Below are positions 1 through 64,000 of a stretch of 64,000 bases of DNA, piece by piece. The number at the start of each line of letters is the position of its first letter. Position 1 is the stretch's first letter. The notes beneath the pieces are model-generated. The model was not told the origin of the DNA and ran no database searches. It saw only the letters and a program-made list of their open reading frames with translations. The stretch is from contig OY970166.1 in NCBI GenBank assembly GCA_963706595.1, forward strand, positions 4,864,001 to 4,928,000, in the 5' to 3' direction. Position numbers and translations under genes: made by a program. This stretch comes from an uncultured cyanobacterium. GTDB lineage: Bacteria > Cyanobacteriota > Cyanobacteriia > Cyanobacteriales > Nostocaceae.

Positions 1-767
1 TTTTTCAGTAAAGCATCTGCCCTAGAGACAAAGACAAAGAGTACAATGTAAAGGATTACTAAAATTAGAGAGACTCCGATAATAATCGTGCGTTGGGTTG
101 ACCCAATCTCCTGCAACCAAGGGCTAACATCGGTATAGACCTCAAATACGCCGATTATCTTTTTGTTAGTCTGCTGATCATAAATCGGAATATAGCTTGC
201 GAGTAAATGACGATTTTCAATATTGCTAGTTAAAGCTGTGAAGGTATCTCGGTGTCCAATCTGACTGACAATTTGTCCAGATGTAGCCGCTTGAAAAGCA
301 GAAGATTTGGCTATATTATCTCCAATTTGAGCTAACTCCGTCGAGAATATCGTCCGCCCTTGCAAATCAAAAATCTTGACTTTGGCTATGGCCGAACCTT
401 GAACCTGGAGTAGTACTGCTCTATGAATCTGGCTAACTCTAGGGTTTGCTACTAGCTCTTGATCACTCAGGGTTTTGGTAGAGGAAATAAATGACCTATA
501 GTCTGTCCAGAGGTTATTCGCAAGTATTTTTGTGAGGATAGCATTATCTTCTTCCTTAATATTGACTAAGTTCTTTACAGCCTGCTGACGATAAAACCCA
601 GTCAGCCAGCCAATAGCCAGGGTAAATGAAAGGAGGCTAACAATCGAGAAATTTTGCAGTAACTTAAAACGTTTTGGCGATACCGAGGTATCCCCTAATA
701 AAAATCGGTTGAGGAATGTGTTTATTTTTAAACCGCGCGGTTGAGTGAACTTTATGGGTGAATTCAT
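1..767 (-). CDS. Membrane sensor protein, N-terminal part (probably histidine kinase or GGDEF-type; runs off the window)
   Basis: Manual translation from ATG at 767: MNSPIKFTQPRGLKINTFLNRFLLGDTSVSPKRFKLLQNFSIVSLLSFTLAIGWLTGFYRQQAV...VFEVYTDVSPWLQEIGSTQRTIIIGVSLILVILYIVLFVFVSRADALLK. Two TM segments flank an extracytoplasmic domain. Output domain not visible. Confidence 0.7.
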   Translation of the reverse strand, partial: MNSPIKFTQPRGLKINTFLNRFLLGDTSVSPKRFKLLQNFSIVSLLSFTLAIGWLTGFYRQQAVKNLVNIKEEDNAILTKILANNLWTDYRSFISSTKTLSDQELVANPRVSQIHRAVLLQVQGSAIAKVKIFDLQGRTIFSTELAQIGDNIAKSSAFQAATSGQIVSQIGHRDTFTALTSNIENRHLLASYIPIYDQQTNKKIIGVFEVYTDVSPWLQEIGSTQRTIIIGVSLILVILYIVLFVFVSRADALLK

Positions 768-1051
768 GGAAATATTAATTTTAATTAAAGTTGAATGGCA
801 TTAAAAAAAGGTGAAACCTCTCATTTAACAGGGTATGGTATGTAATATTTCAAACGATGGAATTTTAGTCCATCAAAGGGGACAACATCTTCTGGATTGA
901 CCACCCCCACACCCAAAAGCCTTGTCGATAATGGCTTTGCCGTTATCATTAGTGCCATTCAATTTTCGGGCTATATTGTAGGTTTTTATACACTGCGGAC
1001 TATGATGTAAGTTTTTATATACAACTATATCTCAATTTTATATTTATTTAT

Positions 1052-1185
1052 CTATAGGACTCCTATTTAATTTCTGAACATCAATACAACTCAAAATGGC
1101 TTTTTCCCACTCCCCACTCCCCACTCCCCACTCCCCACTCCCCACCTACGCAAGTAAGTTTAAAAATCAAAGCGGATTACTATAG
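1052..1185. mobile_element. MITE-like element containing a (CCCACTC)n STRR tract
   Basis: Imperfect terminal inverted repeats CTATAGGACTCCTATTTAATTT / AAAATCAAAGCGGATTACTATAG; heptamer tandem repeat at about 1107-1145. Confidence 0.55.
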
Positions 1186-1200
1186 TTGGGAATTTTTCGA

Positions 1201-1317
1201 TAAGTAAGTCGGTGCAGTAAAACCAAACTATGTAAACAAAAGTAAATAAGGCTCAAACTCTTTCTCCCCCTACCCCCTGCCTTATTGCAACAATAATTAT
1301 TTACGCCGACCTACTTA
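1201..1317. mobile_element. MITE-like element
   Basis: Inverted ends TAAGTAAGTCGGTGCAGTAAA / TTTACGCCGACCTACTTA. Confidence 0.55.
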
Positions 1318-1642
1318 AGCTGTTGCAAACTGTGAATGTAGTACACCGGGTTCTGGTTTTGGCGCTGCGGGTGAAGGCTAATTCCGCATTTCCGCTTTTA
1401 ATAGTCGGGAAAATGTCGAAGAAGCGGAGATTTATAAAATTTTAGGTGTCAAGGAAGTTTGGTTTTTTAGAAATAATCAATTTGAAGTTTATATTTTGCA
1501 GGGTGAAAATTATCAACAATTTGTCAAAAGTAAGTTATTGCCAAATCTAGATTTAGAAATATTGACGGAGTATGCGATCGCACCCGATCCTTTAGAGGCT
1601 ATACTAGCATTTCGGGAAAGAGTTAAAGCAAGTTTTGGTTAA
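1317..1642 (+). pseudogene. Chimeric remnant: LL-diaminopimelate aminotransferase C-terminal fragment joined to a Uma2-family nuclease C-terminal fragment
   Basis: Reads KLLQTVNV/(frameshift)[27 protein letters not shown] (DapL C-terminal motif), then in frame EIYKILGVKEVWFFRNNQFEVYILQGENYQQFVKSKLLPNLDLEIL...* (Uma2-like). No start codon. Confidence 0.65.
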
Positions 1643-1653
1643 AATTGTGTAGA

Positions 1654-2265
1654 TTATGGAATAAATTCGTTTAATGCTTCAACTAGAAGATGTACTGTTG
1701 TGCAAGGATTATCACTTTCGGCATTATGAGGGTTATATTGCTTGAGAAGATTTTTAGAGTGTTTGATAGCAGTAGCCTGTAGATGTTCTAACTCTTCATA
1801 AATTGAATCGGTATTTTTTTTATATTTATTCTTTAGAAATTTATTTAACTTACGAATATAATCTTGGCGAGGAAGTCCAGTATTGAGAAATTCAAAATGC
1901 AGTACATACCATAATTCAAACGCCTCATTAGAGTAAGCAAGGTTAAATCCTGCTTGTTTAGCATTTGCGATTGCATTGTTAAAATCTTGCATCGGGAAGT
2001 CATCTCGGTCAAATACGCACCAAACTTGGTCATAATTTTCTTTAGAAGATAACTCCTTTGCCTCTTCTACTAGCCTACTGGGGGTATATCCGAATCCTTG
2101 CACATCAACAGAAACTACATTTCGGGGAACACGAAAAGATTTAAAGTAATTTGGTTCAGTTTTTTCACCTTCACAAATAATTAAAAATGTTTGTCTTAAC
2201 TCTCTAGTGGCAACTTTTCTATCAGAATAACCACGATTTTGTGCTTTCCTTATATTTTTAGGCAT
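1654..2265 (-). CDS. RloB family protein (TOPRIM-like)
   Basis: Motifs LIICEGEKTEPNYF, VWCVFDRD, SNEAFELWYVLHF, NPCTTVHLLVE; overlaps the upstream ATPase by 8 nt. Confidence 0.85.
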   Translation of the reverse strand: MPKNIRKAQNRGYSDRKVATRELRQTFLIICEGEKTEPNYFKSFRVPRNVVSVDVQGFGYTPSRLVEEAKELSSKENYDQVWCVFDRDDFPMQDFNNAIANAKQAGFNLAYSNEAFELWYVLHFEFLNTGLPRQDYIRKLNKFLKNKYKKNTDSIYEELEHLQATAIKHSKNLLKQYNPHNAESDNPCTTVHLLVEALNEFIP

Positions 2266-3568
2266 CTGGATTACCCAAAATTTGGCTTAAGTTACCAATA
2301 AAGGGAATAGCGCCATATTTGCCTTTAATGTAGTCACTTTCAAATGAAGCATCATTCCTAATTGGATATTCGACGAGGGAATATAAATCTGTAGCACCAT
2401 ATTTAGTTTTCTCTGTAAACCAAATTTGATCTCTGCGAAATAGTTTGTTACTTAGCAGGTTGGTATCGTGAGTCATAAATATCAATTGTGCATTATTATA
2501 ATTTGTTTCTTGAGAGTTAAATATTTCCACGATGGCTTTGCTGATTAAAGGATGGAGTCTCGCATCAAATTCATCAAATATCAAAATACTACCACTTTTC
2601 AGCGTATTTACTAAAATTCCAGCAACAGAAAATATTTTTTGAGTTCCTTCTGACTCTTGATTTTCTAAATCAAATAATTCCAGAGAAATATGATTACCTT
2701 GCCCATCAAATTTTTGATGTCCAGTTTGAATTGATTTTGGTTTTGATTTTTGTTTTGCTATCATCTTAATCATTAATTCTTTAACTACTGGTGACGTATC
2801 TTTAGGCAAAGAATCTAGAGCATTTTCTGTTTCATTTAGTCTTATTTCTCTGATACCTAAATCTAGCTTTTTTATTAATCGAATAATTTCTTCTCTATTA
2901 TCATTATCTTCCGCTAAACAGCTAACTGTATAATTTAAATTTATGTTGTCTAATCCCGAAATTATTTTTATTTGTTTTGTAAGCCAATTGAGAATTTTAG
3001 CAGCTATTTCAACATTAAATTGAGCAGCTACTGATAGAAAAAGTGCATTATGTCTGGTTTTTGAATCAATTCCCCCACCTTTAAAAGTTTTAGCTATGTG
3101 AAATATATCAGTAGATTCTTCATAATTACGTTCAAAAAGCCGAGTTTCTCTTTTGTTAGGAACATAAAATAGCCACTCTGAAATAATCCTTTCTGGAGTA
3201 GCTTCAAATCCATATCTATACTTTTTACCATATAATAAAAGAACAATTTCAAAGAAAGATGGTTTGGTTTCAGTATCTGTATTAAGTCTAAATGGTTCAA
3301 CTCCTATTTTTTCTGTGCTTTGAGTTTCTTTAGAGGAATTAATCATAAACCAACTCATAAAGCTGATGGCTTTTGCTAGGTTACTCTTACCACTAGCATT
3401 AGCACCATAAATTGCCGCACTTTTGAGTAATGTAAGTTCATTATCTACTGCAAAAGTATTGTTATCATCAACTTTTGGGTCTTTGGCTTTAATATTAGCT
3501 GCAACCATGCTAAAGGTGACTTTATCTTTAAATGATCTGTAATTACCAATACTAAACTCTATAAGCAT
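2258..3568 (-). CDS. RloA-like AAA/ABC-type ATPase (AAA_21)
   Basis: Walker A GANASGKS, ESEGTQK signature, Walker B IFDEFD, QLIFMTHD, RRDQIWF, Y..GKYGAIP. Confidence 0.85.
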   Translation of the reverse strand: MLIEFSIGNYRSFKDKVTFSMVAANIKAKDPKVDDNNTFAVDNELTLLKSAAIYGANASGKSNLAKAISFMSWFMINSSKETQSTEKIGVEPFRLNTDTETKPSFFEIVLLLYGKKYRYGFEATPERIISEWLFYVPNKRETRLFERNYEESTDIFHIAKTFKGGGIDSKTRHNALFLSVAAQFNVEIAAKILNWLTKQIKIISGLDNINLNYTVSCLAEDNDNREEIIRLIKKLDLGIREIRLNETENALDSLPKDTSPVVKELMIKMIAKQKSKPKSIQTGHQKFDGQGNHISLELFDLENQESEGTQKIFSVAGILVNTLKSGSILIFDEFDARLHPLISKAIVEIFNSQETNYNNAQLIFMTHDTNLLSNKLFRRDQIWFTEKTKYGATDLYSLVEYPIRNDASFESDYIKGKYGAIPFIGNLSQILGNPDA

Positions 3569-3727
3569 AGTTAAGTTCTATTCCTAAAGGACATATTCGT
3601 GATATTTTCACAAATATCTAGTTTAAGCATAGCGGTGATCGAGATATTCTCAACTAATATTTTTTAAGTACATACGCACTATTAAAATGAATACAACTGT
3701 ACAGCTACCGTACGTTGAATTGTTGAT

Positions 3728-3759
3728 GGTGCGTTGCGCTGTGCGACAACACACCCTAA
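3728..3759 (-). repeat. REP copy of the family flanking the RAYT gene at 40613
   Basis: GGTGCGTTGCGCTGTGCGACAACACACCCTAA is near-identical to 41171-41202. Confidence 0.75.
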
Positions 3760-3902
3760 CATTTTGTTTGTATTTAGCCTACCTGCTTAGGGAAGCTGAA
3801 TGATATAAGAGGCGATCGCACAAACAAACTCAAATAAATTGATGTGAAACTAAGATCGGCTTACAATGAGTGTCGGGAGTGTCATAACCCAGACAAACTT
3901 AG

Positions 3903-5729
3903 ATGAATGCTGACGAATTTTTCCAACAGGGATTTAATAAACATTTGCAAGGGGACTATCAAGAAGCCATTGCAAGTTATACTCAGGCGATTCAGCTACA
4001 TCCAGACTACGCCGAAGCTTACTATAACCGGGGTCTGATTCTCAGCGCTGAACTTCAAGATTATCATGGCGCGATCGCGGACTTTAATCAAGCAATAGAT
4101 ATTAATCCCCAGTTTGCTGAAGCATATTGCAACCGAGGGAATGGGCGTTACTTTTTAGGCGATTATGAAGGTGCGATCGCTGACCATAACCAAGCCATAC
4201 AAATTAAGCCCAATTTTGCCCAATCCTATCACAGTCGGGGTAATGCCTACTTAGCTTTAGAAAAATATGACCAAGCGATCGCAGATTATCAACAAGCCAT
4301 CGAAAATAGTCCCCAGTTAGCGACCCAAATTAACTGCGATATTGCCAAAGCTTTACATAATCGCGGTGTGGCGCGTTGCAATTGCGGCGATAATCAAGGT
4401 GCGATCGCAGATTTTCAACAAGCTTTACAATGGCATCCTTATTTTGCTCCAGCTTACAGCAGTAGAGGTAATATTTATCATATTTTAGAGAATTATCAGC
4501 AAGCGATCGCTGAACATGACCGCGCCTTACAACTAGATCCAAATTTAGCTGAAGTTTACCATAATCGAGGTAATGCCCGCTATGCTCTACAAGACAATCA
4601 GGGCGCTATCAAAGATTACAATCAGGCTTTAAAAATTAACCCCAACTTTGCGGAAGCATACTACAATCGGGGTCTTGTTTATTCTCGTCTCCAAGATTTT
4701 CAGCCAGCATTAGCTGACTTTAACCAAGCGCTGATATTGAACCCGGACGATATCCAAGCATACTCTGAACGAGGTTTGGTTCAAGAAGCTTTAGGAGACT
4801 ATCACCAAGCTCTTGATGATTATAGCCAAGCATTACAAAAAAACCCGACGTTAGCTTTAGTATACGGCTATCGGGCTAATGTTCGTCGCCTATTGGGAGA
4901 TTATCAAGGGGCAATTGATGATAGTAATCGACTCATACAACTTGATCCCAATTTAGCTCAAGGATACTGCGATCGCGCTACAAGCCGCCGTAGTCTAGGA
5001 GATTATCAAGGGGCAATTCAAGACTATACAATGGCATTGCAGATGAATCCTCATTTAGCCCCAGCTTATTATGGCCGAGGTATTGCTTACGAAATTTTGC
5101 AAGATTTCCTCGCCGCAGTCGCAGATAATACTCAAGCCATTGGGCTGTTTCCTGACTTTTCCCAAGCCTATTGTAACCGGGGTAATGCTCATCGTTTTTT
5201 AGGAAATGAACAGCAGGCAATGGCAGATTATAATCAAGCATTAGAAATCAATTCTGATCTAATCGAAGCTTATTACAATCGGGCTGCTTTGTGCTACGCA
5301 CTGAAAGATTATCAGGGTGCAGTTGCAGATTACACCCAAGTATTAAAGAGAAATCCTCAATCGGCGACATTTTATAGCGATCGCGCCAATGCTCGCTATG
5401 CTTTACAAGACTATCAAGGAGCCATAGAAGATTATAATCAAGCCCTGGCTATAGATTCTAGTAGGGCTGAAGACTGGTATAACCGTGGACGTAGCCTTTC
5501 GATTCTGGGTGATTTAACCGCCGGTTTGGTTGATTTGAACCAAGCCTTACAACGTCAGCCTTATTGGGCTTCAGCCTTGATGCTGCGGGCTGATATTCGC
5601 CGTCGCCTAGAAGATTATCAAGGTGCAATTGCCGATTTCCAAAAATCTGCGGATATTTATCATCGAGACGGAAATATAGAGTATTATCAACAAATTATTG
5701 AGGCGATCGCACAAATTGAGTATTCATAA
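3903..5729 (+). CDS. Tetratricopeptide repeat protein
   Basis: Serial 34-aa AYYNRG...GDYQGAIADYNQAL..NP repeats over the whole length. Confidence 0.9.
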   Translation: MNADEFFQQGFNKHLQGDYQEAIASYTQAIQLHPDYAEAYYNRGLILSAELQDYHGAIADFNQAIDINPQFAEAYCNRGNGRYFLGDYEGAIADHNQAIQIKPNFAQSYHSRGNAYLALEKYDQAIADYQQAIENSPQLATQINCDIAKALHNRGVARCNCGDNQGAIADFQQALQWHPYFAPAYSSRGNIYHILENYQQAIAEHDRALQLDPNLAEVYHNRGNARYALQDNQGAIKDYNQALKINPNFAEAYYNRGLVYSRLQDFQPALADFNQALILNPDDIQAYSERGLVQEALGDYHQALDDYSQALQKNPTLALVYGYRANVRRLLGDYQGAIDDSNRLIQLDPNLAQGYCDRATSRRSLGDYQGAIQDYTMALQMNPHLAPAYYGRGIAYEILQDFLAAVADNTQAIGLFPDFSQAYCNRGNAHRFLGNEQQAMADYNQALEINSDLIEAYYNRAALCYALKDYQGAVADYTQVLKRNPQSATFYSDRANARYALQDYQGAIEDYNQALAIDSSRAEDWYNRGRSLSILGDLTAGLVDLNQALQRQPYWASALMLRADIRRRLEDYQGAIADFQKSADIYHRDGNIEYYQQIIEAIAQIEYS

Positions 5730-5877
5730 TCTTTGTACACAAATGACACTAATTTCCCAGTGAGTGTAATACATCAAAAAGTAATCAATCACAGATGCAG
5801 TCACGAAATCAATCTGTAGTTCATGTCAATGAAAATTTCTGTATATGTAAGTTAGCTACATTTTTTCCTCAGTTGTC

Positions 5878-5908
5878 TCCGAAATAATTGTAGAGAATTG
5901 TCTATTTT
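5878..5908 (+). promoter_or_regulatory. Possible DIF1-like (heterocyst-specific) promoter for the RGSGR ORF
   Basis: TCCGAA (5878-5883, one mismatch to TCCGGA), then GTAGAGA (5890-5896) and TATTTT (5903-5908). Spacing is imperfect. Confidence 0.35.
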
Positions 5909-6065
5909 TTATTATTGTTTGGTTATCATGCTCTGCTAATGTGGCGTGTAATGCTGTTGCACATCTCATAATTTTGCTAGAATATATTCAAAGCTTTGTG
6001 GAATCTTCTCTTCGTAAACTTTCCTGTGCTTGTAAAAATTACCATCAACTTACCGCATTAACATT

Positions 6066-6233
6066 ATGAACCGCTTCACTGCTGGCTTGTTTGTAGGTTT
6101 GCAAGCGTCTATGTCATCTCTGTCTATTTCTCAGAGAAACGATAGTGCTAAACACCTACCTCTTTCTAACTATATGTATGACGGTGGACTTAACTTTGAC
6201 CGTGGATCGGGACGCATCGGGCGCGGTTGCTAA
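6066..6233 (+). CDS. Small RGSGR-motif protein (PatS/PatX-like heterocyst-inhibitor candidate), 55 aa
   Basis: MNRFTAGLFVGLQASMSSLSISQRNDSAKHLPLSNYMYDGGLNFDRGSGRIGRGC*; RGSGR at 6201-6215. Below the ORF-track size cut-off. Confidence 0.65.
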   Translation: MNRFTAGLFVGLQASMSSLSISQRNDSAKHLPLSNYMYDGGLNFDRGSGRIGRGC

Positions 6234-6699
6234 ATCCGCCTTAATTAAGTTGAATGTTCTCTCACTTGAGTAATTACTAAAATATTCATGAGAGAAATTA
6301 AGCAATGCGGTCGCTAATACTCTGTTCTGGAAATCATCCCATGAGCCAGAATTCTGCCAAGCGATCGCATTAAATTACAGCAGTTTGTAAGTATCGGACA
6401 TCAACAGATAATCAACCAAAGATGGACACAGATAAATCTGTACCTCATCTATATGAAAACTGCTGTATCATTAATCCCAGGTCATTTACAACTTGATGGC
6501 CTGTTGTTTTCTCTAGGAAAAAATTAATTTTAGCTGGGGAGTAGGGAGTAGGGAGTGGGGAGTGGGAAACAGCTTTTTGAGTTGTCAGCGCAAAACGCAG
6601 GCTGCGCCAACAAAAATCAAAGAGGAGTCCTATATGATAAAATATATACAATTGAATATCTTTAATATTTTTGCCCCAAATCAATAATAATTTCAGACA

Positions 6700-7170
6700 A
6701 TGGCTAAAGAAATAGAGCGTAAATATTTACTCAAAGAAGATAGTTGGCGAAAATTAGCTCAAGGAAGTGTATATTGTCAAGGATACATTGCGACACAAGA
6801 TCAAGCTCAAGCTACTGTACGTGTGCGGATAGTAGGAAAACAAGGTTACTTAACTATTAAGGGACCTAGCGTTGAATGTTCCCGATTAGAGTTTGAGTAT
6901 CCCATTCCTGTAGAAGATGCTCACGAAATGCTAAATACATTGTGTCAAAAACCTTTTATTGAAAAAATTAGATACAAAGTAGAATGGGGTGGTTTGATTT
7001 GGGAAATAGACGAATTTGATGGTCTAAATAAAGGACTAATCATAGCAGAAGTTGAACTCAGTGATGCAAATCAAGAAATTTCACTACCGCCGTGGATTGG
7101 TGAAGAAGTATCCCATGATCCTAGATATTTCAATAGCTATTTGGTAACAAACCCCTTTTCGCAATGGTAA
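6700..7170 (+). CDS. CYTH-domain protein (possibly HetY-like)
   Basis: N-terminal EIERKYL (ExExK), VRVR...YLTIKG, WEIDEF, AEVEL, DPRYFN. Confidence 0.85.
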   Translation: MAKEIERKYLLKEDSWRKLAQGSVYCQGYIATQDQAQATVRVRIVGKQGYLTIKGPSVECSRLEFEYPIPVEDAHEMLNTLCQKPFIEKIRYKVEWGGLIWEIDEFDGLNKGLIIAEVELSDANQEISLPPWIGEEVSHDPRYFNSYLVTNPFSQW

Positions 7171-7221
7171 TTGTGCCTAATTAATTGATAACTGATAACT
7201 GGTAACTGATAACTGATAAAT

Positions 7222-7590
7222 ATGGTTTTTCAATATACCGAAGCACTCGTAACCATAGCATCTATTAACTTTGCAGACTTGGTTAATTTCTATACCAAAT
7301 TACTTAATAAACAACCATTTTCTCTCATCCCTAATGTTTATGCAGAGTTTCAACTTCCTGGTGTGCGATTGGGGATTTTTCAACCTCAAAAAAACCATAT
7401 ATCGGAATTTGCCAACTCAGCCAACAGTCAGATCAGTTTGTGTTTAGAAGTGAGTAATTTAGAACAGGCGATCGCACACCTAGCAAACTTAGGCTATCCA
7501 CCCCCCGGCGAAATCTCCACAGCATCCCACGGTAGGGAAATTTACGCTTATGACCCCGATGGCAATCGCTTAATTTTACATCAAAGATAG
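7222..7590 (+). CDS. VOC/glyoxalase family protein
   Basis: FYTKLL, LCLEVSNLE, HGREIYAYDPDGNRLILH. Confidence 0.8.
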   Translation: MVFQYTEALVTIASINFADLVNFYTKLLNKQPFSLIPNVYAEFQLPGVRLGIFQPQKNHISEFANSANSQISLCLEVSNLEQAIAHLANLGYPPPGEISTASHGREIYAYDPDGNRLILHQR

Positions 7591-7712
7591 ATAACTTCCA
7601 AATAAACAAACACTCAATAAACCTCTCCTTTCCTGATTTCTCTGTGTCCTCTGTGCCTCTGTGGTTTATTTCTTAAAAAAATGTTATAATTAGTGGTTAT
7701 TACTAATTAAAT

Positions 7713-8597
7713 ATGTCTTTAACTCAAAACTATAAATTAAATCTGATTCAATGGTATCCAGGTCACATTGCGAAAGCGGAAAAAAAGCTGAAAGAACAGC
7801 TAACGCGGGTAGATGTGGTACTGGAAGTCCGAGACGGGCGAATTCCCTTAGCCACACACCACCCCCAAATAGATGAATGGGTGGGAGATAAACCACGGGT
7901 ATTGGTATTGAATCGACTAGATATGATTTTCCCCCAAGTGCGATCGCAGTGGGTAGATTGGTTTAAGCGTCACGGTGAAGTCGCCTATTCTACCAACGCG
8001 AAACAAGGTCAAGGGATAACAGCGATCGCCAAAGCCGCCCAAGCAGCAGGAGTACAGCTTAATCAAAGAAGAAGCGATCGCGGGATGTTACCTCGTCCAG
8101 TGCGAGCTGTAGTCATTGGTTTTCCCAACGTAGGTAAATCTGCCTTAATTAACCGTCTTCTAGGAAAGCGAGTCGTAGAAAGTGCAGCCCGTCCGGGGGT
8201 AACTCGTTCCTTACGTTGGGTGAGAATTTCCGAACACTTAGAATTACTAGATTCTCCTGGTATTATACCTTTGAGAATGGGAAATCAAGAAGCCGCGATT
8301 AAATTAGCAATTTGTGATGACATTGGTCAAGCGTCTTATGATAATCAATTAGTAGCAGCCGCCTTCATCGATTTACTCAACGAACTGCAAGAAACAGCCG
8401 CACATTTATTACCACCATCACCCTTATACACCCGCTACCAACTTGACCCCGTAATGTACACCGGAGAAAGTTATTTACACGCCTTAGCCGAACATCGTTA
8501 CAAAGGTGACGTAGAACGCACAGCCAGACATCTATTAACAGATTTTCGTAAAGGTTTATTAGGCACTATACCCCTGGAATTACCACCTAATTTTTAG
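7713..8597 (+). CDS. ylqF: Ribosome biogenesis GTPase YlqF/RbgA
   Basis: IQWYPGHIAKA; circularly permuted G motifs NRLD, GFPNVGKS, PGVT, DSPG. Confidence 0.93.
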   Translation: MSLTQNYKLNLIQWYPGHIAKAEKKLKEQLTRVDVVLEVRDGRIPLATHHPQIDEWVGDKPRVLVLNRLDMIFPQVRSQWVDWFKRHGEVAYSTNAKQGQGITAIAKAAQAAGVQLNQRRSDRGMLPRPVRAVVIGFPNVGKSALINRLLGKRVVESAARPGVTRSLRWVRISEHLELLDSPGIIPLRMGNQEAAIKLAICDDIGQASYDNQLVAAAFIDLLNELQETAAHLLPPSPLYTRYQLDPVMYTGESYLHALAEHRYKGDVERTARHLLTDFRKGLLGTIPLELPPNF

Positions 8598-8647
8598 ACC
8601 AGATTATGGCCAGAGATCAATGATTTCCATTAAAATATGTGTCTTGA

Positions 8648-8753
8648 TATAGCGGTATGCATTTGAATGAAGTACATCATAGCCCCCTCCTCGCTTGCGG
8701 GGAGGGGGTTGGGGGTGGGGTTCTTGTATCTCACTTAACTGATAACCGCTATA
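8648..8753. mobile_element. MITE-like element (TATAGCGG...CCGCTATA)
   Basis: Inverted ends around core CCCCTCCTCGCTTGCGGGGAGGGG. Close copy at 23358-23462; same core at about 9589, 19560-19600 and 43325-43345. Confidence 0.65.
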
Positions 8754-8785
8754 GAAAAATCAAAATAACCATACAAAAGGAAAAA

Positions 8786-9397
8786 ATGACAGAAATTATG
8801 GGCAGACAATACACTCTAATCATAGATAAATCCGGCAGCATGGAAAGCCCTAGTAGCGAACTTCCAGGCAAAAGCAGATGGCAAGTTATGCAAGAGAACA
8901 CCTTAGCCTTAGCTTCCAAGTGTGACCAGCTAGACCCAGATGGTATCAATGTCTACGTCTTTTCTGGCAGACACAAAATGTACTCTGGTGTAACTGCTAA
9001 TAAAGTCAAGCAGATATTCCAAGAAAATAACCCAGCTGGAAGCACCAACTTAGGAGGCGTACTGAAAGCCGCTTTCGATGACTTTTTCAACCGTCGAGAA
9101 CAAGGTTTAACGCCAAACGGTGAGACAATTATTGTGGTTACAGATGGTGAGCCAGATGACCGTAAGTCTGTGTACGAACAGATTATCCTCGCCAGCCGCA
9201 AAATAGATAGTGACGAAGAATTAGCGGTGCTATTCTTTCAAATTGGTGATGATGCAAGTGCTACTCAATTTCTCCGCTCAGTAGATGACGAGTTGACCAA
9301 CGCAGGTGCAAAATTTGATATTGCTGATGTTACAACTTCTGATGAAATAGAAGACATCGGTTTTGCCGCAGCTTTAGAAAAAGCGATCGTTGATTAA
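8786..9397 (+). CDS. von Willebrand factor A (VWA) domain protein
   Basis: MIDAS motif DKSGSM, GSTNL, VVTDGEPDD. Start moved to ATG 8786 (AAGGA upstream) because the ORF-track extension is MITE sequence. Confidence 0.85.
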   Translation: MTEIMGRQYTLIIDKSGSMESPSSELPGKSRWQVMQENTLALASKCDQLDPDGINVYVFSGRHKMYSGVTANKVKQIFQENNPAGSTNLGGVLKAAFDDFFNRREQGLTPNGETIIVVTDGEPDDRKSVYEQIILASRKIDSDEELAVLFFQIGDDASATQFLRSVDDELTNAGAKFDIADVTTSDEIEDIGFAAALEKAIVD

Positions 9398-9412
9398 TTC
9401 ATAATTCCTAAT

Positions 9413-9740
9413 TAGAGGATGTTTTAAAAGTCTTATTGTCGCTAGCAAAACATTTTAGATCCCCCTAAATCCCCCTTGAGAAGGGGGACTTTGATCACTA
9501 TTCCCCCTTTTTAAGCTATGGTGTACACACATCCTGAGTTAAAAAGAGTTTTCAGCCCTAAAAACCGAATTTATTTTTAAATCCAGTTCCCCTCCTCGCT
9601 TGCGGGGAGGGGCTAGGGGTGGGGTCTTATGACACAAAAGAGAATTTACATTGTGTGTACACCGTAGCTTTTTTAGGGGTGCTAGGGGGGATTATTAAGT
9701 GCCTAAAATCACAGCCGGATACTTTTGAAACAACCTCTTA
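9413..9740. mobile_element. Nested MITEs
   Basis: Outer TAGAGGATGTTTTAAAAGT...ACTTTTGAAACAACCTCT (family also at about 13735-13900 and 38028-38230). Inner GCTATGGTGTACACACA...TGTGTGTACACCGTAGC at 9515-9668 (family also at 43347-43506). Confidence 0.65.
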
Positions 9741-9841
9741 GGCACTGCTTTAGGTGTAGAGACGTTCTATAGAACGTCTCTACAGAGGTTTTCATATCAT
9801 AAATCGCGTTCAGATATCAAATTAGCAACGCCCATTTATTT

Positions 9842-10045
9842 TTAACACAACCGTTTAGCTTCCACAGTTAACGGTAAACTTGCTTTATCTGGTAATGCAC
9901 TAAATTCTAATTCCCAACCATTTGCTAAAGTGAGAACCACCCCATCGTTACTATCCGCTTGTTTAACAACTTCTTCTTCCAGGTCTTTTTTGGCAACATA
10001 AGCCACCAAAGTTCCCGCATCATTCATCCGTAACATTACTTTCAT
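9842..10045 (-). CDS. nifT: NifT/FixU
   Basis: MKVMLR...YVAKKDLEEEVV...LANGWEL; follows nifV-nifZ. Confidence 0.9.
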   Translation of the reverse strand: MKVMLRMNDAGTLVAYVAKKDLEEEVVKQADSNDGVVLTLANGWELEFSALPDKASLPLTVEAKRLC

Positions 10046-10308
10046 GAATTCTCCTCAACCGCTTCTAGTTCTCTTTTCCGACAACCGACAACAAAGCCTT
10101 TCTCTAAAAAATGCACTGCATAGATATAGGAATTTTGTAAATAAGTGCCTATACTTGCTATGTAGCCAATATCCCCTTTGTTCCCTAACACCTCCCCGAC
10201 TTCTCTCCCCGCAAACGTCCCATCATTTTTGATCAGTTTGCGAAGTCTGACTTTTTGACCAATTTCAAAAAAGGGGGGTAAATTTAGCTCTAATTCATCA
10301 GGTTGCAT
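10042..10308 (-). CDS. nifZ: NifZ
   Basis: IKNDGTFAG...GTYLQ..YIYAVHF...VVGCR..EL. Confidence 0.92.
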
Positions 10309-11437
10309 GAGAGTACCTCTGTTCTCTTACCAAATTCAAAAGTTCTTCAACGGTCAAATTGCGTTTTTGCTTCACCGACTGCTGGCGGACTGCATCCAAG
10401 ACAGACTGGGTTTCCTCAGCGTCCAGGAAAATATCATTTTGCTGTAGCAAGCTTGTCACCAAATGTCTTCCAGAATGCTTACCCACGACTAAACGCCGTT
10501 CACAACCGACTTCTTCCGGTGCAAATGGTTCGTAAGTCAGGGGGTTTTGCAGTACGCCGTGAGCATGGATTCCTGATTCATGAGCAAAGGTATTTTCACC
10601 CACAATCGCTTTCCAAGGTGGAACATGACAATTGGATGCTGAAGCTACCAGTTGGGAAAGTTCCAACAAACGGCGAGTATCAATCCCCAAATTGATGCCA
10701 TAGATGCGTTTAATAGACATGACAACTTCTTCTAAAGCTGCATTTCCCGCCCTTTCGCCTACCCCGTTGACTGTGGTATTTACAGATGTAGCTCCGGCTT
10801 TGATACCAGCTAAGGCGTTAGCAGTGGCCAAGCCAAAATCATTGTGAGTGTGAATTTCCAGGGGAATGGACAAAGCTGAAACTAGCTGTTTCACTTTGGC
10901 GTAGGTGCTGAAGGGGTCGAGAACGCCCACAGTATCGCAAAAGCGGAACCGCGATGCGCCCCATTCTTGAGCATTAAGCGCTACATCTAGAAGGAAATTG
11001 GGGTCAGCTCTAGAAGAATCTTCGCCGCCTACTGCTACCCAAAGACCTTGATCAACTGCAAAGCTAATACAGTCTTTGAGTCTTTGCAAACTTACTCGCC
11101 ATTGACCATGAAATTTTGCAGCGATGTGGATTCCCGAAACGGGGATGGCGATATGTACTCGTTTCAACCCGCAGGTGATGGAAGCTTTAATATCGGAAAT
11201 CACCGCCCGATTCCAACCGAGAAGACTGGCTTGCAAACCCAAGTCAGATATTGCTAAGATAGCGTGGGTTTCGGCTTCGCCCATTGCGGGAATTCCCACT
11301 TCTAGTTCGGGAACGCCAATGGCATCGAGAAATTGAGCGATCGCTATTTTCTCTTCAAAGGTAAAAGCAACACCCGCCGCTTGTTCACCATCACGTAATG
11401 TAGTGTCATTAATTAAGATTTCATTCATCTCACACAT
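10298..11437 (-). CDS. nifV: Homocitrate synthase (start may be ATG 11428)
   Basis: [31 protein letters not shown]; nifVZT context. Confidence 0.93.
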
Positions 11438-11870
11438 CCCTTTTAGGAATCATTCTTAATATGTTTTCTGCTGTGGTAGCTTATTTACCTGAAAATTCTG
11501 GAATGGTAAATGCCTAATACAAATGCTGATAACTGGCGTGGGTAGCTATTATGATGAATGGTAAATGCTATAAACTCTCAGATTTAATAGTTCATGTTCA
11601 TGATTATTAAATCATAGCTAAATTCCCACATCATATCTGTATGGCAGAGAACCAAATATGGGTATATTTTAGAATTATTTTTACTATTGCTAAATCAGGT
11701 ATTTTATAATAGCGAGTTGTTAATCTAACTATTAGCAAATCTCCAATACAGCAAAATAGTAAAGATAGCAAGAAAGTTAGTGGATATAGTGGTTTGCTCG
11801 GATAGTAATACGTCATTTAGTTGTGGTCATCTGGACAATCTAATAGACTGGAAGTCTGAGAAAAAATTTG

Positions 11871-12068
11871 TTAGTGATGGTCATCTAGCCAATCAAGAAT
11901 CTGCTCTAGTTGCGCCAAGTTAACCAGTCCATATTGCCAAAGGAGCATGGGTAAGGGACCATTATCAAATTTACGATGTCGTTGGGCTACAGCAATATCT
12001 GCATTTGTTAGTTCGAGTTCTTGATGTAAAAAATTGAGAAGTTTTCTCTCACTATTACAGGTGGTCAT
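11871..12068 (-). CDS. DUF2949-family small protein
   Basis: GPLPMLLWQYGLVNLAQLEQILDWL. The ORF-track N-terminus is STRR sequence, so the start is set at MTTCNS. Confidence 0.75.
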   Translation of the reverse strand: MTTCNSERKLLNFLHQELELTNADIAVAQRHRKFDNGPLPMLLWQYGLVNLAQLEQILDWLDDHH

Positions 12069-12146
12069 ACAATTTTGGATTTTAGATTTTAGATTTTGGA
12101 TTGACCTCACAGATAAATCTGGGGGTATATGACGCAGAGGGGGAAT

Positions 12147-12401
12147 TTAGGAGTTTTGTGTATTCCAGCAACGTTCTAGCCAATCTATTAGTTCGTGACG
12201 AGAGGCGAGAAATTGCATGAGGGTACTGCGGATGAGGATGGCTTCGAGGAGGTTACTGACTTTGACTCGTAAGGAACCATCGCTGTGACAGCAGCAGGGG
12301 ATCATTAATTCTTGCAAACGCTGGGAAATTCGCCAGCGATCGCACAAGGGAATCTGCAAAACCTGATAGCCAAGGGGGTCGGAACTATTTGGTGGGAACA
12401 T
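12147..12401 (-). CDS. Asr1405/Asl0597-family protein
   Basis: DRWRISQRLQELMIPCCC..DGSLRV...RHELIDWLERCW; sits directly after nifP. Confidence 0.75.
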   Translation of the reverse strand: MFPPNSSDPLGYQVLQIPLCDRWRISQRLQELMIPCCCHSDGSLRVKVSNLLEAILIRSTLMQFLASRHELIDWLERCWNTQNS

Positions 12402-12403
12402 GA

Positions 12404-13189
12404 TTAATGATTTTTTGTCAACAGTTCTTTGTCCTGGGGTTGAATATTCAGGGTTTGTAATTGTTGTTCTAGTTTCTCGATGCGGGAGAGTAAAGAACTA
12501 ATTACAGTCGCTTGTTCATCCGGAAGTTTTCCATGTTCTAGGGGATGAACGTTAGCGTTTGGTTTGGGGGAGATAATTCTACCAGGAATCCCGACAACGG
12601 TTGCATCTGGGGGAACATCACGCAACACAATTGAACCCGCACCAATGCGGACGCGATCGCTAATTTGAATATTTCCCAAAACTTTTGCACCCGCACCCAC
12701 CACAACGTTATTACCCACCGTAGGATGACGCTTACCACTTTCTTTACCAGTACCGCCCAGAGTCACACCCTGATAAATTAGCGTATAATTTCCCACAATG
12801 GCAGTTTCACCAATCACCACACCCATACCGTGGTCGATAAACACACCTTTACCAATCTCTGCACCTGGGTGAATTTCAATTCCTGTCAAAAATCGCGCCA
12901 GATGAGAAATCAGACGGGGGATGAAACCCACACCCCGACAGTGTAACCAGTGGGCGAGACGATGCAAACAGAGAGCGTGTAACCCTGGGTAGCAAAACAC
13001 CACCTCTAGCCAATTCCGTGCTGCTGGGTCGCGTTCAAAGATGATTTTAAAATCACTCAATAGTGGTTCTAAAAAAGCACCAGAGAACAGATTTTTCAGC
13101 AAGGATGTATTTGGAGAACGTGGTTTGATTGCAGCCTGACGGTTTTTGATACTGTTTAATGACTGTTGCATCGGTAGTGTTTGGTTCAA
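12404..13189 (-). CDS. cysE: Serine O-acetyltransferase (nif-associated NifP)
   Basis: DPAAR, hexapeptide repeats, GGTGKESGKRHPTVG, HPLEHGKLPD. True start may be ATG 13171. Confidence 0.92.
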   Translation of the reverse strand: MNQTLPMQQSLNSIKNRQAAIKPRSPNTSLLKNLFSGAFLEPLLSDFKIIFERDPAARNWLEVVFCYPGLHALCLHRLAHWLHCRGVGFIPRLISHLARFLTGIEIHPGAEIGKGVFIDHGMGVVIGETAIVGNYTLIYQGVTLGGTGKESGKRHPTVGNNVVVGAGAKVLGNIQISDRVRIGAGSIVLRDVPPDATVVGIPGRIISPKPNANVHPLEHGKLPDEQATVISSLLSRIEKLEQQLQTLNIQPQDKELLTKNH

Positions 13190-13280
13190 AGAGCCATGTG
13201 CTATTTTTATGCTTATATCAGGTGACTCCCAACTGGACAGTACATTAAACGCCGATTGGATTTATTGGATTAATTACACT

Positions 13281-13480
13281 TGTACTCAAGCATCTCAAAC
13301 CCTGACTTAAGATAAACTTAAAATTTCCCTTGGGGTAGGGGTGCTAGTATTTAATAATGGGGGTACTGGTGTTTTTAGGGTAGGGGTGGCAGAATTTTTG
13401 TACTCACCACAAAAAACTTTACCTGTAAGAGTTTGCAGCGAATTAGGCAAGTCATTTGGCAATATATTAAGTTGTACTCA
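13281..13480 (-). promoter_or_regulatory. nifP promoter with CnfR(PatB)-type motifs
   Basis: Three TGAGTACA on the minus strand (13473-13480, 13399-13406, 13281-13288) plus AAATACTAGCACCCCTACCC, also found upstream of nifB. Confidence 0.7.
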
Positions 13481-14034
13481 CTTGCTCGCAAAGATGAGGT
13501 AGACAGGATCACAAATGATATATCTGTATACTCAGCTACGATCTTATTCTATTATTTAGTTAGGGAAAAAACAGGTTTCTTTATTTTATTTTATGTTTTG
13601 TTGTCTGTGTGTATATATACGTTTCATAATATAGATAATAGCTTTTCTAAACACATATCTTACCCCAATTACTTTCAAGAACACCATAAAATAAATAATT
13701 AAAGGTTTGTAGTGAGGACTTTAGTCCTCTCTTTGAGGGTGTTTAAAAAGTATTATTGCTAACAACTAAGTCTCGGAAACCTAACCCCCCTAGCCCCCCT
13801 TCCCTACGAGGGAATGGGGGTTTAAAAGCCTCTCTCCCTGTGGTGGAGAGGAATGGAAGCGGGGTTTCTAGTATACTTTGCAACTTTTAAAACATCCTCT
13901 TAAAGATGCTTACTACGAACTCAATTACCGGAATTCCAGATTGTTTAACTTAATTTGAGTTATCTCCGCGAATTTACTTAAGGCGATTAAGTATTAACTG
14001 TGCTAAGACTGGATGGTGTGCATCTCCAGATTCC

Positions 14035-14886
14035 ATGAAAAAGCAAAAAAATACATTCAGCCATCTCACCGCCATAGAAAGAACTTACTTATCATTTCCA
14101 GCACAGTTTTTATTAAATCAAAACCTGCTTCAAGGTAAAATACTAGATTTTGGTTGTGGCTTTGGTAATGATGTAAAAATCCTCAGCCAAAAAGGGTTGG
14201 ATATTACAGGTTATGACCCGCATTATTTTAACCAATATCCTGAAGGTAAATTCGATACTATAATTTGCTTTTATGTATTAAACGTATTATTCCCTGAAGA
14301 ACAAGCTAATATCCTCATGGAAGTATCCCATTTATTAAAACCAGGAGGTAAAGCTTATTATGCTGTGAGGAGGGATATCAAGAGAGAAGGATTTAGAGAA
14401 CATTATATCCACAAAAAACCTACATATCAATGTCTAGCCAAACTTCCCTTTCATTCATTATACGCAGATGAGATGCGAGAAGTATATGAATACATTCATT
14501 ATAATCAACAGCGAAATTCAACTAATTATTGTATATTTTGTAATCCTCATAAACATCTGAGATTATTAACAGAATCGGCAACTGCTTATGCTATGTTAGA
14601 TGGCTACCCTATAAGTAAAGGACATACTTTAGTTATTCCTAAACGTCATATTAGCAATTATTTTGATTTACCATTTAAAGAACAGTCTGCTTGCTGGTTT
14701 ATGGTGAATAAAGTCCAAGAAATGCTCAAAGCAGAATTTGCCCCAGATGGTTTTAATGTAGGTATGAACATTAATCGAGAAGGTGGGCAGAATATTATGC
14801 ACACCAGTATTCATGTTATCCCTCGTTACAAAGGCGATGCTATTGGTAAAAGTGGTATTAGAAAAGTTATTCCTAAAAGTAAATAG
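14035..14886 (+). CDS. Class I SAM methyltransferase-HIT family fusion protein
   Basis: ILDFGCGFG (SAM motif I); C-terminal CIFC, PISKGHTLVIPKRH, GFNVGMN, GQNIMHTSIHVIPRY. Confidence 0.85.
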   Translation: MKKQKNTFSHLTAIERTYLSFPAQFLLNQNLLQGKILDFGCGFGNDVKILSQKGLDITGYDPHYFNQYPEGKFDTIICFYVLNVLFPEEQANILMEVSHLLKPGGKAYYAVRRDIKREGFREHYIHKKPTYQCLAKLPFHSLYADEMREVYEYIHYNQQRNSTNYCIFCNPHKHLRLLTESATAYAMLDGYPISKGHTLVIPKRHISNYFDLPFKEQSACWFMVNKVQEMLKAEFAPDGFNVGMNINREGGQNIMHTSIHVIPRYKGDAIGKSGIRKVIPKSK

Positions 14887-14920
14887 TTATATAGCAATTT
14901 TCAAGAAGTTACGAACCCAA

Positions 14921-14953
14921 AGATCCCCGACTTCTTGAAGAAGTCGGGGATCT
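14921..14953. terminator. Palindromic dispersed repeat, probable bidirectional terminator
   Basis: AGATCCCCGACTTCTTGAAGAAGTCGGGGATCT between convergent genes; identical copy at 52967-52999, also between convergent genes. Confidence 0.65.
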
Positions 14954-14957
14954 AAAT

Positions 14958-15176
14958 TCATGCTACTTGTGATGACTCTTCTAGACTGTGCGGTTCTGGT
15001 AGAGATTCACCATTTTCCAAAGCTGTATCAATGAACATTTCTAAAACTTCTTGAGCATTTTTGCAAGCTTCTTCATAGGTATCTCCGTGAGTGTGACAAA
15101 ACTCTCCCCATTCAGGAAGACTGACTACAAAACATTCATCTTCCTCAGACCATTGAATAATAATTGTATATTTCAT
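14958..15176 (-). CDS. HicB-family antitoxin (no hicA seen)
   Basis: YTIIIQWSEEDECFVVSLPEW...HTHGDTYEEACKNAQEVLE...LPEP; ATGA overlap with the NACHT stop. Confidence 0.85.
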   Translation of the reverse strand: MKYTIIIQWSEEDECFVVSLPEWGEFCHTHGDTYEEACKNAQEVLEMFIDTALENGESLPEPHSLEESSQVA

Positions 15177-18100
15177 TCTTTTTCTTCTCCCCTCCGCTTT
15201 AAAATCTTCTGAGCATACTTCCGCACTTCCTCCTGAGCATACTTCCGCACTTCCTCATCTGGGTCATTTTCTGCTCTATCGCACAACAGTGAAGAAGTCT
15301 GGGGATGCTGAGGATATTGCTTGATAATTATCTCCAGTGCAATGCGCCGAGGGTTTTCGTTCAACATACCCAACATAACCAACATACCTCCACTCTCACA
15401 GGGGTCATTGACAGCACAATTGTAATAGATATCAAATAACTCAGGCTGTTCTCTAAAATATTTGCCTAATGCTTGGATGGCTGCACGTCGCACATATTCA
15501 CTATCATCAGACGCGCGTTGTTGGAGGATGGTTTTGGTTTGGGGGTCATCTTTGTAATTGCTGGCTAATGCTTCGATGGCTCTACGTCGCACATCCGAAT
15601 TATCATCATCAGACGCGCGTTGTTGGAGGATGGTTTTGGTTTGGGGGTCATCTTTGTAATTGCTGGCTAATGCTTCGATGGCTCTACGTCGCACATCCGA
15701 ATTATCATCATCAGTGGCGCGTTGTTGGAGGATGGTTTTGGTTTGGGGGTCATCTTTGTAATTGCTGGCTAATGCTTCGATGGCTCTACGTCGCACATAT
15801 TCACTATCATCATCAGTGGCGCGTTGTTGGAGGATGGTTTTGGTTTGGGGGTCATCTTTGTAATTGCTGGCTAATGCTTCGATGGCTGCACCTCGCACAT
15901 TCCACTTATCATCATCAGTGGCGCGTTGTTGGAGGATGGTTTTGGTTTGGGGGTCATCTTTGTAATTGCTGGCTAATGCTTCGATGGCTGCACCTCGCAC
16001 ATCCGAACGTTCATCATCAGAGGCGCGTTGTTGGAGGATGGTTTTGGTTTGGGGGTCATCTTTGTAATTGCTGGCTAATGCTTCGATGGCTGCACCTCGC
16101 ACATTCCACTTATCATCATCAGTGGCGCGTTGTTGGAGGATGGTTTTGGTTTGGGGGTCATCTTTGTAATTGCTGGCTAATGCTTCGATGGCTGCACCTC
16201 GCACATCCGAACGTTCATCATCAGAGGCGCGTTGTTGGAGGATGGTTTTGGTTTGGGGGTCATTTTTGTAATTGCTGGCTAATGCTTCGATGGCTGCACC
16301 TCGCACATCCGAATTATCATCATCAGTGGCGCGTTGTTGGAGGATGGTTTTGGTTTGGGGGTCATCTTTGTAATTGCTGGCTAATGCTTCGATGGCTCCA
16401 CGTCGCACATCATTATCATCATCATCAGTGGCGCGTTGTTGGAGGATGGTTTTGGTTTGGGGGTCATCTTTGTAATTGCTGGCTAATGCTTCGATGGCTC
16501 CACGTCGCACAAACTCACTATTATCATCATCAGTGGCGCGTTGTTGGAGGATGGTTTTGGTTTGGGGGTCATCTTTGTAATTGCTGGCTAATGCTTCGAT
16601 GGCTCCACGTCGCACATTCCACTTATCATCATCAGTGGCGCGTTGTTGGAGGATGGTTTTGGTTTGGGGGTCATCTTTGTAATTGCTGGCTAATGCTTCG
16701 ATGGCTGCACCTCGCACAAACTCACTATTATCATCAGTGGCGCGTTGTTGGAGGATGGTTTTGGTTTGGGGGTCATCTTTGTAATTGCTGGCTAATGCTT
16801 CGATGGCTGCACGTCGCACATCCCACTTATCATCATCAGTGGCGCGTTGTTGGAGGAAGGTTTTGGTTTGGGGGTCATCTTTGTAATTGCTGGCTAATGC
16901 TTCGATGGCTGCACGTCGCACATCCCACTTATCATCATCAGTGGCGCGTTGTTGGAGGAAGGTTTTGGTTTGGGGGTCATCTTTGTAATTGCTGGCTAAT
17001 GCTTCGATGGCTCTACGTCGCACATCTTCACTATCATCATCAGTGGCGCGTTGTTGGAGGAAGGTTTTGGTTTGGGGGTCATCGTCCCAAGTCGTTGCAA
17101 TTGCTACAAATGCTTGAGTGCGAATTTCTTGAACTAGCTTAGTTTCAGTTTCCTTTCCAGAACGAATAATAAAACCAATAAATGAGTTGGAATCATTGTA
17201 ATAATACCAAAGGTCATATTTAGTTAACTCTTTTAGCCGATTAAATAATTTATTAGCTGTATCCGCAATTACAGAACGATTTCTCACTTCTGTAAGACAT
17301 TTAGCTGCCAAAAAGAGGTTGATAAATTTTTCTTGTTCACCATCTTGCTTTCTTAAATAATCAAGAATTTCGCCAACAAATTCTGCCTCAATCATTCCCG
17401 CAATTAACAGCAATACTTCATGCCAAGATTCATCTTGCCAGTGCTTGCCAAAAACATCGTCTTTTAATGCTTCTATGCTAATACCATTTGTAGTTCCTCT
17501 CTTTTCAAACCGCTTCACAAATTCGGAAGCACAGAAAAATTCCAAAAATGTCCGATGCACAAAGGCATAATAATCTGCACCTAAAAAACATAAAATAAAA
17601 TTGCGATCGCGCAGTTGTTTCATCAACCGCCTGGCTTTATCTCTAACATCATGTACTGGGATGCTTTGCAGATATTCAGTGAAGATTGCTTCTAAATCAT
17701 CTGCATATATAATATTGCCAGCTAAACCTTTTTCACTGGTTTGCATTTGATAAGCAACTTGACGCAGCATTGCCTGTTTATCTTTATAATCGATACTGTC
17801 CAGACGTTCATCTGGTTTTAAATTACGTCCTTCATCCCAATTATGCAGCAGCACCTCTGAAGCATCTTTATAAAGTTCACTTCTATCTCTAGGTAATTCT
17901 CGTTTGAGATTGAGAATTGCCATCATGGTTAACAGCAGAGGATTACGTGCTAGTTCACCGATAGCTTTTGATTCATTAATTACTCTTTGTAGACGTTCGC
18001 GTTTGATATTTTTATCAAGGTCTTCGGCTTTATTAAAAGTTTTATCATGCCAGCGTTTGATAAAGTCTTTAATTTGTTCTGGTTCTAAATCCTGCAACAT

Positions 18101-19390
18101 GAAGTGGCGAAATTCTGCATCTTTTAACTGTTGTTGCTTATAGCCGATAATCCTAGAAGTAACGATTACCTGCACATCTGGATATTCATTAGTGAAGCGA
18201 TGAATACAGGTAATTACTTCTTCCCGTTTCGTAGGTTCAAATATTTCATCCAAACCATCAAACATCACTAAAGCGTTACCAGCCTTTAGCTGCTCATGCA
18301 ATTTATGCTGATTGAGATGAAAGCAGCAATTCGGTCCTTTATGGTAATATTCTAGAAAATCTTTACAATCTCCGGTATCGCGATCGCGTACATAATTGCG
18401 TAATTCAATTAGCAAAGGAATTGGCAGATTATAATCATTATGTTCGAGAGTTTTTTGTACCCAATCTAATGCTAAGTATTGCAATAATGTAGACTTGCCA
18501 GAACCAGGATCACCTAAAATAACTAGATAATTCCTGCGTTGTTTGTCTCTAATAATATCTAATACTGAACGAATTTGTTGTTCCAAATAATTCCGTTTAT
18601 AGCCTTCTAAACCTTCTTTTATGTTTTCTAGTTCAAGTTCCGCATCTAATTGGTTACTCTCTTGTAGCCTACGGAGATATTCTTTAGGCAGTTCTGGTAA
18701 AACCTGATAAACTTGACGCACATTTTGGGGAATGAAAATTTGCCATAAATTTACTGGATGTTCGCGTGCTGTAGTCTCTAAACTATCTAACTTTAAATTG
18801 CCGTAACGTTCACGAATAGTTTCTAAATATTTGGGCAAATCAAAATCTGTAGGAATACCAGCGATTTCTTGCAGACTGTCTTTAGCTGCTTCCAAATGTT
18901 GGGAATCTAAAACAGGGCGTAGCTTATCTGATTCTCGAATAATTGCTTTAACTTTTCTCAAATACGGCTTACTCAGTTTTTCCCATTTAAAATTATTTGG
19001 TAGAATAGGCAAATTCATTTGATTCCAAGTATTGGCTAATACTTGGAATTCTAAATTTTGGCAGTCTGGACGAAAAGGAGCGCCTAAAATCTCTTTGATA
19101 TCTGGATTATCAATAAATTGTTTGAAAGGGTGAATATATTTTTTAATTTCGGCTTCTTCTAAATCTGCATCTTCTAATTCATGTTGCATCAGTGCGAGAA
19201 ATTCTTTCAAGGCTTTACCAGCAGCAATTTCAATATCTTCTTTTTTGAGTTTATCTAAAAAGCGCTGAGGAATGCTTTTTAAGTAGTCTTTAGCCCAGTC
19301 CTTAGCGATATCTTTAGCTAAGTCCTCAAAAATCGGTTTAAAAATAAAGCCGACAGCCTGAGTAACACCCCAAATAGCTAACCAATCCAT
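15173..19390 (-). CDS. NACHT NTPase with C-terminal HEAT repeats (bacterial NLR-like STAND protein)
   Basis: Walker A GDPGSGKS, Walker B MFDGLDE, IVTSR, NPLLLT, FVHRTFLEFF, W.EVLLL; then 15 complete 34-35-aa HEAT-like repeats. Confidence 0.9.
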   Translation of the reverse strand: MDWLAIWGVTQAVGFIFKPIFEDLAKDIAKDWAKDYLKSIPQRFLDKLKKEDIEIAAGKALKEFLALMQHELEDADLEEAEIKKYIHPFKQFIDNPDIKEILGAPFRPDCQNLEFQVLANTWNQMNLPILPNNFKWEKLSKPYLRKVKAIIRESDKLRPVLDSQHLEAAKDSLQEIAGIPTDFDLPKYLETIRERYGNLKLDSLETTAREHPVNLWQIFIPQNVRQVYQVLPELPKEYLRRLQESNQLDAELELENIKEGLEGYKRNYLEQQIRSVLDIIRDKQRRNYLVILGDPGSGKSTLLQYLALDWVQKTLEHNDYNLPIPLLIELRNYVRDRDTGDCKDFLEYYHKGPNCCFHLNQHKLHEQLKAGNALVMFDGLDEIFEPTKREEVITCIHRFTNEYPDVQVIVTSRIIGYKQQQLKDAEFRHFMLQDLEPEQIKDFIKRWHDKTFNKAEDLDKNIKRERLQRVINESKAIGELARNPLLLTMMAILNLKRELPRDRSELYKDASEVLLHNWDEGRNLKPDERLDSIDYKDKQAMLRQVAYQMQTSEKGLAGNIIYADDLEAIFTEYLQSIPVHDVRDKARRLMKQLRDRNFILCFLGADYYAFVHRTFLEFFCASEFVKRFEKRGTTNGISIEALKDDVFGKHWQDESWHEVLLLIAGMIEAEFVGEILDYLRKQDGEQEKFINLFLAAKCLTEVRNRSVIADTANKLFNRLKELTKYDLWYYYNDSNSFIGFIIRSGKETETKLVQEIRTQAFVAIATTWDDDPQTKTFLQQRATDDDSEDVRRRAIEALASNYKDDPQTKTFLQQRATDDDKWDVRRAAIEALASNYKDDPQTKTFLQQRATDDDKWDVRRAAIEALASNYKDDPQTKTILQQRATDDNSEFVRGAAIEALASNYKDDPQTKTILQQRATDDDKWNVRRGAIEALASNYKDDPQTKTILQQRATDDDNSEFVRRGAIEALASNYKDDPQTKTILQQRATDDDDNDVRRGAIEALASNYKDDPQTKTILQQRATDDDNSDVRGAAIEALASNYKNDPQTKTILQQRASDDERSDVRGAAIEALASNYKDDPQTKTILQQRATDDDKWNVRGAAIEALASNYKDDPQTKTILQQRASDDERSDVRGAAIEALASNYKDDPQTKTILQQRATDDDKWNVRGAAIEALASNYKDDPQTKTILQQRATDDDSEYVRRRAIEALASNYKDDPQTKTILQQRATDDDNSDVRRRAIEALASNYKDDPQTKTILQQRASDDDNSDVRRRAIEALASNYKDDPQTKTILQQRASDDSEYVRRAAIQALGKYFREQPELFDIYYNCAVNDPCESGGMLVMLGMLNENPRRIALEIIIKQYPQHPQTSSLLCDRAENDPDEEVRKYAQEEVRKYAQKILKRRGEEKE
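15470..17085 (-). repeat. Intragenic tandem repeat, about 102-bp unit, 15 full copies plus partial ends
   Basis: Unit encodes DDxxxxVRxxAIEALASNYKDDPQTKT(I/F)LQQRA(T/S); DNA near-identical outside two variable blocks. Confidence 0.95.
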
Positions 19391-19978
19391 AATACTTGTA
19401 TTTGTTGCGATTTTAACTACGATTATATACGTAGATTACCTGATATTCCTGTTTTTCAGGATAATTACAGAAATATCTGGTATTATTTGCACTTAGCCTT
19501 AAGTCTGGGGTAATCAGATCAACAGTACAAATAGAAGCTGCGATTACCACAATCATTGAACCCCTCCCCCAACCCCTCCCCGCAAGCGAGGAGGGGAGAC
19601 ATAGCAGAGGTTTGGCGGGTTTAGTCAGTATTCAACCGGAATTGATATTAAACCTGGGATTCACTCTCGTTCAGCGTTGGTCACATCAAGCTAAATCTAT
19701 AGTATGCGATCGCCTCTGCAAATACATCTATACTTTCATGATATACAACGTATTTTTACTTAAGCCACCGGATTAAAATCAACTTATTCTGACATTTTAT
19801 TTAAATCACCACACTTTTAAATACACAATGTTACAATTAAGACTAGATTTATTACAAAATCTCAACCGAGTCATTACCAATAAGCTACAATTTATTTTTA
19901 TTTATAAATAAGCTCACTTGATCATAAATAAAAGTATCTCGCGCAGTCATAGCCTTAAATAAAAACAGGAGTGATATT

Positions 19979-21403
19979 GTGTTTAACTCAGGGCAAATAT
20001 TACAAGAAAGATATCAACTGCAAAAACAGTTAGGTCATACGATGGCTGGTCGTCAAACTTGGCTAGCAGAAGATTTAAATAATGCAAATCATGAGTTAGT
20101 AATTCTCAAACTTCTGGTTTTTAGTAATGACTTTCAATGGGAAGACTTGAAATTATTTGAGCGAGAAGCCCAAGTTTTACAAAATCTCACTCACGAGAGA
20201 ATACCCCGCTACCGTGATTACTTTTTAGTTGAGCAGCAGCCAGGATATGCTCTTAGTTGGTGGTGCTTAGTACAAGATTATATTCCTGGTTCCACTTTAC
20301 AAGATTTGTTAGCAGAAGGTAAAAAATTTACTGAGCCAGAACTCAAAAAAATTGCTAAAGAAATTTTGCAGATTTTAATTTATCTCCACCAATTAAATCC
20401 AGCCGTTCTCCATCGGGATATTAAACCCAGTAACTTAATTCAAGGTGAAGATAAACAGATATATCTCGTGGATTTTGGGGCGGTACAAGACAGAATGGCT
20501 GTCACACGCTTAACTTTTACTGTGGTGGGTACTGTTGGCTATACTCCAATGGAACAGTTTTGGGGACGTGCTGTACCAGCTTCTGATTTATATGGTTTGG
20601 GAGCTACTTTAATTCATTTACTCACAGGTGTAGCTCCTGCTGATTTACCTCAGAATAATTTGCGAATTCAATTTGCAGATTATACCAATATCAGTGCTAA
20701 TTTTGTTGAGTGGATTGAAAAACTAATTGAACCAGCTTTAGAAAAAAGATTTGCTACCGCCAAGGAAGCTCTTGAGTTACTTTTTCAGAAAGTCCAATCT
20801 AATTCTAGTCAAACTTTTCCCACAAAAAAAAGTCCACCTATACACTTAATTAGACCTTTTCTTGTGGTAAATAAAAAGTCTCCAGAAGAATTAGAAATTT
20901 ATAGATATAAAGAACCAATAGCATATAAAAAAATGCTGATTTGTTTTCAAATATTTTTGTTTATAACTGGGGGAATTGAATTGCTGGCGATTATTGGTTT
21001 CACTATGTTAATCTGGGTAATACTTAGATCGAAGATACTAGATGATTCAACCAACAAAGAAATTGATGTATTAATCAAGAAAATTTTCAGTAAAGATGTT
21101 AATGCCATTAAAAAAGATAATTATGGTGGTTATATCCGTTTTGATGCTAAAGAGAAACGTTTTATATTTCAGAACTCCTGGTTTGGCAAATTTGAGTCAA
21201 GTTCTGACTTGATTACAAATATTCGCTCTATTTATGTATGTCAACGAAATGAAAGTTCTTCTAATCAATTTTCAACAGGAGCTAACAACTGGCAAGTAGT
21301 TATTAGCACATATCGTCATCGTATTCGTTTAAATTGGCGCTTGAATGAGGAAGAATGTGGTTGGTTAGTTCATGAAATTCAGACTTGGCTCAATCAATCT
21401 TGA
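19979..21403 (+). CDS. Hanks-type Ser/Thr protein kinase with TM region
   Basis: VILK, FEREA, HRDIKPSN, DFG, GTVGYTPMEQ, SDLYGLG; hydrophobic segment around aa 320-350; GTG start. Confidence 0.9.
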   Translation: MFNSGQILQERYQLQKQLGHTMAGRQTWLAEDLNNANHELVILKLLVFSNDFQWEDLKLFEREAQVLQNLTHERIPRYRDYFLVEQQPGYALSWWCLVQDYIPGSTLQDLLAEGKKFTEPELKKIAKEILQILIYLHQLNPAVLHRDIKPSNLIQGEDKQIYLVDFGAVQDRMAVTRLTFTVVGTVGYTPMEQFWGRAVPASDLYGLGATLIHLLTGVAPADLPQNNLRIQFADYTNISANFVEWIEKLIEPALEKRFATAKEALELLFQKVQSNSSQTFPTKKSPPIHLIRPFLVVNKKSPEELEIYRYKEPIAYKKMLICFQIFLFITGGIELLAIIGFTMLIWVILRSKILDDSTNKEIDVLIKKIFSKDVNAIKKDNYGGYIRFDAKEKRFIFQNSWFGKFESSSDLITNIRSIYVCQRNESSSNQFSTGANNWQVVISTYRHRIRLNWRLNEEECGWLVHEIQTWLNQS

Positions 21404-22341
21404 AGCATGACTATGGCAATTTTCCCCACAGTCCGCTCACTTTCACTATAACTATGAGCCGCAGCTAGTTCAGCTAACGGAAAACTGCGGTCAATTACGG
21501 TTCGCACTTTACCAGCCTCAATCAATTCTTTGAGATAAACCAAGTCTTCAGTGTTAGGCCTTTCAATTACGAACTTAGCTTTTTGTCCGGGAAAGAAGGC
21601 TGTTAACAGACTCTGTATTAAGACTTCGGGAGTGGGTAGCGTCGAAATATAAATTCCTTCGGGTTTGAGGACTCGTTTGCATTTAGAGAGCGATCGCTTG
21701 CCCACCGCATCAAAGATAATATCGTACTGTACCCTATCTGCCGTAAAATCTTCTTGAGTATAATCAATTACCCTATCTGCTCCCAAAGATTTCACAAACT
21801 CCAAATTTCTGGTACTACAAACACCAGTAACTTCTGTCCCTAAAGCCTTAGCAATCTGCACTGCAAACATACCTACCCCACCCGATGCGCCATTAATTAG
21901 CACCGTTTGACTCGATTTGATATTTCCTTGGTCGCGCAGTGCTTGGAGAGCCGTCAGCGCTGCTAAAGGCACAGTAGCCGCTTCCTCAAAAGTTAAATTC
22001 GTCGGCTTGGGAGCAATTAAATTTTCTGGTACGGCGGCAAATTCCGCATAAGCGCCGCCAGGAAAGTTAGCACAACCATAAACAGTATCTCCTGGCTGAA
22101 AACTTCTCACCTGGGAACCAACAGCGACCACTTCCCCAGCCAAATCAAACCCTAAAATCAGGGGAAAGTTATTACCTGAGAGCAAACTCAGCATACCCTG
22201 GCGGGTTTTCCAGTCAATAGGATTAACGCTGCTTGCATGAACCTTGACAAGCAACTGATTCGGCTGAATTTGGGGCTGTGCTACGTCTTCGGACTGCAAC
22301 ACCTCAGCCGACCCATATCGACGGATAACTACCGCTTTCAT
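21394..22341 (-). CDS. NAD(P)-dependent MDR-family (quinone-oxidoreductase-like) dehydrogenase
   Basis: VNPIDWK, LGFDLAGEV, GAYAEF, VLINGASGGVG, GKIAI; no catalytic Zn cysteines apparent. Confidence 0.85.
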   Translation of the reverse strand: MKAVVIRRYGSAEVLQSEDVAQPQIQPNQLLVKVHASSVNPIDWKTRQGMLSLLSGNNFPLILGFDLAGEVVAVGSQVRSFQPGDTVYGCANFPGGAYAEFAAVPENLIAPKPTNLTFEEAATVPLAALTALQALRDQGNIKSSQTVLINGASGGVGMFAVQIAKALGTEVTGVCSTRNLEFVKSLGADRVIDYTQEDFTADRVQYDIIFDAVGKRSLSKCKRVLKPEGIYISTLPTPEVLIQSLLTAFFPGQKAKFVIERPNTEDLVYLKELIEAGKVRTVIDRSFPLAELAAAHSYSESERTVGKIAIVMLQD

Positions 22342-22397
22342 GCTTTTCTCCTGCTACCCTGTGTGACCATATACGCTATGTTACAACCAACCAACAG

Positions 22398-23306
22398 TTA
22401 TTTTCTTCTGGCTGTAATATAATCGGCGATCGCCATCAGAGGTTGTGCCTTCTCGCCAAAATCAACAAGTTCAGCCTTAGCGAGTTCCACTAATTCTTGG
22501 CTCTTGCGTTGTGATTCCTCAATTCCCCACAAACTCGGATAGGTTACTTTTTGTGCCTTCTGGTCTTTACCTGGAGTTTTTCCGAGTTCTTCTTGTGTAC
22601 CCGTGACATCTAAAATATCATCAACAATTTGAAAAGCCAGACCAATGTAGGAAGCATAGCGAGAAAGCTTTTGCAGCAGTTCGTTGTCAGCCCCCGCCAG
22701 CAGCGCACCAGAGAGAACCGAAGTTTCTAACAAAGCTCCTGTTTTGTGTGAATGAATAAAATTGAGGGTTTCTATATTAATATTCTCTAATCCTTCACAT
22801 TCGAGATCAACAACTTGACCACCGACTAAACCCGTAGCTGCGATCGCATGAGCCAACTTAGCAATCACTTGCACTAATTGGTTTGGTGGAACTCCTTGAG
22901 TTTCAACCACAATAAACTCAAAAGCATAGCTTAAAAGTGCATCCCCCGCCAGAATAGCCACTGGTTCACCATAAACCTGATGATTAGTTAATTTTCCCCG
23001 GCGATAATCATCATTATCCATTGCTGGTAAATCATCATGGATCAGCGAAAAAGTATGAATCATTTCCAAAGCACAAGCAGTAGGCATTGCCATCTCTACT
23101 GTGCCTCCTGCCAATTCACAGCTAGCTAAACAGAGAATTGGGCGCAGGCGTTTTCCCCCAGCCAATAAAGAATAACGCATGGATTCATAGAGTGTTTCTG
23201 GATAGATCACACTAATTGAACTTTCAAGACTTGCTTCCACAAGTTCGCGCCGTTGCGATAAATAGGACTTTAAATCAAGTTCCAGAATTTGAGTATTCAA
23301 CATCAA
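22398..23306 (-). CDS. Short-chain polyprenyl diphosphate synthase (CrtE-like, predicted FPP synthase)
   Basis: [55 protein letters not shown]. Confidence 0.9.
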
Positions 23307-23689
23307 TTATTCTCCTTAACACTTTTTCAAAATTTAATTGAAATGAAATATGCAAACTATAGCCGTTCCTAATCACATGAGTTATGTCATAGCCCCCTCC
23401 TCGCTTGCGGGGAGGGGGTTGGGGGTGGGGTTCAAGTACCTAGCAGACTAGGAAACGCTATAAGTAAGTTGAGGACTTCCAAGAAATAAATTATCCGGAT
23501 TAACGTTAGCGTAGCTTGCCGAAGGCTACCACAGAGGCGCAGAGGACACAGAGGAATCAGGGTTTGAGAGATTTTGTACGTTAGGTGGTTGAGTGTTTTT
23601 TTATTTGGAAGTCCCTTAACTCAGGACTAAAGTCCTGAAAACTACAAACCCTTAATTATTCACCACGACTTACTGCAAGATTTTTCAAC

Positions 23690-25096
23690 TTATCGCCCAA
23701 TTTGCACATCTTCCAGAACCCCCAGAGCATCAGGGATGAGAACAGCAGCCGAGTAATAAGCAGAGACGAGATAGGAAATAATCGCCTTTTCGCTAATGCC
23801 CATAAATCGCACAGACAAGCTCGGTTGATACTCATCCGGAATACCAGTTTTATGTAAACCGATCACACCCTGATCTTCTTCCCCACTCCGAAGCACAAGA
23901 ATAGAGCTAGTTTGGTGATCAGAAATAGGTATCTTATTGCAAGGAAGTAAAGGTACACCCCGCCAAGCCATCACCATCTGTCCATCCAGATCAATATTCT
24001 GTGGATACAGACCCAAGCGATTGCATTCTCGACGAAAAGCCGCAATAGTCCGAGGGTGAGCTAGGAAAAACTTCGACTTTCTCCGACGGGTGAGAAGCTC
24101 GTCAAGGTCATCAGGAGTGGGCGCTCCCGTACGACTGTAGATGCGTTGTTTGAGGTCAGCATTGTGCAGCAACCCGAATTGACGGTTATTGATCAACTCA
24201 TATTCTTGACGTTCCCGTAATGCCTCAATAGTCAACCGCAATTGTTGTTCAGTCTGGTTCATCGGTTCATTGTACAAATCCGCCACCCGACTATGCACCT
24301 GCAACACAGTTTGAGCAACACTCAACTCATATTCACGAGGTGAAAGTTCGTAATCAACAAAAGTGGACGGCAACTCAGTCTCCCCAATATGCCCCGCAGC
24401 CAAATCAATAGAAGCTTCACCGTGCTTATTTTGTGGGATTTCTGCACGACTCCTAAACTGATCAACTTGAGCCTGCAACTCCTCAGACTGGTTGAGCAAC
24501 TCCCGAAACACCTGAGCAGGTAGCGCCAATACAGTACATCGCGTAATAGCCTTAATCGTGAACTTCCAACTGCCTTGTGACTCCAGCAAAACCTGCTCGC
24601 CGAAATAGTCGCCGTCTGCGAGTATCCCCAAATTCGCCGGTTCGTCATACTTACCAGCACGAATCTTTTCTACCCTGCCATGTGCGATCAGAAAAAGCTG
24701 GTCGGCAGACTCACCAGACTGCACTATGATCTCACCAGGTGCAAACTCCTGTTGCACAAACCGACCTGCCAAAGCGCTCAACACCTGGGTGTCCTCAAAT
24801 CCTCGCAGTAATGGCAACTCACAAAGTTCCTGGGGAATCACCTGGACATCAGATCCAGTGTTAGTAAAAGTCAATCGCCCATCACCAACTTTATAAGTCA
24901 ACCGCCGGTTCACCCGATAAGAACCACCTTTCATCTCCACCCACGGCAAAATCTTCAACAACCACCGCGATGTAATTTCCTGCATCTGCGGTGCAGATTT
25001 GGTTGTCGTCGCCAAATTTCTGGCTGCGGCTGTACTCAAACTCAATTGAGGTTGTCCACTCTCAGCATTCAAATCTAAATCATTAGAATACGTCAT
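23690..25096 (-). CDS. Family 2B encapsulin shell protein with cNMP-binding insertion (geosmin operon 'cnb' gene 2)
   Basis: [35 protein letters not shown], cNMP domain (GDYFGE), [29 protein letters not shown]. Confidence 0.9.
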
Positions 25097-25258
25097 TATA
25101 GCATTTCCTAGTTTAATAAATTACACAATTATCTGCGTTTATTTGCGTCCATCTGCGTTTAATTATTACTGCTTGTACCTCACTGGAATGGCAATTGCTA
25201 TCAGAGGTGAAGGTGATCAATTTGAGATTTTAGATTGACCTTCACCTCTTAAGAATAA

Positions 25259-26668
25259 TTAACGCCCGATTTCGACATCTTCCAAGATGCCAAGTGCGTC
25301 AGGTACTAGGACAGCTGCGGAATAGTAGGCTGTGATCAGGTAAGAGATAATCGCCTTCTCACTGATGCCCATGAATCGCACAGACAAACTGGGTTGGTAT
25401 TCATCGGGGATACCAGTTTGATGTAGACCGATCACCCCTTGTTTTTCTACACCAGTGCGGACTAAGAGAATCGAACTAGTGCGGGTATTGGTGATGGGGA
25501 TCTTGTTGGAAGGAAAGATGGGTATTCCACGCCAAGCTGGAACTTGGTGTCCGCCCATGTCAATGCTTTGTGGATAGATGCCCAGGCGGTTACACTCACG
25601 AGCAAAGGCAGCGATCGTGCGGGGATGAGCCAGGAAGAATCCCGGATCTTTCCAGACTGTAGCCAGCAGTTCATCCATGTCATCCGGGGTAGGCGCTCCG
25701 TTGCGAGTGTGGATGCGTTGTTTGAGATCAGCGTTGTGCAGTAACCCAAATTCGCGGTTATTGAGCAACTCATGCTCTTGACGTTCCCGTAATGCCTCAA
25801 TAGTCAGCCGCAGTTGTTGTTCGGTCTGATTCATCGGTTCGTTGTACAAATCAGCTATGCGAGTATGCACTCGTAACACGGTTTGAGCAACGCTTAATTC
25901 ATATTGCCGAGGCGAGAGTTCGTAATCAACAAAAGTTCCTGGTAACTGAGTTTCCCCAATATGTCCTGAAGCCAAATCAATAGATGATTCCCCGGCGGCA
26001 TTCTGTGGCTGATTCAGGCGGACTCGGAACTGCTCAACATGAGTTCGCAACGCCTCCGACTGGTCAATCATCTGCTCAAACGCCTGTTGAGGCAGCGCCA
26101 TTACTGTACATCTGGTAACAGCTGTGAGGGTAAATTCCCAAGTATCCTGCGATCGCACCACAGACTCATCGCCGAAATGGTCTCCGTTGGCTAACACATC
26201 CAAGACGATCGGCTCACCATATTTTCCGAGGCCAATCTTGTTCACCTTACCGTGGGCAATCAATAACACCTGATCAGCCGGTTGACCAATTTCAACAATT
26301 ACATCCCCGGCGGCAAACTCTTGCTGCACAAACTGGTTTGCCAAGGCGCTCAACACCTCAATGTCATCAAAGCCTCGCAGCAATGGTAACTCACAAAGTT
26401 CCTGGGGAATTACCTGTATATCAGCTCCAGTGTTGGTAAAAGTTACCCGCCCGTCACCAACTGCATAACTCAACCGGCGGTTAACTCGATACACACCACC
26501 CTTCGTCTGTACCCACGGCAACAGTTTCAACAACCACCGGGATGTAATTTCCTGCATCTGCGGTGCTGATTTGGTCGTTGTCGCCAAATTACGCGCTGCG
26601 GCTGTACCCAAACTGAGTTGGGGCTGCTGTTCTTCAACATTCAAACCGGAATCATTAGAAAAGGTCAT
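25259..26668 (-). CDS. Family 2B encapsulin shell protein with cNMP-binding insertion (geosmin operon 'cnb' gene 1)
   Basis: Same motifs as its paralogue, but [16 protein letters not shown] where the paralogue has [15 protein letters not shown]. Confidence 0.9.
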
Positions 26669-26708
26669 AAACTTGTTCCTTGTTGTTCTAAATACTAAAA
26701 AAAGAAAT

Positions 26709-28988
<2,280 letters not shown>

Positions 28989-29768
28989 TTAATTTCCTTT
29001 GCTTTCTTCTAACTTTCTTCATTTAGGAGAATTTTGGCTGATTTTTTCGGATTTCTGGGTGACACCATCATGTTGCATGGTTATTGACCAAAGGAATACG
29101 GTAATATTACGTAACTTTGCTCAAGTAATTCAAACAATTATTTGTGGCATTTTGCTGGCATTGACACTGACTGCAACGCACTGGCGATCGCCTGCGTGGT
29201 ACAAAAAATCGGACTTGGTAAAACTCTGCGGACCTTTGCGTTACCTTTGCGCCCCTCTGCGTTTAAAAAATCCGGCGTTGCCGAATACAAAGATCATTAA
29301 ACTGAGTTTTTATACTTATAAATATTTTGCTAAGTAATTCTAACTCCAGAAAATAAAATAAATATAAAACGCATTTTTTTCCCAAAATAAATGCTAGGTT
29401 AGATACATAATCAGATATGCTCGATCTCTCAATTTTAACTTTGCGAAATCCGCAATCCATTCGCCGTTAACAAGCAAATTCAGGAAGTAATTATTCACAT
29501 TATGCCCTTGTAGCTATAAATTATCAATAAGTGTATGATGGATATTAATAAAGATCCTTGTTTAACGCCGTTCATGAAATTTCTTCACGCTTAATTCTCT
29601 GCAAAAGTTAAAAAAAGATGAATTGCATTTTTAGCTCAAAAAAAATGATATGTTAGATACAGAATGGGACATTTCACGACTCTGGAGGAGTACAACATCA
29701 ATCTGTTCCAGTTTTTCACCCCTTAATTCCCTAGTATTTGTCGTTTCAAATGGGATTTCAGCCTGATT

Positions 29769-29974
29769 TGAGTACAGATTTATATATCGAAAAAATAAGA
29801 AAAAATAGATTAAGACCCTTTCTACAACTGGGTTACAGATGAGTACCAATAAATCATGAACCCCTGTTAATAAATACTCGTACCCCAACTGAAAAATACT
29901 AGCACCCCTACCCGAAAAATATATTTTTAATGCTTGTAAAACCCACACAGTTAGGGTTTGCAGATTTGAGTACA
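29769..29974 (+). promoter_or_regulatory. nifB promoter with CnfR(PatB)-type motifs
   Basis: TGAGTACA 29769, TGAGTACC 29840, TGAGTACA 29967, and AAATACTAGCACCCCTACCC at about 29894-29913. Confidence 0.7.
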
Positions 29975-30351
29975 AACGTAATAAATCCAATAAATTCTAT
30001 ACTCCATAAACGCGCCGACCATTTGAGAACGACTGCTATAAATCTTATATCGCCAATCACTCAACGCCAAGCCAAAAGCAAAAGCGCAGAGTGAGTGGAG
30101 GGATGAGATAGCACCATGCCTTAAGTGAATCGAAGTCGCGGCTGTACCCACACACAAATACCCCAGATAGACCTCAAACTTGACACACACCAGCCATACC
30201 TCAGTCAACAGTAAACAAACTAACACCTGATAACTGTTAACTGTTAACTGTTAACTGATTACAAGACGCGACTTCAGTTCCTGGGTAAAGACAGTAGCAA
30301 CGGCATCTCCCACTGTGGCATTTAGCCCACCACTGACCCTTGCGAAATTCA

Positions 30352-31794
30352 ATGATACTACCGTCTAACGGACTCCTCACCTCCTCCCATCAGGAACCAG
30401 CATCAACCCAAGCAAAATCAGGTGGTTGCGGATGCGACAGCAGCACCACCGTAGAAATGGATCAAAAGCTCCAAGAACGCATCGCCCAACATCCCTGTTA
30501 TAGTGAAGATGCCCATCACCACTACGCCCGGATGCACGTTGCAGTTGCACCAGCTTGTAACATTCAATGCAACTATTGCAATCGCAAATACGACTGTGCT
30601 AACGAAAGTCGTCCTGGAGTAGTGAGCGAATTGCTAACACCAGAAGAGGCTGCACACAAGGCTTTGGTGATTGCAGGCAAAATTCCCCAAATGACAGTGG
30701 TCGGAATTGCGGGGCCTGGTGATCCATTGGCGAATCCTGAAAAGACTTTTCGCACATTTGAGTTGATTGCAGACAAAGCACCAGATATCAAACTTTGCCT
30801 TTCAACTAACGGTTTAATGTTAACAGAATACATTGACCGCATTAAACAACTAAATATCGATCACGTTACTATCACCCTAAATACCATTGACCCAGAAATC
30901 GGCGCTCAGATTTATTCTTGGGTTCATTACAAACGCAAACGCTATAGAGGTGTTGAAGGGGCTAAGATTCTGCTAGAAAAGCAGATGGAAGGCTTGCAAG
31001 CTTTGAGAGAAGCTGATATTCTGTGCAAAGTTAACTCCGTGATGATTCCAGGAATTAATGATCAGCACTTGATCGAAGTCAATAAAATGATTCGTGAAAA
31101 CGGTGCTTTCCTGCACAACATCATGCCTTTGATTTCTGCACCAGAACACGGCACACATTTCGGCTTAACAGGTCAACGTGGTCCTACACCCAAAGAAGTC
31201 AAGTCAGTTCAAGACAATTGTGCCGGCAACATGAAAATGATGCGCCATTGTCGTCAATGCCGAGCCGATGCGGTAGGATTATTAGGAGAAGACCGCAGTC
31301 AGGAATTTACCAAAGATAAATTCTTGGAAATGACTCCAGAATATGACTTGGAACAACGCACCCTTGTTCACGAAGGAATTGAGAAGTTTAAGGAAGAACT
31401 GAAAATAGCCAAAGACAAGGCTAGCGCTGGCAAGAAATTTGCCAATAATCCCAAAATATTAGTTGCAGTCGCCACCAAAGGCGGTGGGTTAGTTAACCAA
31501 CACTTCGGTCATGCGAAGGAATTCCAGATTTACGAAGTGGATGGTAGTCAAGTTACCTTTGTCAGTCATCGCAAGATTGACCAGTATTGTCAAGGTGGAT
31601 TTAGTGAAGAAGCCACTTTTGAGCATATCATGGCAGCGATCGCGGATTGCAAAGCAGTTTTAGTTTCCAAAATTGGTAACTGTCCTCAAGAGAAACTGCA
31701 AGAAGCAGGAATACAGACTGTCGAAGCTTACGACGTAATCGAAAAAGTTGCTTTGGAATTTTACGAGCAATATGTCCAGGAGTTAGGAAATTAG
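30352..31794 (+). CDS. nifB: Nitrogenase cofactor radical SAM protein NifB
   Basis: [35 protein letters not shown]-terminal NifX-like domain. Confidence 0.97.
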
Positions 31795-31928
31795 GGAGTA
31801 GGGAGTAGGGAGTAGGGAGTAGGGAATATTTACCACTTACCACTCATTACTCCCCACTCATCCCTTACCCGGTTACTGAGCGTAGTCGAAGTAACTCCCC
31901 ACTCCCCATCTTCAGAAGGAGAATAATT

Positions 31929-32282
31929 ATGGCTTACCAAATCACTAGCCAATGTATTTCCTGTGATCTTTGTCTGTCTGTATGTCCCACTAATGCAGTG
32001 AAGGTAATTGACGGTAATCATTGGATTGACCCCGAACTCTGCACAAACTGCTTTGGTAGTGTTTATTCCGTTCCTCAGTGTAAAGCTGGTTGTCCCACCT
32101 GCACAGGTTGTGTGAAACAACCCAACGATTATTGGGAAGGCTGGTTTGCTAATTACAATCGCTCTTTAGCAAAATTAACTAACAAACAAGATTACTGGGA
32201 ACGTTGGTTTAACTATTATTCCAAAACATTCTCCGAAAAATTATCTCGCCGTCAGAGCGAAGTCATAGGTGTATCAGGATGA
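31929..32282 (+). CDS. fdxN: Ferredoxin FdxN (uninterrupted)
   Basis: CISCDLCLSVCP and CTNC...C...CP; between nifB and nifS. Confidence 0.92.
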   Translation: MAYQITSQCISCDLCLSVCPTNAVKVIDGNHWIDPELCTNCFGSVYSVPQCKAGCPTCTGCVKQPNDYWEGWFANYNRSLAKLTNKQDYWERWFNYYSKTFSEKLSRRQSEVIGVSG

Positions 32283-33481
32283 GCATCATTTATTTAGACA
32301 ATAATGCCACAACGAAGGTAGACCCGGAAGTTTTAGAGGCGATGTTGCCTTATCTGCGGGACTACTACGGTAATCCTTCTAGTATGCACACCTTTGGCGG
32401 ACAACTGGGTAAAGCTGTAAAAACAGCCCGCCAACAACTAGCCGCCCTCATCGGTGCTGAGGAATCAGAAATTATCTACACCAGTTGCGGTACAGAAGGC
32501 GATAACGCTGCTATTCGCGCCGCACTGTTGGCACAACCAGAAAAGCGACATATCATCACAACACAGGTTGAACACCCAGCCGTTTTGAATGTCTGCAAAC
32601 AACTGGAAACCCAAGGTTACACTGTTACCTATCTTTCGGTAAATCGTCAGGGACAGCTAGATTTAAATGAATTAGAAGCTTCTCTGACTGGAAATACCGC
32701 CTTGGTAACAATTATGTATGCCAATAACGAAACTGGTACGGTTTTCCCCATTGAGCAGATTGGGTTAAGAGTTAAAGAATACGGCGCTATCTTTCATGTT
32801 GATGCAGTGCAAGCAGTGGGAAAAATTCCCCTCAACATGAAGACCAGCACCATAGATATGTTAACTCTGTCTGGTCACAAAATCCATGCTCCCAAGGGAA
32901 TTGGGGCTTTGTATGTGCGGCGCGGTGTACGGTTCCGTCCCTTGTTAATTGGGGGACATCAAGAACGTAGTCGTCGGGCGGGAACAGAGAATGTCCCAGG
33001 GATTGTTGCTCTAGGTAAAGCGGCAGAGTTGGAATTGTCTCATTTAGAAGAGGCTACCACAAGAGAAAGAAAATTGCGCGATCGCCTGGAACAAACTTTA
33101 CTCGCTAAAATTTCCGACTGTGAAGTGAATGGCGACCCAACGCAGAGATTGCCGAACACTACAAATATTGGCTTTAAGTACATTGAAGGTGAAGCAATTC
33201 TGCTCTCCTTAAACAAATACGGTATCTGTGCCTCATCTGGTTCAGCTTGTACCTCTGGTTCCTTAGAACCTTCCCACGTTCTCCGGGCTATGGGTTTACC
33301 CTACACCACCTTACACGGTTCCATTCGTTTCAGCTTAAGTCGCTACACCACAGAAGCCGAAATCGATCAAGTTATCGAAGTCATGCCCAGTATTATCGAA
33401 CGTTTACGCGCCATGTCCCCCTTCAAAAACGATGATGCGGGTTGGCTGCAAGAACAAGAACAAGCATTAATTCATCGCTAG
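32279..33481 (+). CDS. nifS: Cysteine desulfurase NifS
   Basis: YLDNNATT, SGHKIH, SSGSACTS. Confidence 0.97.
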   Translation: MSIIYLDNNATTKVDPEVLEAMLPYLRDYYGNPSSMHTFGGQLGKAVKTARQQLAALIGAEESEIIYTSCGTEGDNAAIRAALLAQPEKRHIITTQVEHPAVLNVCKQLETQGYTVTYLSVNRQGQLDLNELEASLTGNTALVTIMYANNETGTVFPIEQIGLRVKEYGAIFHVDAVQAVGKIPLNMKTSTIDMLTLSGHKIHAPKGIGALYVRRGVRFRPLLIGGHQERSRRAGTENVPGIVALGKAAELELSHLEEATTRERKLRDRLEQTLLAKISDCEVNGDPTQRLPNTTNIGFKYIEGEAILLSLNKYGICASSGSACTSGSLEPSHVLRAMGLPYTTLHGSIRFSLSRYTTEAEIDQVIEVMPSIIERLRAMSPFKNDDAGWLQEQEQALIHR

Positions 33482-33554
33482 AGAATACTCCCCCTTGTAC
33501 AGACGCGATTCATCGCGTCTCCACCCACTCAGCACTCACTACTCAGCACTTAAT

Positions 33555-34454
33555 ATGTGGGACTACACAGATAAAGTATTAGAATTGTTTTACAATCCCC
33601 AAAACCAGGGAGCTATTGAAGAAACCGACGAACCTGGTGTTAAGGTTGCAATGGGAGAAATTGGTAGTATTGCCTGTGGTGATGCCCTAAGATTACACTT
33701 GAAAGTTGAAGTAGAATCTGATAAAATATTAGATGCACGCTTTCAAACCTTTGGCTGCACTAGTGCGATCGCCTCTTCCAGTGCTTTAACCGAAATGGTC
33801 AAAGGTTTAACCCTAGATGAAGCTTTGAAAGTTTCTAATAAACAGATTGCAGATTACCTCGGCGGATTGCCAGAAGCGAAAATGCACTGCTCTGTCATGG
33901 GGCAAGAAGCTCTAGAAGCCGCTATTTATAACTATCGTGGCATAGCTCTCCCTACCCACGACGACGATGATGAAGGCGCATTAATTTGTAGTTGCTTTGG
34001 TATCAGCGAAGCCAAAATTCGCCGTGTGATTCTAGAAAATCATCTCACTGATGCTGAACAGGTAACAAATTATGTAAAAGCTGGTGGCGGATGCGGTTCC
34101 TGTTTAGCGAATATTGATGATATTATAAGAGATGTAAAGGAGAAAGCCGCCGTACCTGCTCTCAACAACCACAGCGTCGGAGTTGCTAACTCACAGCAAC
34201 AATCAAAACCTCTAACTAATGTGCAGAGAATTGCACTCATTCAAAAAGTTCTCGATGAAGAAGTCAGACCCGTACTGATTGCAGACGGGGGAGACGTGGA
34301 ACTTTATGATGTAGAAGGCGATAAAGTCAAAGTCGTACTTCAAGGCGCTTGTGGTTCTTGTTCTAGTAGTACAGCCACTCTGAAGATTGCTATCGAAGCC
34401 AGGTTACAAGATCGTGTCAGCAAAAACCTAGTAGTCGAAGCAGTCGCACCATAA
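33555..34454 (+). CDS. nifU: Fe-S scaffold NifU
   Basis: MWDYTDKV, ACGD, FGC, KMHCS, CSCF, GGGCGSC, GACGSC. Confidence 0.96.
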   Translation: MWDYTDKVLELFYNPQNQGAIEETDEPGVKVAMGEIGSIACGDALRLHLKVEVESDKILDARFQTFGCTSAIASSSALTEMVKGLTLDEALKVSNKQIADYLGGLPEAKMHCSVMGQEALEAAIYNYRGIALPTHDDDDEGALICSCFGISEAKIRRVILENHLTDAEQVTNYVKAGGGCGSCLANIDDIIRDVKEKAAVPALNNHSVGVANSQQQSKPLTNVQRIALIQKVLDEEVRPVLIADGGDVELYDVEGDKVKVVLQGACGSCSSSTATLKIAIEARLQDRVSKNLVVEAVAP

Positions 34455-34647
34455 CTTTAAGATTTACACACCGTACAAATAGAGCCTGTTATTTATTAAA
34501 CAGGACACCAAGTAGGATTTGAAAGATAATTTTCGCCCCATCAATGCTTCATTCCTACTGAGAACACACAGCAATAGCACATAGGTGAAAGTATTCAACA
34601 CCTAATTGTCAATTGCATTATCCCACTCGCTTCAAAGGAATCAGGAT

Positions 34648-35001
34648 ATGAGTTTGTACGAAAACATTGGTGGACAACCCACAATTGAAAAAGTAGTTGA
34701 TGCCTTTCACAAGAGCGTTATGGCAGACGGTAGCCTCAAAGGTTACTTCGCTAAAACCGATATGGCTAAACAACGCGCTCATCAAATTGCTTTCTTCTCT
34801 CAAATATTTGACGGACCAAAGCAATATGGTGGTCGTCCAATGGAAAAAACCCACACAGGTATGAAGTTAAACGACCAACACTTTGATGCTGTTGCCAAGC
34901 ATTTGGGTGCAGCAATGGCCTCAGCCGGAGTATCCGCAGAAAACAGCAGCGCTGCAATGGCTAAAGTCTCTGGCTTAAAGGCTTCTATTTTGAACAAATA
35001 G
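34648..35001 (+). CDS. glbN: Cyanoglobin (group I truncated hemoglobin)
   Basis: SLYENIGG, F..TDMAKQRAHQ..F, GPKQYGGRPM.KTHTGM, HFDAVAKHL; nifU-nifH position. Confidence 0.92.
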   Translation: MSLYENIGGQPTIEKVVDAFHKSVMADGSLKGYFAKTDMAKQRAHQIAFFSQIFDGPKQYGGRPMEKTHTGMKLNDQHFDAVAKHLGAAMASAGVSAENSSAAMAKVSGLKASILNK

Positions 35002-35301
35002 GACTTGGGCATTGATTGGCGAATCATTACGTCAAATCCTGCTTGTTATCTCCACATATTTGTACAGTGTGTAATTCCTTTGTCATTTGCTTGACAAGTG
35101 GCAAAGGAAACCAAATAAACAAAAAATTAACCTGAATCATTATGACACCAATACCCCTCGATTTTGCTGTGGAGCGATCGCCCCCGGCCTGTGCTTAAGC
35201 ACAATCGTCCCCGGCGACGTTCTACATCCGCTCACTGCTGTAGCTCAACAGGCGTGAACGTCAACAAACAGACCCACTAACCAACCAATTGCAGGAGATA
35301 A

Positions 35302-36192
<891 letters not shown>

Positions 36193-36327
36193 TAAGATTT
36201 CAGCCGAAGGAAAAAGGAAGAATTTCAGATTTGACCTTTAACCTTCACCCTTGCATCTCCCCCTACTAAACCTAGAGGGGACTCTAAGTCCCCTATTCCC
36301 AGAACCTTACGAATCGGAGAGGATAAA

Positions 36328-37690
36328 ATGACACCTCCAGAAAACAACAAGACTGTTGAAGAAAGAAAGGAACTTATTAAAGAAGTTCTCAGTGCTTACC
36401 CAGATAAAGCTAAGAAAAAACGCGAAAAGCACTTAAATGTATTTGAAGAAGGTAAGAGCGATTGCGGCGTTAAATCTAACGTCAAATCTCTTCCTGGTGT
36501 AATGACCGCTCGTGGTTGTGCTTATGCAGGTTCCAAGGGTGTGGTTTGGGGTCCTATTAAGGACATGATCCACATCAGTCACGGACCTGTTGGTTGCGGT
36601 TACTGGTCTTGGTCTGGTCGTCGTAACTACTACATTGGTACTACAGGTATTGATACCTTTGGTACTATGCACTTCACCTCTGACTTCCAAGAAAGAGACA
36701 TCGTTTTTGGTGGTGACAAGAAACTACTGAAATTGATCCAAGAATTAGAAGTACTCTTCCCTCTGAACCGTGGTGTATCCATTCAATCTGAATGTCCCAT
36801 CGGTCTAATTGGGGATGACATCGAAGCTGTAGCTCGTAAGGCTGCAAAAGAAATCGACAAGCCAGTTGTTCCAGTTCGTTGCGAAGGTTTCCGGGGTGTT
36901 TCTCAATCTTTGGGACACCACATCGCTAACGACATGATTCGTGACTGGGTATTCCCTAGATCCGATAAGGCTAAGGCTGACGGTTCACTGAACTTTAATT
37001 CTACTCCTTATGATGTAGCCATCATTGGTGACTACAACATCGGTGGTGATGCTTGGGCGAGCCGTATTCTTCTAGAAGAAATCGGTTTGCGCGTAGTTGC
37101 TCAGTGGTCTGGTGATGGTACTATCAACGAAATGTTGATGACCCCCAACGTGAAGATGAACCTCATCCACTGTTACCGCTCGATGAACTACATCAGCCGT
37201 CACATGGAAGAAAAATATGGTATTCCCTGGTTGGAATACAACTTCTTCGGTCCTACCAAGATTGCTGAATCTTTACGGGAAATCGCTTCTAAGTTTGACG
37301 AAAAAATCCAAGCAAACGCTGAGAAGGTTATTGCTAAGTATCAGCCGACAATGGATGCGATCGTTAACAAGTATCGCCCCCGTTTAGACGGTAAGACTGT
37401 AGCCATGATGGTTGGTGGTCTACGTCCTCGTCACGTTGTCCCAGCTTTCCTAGACTTGGGTATGAAGATGATTGGTACTGGTTATGAGTTCGCTCATAAT
37501 GATGACTACAAACGTACCACTCACTACATCGAAAATGGTACTATCGTTTACGATGACGTGACCGCCTACGAATTTGAGGAGTTTATCAAAGCCCTCAAGC
37601 CTGACTTAGTAGCTTCTGGTGTGAAAGAGAAGTACGTCTTCCAAAAGATGGGTCTACCTTTCCGTCAAATGCACTCTTGGGATTACTCCG
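36328..37690 (+). CDS. nifD: Nitrogenase MoFe alpha subunit, 5' segment (joined to 43715-43857 after excision; 501 aa total)
   Basis: [23 protein letters not shown], then a break at GGATTACTCCG. Joined length 1363+143=1506 nt, in frame. Confidence 0.96.
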
Positions 37691-38226
37691 AACCTAGCCA
37701 TAGGTCCTGAAATTCAATGACAGCAGCATTTTTTGACGGTGAGATAAAAAATAATTTCTTTTTAGTCTAAATGCAAGTTTTAGGATGATCTAGAAACTAT
37801 ATATTTGTGATGCTTTAAATAATATAACTCTTATCTGGGATAGTGTTGAGGAATTAATTAAATTTTGCTGAAATTAAAACTGTAAAATGAGCGACTATTT
37901 TGAGTGATATTTTTTTAGATTAAATGGTGCGATCGCATCATAGTTTGATTTCAGGAAGGCAGAAACCCTGAGATGTCAGGAGATTATGCCCAAGTAATTT
38001 ATAAGCTCACTAGGTAATTAATAAGCTTAGAGGATGTTTGTAAAGTCTAATTTATTACTAGCCCTGGCGACTAGAAGTTGCGGCTATACAGACAAAACCC
38101 GCCTGCGCGGGTTAAAAACCTTAATTCTTCATTAGTCCAGGTCGCTGGACTTTGCTTGTGTAGTAGCGTTCGCCTTTGGCGTTGCGAAGCAATATTATAT
38201 TCGCCCAAAACTTTTAAAACATCCTC

Positions 38227-38769
38227 TTAGAAACCTAAGTGATCAAGGTGTGGATCAAGTGCAACAAAACGATTACACGCATCTTTTAACTCTTGTGCGG
38301 CATGATTCCAGAAAAATAGCTCAACGGTAAAACCATCATCACGCAAAGTTTCAATAGCCGGTATAAAGTCGCCGTCGCCTGCTACTAAAGTAATAACATC
38401 TTCACCCTTATGCATTTTTGTATAAGCATCTCGCATCATCGCTGTCACAATACCTGTATCAACTTTTTTCTCTCTATTTGCAGCATTTCGATCAACAATT
38501 ATAGTTTCAAATCCTGCCCTCTCAGCGATTCCCCAGAGTGAATCATTTGCCGGAGGCCGCGAACCAAATAAAACTGCTCTCTGAATCTTGGCGGGGTCGC
38601 TTCCTGCTGTAAAGCTATGCAGTTTACCAAAATCAAGGCGATAGCTATTGTCGATAATGTTCTTGTTCATCGCATCATAAATATTCGCCACTAAAGCTTT
38701 CCGAACAGCACTAACACGTTTGCTTTCAATGAAAACATTGGAATTATCTACATACACAAAATTAGACAT
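38227..38769 (-). CDS. NYN/LabA (PIN-fold) domain protein
   Basis: VYVDNSN, REKKVD, LVAGDGDFIP acidic motifs. Confidence 0.85.
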   Translation of the reverse strand: MSNFVYVDNSNVFIESKRVSAVRKALVANIYDAMNKNIIDNSYRLDFGKLHSFTAGSDPAKIQRAVLFGSRPPANDSLWGIAERAGFETIIVDRNAANREKKVDTGIVTAMMRDAYTKMHKGEDVITLVAGDGDFIPAIETLRDDGFTVELFFWNHAAQELKDACNRFVALDPHLDHLGF

Positions 38770-38943
38770 AGGATTTTTAAACTTGTATAATTATTTACTT
38801 AATAATCAGATATATCATAGCCTAAAACAGTTCAGTTAAAGCTAAAAACTAAAACTGGTGTGAGTGAGATTGAGGAATGCAACTTCTTAACTTGATCAAA
38901 ATCTTGTTGGGTTTCGTTGTCACTCCACCCAAGTTACTGTGGT

Positions 38944-39522
38944 TCAATCTGGGAAAGCCGCACCAGTCATGGGATCACTGATATACAATCCCAGCGTGAG
39001 ACTACGCATGGCCTCATCCCAAACGGGTATTAGTTGCGCTGCTTGATCTGCCCAATAATCAAATGTAATCAAACACTGTACATTTGACCCCAAACCAATG
39101 CAAGTCCGTGAAAAAGCTTCCCGTGGTTCTTCCTGAGTGTCAATAAATTTAATCTCTGTCCACACAATTCTGGCAGTTTGGCGCTTGACGGTAATAATTT
39201 CTCCCCTAGCGATGACGTTGCGACTATCTTCTTCCATGATTTTCCTCAAAGTAGATTTTAGGGGAAATAAGCTCCAGTCACGGGAAGGCAGAGGATTGAA
39301 AGATACTTCCAAGCAGCAATCGTCTTTGGGCGGTTTTTGATCGCAGAACTTGAATGATTTTTCTTGTGGCTCAAAAACCCAATTTTGGGGGACATTGAGG
39401 CGAACAGCCCCCCGATCTGCTACAAAGATTTTATAGCCTGATGGAGATTCCCAGCGATGATCGGGTTTTAGTTCCAGGGTTTCTTTAATCCACTGGAGAT
39501 TGCTTTTTTTACGCTTTGCCAT
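38944..39522 (-). CDS. Hypothetical protein in the nifD element
   Basis: 192-aa ORF with ATG start and protein-like composition; no recognisable motif. Confidence 0.7.
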   Translation of the reverse strand: MAKRKKSNLQWIKETLELKPDHRWESPSGYKIFVADRGAVRLNVPQNWVFEPQEKSFKFCDQKPPKDDCCLEVSFNPLPSRDWSLFPLKSTLRKIMEEDSRNVIARGEIITVKRQTARIVWTEIKFIDTQEEPREAFSRTCIGLGSNVQCLITFDYWADQAAQLIPVWDEAMRSLTLGLYISDPMTGAAFPD

Positions 39523-39801
39523 AGTATTTTTGCAAATGTTAGCGTAGGTTGTTGCAGGCGATCGCCCACTTCGTTAATCATACCAAATTGCTACTATTTA
39601 GGGATATTATTGAGCAATGGTGGAGAAACAAGTTTTTCAACTGTGATTTTTCCTATGAATGGGTTTAGATATTTTGGAATTTCAGATAAAGATTCTATTG
39701 GAGAAATTACCATAAAATCCCCTAAAAAACCCAAAAATCTTGACAAAACGCGAATTATCAAATATATTCCTTTCAAATGTGAATTAAATGCAAATTTCAT
39801 C

Positions 39802-40200
39802 ATGAGTATACAAATTGCCGGAAAATACAGCTTTGTCTCCCAAGAGAACTTCGAGGAATACTTGAAGGCTGAGGATCTTGGGATGATCAAGCGAAATGTT
39901 TTAGCAAAAACCACTCCGGACATGATAGTGGAGATTGATGGCGATAACTTCACCGTTACGACCATCACGAACCTCAAGACCATCAAGATCAGCTTTACCT
40001 TGGGACAGGAGTATAAGTGCGATCCAGGAACGGACAAAGTTAACAACTACATCACCACTTTGGAAGGGGGTGACACCTTGGTGAGCAAAAACCTTGACGA
40101 TGACTCTTCCACGTCTGCGATGAAGTTCACCGACGATAATTTGATTATCACCATGACAGCGAAAGGAATCACTGCAACCAGAACATTCAAAAGAGCCTAA
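39802..40200 (+). CDS. Cytosolic fatty-acid-binding protein (FABP/iLBP, calycin fold), 132 aa
   Basis: GKYSFVSQENFEEYLKA (FABP N-terminal signature), DGDNFTVTT, ISFTLGQEY, C-terminal GITATRTFKRA; FABP-typical length. Confidence 0.8.
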   Translation: MSIQIAGKYSFVSQENFEEYLKAEDLGMIKRNVLAKTTPDMIVEIDGDNFTVTTITNLKTIKISFTLGQEYKCDPGTDKVNNYITTLEGGDTLVSKNLDDDSSTSAMKFTDDNLIITMTAKGITATRTFKRA

Positions 40201-40320
40201 ACAAATAGGACTTGATATTCGGTGTTGCTGAATTTGAAAATGAAATGCCAAAATTACGTTTTTTGTTGCTTGCGCTTTTGTGTGTGAACCTCAGCAGGGC
40301 GTACTTTAAATCAGCAACGT

Positions 40321-40575
40321 CTAATTTTTAACTGAGTAATATCTTCAAAAGTAGGGTGTGTTGTCCCGTGGAGCAACGCACCACAGCAATAATTTTCTAG
40401 ATTGCGATCGCCTAACTTTTAACTGAGTGATATCTTCAAAAGTAGGGTGTGTTGTCGCGTAGCGCAACGCACCGCAGCAATAATTTTCTATATTGCGATC
40501 GCCTAACTTTTAACTGAGTGATATCCTCAAAAGTAGGGTGTGTTGTCGCATAGCGCAACGCACCGCAGCAATAAT
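40321..40575 (+). repeat. Tandem 91-bp units, each carrying a GTAG-type REP (3 copies)
   Basis: REPs GTAGGGTGTGTTGTCGCGTAGCGCAACGCACC (variants) start at 40351, 40442 and 40533; HIP1 at the unit junctions (40404-40411, 40495-40502). Confidence 0.9.
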
Positions 40576-40612
40576 GGGCATCCTAGAAAACAAACCCCAT
40601 TTTCTCACATCC

Positions 40613-41164
40613 ATGTCCAACTACCGCAGACCTGACATTTCCGGCGGAACCTACTTTATTACCCAAGTTACCTATCAAAGACAACCCTGGCTTTGCTCAG
40701 ATACTGGACGTATTGGCCTGCGTGCTGCTTTTAATCATGTCCGCAAGAATTACCCTTTCTCAATAGATGCCTTTGTTCTACTCCCTGATCACTTTCACGC
40801 CCTATGGACTCTACCTGAAGGCGATCGCAATCTATCTATGCGGATGCTTTTAATTAAACGTTTTGTAACTAAATACTACGGTCATCAGTTAGGGCTTGAT
40901 GTTGATATTACGCGATCGCGCCAGAAGCGAAAAGAAGGAAACCTCTGGCAACGCAGATTTTGGGAGCATTTAATTAGAGATGATGTTGATTTTGCCAATC
41001 ATTGCGATTACATCCACTACAATCCTGTACGGCATCAGCTTTGTGAATCACCGCAACAATGGGCGTTTTCGAGCATTCATCGTTTAATCGAGCAGAATAT
41101 TTACCCGTTAGATTGGGGTAGCAATGGGGAAGTGCAGCTTTCCTCGGACATTTGGGATGTTTAA
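40613..41164 (+). CDS. REP-associated tyrosine transposase (RAYT/TnpA-REP, HUH Y1)
   Basis: GGTYFIT, VLLPDHFH (HUH), LWQRRFWEHLIRD, DYIHYNPV.H, W.FSS; flanked by inverted REPs. Confidence 0.92.
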   Translation: MSNYRRPDISGGTYFITQVTYQRQPWLCSDTGRIGLRAAFNHVRKNYPFSIDAFVLLPDHFHALWTLPEGDRNLSMRMLLIKRFVTKYYGHQLGLDVDITRSRQKRKEGNLWQRRFWEHLIRDDVDFANHCDYIHYNPVRHQLCESPQQWAFSSIHRLIEQNIYPLDWGSNGEVQLSSDIWDV

Positions 41165-41170
41165 GATGGC

Positions 41171-41202
41171 GGTGCGTTGCGCTACGCGACAACACACCCT
41201 AC
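41171..41202 (-). repeat. REP, inverted, downstream of RAYT
   Basis: GGTGCGTTGCGCTACGCGACAACACACCCTAC; another copy at 41878-41909 (+). Confidence 0.9.
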
Positions 41203-41264
41203 AGGAAAGATGCTCTTGTGCTAGTTTTCTCATATATGAGTTTATCTGTATATATTCAGAAGTT

Positions 41265-41699
41265 TTAGAATTCATCCAGCATTCTTTTTAAGCTCTCTAA
41301 ATCTGAGCCGTCTATATATTCTAAATTAGTAACTGCTAAAGTATGTGGTATATTAAGAGAGTTTATTAATTCTTGAATTTGTTGCAAATGCAGTGAGTTT
41401 TGTTTTAGAAGATTGTTAGTGATTCTTTGTTGTTCAATGATTTGGATTTTGGTAGATTCTAATTCTCTTTTAATTTTGAGTAACTGCAATCCAATACCTT
41501 CGTATTTATAACTAATAATATTTTGTTCCGTATCCAAATCTGGAATAAGTGTAGAAATTTCTTTTATTCTTGCCCACCTGCGTTTAAGTTTATTAATTTC
41601 AGCAGTTCGATCAGTCCCAAGTTTTAATTCCACGAACTTATGGGCAGCAATAGCTTCAATAAATCCTTTACGTAATTCCTCCAAATCATCTTCTTGCAT
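41265..41699 (-). CDS. Hypothetical protein (coiled-coil-like, AT-rich gene)
   Basis: 144-aa ORF between two REPs; no motif recognised. Confidence 0.55.
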   Translation of the reverse strand: MQEDDLEELRKGFIEAIAAHKFVELKLGTDRTAEINKLKRRWARIKEISTLIPDLDTEQNIISYKYEGIGLQLLKIKRELESTKIQIIEQQRITNNLLKQNSLHLQQIQELINSLNIPHTLAVTNLEYIDGSDLESLKRMLDEF

Positions 41700-41921
41700 A
41701 GTTTATAATTATGTGGCAATTTATTTAAGTTTAAACTTAAGCTAGCTGACGAGCAACGGTAATTATATCTAATTTATGTAACCCTCTTCTATCACTCTGA
41801 GGAAAGAAAAATAATAATTTATGATTATTTGATTGGCGAAAGCAACGAAAATGGGTTTAAATGCACGCAGGAAAGAACTAGGGTGTGTTGTCGCGCAGCG
41901 CAACGCACCACATAAATTTAC

Positions 41922-43223
41922 TTAACTACGCTTATAAACCAACTCCATCCTCAACTTCTCAACCTCCATTTTCAACCTTTCATTCTCCATCATCAACCTG
42001 CCATTCTCCTCTCGAATCACCTCAACTTCATTCCTCTTACTCAAAGCCTGATTAATCGCCAACTTCCGCATATCCAGAGAGAACCAACGCTGATAAGTTT
42101 CCGTATGCACTTGCACACTATGCCCCAAATTATCCGCCGCCGCTTTAATTGGTATACCTAAAATATGCGCCCGAATCGCCCAAGCGTGACGTAAATCATA
42201 AGGCTTAAAATCCAAACCAATTTTACGAAACCACCAACTAACCCGTTGAGTTAAAGCCGTTATTTCAGCATGATTAGTATTATCTTTCTTACTAATTGCA
42301 GTTGCCAACATCTCTAAATATTTAGGATTTCTTAAATCAAATTCCGAAATCCATTGTTTATATAAAGGTAAAGCTTCCCTTTCCCCCGTTTTACAATCTT
42401 TATGGACTTTCCATGTTAAATCTGCATTCTCTTGACTTAACCACCAATCAATATTAGGATTAATAAATAATTCCCGTGGACGTAAACCGAAAACTGCTAA
42501 CATTCCATAAGTCCAGCGCCAAAGCTGCCAGCTATCTTTAACATTTTGGTTAACTTGATTACCCCTGTTAGTTAAATAATTCTCAAACTTAATAATTCCT
42601 GCGAATATTTCAGCATCTGTCGGTATATTCCGGGGATTATTCTCCGGGATTTTAGAATATTGAGATAAATCAATTTCAATTTTAAACGTCTGACAAAAAG
42701 CTGATATAGCTCTCGCAGCATTATATTTTGCCCATTCTTTATCAATTTTTTCAATTGAAATGATTAAATTTTCAGGTGTTGCTAAATCTTGAGCATCAGT
42801 AAATCGCTTGGTGCGGGAAAAATAATAAAAAAAAGTATGTTCGCTTTTCGTTGTGCGCTGATGAGTTTTAAAATACTCCGCTTCAAATTGTGCTAGTAAC
42901 TCACCTATAGTTTTACATTCTTTTGTAATCGCATCATTACCTAAATATTTATCATTCCATTCAAAAGATTTACGAGCAATTAACTTGCCTAATTCATAAG
43001 CTTCTTCCTCAGCCGTCTTGAGTCCATCCAAGTTAGCAGGAATATTCAAGCTGAGATTATATTGCTTTTTCCCCGTTCCTCTGGTGTCCTTGTCTCCAGG
43101 TTTAATTGGTAACGTCGCCCGTAATTGCAGACTTCCATTTGATGCTCTCACGGTTACTCTTGCTTTTGCAGACTTCAAACGCAGATTTACTTGCTCTAAC
43201 TCTAATAGTAATTTTGTGATCAT
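41922..43223 (-). CDS. xisA: nifD element excisase (tyrosine recombinase)
   Basis: NGSLQLRATLPIKPGD, NLSLNIPANLDGLKTAEEEAYELG; catalytic GLRPRE, KTG, DLRHAWA, LGHS...H.ETY. Confidence 0.95.
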   Translation of the reverse strand: MITKLLLELEQVNLRLKSAKARVTVRASNGSLQLRATLPIKPGDKDTRGTGKKQYNLSLNIPANLDGLKTAEEEAYELGKLIARKSFEWNDKYLGNDAITKECKTIGELLAQFEAEYFKTHQRTTKSEHTFFYYFSRTKRFTDAQDLATPENLIISIEKIDKEWAKYNAARAISAFCQTFKIEIDLSQYSKIPENNPRNIPTDAEIFAGIIKFENYLTNRGNQVNQNVKDSWQLWRWTYGMLAVFGLRPRELFINPNIDWWLSQENADLTWKVHKDCKTGEREALPLYKQWISEFDLRNPKYLEMLATAISKKDNTNHAEITALTQRVSWWFRKIGLDFKPYDLRHAWAIRAHILGIPIKAAADNLGHSVQVHTETYQRWFSLDMRKLAINQALSKRNEVEVIREENGRLMMENERLKMEVEKLRMELVYKRS

Positions 43224-43289
43224 CTGTTCTCTTTGCTGGTGTGCTTGCAGACTTCAACCAAGAAAACTGCTGTCGGTAGATGAAAATGA

Positions 43290-43562
43290 TTAGACTTGGA
43301 AACCCCGCCAAATTGAGGCTCTGTCTCCCCTCTTTGCTTGCGGGGCTAAGGTATACACACAAGTCCAAAAACCTTTCATTTTGTAGGGTGCGTTATGGAC
43401 TTTAGTCCTAACGCACCGAAGTTTAGGATGGTGCGTTGCGCTACGCGACAACACACCCTACAAAAAAAGATTTGGGGTAATTCAGTCATTTGTGTGTACA
43501 CAGTAGGTTTGCACAGAAGGGGTTGGGTGTGGGGTGCATTGTGGCGTAACTAATTAACCGAA
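43290..43562. mobile_element. Composite insertion in the xisA 5' region: MITE containing a second MITE containing a REP doublet
   Basis: Outer CCCCTC..GCTTGCGGGG-type element; inner CTAAGGTATACACACAAG...TTGTGTGTACACAGTAG (43347-43506); innermost inverted REP pair 43383-43461. Outer limits approximate. Confidence 0.7.
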
Positions 43563-43714
43563 CTTGTCTTCACCCTGATTATGCATCGCTATGATTTAGC
43601 CTATATTTAGCCTAAAAATAAATTTGTGATCAGCGAACAATGTTTATCACTGACACTGCTTACTGCAAACATTCAGATATTCAAAACTATTAAAGCATAA
43701 CAAGGAATACTCCG

Positions 43715-43857
43715 GTCCTTATCACGGTTATGATGGCTTCGCTATCTTCGCTCGTGATATGGATTTGGCACTCAACAGCCCAACTTGGGCATTAATTGGC
43801 GCTCCCTGGAACAAGAAAGCTCAAGCTAAGAAGGCTAAGGCTAAAGCAACAGCTTAG
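43715..43857 (+). CDS. nifD: NifD 3' segment
   Basis: (G)[46 protein letters not shown]. Confidence 0.95.
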
Positions 43858-44052
43858 GGAAATGGCGAAGGGATAAGTAGGGATAGCCTGGGGTTTTAGC
43901 CCCAGGGGGGAGTCGGGAATTCAAGGTTCAAAATTCAAAAATTAAAAGTTTCTTTTGATTTTTGCATTCTGAGTTTTGAGTCAGATTCCCACTCCCACCA
44001 CAGAATTCCTCAAAAAGTAACGAACGACTTCAGTAAGCTTGGAGATGTAGAA

Positions 44053-45588
44053 ATGCCTCAAAATCCAGAAAATATTCAAGACCACGTTGAGTTATTCCAC
44101 CAACCAGAATACCAACAACTATTCCAAAACAAAAAGGAATTTGAAAACGGTCACGACCCCGCAGAAGTTACACGGGTTGCAGAATGGACCAAAGGTTGGG
44201 AATATCGTGAAAAGAACTTCGCTCGTGAAGCTTTAACAGTTAACCCAGCTAAAGGTTGTCAACCTTTAGGCGCAATCTTTGCGGCTGTTGGTTTTGAAGG
44301 CACAATGCCTTTCGTTCAAGGTTCTCAAGGTTGCGTTGCTTACTTCCGTACCCACTTAACCCGTCACTACAAAGAACCATTCTCTGGTGTGTCTTCTTCA
44401 ATGACTGAAGATGCGGCGGTGTTCGGTGGTTTGCAAAACATGATTGACGGTTTGGCGAACTCTTACCAACTGTACAAGCCTAAAATGATTGCTGTCTGCA
44501 CCACCTGTATGGCAGAAGTAATTGGTGATGACTTACAGTCATTCATCAACAACGCTAAAGAAGCTGGTTCAGTTCCTCAAGATTTCCCAGTACCTTACGC
44601 TCACACTCCTAGCTTTGTGGGTTCCCACATCACTGGTTACGACAACATGATGAAGGGGATTCTTTCTAACCTGACCGCAGGTAAGAAGAAAGCTACCAGC
44701 AACGGCAAAATCAACTTCATCCCAGGTTTTGATACTTATGTAGGCAACAACCGGGAAATCAAACGCATTTCTTCCTTGTTCGGCTTTGACTACACCATTC
44801 TTGCTGACAACAGCGACTATTTAGATTCACCCAACACAGGTGAGTTTGATATGTATCCAGGTGGTACAAAGTTAGAAGATGCAGCAGATTCAATTAATGC
44901 TAAAGCTACAATTGCTCTGCAAGCATATTCTACCACCAAAACCCGTGAATACATTGAAAAAGAGTGGAAGCAACCCACTGTAGTTTCCCGTCCTTGGGGT
45001 ATCAAGGGTACTGATGAGTTCTTGATGAAACTCAGTGAACTAAGTGGTATAGCCATTCCCGAAGAACTAGAAATTGACCGGGGACGTGCAGTTGATGCCA
45101 TGACTGACTCTCATTCATGGGTTCACGGTAAGCGCTTTGCTATCTTTGGTGAGCCAGATTTAGTAATCAGCGTAGTTGGCTTTATGTTGGAAATGGGTGC
45201 TGAACCTGTCCACATCCTAGTTAACAACTCCAACGAAGTATTTGAAAAAGAACTTCAAGCTTTACTAGATTCTAGTCCTTTTGGTCAAGGCGCAACCATC
45301 TGGGGCGGTAAAGACCTATGGCATATGCGTTCCTTGTTGTTCACCGAACCCGTAGACTTGCTCATCGGTAACTCCTACGGTAAGTACCTATGGCGCGATT
45401 GTAAGGTTCCCTTCGTTAGAATTGGCTATCCGATCATGGATCGCCACCACTTACACCGCTACAGCACCATTGGCTACCAAGGTGTGATCAACTTGCTCAA
45501 CTGGATTGTTAATACAATCTTTGAGGACATTGACCGCAACACCAATATTCCTTCTAAGACTGATATTTCTTACGACTTGATTCGTTAA
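44053..45588 (+). CDS. nifK: Nitrogenase MoFe beta subunit
   Basis: [36 protein letters not shown]. Confidence 0.98.
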
Positions 45589-45773
45589 GAATTGGTTACG
45601 CAGCGTGCTAATTAGGTAAGTCAGGGGAATAGGGAGTAGGGAGAGACGCGATGAATCGCGTCTGTACAAGAAATTGGGAAAGAAAGAGTTTTCCTAATAT
45701 CTGATACTGAATCTTCCATCCCAATCCCCAACTTACCTTCCTTTTTTTCTCGCATTTACCTGAGATATCTATT

Positions 45774-46103
45774 ATGGAAAGTATCAATCACACTCACTCT
45801 CATCCTACTTACCATCCACCTAACAATAAAAAATCAGGCTGGTTTTCTAATCTTCTTAATCCTGTGCGTAGTTGGCTGGATGGAATGCCAGTTAAAAACT
45901 CTCGCCTTGCTCATGTAATTTGTCAAGTAATTCCTTGCTGTTGTCCTTTTGAACGCAGTATTAGTTTATTTGGGCGAACTCTTCATATTCCCCCCCTGTG
46001 TAAACTCAATCCCTTCTATGACGAGTTTGTGGGAATGCGTTTTCGGGCTTTGTCTTATCTTGCTGATGAGTGTGGAGAAGATATCACGAAATATATTTGT
46101 TAG
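45774..46103 (+). CDS. Mo-dependent nitrogenase C-terminal-like domain protein
   Basis: IPCCCPFER...IPPLCKLNPFYDE..GMRFRAL.YLADECGED. Confidence 0.85.
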   Translation: MESINHTHSHPTYHPPNNKKSGWFSNLLNPVRSWLDGMPVKNSRLAHVICQVIPCCCPFERSISLFGRTLHIPPLCKLNPFYDEFVGMRFRALSYLADECGEDITKYIC

Positions 46104-46293
46104 ATACTTAGCTCCATTTAGGACTCATTAAGCAGCTTGCAAAAGTCAATTTTATGAGTAATCAACCCCAGATTTACGCTGATTAATTATCTGGTGTAAA
46201 TGTGGAATAAAGAAGATTTTTGCAGTCAGCCTATTACTCAATGAATAGGCTAATAACTGATATTAACACTGTCGATCCAGCAAGAGAAGAGAC

Positions 46294-47673
46294 ATGAAAA
46301 ATACCCAAGGTAAAATCAACGAGTTGCTCAGTGAATCAGGATGTGAACACAATCAGCACAAGCAGGGAGAGAAGAAAAACAAATCTTGCACCCAACAAGC
46401 ACAACCAGGCGCAGCTCAAGGTGGTTGTGCTTTTGATGGTGCAATGATTGCTCTTGTACCTATTACTGATGCAGCTCATTTAGTCCACGGGCCGATCGCC
46501 TGTGCTGGTAATTCTTGGGGTAGTCGTGGTAGTCTCTCCTCTGGGCCTTTACTCTACAAAACGGGCTTTACTACCGATTTGACTGAGAATGATGTGATTT
46601 TCGGGGGTGAAAAAAAGCTCTATCAGGCAATTCTGCAACTGAGCGATCGCTACAAGCCACCAGCAATTTTCGTCTATGCTACTTGTGTAACAGCGCTGAT
46701 TGGCGATGATATGGATGCTGTGTGCAAGGCTGCAACTGAGAAAACTGGTATTCCTGTGATTCCGGTGATTGCTCCGGGCTTTATTGGTAGTAAAAACTTG
46801 GGGAACCGCTTTGGTGGTGAAGCTTTGCTGGAATATGTAGTTGGTACAGCAGAACCAGAAACAACTACGCCTTATGATATTAACTTGATAGGCGAATACA
46901 ACATCGCCGGTGAAATGTGGGGAGTCACTCCACTGTTAGAAAAATTAGGCATTCGGGTTTTATCTAAAATTACGGGTGATGCTCGTTTCAATGATATTCG
47001 TTATGCCCATCGTGCCAAGCTGAATGTGATGATCTGCTCACGCGCTTTGCTGAATATGGCGAGAAAAATGGAGGAACGCTACAACATTCCTTACATTGAA
47101 GAGTCTTTCTATGGCATTGATGATATGAATCGTTGTCTACGAAATATTGCAGCTAAGTTGGGTGACGCTGATTTGCAGGAACGCACAGAAAAGCTGATTG
47201 CTGAAGAAACTGCGGCTCTTGATTTGGCTTTGGCTCCCTATCGCGCTCGACTTAAAGGTAAACGAGTTGTCTTGTATACCGGCGGTGTTAAGAGTTGGTC
47301 GATTATCTCGGCGGCTAAGGATTTAGGTATTGAAGTTGTTGCTACCAGTACGAGAAAAAGCACTGAGGAAGATAAAGCCCGGATTAAGAAGTTGATTGGT
47401 AATGATGGCATCATGATGGAGAAGGGTAATGCTCAGGAGTTGTTACGGCTGGTGAAGGAAACTGGCGCTGATATGTTAATTGCTGGTGGTCGTAACCAAT
47501 ATACTGCTCTGAAGGCACGGATTCCTTTTCTGGATATTAACCAAGAACGCCACCATCCTTATGCTGGTTATTCGGGGATGGTTGAGATGGCACGGGAATT
47601 GTATGAGGCTCTTTATAGTCCTATTTGGGAGCAAATACGCAAGCCTGCTCCTTGGGAAGAGTTGGAGGGATGA
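46294..47673 (+). CDS. nifE: FeMo-co scaffold NifE
   Basis: [29 protein letters not shown]. Confidence 0.97.
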
Positions 47674-47691
47674 TTTGGCTGATTTTCTCCC

Positions 47692-47809
47692 GAAGATGCG
47701 ATGAATCCGCAGAAGAAGACGCGATGAATCCGCAGAAGAAGATGCGATGAATCCGCAGAAGAAGATGCGATGAATCCGCAGAAGAAGACGCGATGAATCG
47801 CGTCTCTAC
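47692..47809 (+). repeat. 23-bp tandem repeat (x4) ending in a palindromic dispersed repeat
   Basis: GAAGA(T/C)GCGATGAATCCGCAGAA x4, then GAAGACGCGATGAATCGCGTCTCTAC; same palindrome family at about 33500 and 45642. Confidence 0.85.
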
Positions 47810-47846
47810 AAGATCCTTCCAATGAATGCAATTTGGTATTAATATA

Positions 47847-49175
47847 ATGGCGATTGTTAATCTTCCTAATAAACCACTGACTGTTAATCCTCTGAAGCAA
47901 AGCCAGGCTTTGGGTGCATCTTTAGCCTTTTTGGGGTTGAAGGGGATGATTCCTCTGTTCCACGGTTCCCAAGGTTGTACTGCTTTCGCTAAGGTTGTGC
48001 TTGTACGGCATTTTCGGGAAGCTATTCCCCTAGCCACTACAGCCATGACTGAAGTTTCTACTATTTTGGGTGGCGAAGAAAATGTGGAACAGGCTATTCT
48101 GACTCTGGTGGAAAAGGTGCAGCCGGAAATTATTGGTCTATGTAGTACGGGGCTAACGGAAACTAGAGGAGATGATCTGGAACGTTTTCTTCAGGATATC
48201 CGCGATCGCCATCCGGAATTAGATTATTTACCGATTGTATTTGCTCCTACTCCAGATTTCAAGGGAGCGCTGCAAGATGGTTTTGCGGCGGCTGTGGAAA
48301 GTATCGTCAGGGAAATTCCCAAGGCTGGTGGAATTAGAACTGAACAGGTGACGATTTTGGCGGGTTCTTCTCTGACTCCAGGGGATTTGCAGGAAATCAA
48401 GGAAATGGTGACTGCTTTTGGATTAGTACCAATTATTGTCCCTGATCTTGGTGCTTCCCTTGATGGTCATTTAGAAGATGGCTATAGTTCGGTTACAGCT
48501 AGTGGCACAACTATAAAACAGCTACGAGACATAGGTAGTTCCGCCTTTACTATCGCTTTGGGCGAAAGTATGCGAAATGCCGCCAAAATTCTGGAGGAGC
48601 GCTTTAACATCCCTTACGAGGTGTTTGGTGAACTGACTGGATTGGATGCTGTGGATGAGTTTTTGCAAGCATTGGCGATTCTGAGTAGTAATAGCGTTCC
48701 CGAAAAATACCGTCGCCAACGTCGCCAGCTACAAGATGCGATGCTTGATAGTCATTTTTACTTTGGTGCAAAGCGAGTGTCTTTGGCGTTGGAACCTGAT
48801 TTGTTATGGTCAACGGTGAACTTTTTGCAATCGATGGGGACTCAAATTCATGCAGTGGTGACGACGACGCGATCGCCTCTGTTGGAAAAACTCCCGGTTA
48901 AAAGTGTCACCATCGGCGACTTAGATGACTTTGAGCAACTAGCAGCAGGTTCTGATTTACTCATTGGTAATTCTAACGTAGGTGCGATCGCTAAACGTCT
49001 CTCGATGCCTTTTTATCGTCTAGGTATTCCCATTTATGACCGTTTAGGTAATGGATACTTCACGAAAGTGGGATATCGAGGCACAATGGAGCTTTTATTT
49101 GGCATCGGTAATCTATTTTTAGAAGCCGAAGAAGAGAGAGTTAAACATTTATGGGAATTGGTGTCTGAGGAATAA
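47847..49175 (+). CDS. nifN: FeMo-co scaffold NifN
   Basis: VNPLKQSQALG, HGSQGCTAF, RHFREAIPL, PIYDRLG. Confidence 0.96.
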   Translation: MAIVNLPNKPLTVNPLKQSQALGASLAFLGLKGMIPLFHGSQGCTAFAKVVLVRHFREAIPLATTAMTEVSTILGGEENVEQAILTLVEKVQPEIIGLCSTGLTETRGDDLERFLQDIRDRHPELDYLPIVFAPTPDFKGALQDGFAAAVESIVREIPKAGGIRTEQVTILAGSSLTPGDLQEIKEMVTAFGLVPIIVPDLGASLDGHLEDGYSSVTASGTTIKQLRDIGSSAFTIALGESMRNAAKILEERFNIPYEVFGELTGLDAVDEFLQALAILSSNSVPEKYRRQRRQLQDAMLDSHFYFGAKRVSLALEPDLLWSTVNFLQSMGTQIHAVVTTTRSPLLEKLPVKSVTIGDLDDFEQLAAGSDLLIGNSNVGAIAKRLSMPFYRLGIPIYDRLGNGYFTKVGYRGTMELLFGIGNLFLEAEEERVKHLWELVSEE

Positions 49176-49322
49176 GAATTTGTTTCACGCAAAGGCGCAA
49201 AGGCGCAAAGGTAAGAAGAAAAAGAAGGGTGATTTTGGCATTTTTATACTCTGATTCACCAAGACAGAATCAATTTCTTCTTCAATACCTAATACCTCCA
49301 AAACGCAAATCAGGAAAACACA

Positions 49323-49712
49323 ATGAAAATAGCCTTTACCACAAGTGACCGAATTCATATTAATGCTCACTTCGGATGGGCGAGAGAAATTGATGTTTAT
49401 GAAATCTCCGACCAGGGATATGAATTTCTCGAAACGCTGAAATTTGACGGTGACTTAAAAGAAGATGGTAATGAAGATAAAATCAATCCTAAGCTTGATG
49501 CTTTAGTTGATTGTACCATCGTTTATGTCACAGCAATTGGTGGTAGCGCCGCAGCCCGATTAATTAAAAAAGGCGTTACCCCAGTCAAAGCTAAATCAGA
49601 GGAAGAGGAAATTAGTGATGTCCTCAATAAACTCGTGAAAACCCTCAAAGGTAATCCTCCACCTTGGTTGCGTAAAGCTTTAAGACAAACTACTCCAAAC
49701 TTTGCAGATTAA
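49323..49712 (+). CDS. nifX: NifX
   Basis: INAHFGWA, IGGSAAA, GNPPPWLRK. Confidence 0.95.
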   Translation: MKIAFTTSDRIHINAHFGWAREIDVYEISDQGYEFLETLKFDGDLKEDGNEDKINPKLDALVDCTIVYVTAIGGSAAARLIKKGVTPVKAKSEEEEISDVLNKLVKTLKGNPPPWLRKALRQTTPNFAD

Positions 49713-49732
49713 TTTGAAGTTGAAGCAACAGT

Positions 49733-50209
49733 ATGAGTACAAACAATAATCTGAACGGAAGCACCGATACAGTAGTCTTGAATTCCCCTTTCCTCAAGAC
49801 ATTAGTCCAACAAATTCGGGGACAAGATAGCTATGGAGTTTATCGTAATTGGTCTGATGAATTAATCCTCAAACCCTTCATTGTCACCAAACAAAAGAAA
49901 CGCGAAATTTCCATTGAAGGTGAAGTTGACGCAATTACTCAAGCGCGGATTATGGCATTTTTCCGGGCTGTAGCGGCTGCTATGGAAAAGGAAACAGGTC
50001 TAATTTCTCAGGTTGTCATTGACTTGAGCCATGAAGGATTCGGCTGGGCGCTGGTTTTTTCTGGTCGTCTTTTGCTAGCTGTAAAAACCTTGCGTGACGC
50101 TCATCGCTTCGGTTTTGACTCAATGGAAAAATTAGCAGAAGAGGGCGAAAACTATGTCAAAAAAGGTGTTGATTTAGCCAAGAGATTCTCCGAAGTAGGC
50201 AACCTTTAA
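49733..50209 (+). CDS. NifX-associated nitrogen fixation protein (DUF269)
   Basis: RGQDSYG, SHEGFG, LRDAHRFGF. Confidence 0.9.
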   Translation: MSTNNNLNGSTDTVVLNSPFLKTLVQQIRGQDSYGVYRNWSDELILKPFIVTKQKKREISIEGEVDAITQARIMAFFRAVAAAMEKETGLISQVVIDLSHEGFGWALVFSGRLLLAVKTLRDAHRFGFDSMEKLAEEGENYVKKGVDLAKRFSEVGNL

Positions 50210-50229
50210 GACTACCTAAAAACTTAAAT

Positions 50230-50550
50230 TAGGGACTTCCAAATAAAAAAAATGCCCAATCACCTAACGAAAAAACCTCACTTCGACAAGCTCAGTGACC
50301 ACTCAGACCCTCATAACTCTGTGTCCTCTGTGCCTGGAGTGGTATGCGCTTCGCGCACGCTGCGCGAACGTTTCTTAGGATAATTTATTTCGAGTAAGTC
50401 CCTAATCTTAGTGCAGTACGGTTCAGTTAAGAAAATTGTAGGTTGGGTAGAACGAAGTGAAACCCAACATTTCCATGACTTTGTTGGGTTGCGCTGGGCT
50501 TAACCCAACCTACGTAGACGTTGATTTTTAGGCTTAACTGAACTGTATTG
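50230..50550. mobile_element. Two adjacent MITE-like elements, the second with a GTAG REP doublet
   Basis: TAGGGACTTCCAAATAAAAAA...AAGTCCCTA (50230-50404; family also at about 23472-23617); GTACGGTTCAGTTAAG...TTAACTGAACTGTATTG enclosing GTAGGTTGGG...CCCAACCTAC. Confidence 0.6.
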
Positions 50551-50592
50551 AATCTTAGTGTTGTTGTGCAAATTAATAATTAGGAGTAATGA

Positions 50593-50811
50593 ATGGCGCA
50601 AGTCAGCGAAACAAATATTGAAGAAATCAAAACCAAGATTAAGCGGCTGAATAGTAAAGCTGGTCAAATGAAGATGGATCTGCATGATTTAGCAGAAGGT
50701 CTACCCACAGATTACAAAACTCTGATGGATGTAGCGGCTGCAACTTATAAAATCTATCAACAGCTAGATGAGCTTAAGCAACAGCTAAAAACAATGGAGA
50801 AGGCTCAATGA
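50593..50811 (+). CDS. CCE_0567/Rop-like nif-associated protein
   Basis: AGQMKMDLHDLAEGLP. Confidence 0.88.
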   Translation: MAQVSETNIEEIKTKIKRLNSKAGQMKMDLHDLAEGLPTDYKTLMDVAAATYKIYQQLDELKQQLKTMEKAQ

Positions 50812-51125
50812 CTGGAACTATGAATCAATTCAAAAAGCTTGTAGATGCAGAAGAATTTTTTCAGTTCTTCAATCTGCCCTACGACAAAGAAAATGTGAAT
50901 GTCAATCGTCTGCATATTTTGAAGAAGTTTTCGCAATTTATGGCAGAAGTTGATGATAATGCTCATGGTTTAACTTCAGCAGAAATACTCCAGCAATATT
51001 CGTTAGCTTTGCAAAAAGCTCATGATCTTTTCTTGGAATCAACAGCTTACGAAGAAAAGCTGTTCAAAGTGTTTAATGACAAGCCGAAGAATGTAGTTAC
51101 GCTGACAGAAATCACTTCTGATTAG
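50808..51125 (+). CDS. nifW: NifW
   Basis: AEEFFQFFNLPYD...VNRLHILKKF, EEKLFKVF. Confidence 0.93.
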   Translation: MTGTMNQFKKLVDAEEFFQFFNLPYDKENVNVNRLHILKKFSQFMAEVDDNAHGLTSAEILQQYSLALQKAHDLFLESTAYEEKLFKVFNDKPKNVVTLTEITSD

Positions 51126-51135
51126 GAGGTAAAAA

Positions 51136-51936
51136 TTGATCAACCTAACGCCTACCGAATTAGAACGCTATAGTCGCCAAATGATGCTCCCAAATTTTGG
51201 CGAACTAGCTCAGAAACGCCTGAAGTCAGCGACAGTTTTAGTTACAGGTGTGGGGGGATTAGGCGGTACGGCGGCGCTTTACTTAGCAGTAGCGGGCGTT
51301 GGGCGACTAATCCTAGTCCGGGGTGGTGACTTGCGATTGGATGACATGAACCGTCAGATTTTAATGACGGATGATTGGGTAGGTAAACCCAGGGTTTTCA
51401 AAGCTAAAGAAACTCTGGAAGCTATCAATCCTGATATCAAGGTTGATGTAGTTCATGATTATGTCACTGCTGAAAATGTAGACTCCTTAGTGCAATCGGC
51501 TGATATGGCGCTGGATTGCGCCCATAATTTTACGGAACGCAACTTGCTGAATGCAGCTTGTGTACGTTGGCGTAAACCGATGGTGGAGGCTGCTATGGAC
51601 GGGATGGAGGCTTATCTGACTACAATTATTCCCGGTGTGACTCCTTGTTTATCCTGTCTGTTTCCAGAAAAGCCTGATTGGGATAGACGTGCTTTTTCCG
51701 TTCTGGGTGCTGTATCTGGGACACTAGCTTGTCTAACAGCCTTGGAGGCGATTAAGTTGATCACTGGGTTCAGTCAACCTCTGTTATCGCAGTTATTAAC
51801 AATTGACTTGAATCGGATGGAATTTGCCAAGCGCCGTTCTCAACGCGATCGCGCTTGTCCCGTATGTGGTAACACCGCGCCCTGGAGATACGGACAACCT
51901 CCATCCCTGGAACCTACAACCAATTGTACAAAGTAG
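51136..51936 (+). CDS. hesA: HesA (MoeB/ThiF family)
   Basis: ERYSRQM, GVGGLG, CLSC, CPVC; TTG start after AGGAGG. Confidence 0.93.
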   Translation: MINLTPTELERYSRQMMLPNFGELAQKRLKSATVLVTGVGGLGGTAALYLAVAGVGRLILVRGGDLRLDDMNRQILMTDDWVGKPRVFKAKETLEAINPDIKVDVVHDYVTAENVDSLVQSADMALDCAHNFTERNLLNAACVRWRKPMVEAAMDGMEAYLTTIIPGVTPCLSCLFPEKPDWDRRAFSVLGAVSGTLACLTALEAIKLITGFSQPLLSQLLTIDLNRMEFAKRRSQRDRACPVCGNTAPWRYGQPPSLEPTTNCTK

Positions 51937-52104
51937 TCATTAGTCAATCAATTTTAGATTTTAGATTTTGGATTTTGGATTAAACTGCAATCTAAAATCG
52001 CAAATTCAAAATCAAAAATTCTTTGGTTATTAGTTATTAGACAACTGACAAAATACCCTCACCTGCATTCAACAAAAATTCATCGCAACACATCAGGAGA
52101 CGTA

Positions 52105-52476
52105 ATGGCTGTTAGCTTAACAGAAAAAGCAGAGTTTCGTCTGCGGGCATTTATCAGAGGTTCAGCTTCTGATAATAATGACGCTCAAAAAGGCATCCGT
52201 ATATCTGTAAAAGATGGTGGTTGCAATGGCTATGAATATGGCATTGATGTCACTAGCAAACCACAACCAGATGATTTGGTAATTCAACAAGGTAATGTGT
52301 TGATTTACGTTGATGCTAAAAGTGCGCCGTTATTAGATGGGGTTGTGGTCGATTTTGTAGAAGGGGTAATGGAAAGTGGCTTTAAGTTCACTAACCCTAA
52401 TGCAAGTGATACCTGCGGTTGTGGAAAATCATTCAAAACAGATGATGGCACACCTACGGGTGTACCTTGCAGCTAG
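52105..52476 (+). CDS. hesB: HesB/IscA-type Fe-S carrier
   Basis: GGCNGYEY, NPNA..TCGCGKSF. Confidence 0.93.
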   Translation: MAVSLTEKAEFRLRAFIRGSASDNNDAQKGIRISVKDGGCNGYEYGIDVTSKPQPDDLVIQQGNVLIYVDAKSAPLLDGVVVDFVEGVMESGFKFTNPNASDTCGCGKSFKTDDGTPTGVPCS

Positions 52477-52638
52477 TTCAACGAATAGGCAGGGGGAAGG
52501 GGAGAAGAGAAGAGGAACCCCATCAATGCAGTGTCCTCTTCCGTGCTGCTGCTCGAAGTTTGGAGTTCACTAAGTAACAGAAACTCATAAACTTCGCGAA
52601 ATCAATTTGATCTTATAACTTTTGAGGAGAATCGGAAA

Positions 52639-52938
52639 ATGGCCAGCTATCAAGTTAGATTAATCAACAAAAAGCAAGAACTCGACACCACAATTGAAAT
52701 TGATGAAGAGACTACCATTTTAGAAGGAGCAGAAGAAAATGGGATTGAGTTGCCTTTCTCTTGTCATTCAGGTTCTTGCTCTAGCTGTGTAGGAAAAATT
52801 GTTGAAGGTGAAGTTGATCAATCTGATCAAATCTTCTTAGATGATGAGCAAATGTCTAAAGGTTTCGCTCTCCTTTGCGTTACTTATCCCCGTTCTAATT
52901 GCACAATTAAAACTCACCAAGAACCATATCTTGTGTAG
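52639..52938 (+). CDS. fdxH: Heterocyst ferredoxin
   Basis: [28 protein letters not shown]. Confidence 0.95.
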
Positions 52939-53015
52939 AGTATTGCTTTGAACTCTCAGAAGATTTAGATCCCCGACTTCTTGAAGAAGTCGGGGATCTT
53001 TTTCATTTAGAATTG

Positions 53016-54197
53016 CTATATTGCCGAATTTTGAGAATTTTCTGATGTATAACTGAGCCAGCGAGTGGAAATGTCTTGCAAAGAGCCATTTTCAGACATC
53101 AGTCGCAATTGAATATTGAGGTCTTTTGTTAAAGGACTATCGATGGGTAAGACAAACCCATAAAGCTCAGTTCCTAAAGACAAATTAGTTAATTTCAGGT
53201 TCAATTCGGGATTTTGCGTGAGGTAATATTCCATAGCGGGACGGTCGAACACTACTGCATCGGCTCGTTCCGTAGACAGTTGTTCTACGGCTTCTGATAG
53301 GGTGGCGACTTCTTGAACTCGACTGCTATAATTCTGTACGACATCAGCACTAGATGAGCCTTCGACAGTTGTTAGTCTGGTATCTTTAAGGCTAGAGGGA
53401 TTGGTAAATCTTTCAGTAGAATCACCAGACAAGGCGATAGTTATGGCTGAAGCCAGTCCGGCTGTTAATGAAGAAACTGTCACTAAAGCCAATATCATCC
53501 AAGTTCCAGCGATGAAACGGCCAAGACGGGTAACAGGTGCGCGATCGCCATACCCCACTGTAGTCAATGTTACTAGCGCAAACCACATCCCGTTACCCAC
53601 TCCCTGAAGATAATTTTTCGGGAATTGTTCACTATTTTGATTTCGTTCCGCCAACCAAACCAAATTCCCCACCACGAACATCAGGATAACTAATACGCCT
53701 ATAGAAGTTAACACCGCAGTCTCAAAAAAAGGTTGTACACGACTCCAAATACTCGGATCGTCAGCTGCTGTTAAAACGGCAATTTCTGTGGAAAAATAGG
53801 GTTGGGTAAAGTCAACTTTTTTGAGTCGCTGGGCTGTAATTGTAATCGGTCCAATCAACAAATCCAATTCGCCCTGTTCCACAACTTCTAGGGCATTGGC
53901 AACGCTAGATTGAGGAATTAATTCATACTCTATATTTTGAGAACGAGCCACTTCTTCCCATACTTCCACACTAATGCCTGAAGTGTCTTTATTTTTGCCA
54001 ACTACGAAAGGAGCCGAACCAGCTACCCCGACTCGTAAAGGCGCGGCTGAAGCTAAAGTTGGAACAGAAATTACTAAAGCGACAGCTACCCCTGTCAAGC
54101 AATTATGGTTGACTGCAAAACCTTGGCGGATATGCAATATAGATGCAGAAAAAATGCTCTGTATTTGCTGTGAATATAGGAAGTTGCGGAAATTCAT
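53016..54197 (-). CDS. GluR0-like ligand-gated K+ channel
   Basis: Split periplasmic-binding domain (GPITITAQR...DFTQPY; GSS; FDRP) around TM-pore-TM with filter TTVGYGD. Confidence 0.88.
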   Translation of the reverse strand: MNFRNFLYSQQIQSIFSASILHIRQGFAVNHNCLTGVAVALVISVPTLASAAPLRVGVAGSAPFVVGKNKDTSGISVEVWEEVARSQNIEYELIPQSSVANALEVVEQGELDLLIGPITITAQRLKKVDFTQPYFSTEIAVLTAADDPSIWSRVQPFFETAVLTSIGVLVILMFVVGNLVWLAERNQNSEQFPKNYLQGVGNGMWFALVTLTTVGYGDRAPVTRLGRFIAGTWMILALVTVSSLTAGLASAITIALSGDSTERFTNPSSLKDTRLTTVEGSSSADVVQNYSSRVQEVATLSEAVEQLSTERADAVVFDRPAMEYYLTQNPELNLKLTNLSLGTELYGFVLPIDSPLTKDLNIQLRLMSENGSLQDISTRWLSYTSENSQNSAI

Positions 54198-54240
54198 GAG
54201 TTATTGACTCCTGACTTACTTCTCAAATAGGTTACATTAT

Positions 54241-55095
54241 TTATGTTGATAACTGCCAAAGTTGAATTTTATAACACAGATGGTTATTAAAAATTTCTCG
54301 TGCAGCTAGACCTTCCGCAATTGGTTGCTCCAGCCAACGTTTAAAAGCCCAACTTCCTATTGTATGTACAGGTGGAACTGCTATCTTGACAACATCAGCA
54401 ATATATTTAAATGTGGTTAATCCAAAAGTCCGAAAATTACTCAGACACAAATCAAGTGTTGGTGCAATTGATTGAGAAATATCTTCGCTTTTAATTAATT
54501 TAAATCCAGCCTTCTCTAAAGCTGCGTGGAGGTCATTAGCAACATGACAGTTAGAAAAAATTCCCTCTTTGTATTCGGCATCCAAGCGCATCATATCTGC
54601 TATTAGTAAGTAACTACCACTATTAAGTAAACGCGCAGCACCTTGGGCTAAATCTTCCACAGCCATATATTGGCTACTTTCACTAAATAGAACTAAATCA
54701 TAGAAATGTGAAGTCTGAAATTCTTCAAATGTCGTTAAGTAGAAAGGTATTTTACCGTTAGTATTTTGAATAAACTTCTCTTCTTGGATTGCATCGGGTG
54801 CTAGTCCTTCAACACTCAGTCCACGTTCCCATAGTAATTTTGCATTACCACCAATACCACAGCCTACATCCAGTACAGATTTGGTTCCTTCTGGGATGAA
54901 ACTAAACAGTTTAGTTGTATAGGCTTCTTGTGCCGTACGCAGCTGAGTTATAGTCAATTCTTCATCAATATTTGGTATTACTTCCCAATAGCCATAGTGT
55001 AGATAGGAGGAACCTGTGAGTCCCATATAGTAATCTATGGCTGCATTTTGGTAGCGTGTGGCTTTGGAAATCTTAATTGACTTTGATTTTTGCAT
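54241..55095 (-). CDS. Class I SAM-dependent methyltransferase
   Basis: LHYGYW, VLDVGCGIGG, FSESSQY. Confidence 0.85.
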   Translation of the reverse strand: MQKSKSIKISKATRYQNAAIDYYMGLTGSSYLHYGYWEVIPNIDEELTITQLRTAQEAYTTKLFSFIPEGTKSVLDVGCGIGGNAKLLWERGLSVEGLAPDAIQEEKFIQNTNGKIPFYLTTFEEFQTSHFYDLVLFSESSQYMAVEDLAQGAARLLNSGSYLLIADMMRLDAEYKEGIFSNCHVANDLHAALEKAGFKLIKSEDISQSIAPTLDLCLSNFRTFGLTTFKYIADVVKIAVPPVHTIGSWAFKRWLEQPIAEGLAAREIFNNHLCYKIQLWQLST

Positions 55096-55252
55096 TTAGG
55101 GTTAAGGTCAGCTTGGCGAAGGTATTGGTATTTAATCACATTATTCTGATCAAATACCAAATTGCGCCTGCTGTCTCACGCACCAAGCGCACCAGACGCA
55201 AAGAGGAAGATATGAGATGCGATCGCCTAATTAGTTTGGAAATCTGGTATTT

Positions 55253-55681
55253 TTAGTTACAGAGTTCTTTTTCTGGAGATTTGATCAGTGAGGGCGTAGG
55301 TACTGCTGGAATACGTGCCAAGATTCCTTTTTTAAGTGGTTCTGGGCGTTCACTCCACGGTAATAAACCTTCTGGGTGAGCATAATATTTACTCGCACAC
55401 TCGAAGACTCCAGCAATTGCTGTGGGTGATAAATCAGCAGCAATATCACCAAAAAGATATGTAGATTTGTTGTATGCAGCAAAGGATACCACACAAGCGC
55501 GATCGCAAGCGCTCATGCAATTCACGGGTTGAATAATAAACTCTGTGTTCAATTCCCAATCGGGATAATGTGCTTGCAACTGTTTGAGCAGCTGTTCTCC
55601 GCCACTTTCACCTACACGCTTACCACCTTCCCACTTACTTCCACAAGTGGTACAAACAAACATTGTATGTTGTGCCGTCAT
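55253..55681 (-). CDS. DUF1636 family Cys-rich putative metal-binding protein
   Basis: FVCTTC, CMSACDRAC, YLFGD, ERPEPLKKGILARIP. Confidence 0.85.
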   Translation of the reverse strand: MTAQHTMFVCTTCGSKWEGGKRVGESGGEQLLKQLQAHYPDWELNTEFIIQPVNCMSACDRACVVSFAAYNKSTYLFGDIAADLSPTAIAGVFECASKYYAHPEGLLPWSERPEPLKKGILARIPAVPTPSLIKSPEKELCN

Positions 55682-55717
55682 CTATGCCTCGTAGATTTTA
55701 GCTAAAGTTACTTTTGT

Positions 55718-55892
55718 ATCGGCGGGTATTCTGACTTACGCAATTTTAAATTTTCAGCTTTGGACTGTCTGATAAAATCTTAAATCTTAAACTAAAAATC
55801 CCAAATCGGTTTACAGCTGCGGGACAGCGCCGGATTTACACCGAACTTTCCCCCTTACCTCTAAGTAGCTGATTTCTACTAGAACCGAATAT
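55718..55892 (-). ncRNA. Cobalamin riboswitch
   Basis: Minus strand reads GGTTCT...AGAGGTAAGGGGGAAAGTTCGGTGTAAATCCGGCGCTGTCCCGCAGCTGTAA...AAGTCAGAATACCCGCC (B12 box), directly upstream of the DUF1636 gene. Confidence 0.9.
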
Positions 55893-56654
55893 ATGAAAAT
55901 CTATCATAGTTTCGTTAAATTTATGACATTGTGAATGAGAAAGTTCATAGAAACTTGTCCAGCCTTAACGCCACTGATCACAATAGGTAAACTAAGATAC
56001 CGTGTATTTACCAAAGAGTTTTAGCTTGACAAGGGTTTGGTAAAAAGCATATTTAAATTTAGGCGTTGTTGATTTGAAGTATGAATACGATTTGTGATCA
56101 TGTCCAAACCCCTGTAGAGACGTTCCATGGAACATCTCTACATTTAAATTCATACTTGGTTTTAGCAACGCCTATATTTGGAAAGTTGACTGTAGCTTTG
56201 GCTGCATTTTTAGGTTTTATTTAGCCAACTATTGCTAATATGTCTGGGGATCTTTATAAATGATTCATAATTTAAAGTTATCAGAGTGATAATATATAAA
56301 TAAGCTTAATTGTTGCTATTGAACCTAAATTTCAACACAAAGCGATTACATGGTTATTTCAGACATTTCTATCTTAATTTTTGTTCAGTTAAAAATTAAG
56401 CAGAACTTAAGGTGCTGCCAGAATAAAATAACGAAAATCTGCGTGAATATTCTCCTCAACTTAGCCTAATTTATTTAGGTATCCTCTCAATACCAGACTT
56501 ATGGAATGGGGTGATTAAAGCTACCAATTAATCGACTAGCTAGAGTTTTGTAAGACTCTAATAATTAGGAATGCCATGATCTTTTTTTGAGGAATGGTAG
56601 GTATAACCTACTATTTATCAGGCTGAGTCAATTTAGAAATATCAAGGATTAGTT

Positions 56655-57119
56655 ATGAATCAGATCAAAAAGCAAAAAATGAGTGCAATCACCAAGCAAT
56701 GGCTGATAGCAAACGGCTACAATCCCCATAATTTAAATCAACAAGGTGAAAATGGCGACACTGCTTTGATGAAAGCGACTAGAGAAGGAGTTTATGCAGT
56801 TGTCAAAGAATTAATTGATTTGGGGGCAAATATTAACGCCAAAAATCATGACCGGAATAATGCTTTATGGTTTGCTTGTTTTGGTAATCATTATGAGTTA
56901 ATTAGCTTGCTGCTAGCTGCAAAAATTAACATTAATAACCAAAATGATAACGGTGCAACTGTTTTAATGTATGCAGCGTCAGCAGGAAAGACAGGTGTTA
57001 CTAAATTACTTCTACAATACAAACCTAATTTGAATATCAGAAATTTAGACGACTATAAAGCGATAGATTTTGCTAGCAATGTAGAGATTTTAGGATTACT
57101 CAAAAATGCCGGAAAGTAA
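56655..57119 (+). CDS. Ankyrin repeat protein
   Basis: GDTALMKA, NNALWFAC, GATVLMYAA repeats. Confidence 0.88.
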   Translation: MNQIKKQKMSAITKQWLIANGYNPHNLNQQGENGDTALMKATREGVYAVVKELIDLGANINAKNHDRNNALWFACFGNHYELISLLLAAKININNQNDNGATVLMYAASAGKTGVTKLLLQYKPNLNIRNLDDYKAIDFASNVEILGLLKNAGK

Positions 57120-58392
57120 GAATTTAGAGACAGCTTACCATGATACTACCAAGCATTCTTACTTATCTGTACAGATTAATCCTAATTATGTCGATGCTTC
57201 CACCCAGCCAACTTCATTTAAAGTTTATCCCAAGTTTTATCGGCGGGTGAAATTAAATGTCAATAATCCTCTTCATTCTTTTATCTGGTTAACCAGTGCA
57301 GTAACTCTAGAAAAGGCATATAAAGATGTACCCTATAAACTCCGGGTAAATCCCTCAGCAGGCGCTTTATATCCGACGGAAGTTTATGTACAAGTGCGCG
57401 GAATGTCGGGAATGATAGATGGTATATATCATCTAGAAGTTGAGAATAATTCTCTAACTCTCATTTATGAATTAATTGATGATGGGTTGGAGAGTTATAT
57501 TATACCGGGCAAAAGTATCAAGGGCTGCATTTTTTTAATTAGTTGCGTTTATTATAGGTCTAGCTGGAAATATCAGGATAGAAGCCTGAGATATTGCTTT
57601 TTAGATAGTGGTCATCATTTAGGTGCGATCGCAGCATCAGCTTATCTGCATAACCAAGATATACAACTGATTTTTGACTTTGATAAACTTGCCCTAAATA
57701 CAGTTTTAGGCTTTGAAAATAAAGAGTTTATCACTGCGGGGGTAATCTCTGGTGAGGTGCAAGAAAAGCCAGTCAGGCGTTTAAGGCTAAAGGTTCCTTT
57801 TGTCTGTGGAACAGATTATTTTGAAGCTAATGAATTTATTGAACGTAGTTATGAACTAACATCTGTACAGCAAAGTCAAGCACAGCCACTAGTACAGCCA
57901 CAGTTTAACTTGGACAAGGAGAAGTTTTATCAAACTGTCTGGAATAGACGATCAATTAGACGTTTCCGGAAACAGTTTATTTCTCAAGAAGACTATCTAT
58001 ATATCTGGCGACAAATTGAACAATCAATACCAACAGCCCATTTTGAGGAAATCGAAATTTACGCTGTTGTGCATCGAGTAGAGGGGATATCGCCGGGATT
58101 ATATAAAGGTATGCATCTGCTGAAAGCAGGTAATTTCGGGGAACGGACAGGTTATTTATGCGTGAATCAAGCGATCGCGAGAGATTGTGCTGTAACTTTG
58201 TTCTTTGTATCTAACTATATCAATTATCAAACGGCTATGCAATTAGCTGGTTTTCTCGGACAAAGAATTTATTTGGTGAGTAATTATTTGGGAATTGATT
58301 GTAGTGGAATTGGTGCTTTTTACGATGATGAAACCCAAGAATTATTACAAACCAATAAAGATGTTCTCTATGGAATGGCTATTGGCAAATAA
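57106..58392 (+). CDS. SagB/ThcOx-type tandem nitroreductase-domain protein
   Basis: LRVNPSAGALYPTE, WKYQDRSLRYCFLDSGH, RRSIRRF, GIDCSGIGAFYDD. Confidence 0.85.
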   Translation: MPESKNLETAYHDTTKHSYLSVQINPNYVDASTQPTSFKVYPKFYRRVKLNVNNPLHSFIWLTSAVTLEKAYKDVPYKLRVNPSAGALYPTEVYVQVRGMSGMIDGIYHLEVENNSLTLIYELIDDGLESYIIPGKSIKGCIFLISCVYYRSSWKYQDRSLRYCFLDSGHHLGAIAASAYLHNQDIQLIFDFDKLALNTVLGFENKEFITAGVISGEVQEKPVRRLRLKVPFVCGTDYFEANEFIERSYELTSVQQSQAQPLVQPQFNLDKEKFYQTVWNRRSIRRFRKQFISQEDYLYIWRQIEQSIPTAHFEEIEIYAVVHRVEGISPGLYKGMHLLKAGNFGERTGYLCVNQAIARDCAVTLFFVSNYINYQTAMQLAGFLGQRIYLVSNYLGIDCSGIGAFYDDETQELLQTNKDVLYGMAIGK

Positions 58393-58410
58393 CTAGGATC
58401 ATAAAGAGAG

Positions 58411-58785
58411 ATGGTGAACCATAATTTTTATTTTAATAGTGACGATTCGCATCCTAAGCAGCCGACATCGGCAGATATTATACTACGGCAACAACTAGAA
58501 GATTCGATTAGTAAGTATTTTTATGAAGGGTGCGATCGCATCATTCAAAATTTGCTCTCTAATTGTCGCTGGTATGTCACAACTCGCGCTAATGCGATGA
58601 CATTAGTAATTGAATGTCCTGATCAAGTTACTAATTGGCGAGTTTTGCGACAAATCGTGCCAATGGGAACGTTACTAAACTCCATCATCAGCAGTGCTAA
58701 AATCCGTGTTTGTCCTCCAGATAGTCAAGGTATACCCTTTGAAATGAGAGTAGATGAACTGTCTGTTTATCGGGATTGGGCGTAA
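58411..58785 (+). CDS. Hypothetical protein
   Basis: 124-aa ORF 18 nt after the nitroreductase gene. Confidence 0.7.
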   Translation: MVNHNFYFNSDDSHPKQPTSADIILRQQLEDSISKYFYEGCDRIIQNLLSNCRWYVTTRANAMTLVIECPDQVTNWRVLRQIVPMGTLLNSIISSAKIRVCPPDSQGIPFEMRVDELSVYRDWA

Positions 58786-58831
58786 GTCGATTTTGGATTT
58801 TGGATTTTGGATTTTGGATTGTTAATTCAGT

Positions 58832-59299
58832 CTATCTACTGTGATTAATGAATTTGGTTAATTGTTCAAAAACTAAATCAGCAGCAGATTTGACTATGGG
58901 ACTTAATTCTAGTCCTAAATCCAGATTTGCGGCTTCAATTAGATAAACTGTGACATCTTCGGGAAACTCATTTGCAAATATTTTCCTTCCAGCAGCTAAA
59001 GCATGATCCCAGCGAAAATCATGTAAATTATAACTAGGTTCTGGTAAAGCTTCTAATTCTTCTCCTGGGACTTTAAATATAGCACCTGGTTCGGAATTTG
59101 TGGAACTGGCATCAATAATTATTAATGTTTTACTACCCCTGGCTTTAAACATGACTTCCATCCCTGCTGTTCCACAGTCATACACGCGCACATCAGGTTG
59201 AGGATTTGCGGCTAAATATTGTTGTAGGCGTTGGGCAATAATTACGCCTACAGCATCGTCACTGCGGTTAAGATTCCCGCAACCAATGATAGTTAGCAT
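58832..59299 (-). CDS. hupW: Uptake hydrogenase maturation protease
   Basis: IIGCGNLNRSDDAVG, DCGTAG, IIIDA, HDFRWD; downstream of hupL. Confidence 0.9.
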   Translation of the reverse strand: MLTIIGCGNLNRSDDAVGVIIAQRLQQYLAANPQPDVRVYDCGTAGMEVMFKARGSKTLIIIDASSTNSEPGAIFKVPGEELEALPEPSYNLHDFRWDHALAAGRKIFANEFPEDVTVYLIEAANLDLGLELSPIVKSAADLVFEQLTKFINHSR

Positions 59300-59474
59300 G
59301 ACAAAATTTCCTCCAGGTGTTCGCCCCGATATTGATCATGAGTCGGGAAAAAGTAATGCTATGACTCAGTTTCAGTTTGTCAGCTTGATGGATCTGAAAA
59401 AGGAATATCACCTACGCCCTTGAGCAAGTCAAAGAGAAGTATAATAGTTAGATACACTACTGTATTTTAAGCAA

Positions 59475-59750
59475 ATGAATACTGGTGCGAAAGAACGGCA
59501 GAAATTGATTGAGGCAGTTAATGCTCTCCCAGATCATACATTACTTGAACTTGCTACTTTTGTTGACTATCTTCGTTATAAATCAACTCAGCAGCCAGAA
59601 TCAAATCATCCTAAATCTTCTTTTCTAATGTCTATTGCAGGATTAGGCACTTCTAATGAAACTAACATTTCTGAGCGGGATGAAGAGATTTTAAAAAATG
59701 AAATTAACCCTGTGTATGGTTGGAGTCTCAAATCAGATGATCCTACATGA
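59475..59750 (+). CDS. Putative antitoxin
   Basis: LPD..L.EL..FVDYLRYK; ATGA-coupled to the PIN gene. Confidence 0.7.
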   Translation: MNTGAKERQKLIEAVNALPDHTLLELATFVDYLRYKSTQQPESNHPKSSFLMSIAGLGTSNETNISERDEEILKNEINPVYGWSLKSDDPT

Positions 59751-60160
59751 CAGCCATCCTCGATACAAGTTTTTTGTTTGCACTTACTGATAAAAGCGAT
59801 CGCAATCATTCTCGTGTGGTGACTGTGGCAACAACCTTAAGTGAACCATTAGTTTTACCAACCTCAGTCTTACCTGAAGTTTGTTATCTAATTTTGTCTA
59901 GACTGGGACATCAAGTCATGCGTCGTTTTTTGATTGAACTCGCAGCTAGTGATATTCGACTAGAATCACTTGATTCTAAAGACTTAGCGCGAGTTAATGA
60001 AATTCTGGCAGAATATGCTGATAGTCAGCTTGACTTTACAGATGCAACAATTATTGAGCTTGCAGAAAGAGATAACATCACTCGCATCTTAACACTTGAC
60101 CGTCGTGATTTTGGTTTTGTTCGTCCAAGACATTGTAATTATTTCGAGTTGTTGCCCTAA
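59747..60160 (+). CDS. PIN-domain (VapC-like) toxin
   Basis: ILDTSFL, VLPEV, LDFTDA, LTLDRRDF. Confidence 0.88.
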   Translation: MTAILDTSFLFALTDKSDRNHSRVVTVATTLSEPLVLPTSVLPEVCYLILSRLGHQVMRRFLIELAASDIRLESLDSKDLARVNEILAEYADSQLDFTDATIIELAERDNITRILTLDRRDFGFVRPRHCNYFELLP

Positions 60161-60238
60161 CAATTCAATGAAGGTTAAATCAGAGGCTTTGGCTAATGAA
60201 ACAGACAAAACCTCTGAAAAATATGGTCTGGACAGAAA

Positions 60239-60661
60239 CTAGAATTTCACCCCGTATTTACTAGCAATTTCTGTGAATTTTTCACACTGCTTTTGTGATG
60301 CGTCAGTTAATATCATTTCTGCTTGTTCTGGAGTATTACCCTCTTTAGGGATTAAATACTTGACATAAAGTGCGATAAAATCGGCGACAACTGCTAAACC
60401 AGATAAACCATGTTTGTCAGCTTCCTTCCCCGCGATCGCAGCCACTAACCCGGCTTTAATTGGGTCTGGCTTCACCTTCATAAACTGGTCAATCAGCTTA
60501 GGAACATACTCGCTTGGTGACAAGTTATTTAACTTACTTTGGTCTGGAGTAAAATTACAACCTGCCGCTTTTGACTGTTCTAAAACACACCATTCTATGA
60601 ATTCTTGCAGTGCTGCTTCAGGAAGAAGAGGGAGATATTTATGTAACGCTATATCAGGCAC
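60239..60661 (-). CDS. Hypothetical protein co-oriented between hupL and hupW
   Basis: 140-aa ORF, GTG start after AAGG. Confidence 0.7.
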   Translation of the reverse strand: MPDIALHKYLPLLPEAALQEFIEWCVLEQSKAAGCNFTPDQSKLNNLSPSEYVPKLIDQFMKVKPDPIKAGLVAAIAGKEADKHGLSGLAVVADFIALYVKYLIPKEGNTPEQAEMILTDASQKQCEKFTEIASKYGVKF

Positions 60662-60857
60662 AAGCTTACCTTATAGATTTATGTTTTTTGAAGTGCATCA
60701 CAGCTAGCCTAACGCATTAGTTCTATGAGTTTTAGTGTGTTACGTTACGAGATTTCAAGAAATATTTAGACTATAAATATCAAAAATTTGAATTACTGTT
60801 ATATTTTGGTATAAACAGGGGCATACTATAAAGCAGGTATAGATATAAGACTTATTC

Positions 60858-61541
60858 ATGAAACCTGTATTACGCAAAGGGCAACTAACTACTTGGAAAG
60901 ATGAGAAGGGTTTTGGTTTTATAAAATTCAGTGATGGTAGTCAGGAAGTTTTTCTTCACATTAGCGCATTTAAAAATCTTAACCGTCGTCCCCAAGTTGG
61001 TGATATTATTTGTTATCGACTCGCAGTTGAGCAAAACGGCAAATTACGGGCGTGTAATGCTTCGATTGAAGGGATGATGGTATCAAAACCTATATCTCAA
61101 TCCTCATCTTTTAGCACACCGATGAAGTTGAAATCCAAGCCTATGGTGAAATCTTCATCATTAGTCTTCGAGACATTACTTTTATCTCTACTACCTGGCT
61201 TGGGTTCAATCCATTTTTTATTGACTACAGGCATCCCAATTCCTTTCATCCTTTATCCTTGTATGAGTTTAATTACCTTAGCACTGTACGCTGATGATAA
61301 ATCTCGTGCAAAAAAAGGAAGATGGAGAGTGCAAGAGAAGACTTTACATCTATGCGAATTTATGGGTGGTTGGTTAGGTGCATTTGTTGCCCAACGCCAA
61401 TTACATCACAAAAGTAGCAAAGCTTCCTATCAAGCTGAGTTTTGGATGATAGTAATTATTCATCTTGTATTTTGGGTTGTTTGGCTACTTTTTAATAAAA
61501 CATTAATAAATTTGTTTCTTGGTATTGTTTCTGGAGGGTAA
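60858..61541 (+). CDS. Cold-shock domain plus DUF1294 membrane protein
   Basis: WKDEKGFGFI, VFLHISAF; DKSRAKKGRWRVQEKTLH..EFMGGWLGA..HHKSSK. Confidence 0.88.
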   Translation: MKPVLRKGQLTTWKDEKGFGFIKFSDGSQEVFLHISAFKNLNRRPQVGDIICYRLAVEQNGKLRACNASIEGMMVSKPISQSSSFSTPMKLKSKPMVKSSSLVFETLLLSLLPGLGSIHFLLTTGIPIPFILYPCMSLITLALYADDKSRAKKGRWRVQEKTLHLCEFMGGWLGAFVAQRQLHHKSSKASYQAEFWMIVIIHLVFWVVWLLFNKTLINLFLGIVSGG

Positions 61542-61651
61542 TTGAGTCATCGATTAAAAGATCATCATTGATTAAGTTTTGGAGTTTCTTCCAGCACTTC
61601 GTGAATAACTCATATTTCAGCTATGATTAATGGTAAAACTGTAAAAATAGA

Positions 61652-61864
61652 GTGAAAAATATGACGCTAACTGAGCTACTTCCTGCTGTTCGGAAACTCT
61701 CTGTATTAGAAAAACTCAAGCTAATCCGTATCTTGGCGGAAGAATTGGACACCAACGAAGATATTTCACCTCTAGAACCGTTTAAAACCTATGACTTAGC
61801 TACACCTTACAATTCCTTTGGTGCAGGTGAAATTCTGATGCAAACTTTAAAACAATCAGAATAG
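61652..61864 (+). CDS. Small hypothetical protein (antitoxin-like)
   Basis: 70-aa ORF directly upstream of the aspartyl-protease-like gene. Confidence 0.6.
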   Translation: MKNMTLTELLPAVRKLSVLEKLKLIRILAEELDTNEDISPLEPFKTYDLATPYNSFGAGEILMQTLKQSE

Positions 61865-61874
61865 GTCCGACTAG

Positions 61875-62197
61875 ATGCGATTTAAATACACTACCACTGA
61901 CTCTTCCCAAAATGAGTTTGATAATTTACCACGTATTCCACTGCGCCTTCGTCAGGGAGATAGAGCCGTGGAAGCTTTGGGATTGGTAGATAGTGGTGCG
62001 ACTGTAAATGTTCTACCCTATGAAATTGGTATTGAGTTAGGTGCTGTTTGGGATGAAAGCAAAGCGATTATTCAGTTAGCAGGAAACCTGAGCAATCTGC
62101 CAGCAATGCTCTCGGACAAACTAATTTTTTCCTGGAGTTTGATGTGTGTTTCTACCGTTCCAAACTTGAATTTAATATTGAGCCAAAGTCTGAGTAA
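61875..62197 (+). pseudogene. Retropepsin-like aspartyl protease, probable internal deletion with frameshift
   Basis: LVDSGATVNVLP motif. After NLPAM the expected C-terminus LGQTNFFLEFDVCFYRSKLEFNIEPKSE* lies in another frame (stop 62195-62197). Confidence 0.65.
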
Positions 62198-62341
62198 ACA
62201 TTTTAAGTATGATGTTATTTAAATAAGCTAATGACTAACCAAAAAACAACTAGCCATTAGCACCTCCTTAACTCCTCAAAAACTCTCCGCGTACCTTTGC
62301 GCTAACCTCCGCGAACCTTTGCGTTTAAACTCCCCCCTTCT

Positions 62342-63426
<1,085 letters not shown>

Positions 63427-63442
<16 letters not shown>

Positions 63443-64000
63443 GTAACGAGTGCAATCCTCATAATGTTACTCAAGAACTTGTTTTATAAAGCTTTTCTGG
63501 TATGAGATAACATTTTATTTTCACCACTTCAGTTTATAAATAAGGGAATATCTAGGGAATGAGCGGACAAAATCAAAATCAGGGTAATTGCGAGGGGAGA
63601 TATTCCACATCTACAGATGAATATGCAAACGCAGACTCAACCGACTGGTTCGCCGATATTTTTGCAGATTTTGAGCCGCAGAACACCACAGACGGCAGCT
63701 ATAGGGGAACAATGGCGAAAATCAAAGCGACGGAATTACAGTATCAAGCAGTTTTTGAGCAGAAGTTAGTCGAAGCTAATACTAATTTAAAAAGGGAGAG
63801 AATAAGAGTTAGCATTAAACAAACTGGTAATTCTCTCCAATTACGAGCTACGCTACCGTTAAAACCAGGCGATGGCAGACTCAGGTAAAGAAAAAAAGCA
63901 GTATGATTTGTCTCTGGGGATACCAGCAAATTTAGAGGGACTGAAAACTGCAATTGAAGAAAGTTACGAATTGGGTAAATTAATCGCTCGTCATACTTTC
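63427..64000. mobile_element. hupL excision element, xisC-proximal end (partial)
   Basis: Minus-strand site CATAGCAGTTATATGG (63427-63442) resembles the PCC 7120 hupL site CACAGCAGTTATATGG; hupL coding stops there; xisC-like gene adjacent. Confidence 0.88.
63559..64000 (+). pseudogene. xisC: hupL element excisase, 5' part, frameshifted at about 63877
   Basis: Frame 1: ...NSLQLRATLPLKPGDG-RLR* (stop 63888). +1 frame: DSGKEKKQYDLSLGIPANLEGLKTAIEESYELGKLIARHTF, colinear with XisA in this window. Confidence 0.8.

Follow-up and report, generated by a model that had tools for sequence, protein, structure and literature searches.

A probable NLR-type receptor of filamentous cyanobacteria with a homogenised, reassorting HEAT-like repeat array

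The locus and the layout of the protein

The window (the whole stretch of 64,000 nucleotides that was analysed, from contig OY970166.1 of an uncultured cyanobacterium) contains an uninterrupted open reading frame, 15173-19390 on the minus strand, whose product of 1405 aa shows the tripartite layout of NLR proteins: an N-terminal effector or adaptor, a central NACHT domain, and C-terminal superstructure-forming repeats. The features of the gene and its surroundings are as follows:

14035..14886, plus strand: gene for a methyltransferase-HIT protein, flanking the syntenic site on the left
14958..15176, minus strand: HicB-like antitoxin gene, 72 aa, which overlaps the stop codon of the NLR gene; no hicA partner is present at the site
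15173..19390, minus strand: intact NNH2-NACHT-HEAT gene, 1405 aa (open reading frame and Pfam)
19322..19390, minus strand: N-terminal segment of aa 1-23, not covered by the Pfam model; inferred candidate for a membrane-inserting helix
18773..19321, minus strand: NNH2 domain (PF22734), aa 24-206, all-helical (Pfam)
18044..18529, minus strand: NACHT NTPase domain, aa 288-449 (Pfam)
18491-18514, minus strand: Walker A of NACHT, equal to the family consensus
18245-18268, minus strand: Walker B of NACHT, equal to the family consensus
17084..18043, minus strand: conserved helical region behind the NTPase, aa 450-769 (alignment)
15452..17083, minus strand: homogenised HEAT-like array, a predicted alpha-solenoid, with 15 full units (15551-17083) and a terminal unit
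17024..17032, minus strand: variable block of unit 1, at repeat positions 18-20, recurring in every unit
17012..17017, minus strand: variable dipeptide of unit 1, at repeat positions 23-24, recurring in every unit
15819..16264, minus strand: two-unit duplication (RSD-KWN)x2, an exact match of 242 nt at lag 204
15176..15451, minus strand: C-terminal cap, with an insertion of 18 nt and a tandem duplication of 24 nt (15209-15256)
19979..21403, plus strand: gene for a Ser/Thr kinase, flanking the syntenic site on the right

The NACHT domain is recognised above the cut-off (PF05729, E 2.8e-14) with both Walker motifs intact, and the region of aa 450-769 presumably represents the helical/winged-helix part of the same module. 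No PADLOC model spans the protein, the best match being partial (E 5.7e-6). The insertion and the tandem duplication in the cap are missing in four congeners. The NNH2-NACHT-HEAT architecture is already catalogued: the ESM Atlas contains clusters of 56-299 cyanobacterial proteins with PF22734, PF05729 and PF13646, and HEAT_2 occurs in 36 of 44 long NNH2 proteins selected by hand. Two further NACHT-HEAT genes of like kind reside in the same genome, whose NACHT-HEAT genes comprise three independent unit types.

Residues 24-206 match the complete Pfam model of NNH2 (positions 1-181 of 181, E 8.8e-63, 211.7 bits vs. a cut-off of 27), and the domain is found in all 65 aligned relatives; the N-terminus was therefore wrongly worded as "unrecognised" in the first-pass annotation. 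It is preceded by 23 residues with an acidic residue followed by about 14 uncharged, hydrophobic ones. An acidic residue at position 2-4 with the uncharged stretch is present in 79/79 motif-bearing N-termini, out of 103 examined, with a mean hydropathy of 1.01 over residues 1-18; the first helix is only moderately hydrophobic (median best 19-residue Kyte-Doolittle value 1.26, with 9/65 reaching 1.6). This combination corresponds to the signature given for HeLo, MLKL, RPW8, Rx_N and Bell domains in passages of bioRxiv 10.1101/2020.01.06.895854. Like the HeLo/HELL/MLKL/RPW8/Rx_N/Bell group, the NNH2 gene thus combines a near-start acidic residue and a hydrophobic helix with a helical NLR N-terminal domain; however, no significant sequence-family or fold match links NNH2 to the HeLo/MLKL type, and the likeness is confined to the first helix. 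A fold search against 48,161 chains gave a best Z of 5.4 with no standout and no MLKL, HeLo or CC chain among the best 50, Foldseek returned only weak matches and none at E<=0.001 in the PDB or viral models, and no death-domain family appeared among the best 25 of 106 weak Pfam families.

Among 79 loci, the commonest neighbours encode Uma2 (32/79) and HicB-like proteins (31/79), and neither a dedicated effector partner nor a polymorphic partner gene is conserved beside the NLR gene. Since HicA follows in only 19 of the 62 complete genes, we dismissed the idea of HicAB as an obligate effector. A promoter scan upstream gave 2 sites vs. 2.4 expected.

Variation, selection and turnover in the repeat array

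Tandem Repeats Finder delineates the array at 15466-17083 (period 102, 15.9 copies, 93% matches). The 15 full units (aa 770-1280) comprise fourteen of 34 aa and one of 35 aa, followed by a terminal unit of 33 aa. Their mean pairwise nucleotide identity is 0.934, above the repeat identity of about 85% set for HIC NLRs, and their framework identity of 0.986 is the highest of 57 genes. These values bear out the 15 near-identical full repeats reported in the first-pass annotation, which also gave the series of blocks (SED, KWD, KWD, SEF, KWN, SEF, DND, NSD, RSD, KWN, RSD, KWN, SEY, NSD, NSD) and the dipeptides (RR, RA, GA, RG) exactly, and correctly noted the duplication listed above. Its claim that variation is concentrated in these two blocks holds for 13 of the 17 variable base columns, which fall within repeat positions 17-24 (scan permutation 3/100,000), while minor variation occurs additionally at positions 1, 8, 13, 14 and 17. 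The only changes in array length are single codons in an Asp run.

Blocks and dipeptides have been reassorted, as four-gamete incompatibility affects 18/30 column pairs between block and dipeptide, against 2/45 within the block and 0/3 within the dipeptide, and their association is not significant (p=0.084). To describe this reassortment as independent, as was done initially, is nevertheless too simple, because the dipeptide alleles lie in runs along the array (9/14 neighbours identical, p=0.0006), whereas the block alleles do not (2/14, p=0.34). Homogenised arrays are found also in non-receptor proteins of the same genome. No second copy or paralogue of the unit was found in the genome, and the unit had no match among 50,697 phage genome records.

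According to modelling, the array adopts the fold of a HEAT solenoid. In the model, helix B begins at position 19 according to DSSP, so that the variable "loop block" of the initial description corresponds to the N-cap and first turn of this helix rather than to a loop. The variable residues lie on one helical face (variability moment at 100 degrees, p=0.011); this geometry was read indirectly, from DSSP, a helical wheel and a sequence alignment rather than from coordinates. The best sequence matches in the PDB are alphaRep proteins (E 7e-6 to 3e-3). The variable positions 18, 19, 22, 23, 26 and 30 of alphaRep make up its concave binding face (PMC3754942) and align with array positions 19, 20, 23, 24, 27 and 31. 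The helix-2 motif and the variable concave-face positions are common to the array and to alphaRep with its natural PBS-lyase HEAT-like parents (PMC3754942; PDB 3LTJ, 3LTM, 4JW2, 4JW3), and the alphaRep library was likewise made by polymerising repeat units. On the other hand, the alphaRep unit has 31 aa and ours 34 aa, the 15 full units of the window allele show no variation at the alphaRep-variable positions 26 and 30 (27 and 31 in the array), and the array is natural and fused to a NACHT switch, whereas alphaRep is artificial. The repeats also resemble the PBS-lyase HEAT proteins NblB and CpcF, with scores below the family cut-offs.

In the window gene, pN/pS amounts to 0.415/0.073 at positions 18, 19, 20, 23 and 24 and to 0.013/0.015 in the framework. 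Since these five sites were chosen on this gene, only the other genes test them. Across 37 other homogenised genes the mean values at the five sites are 0.358/0.095, with pS resting on few sites, and pN exceeds pS in 36 of the 37, while in the framework pN<pS in 30/37; by contrast, only 4 of the 16 non-homogenised genes show pN>pS at the five sites. All these values are pairwise Nei-Gojobori estimates on related, recombining units, among kin that are not independent. The per-position comparison of substitutions called for in the first-pass annotation thus turned out in favour of its proposal. NNT codons predominate at positions 18, 20 and 23. The third base is nearly frozen as T at position 20 (132 of 139 gene-codon types) and position 23 (118/128), unlike the first and second bases, which vary, and as A at positions 24 (82/86) and 27 (91/102). 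The nearest framework was in the same gene for 265/327 units of homogenised genes, against 50/144 in the comparison. The framework is homogenised within each gene. Where helix B begins, five residues are variable; they lie on a common face and have changed at a higher rate than synonymous sites.

Between close relatives the arrays have been rewritten. All 14 disjoint pairs of genes with homogenised arrays have at most 0.17 of ordered blocks in common, even though their NACHT cores are 91-98% identical. Two of three non-homogenised pairs have 0.92 of ordered blocks in common, and in a non-homogenised clade the repeat order is fixed across genera. Three of all the pairs compared include duplicate records. 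No conspecific strain was found (the best run shares 0.13 of words), so all array comparisons are between species. Identical block codons are common to the window gene and other species. The gene itself has been gained, lost and domain-shuffled at one site: it is found there in 5 of 11 congeners, and two types of NNH2 occur with two types of NACHT in each of the four possible pairings.

A diversified sensor and its alternatives

Our best reading of this analysis is a HET-E-like, recombination-diversified sensor, probably anti-phage and possibly killing via its N-terminal hydrophobic helix. The gene, in our view, probably equips filamentous cyanobacteria with an intracellular receptor of the NLR type that carries its own generator of diversity. 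The recombination-diversified sensor surface was proposed at the outset, and four-gamete incompatibility, pN>pS, the one-face geometry, the alphaRep match and array turnover all speak for it. Very likely, misaligned units undergo unequal exchange of the RecA type and short gene conversion, by which the frame is homogenised and the blocks are reshuffled, and selection maintains a diverse sensor surface. In our favoured scenario, this surface would bind a protein of foreign origin, with a phage as its most likely source, whereupon NACHT would switch to an ATP-bound oligomer. More tentatively, clustering of NNH2 might then expose the hydrophobic first helix and damage a membrane, so that the infected cell is killed or isolated and the filament spared; otherwise NNH2 could be an adaptor. 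It is tempting, but rather speculative, to view the NACHT-HEAT genes of filamentous cyanobacteria, with their three unit types in this one genome, as natural receptor libraries resembling alphaRep. Their anticipatory repeat shuffling, independent of reverse transcriptase, would create new binding surfaces fast enough to make cells or strains of one population differ, and would in this family be wired to a membrane-targeting NNH2 death domain. If true, it would constitute RT-free, anticipatory receptor diversity in bacteria, parallel to that of fungal HET-E.

The same diversified receptor might serve a ligand other than phage, in non-self recognition among filaments or against fungal parasites, predators or symbiotic partners. 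We consider this improbable, yet it has some appeal: the closest working analogues, fungal HET-E/D/R, govern allorecognition, NACHT genes are enriched in multicellular bacteria, and many relatives are, going by record titles, lichen or soil-crust cyanobacteria. However, the bacterial NACHT proteins tested thus far are anti-phage, and allorecognition finds no counterpart in a polymorphic gene conserved in the 79 loci. A guard, in which the array binds a host protein (for instance a part of the phycobilisome or of a chaperone) and signals when that protein is disturbed, would fit the resemblance to NblB and CpcF, the fixed repeat order of the non-homogenised clade, and the guarding proposed for such sensors. 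Nonetheless, a conserved host target fails to explain why the surface is rewritten where NACHT cores are 96-98% identical, which makes this explanation less probable still.

A rival without selection on the surface, namely that one unit expanded recently and neutrally and that a hotspot for mutation or slippage adjoins the GAT codon run, might be suggested by length changes restricted to single codons in the Asp run, by further micro-duplications in the window allele, and by control arrays that are homogenised too. It is already largely refuted and very unlikely: the changes affect only the first two bases of codons, extend to position 27 at a distance from the run, are periodic with the helix and recur in 36/37 genes, identical block codons are common to other species, and control arrays have pN<pS overall. 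An assembly artefact, whether of the array itself or of its length and order, appears even more remote. No reads of the window strain were found and several relatives have broken or gapped arrays, but the genome is a single contig without N, the frame is maintained across all units, block codons are common to congeners, and many relatives possess complete arrays. Moreover, in the reads of a related strain the summed depth on one unit is 3252 vs. 247 on unique DNA, a hint rather than a copy number, and four contigs from these reads connect the end of a unit with a unit start. For some sensors, retroelements are described as a source of diversity, and the NNT codons at positions 18, 20 and 23, together with five reverse-transcriptase matches in the genome, might evoke a diversity-generating retroelement here, or copying from silent donor cassettes. 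The chance of either is negligible. An adenine-tolerant template search gave 0 hits outside the array, the genome holds no second unit copy, third-base A is frozen at positions 24 and 27, and no reverse transcriptase was recognised in the 30 commonest neighbour clusters (N-termini read, 9 scanned). Neither a template nor donor cassettes were found in this genome.

The diversified sensor bears on the question of how bacterial NLRs keep pace with phages. Dozens of natural alleles, all set on a near-constant switch, are available in the family, and specificity is therefore testable by single-repeat swaps. NNH2, a named domain without a solved fold, gains a testable role, and evolution varies the same positions that engineers picked for alphaRep binders.

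Relationship to known systems

The family belongs beside the NLR-related bacterial NACHT (bNACHT) proteins, for which phage defence is reported and HEAT sensors are catalogued in the portions available of Kibby et al. (bioRxiv 10.1101/2022.07.19.500537). The HEAT-sensor/NNH type in that work is tripartite, with intact Walker motifs, an NNH2 front and a HEAT sensor, as here; repeat homogenisation, selection, turnover and the function of NNH2 are not described in those portions. Our literature searches retrieved no report of bacterial NACHT proteins whose HEAT arrays are homogenised and nothing relevant on NACHT combined with NNH2, and NNH2 and HEAT_2 are absent from 7 supplement files of PMC13581612.

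Rapid diversification has been proposed for bacterial NLRs with internally conserved WD and TPR (as well as ANK and LRR) repeats, cyanobacteria included (bioRxiv 10.1101/2020.01.06.895854; PMC13449251). These surveys, in their accessible sections, cover repeats of the ANK, TPR, WD40 and LRR types, whereas our family has HEAT repeats, and for bacteria the same sections contain data neither on selection per site nor on turnover. Thus, repeat shuffling in bacteria has been proposed, while per-site measurements and HEAT sensors were not found in the searchable literature.

The closest parallel is provided by the fungal HIC NLRs, as presented in parts of PMC4986451 and PMC13449251, namely HET-E/D/R (HNWD) and the ANK, TPR and HEAT NLRs of Podospora. 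Both groups have near-identical repeats with few hypervariable surface positions under diversifying selection, and both exhibit shuffling, changes of repeat number, fixed order in low-conservation relatives, and domain shuffling. HNWD proteins are fungal and combine WD40 with HET, whereas the window gene is bacterial and combines HEAT with NNH2; HNWD genes exchange repeats between paralogues, whereas the window gene is single-copy, with no paralogue of its unit in the genome; and the polymorphism described for fungi is matched here between species only. What is new in the present case is the family-wide evidence on selection, turnover, presence and absence, and domain mosaic.

Architecture and variation of the repeat array

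The NNH2-NACHT-HEAT gene (window 15173-19390, minus strand) is an uninterrupted ORF of 1405 aa, in which Pfam matches NNH2 (aa 24-206, E 8.8e-63), NACHT (aa 288-449) and HEAT_2; the N-terminus, which the first-pass annotation had called unrecognised, is therefore a named domain. The tandem array (15466-17083; period 102 nt, 15.9 copies, 93% matches) splits into 15 full units and one shorter terminal unit, with a mean identity of 0.934 between units. This splitting confirmed the earlier repeat count and reproduced as written the series of three-residue blocks (repeat positions 18-20) and dipeptides (positions 23-24), while the two-unit duplication already reported turned out to be an exact match over 242 nt. 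The unit has 17 variable columns, 13 of which lie in positions 17-24 (3/100,000 permutations). Incompatible column pairs make up 18/30 of those between block and dipeptide, 2/45 inside the block and 0/3 inside the dipeptide; therefore exchange or repeated mutation between block and dipeptide is required. The suggestion that the two re-assort independently holds in part: it agrees with these incompatibilities and with the lack of significant association (p=0.084), but not with the identity of neighbouring dipeptide alleles in 9/14 cases (p=0.0006). These tracts, of which the blocks form none, suggest local duplication, with short conversion of the block superimposed.

Modelled from the single sequence, aa 751-1405 are predicted to fold as a two-helix solenoid that resembles PP2A-A, CAND1 and importins; pLDDT averages 82 and is about 90 across most of the array. 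Because helix B begins at position 19 of this model, the block, formerly described as a loop, is predicted to form the cap and first turn of helix B.

Concerning an assembly artefact, the genome is one contig with no N; in a sequencing run of a related strain the summed depth reaches 3252 on one unit versus 247 on unique DNA, and some contigs run from the end of one unit into the start of another, which hints at a real array. Neither a donor copy of the unit nor a retroelement template was found in the genome, and adenine mutagenesis as a source of the variation is disfavoured because third-base adenines are frozen. In the proposed mechanism, both the part assigned to RecA and the activation cycle of the NACHT domain follow what is general for such families.

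Selection and turnover in the family

The genome scan yielded at least 567 confirmed stretches, from which 80 loci were kept, and the metagenome scan yielded 70. The gene set comprises 57 distinct genes with at least four internal units each; genes below this number, and those interrupted by a contig break or a gap, were dropped. Framework identity, i.e. outside the variable sites, is at least 0.83 in 38 genes (regarded as homogenised) and below 0.76 in 16; the window gene is the most homogenised of all (0.986) and among the three longest. At five sites picked on the window gene (18, 19, 20, 23 and 24), the 37 other homogenised genes show mean pN/pS of 0.358/0.095, with pN>pS in 36/37, and their framework 0.080/0.167; in the 16 remaining genes pN>pS at these sites occurs in 4/16. 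Third codon bases are nearly fixed at the variable sites: Arg at position 23 is CGT in 34/37 gene-codon types, compared to a genome-wide CGT share of 23%. Units group by their own gene in homogenised arrays (265/327) far more than in the others (50/144).

Five of eight PDB matches by sequence are alphaRep (engineered HEAT-like binders) or similar synthetic repeat proteins. The randomised alphaRep positions 18, 19, 22, 23, 26 and 30, located on the concave binding face according to the accessible text of PMC3754942, align via a Val-Arg anchor to 19, 20, 23, 24, 27 and 31 of the array, which are the variable helix positions of the 37 other homogenised genes. This alignment and the periodicity of variability along their helix (moment at 100 degrees, p=0.011) indicate that the variable residues probably share one helical face, in keeping with the sensor surface proposed earlier.

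Turnover was assessed in 17 disjoint gene pairs with NACHT cores 91-98% identical, three of which include duplicate records, kin not being independent. In all 14 homogenised pairs the shared fraction of ordered five-residue codes is 0.17 or less, whereas in two of the three non-homogenised pairs it is 0.92. Podospora is reported to show the same contrast: length polymorphism accompanies internal conservation (PMC13449251, accessible part). In one clade (L073, L089, L098, L103, L109, L112, L114) the arrays are non-homogenised and repeat order is constant across several genera; these receptors may bind a conserved ligand.

The locus and other arrays of the genome

Of 11 genomes of the genus, 5 carry the NLR between the same flanking genes and 6 lack it there (two of the six single-contig). 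Orthologues differ in unit number (16 in the window gene, 10 in genome G009) and in blocks, despite some common block codons. Over residues 1-160 the gene is closer to G006 (identity 0.84-0.97) than to G008 (0.54-0.61); over residues 201-640 G008 is the closer one (0.93-0.99), with G006 mostly at 0.62-0.81. There are two types each of NNH2 and NACHT, found in all four combinations, and judging from these identities the gene is a mosaic.

The NLR stop codon is overlapped by an orphan HicB-like gene (window 14958-15176). Among NLR-less alleles (L185-L188) the position of the NLR is taken by a hicA-like gene, which is intact in G003, gapped in G005 and 5'-truncated in G002 and G010. At other loci hicA often begins 19 bp past the NLR, and downstream of 62 complete genes HicB is found in 29 and HicA in 19. 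On both sides of the NLR (window 14890-14955 and 19540-19650) lie short palindromes that recur dozens of times in every genome of the genus and could help deletion of the NLR. The adjoining genes (window 10042-13189), which from their translations we take to be nifZ, nifV and cysE/nifP, recur as a flank in five other loci. Window 22398-28979, presumably a geosmin cluster, encodes a polyprenyl synthase, two cNMP-binding SrpI-like encapsulins (domain scan done on the 23690 copy) and a two-domain terpene synthase. Tandem NNH2-NACHT gene pairs at L028:5470-11128 and L034:4606-9337, with the upstream member almost devoid of repeats, suggest sensor-helper pairing. The window and its genome (G000) contain further repeats:

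Window 40321-40575: tandem repeat, 91 nt x 2.8
Window 47692-47799: tandem repeat, 23 nt x 4.7
L191, G000:C1:1696211-1700347, minus strand: NACHT-like protein of 1379 aa; 16 HEAT units of 31 aa, homogenised; calcineurin-like phosphoesterase at the C-terminus
L192, G000:C1:3092327-3096607, plus strand: 1427-aa EAD4-NACHT-HEAT-NCC-H-NCAB1 protein
G000:C1 near 176k, 327k, 1527k and 2363k: four TPR-like arrays, type judged by eye
G000:C1 near 2965k, 3590k, 4243k and 5082k: four WD40-like arrays, type judged by eye

The L191 units have the alphaRep length (31 aa) and vary at alphaRep binding positions, making this protein a candidate natural alphaRep library, cleaner than the window gene and equipped with an effector that is an enzyme. 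L192 has about 15 homogenised, surface-variable HEAT units of 35 aa. The eight TPR- and WD40-like arrays are coding and homogenised, with few variable sites and a Walker A motif in frame for 4/8. Three non-receptor arrays are also homogenised, with pN<pS overall; since sites in the comparison arrays were picked on their own variability, their pN/pS ratios are descriptive. With these further homogenised arrays the gene becomes less singular and the mechanism more general.

The NNH2 front end and known systems

The predicted NNH2 model (pLDDT 82) gave no clear match to solved or viral folds. Residues 1-18 are the most hydrophobic part of the front end, and Asp or Glu followed by a nearly uncharged stretch occurs in 79/79 motif-bearing N-termini, of 103 examined. 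An acidic residue with a hydrophobic stretch is described, in the accessible part of bioRxiv 10.1101/2020.01.06.895854, for HeLo, MLKL, RPW8, Rx_N and Bell domains; that the first NNH2 helix shares this signature is a lead, not homology. The NNH2 proteins P0031, P0044, P0083 and P0099 include members with TPR or GUN4 sensors and one joined to a reverse transcriptase domain, for which an intron insertion may be responsible.

The observation is real and the gene is a member of a catalogued family: NNH and HEAT architectures have been listed, and anti-phage activity shown for other members (Kibby et al., bioRxiv 10.1101/2022.07.19.500537, accessible part). As far as the accessible texts go, earlier work had noted that bacterial NLRs can carry homogenised WD/TPR repeats and had proposed that these diversify rapidly (bioRxiv 10.1101/2020.01.06.895854), a 2026 survey widens the case to ANK, TPR, WD40 and LRR (PMC13449251), and HEAT cases exist among fungal NLRs (PMC4986451; PMC13449251). 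We found no report of homogenised HEAT arrays in bacterial NACHT proteins in literature that covered few subscription papers; the accessible portions of PMC13581612 (text and supplement search) and PMC7159879 contain nothing on the NNH2-NACHT-HEAT family. Within-population shuffling and a membrane-targeting NNH2, if true, would add to the significance. By analogy, the window NLR would work like a fungal HIC NLR, a receptor with near-identical repeats, yet it is not an HNWD (HET-E/D/R) protein.
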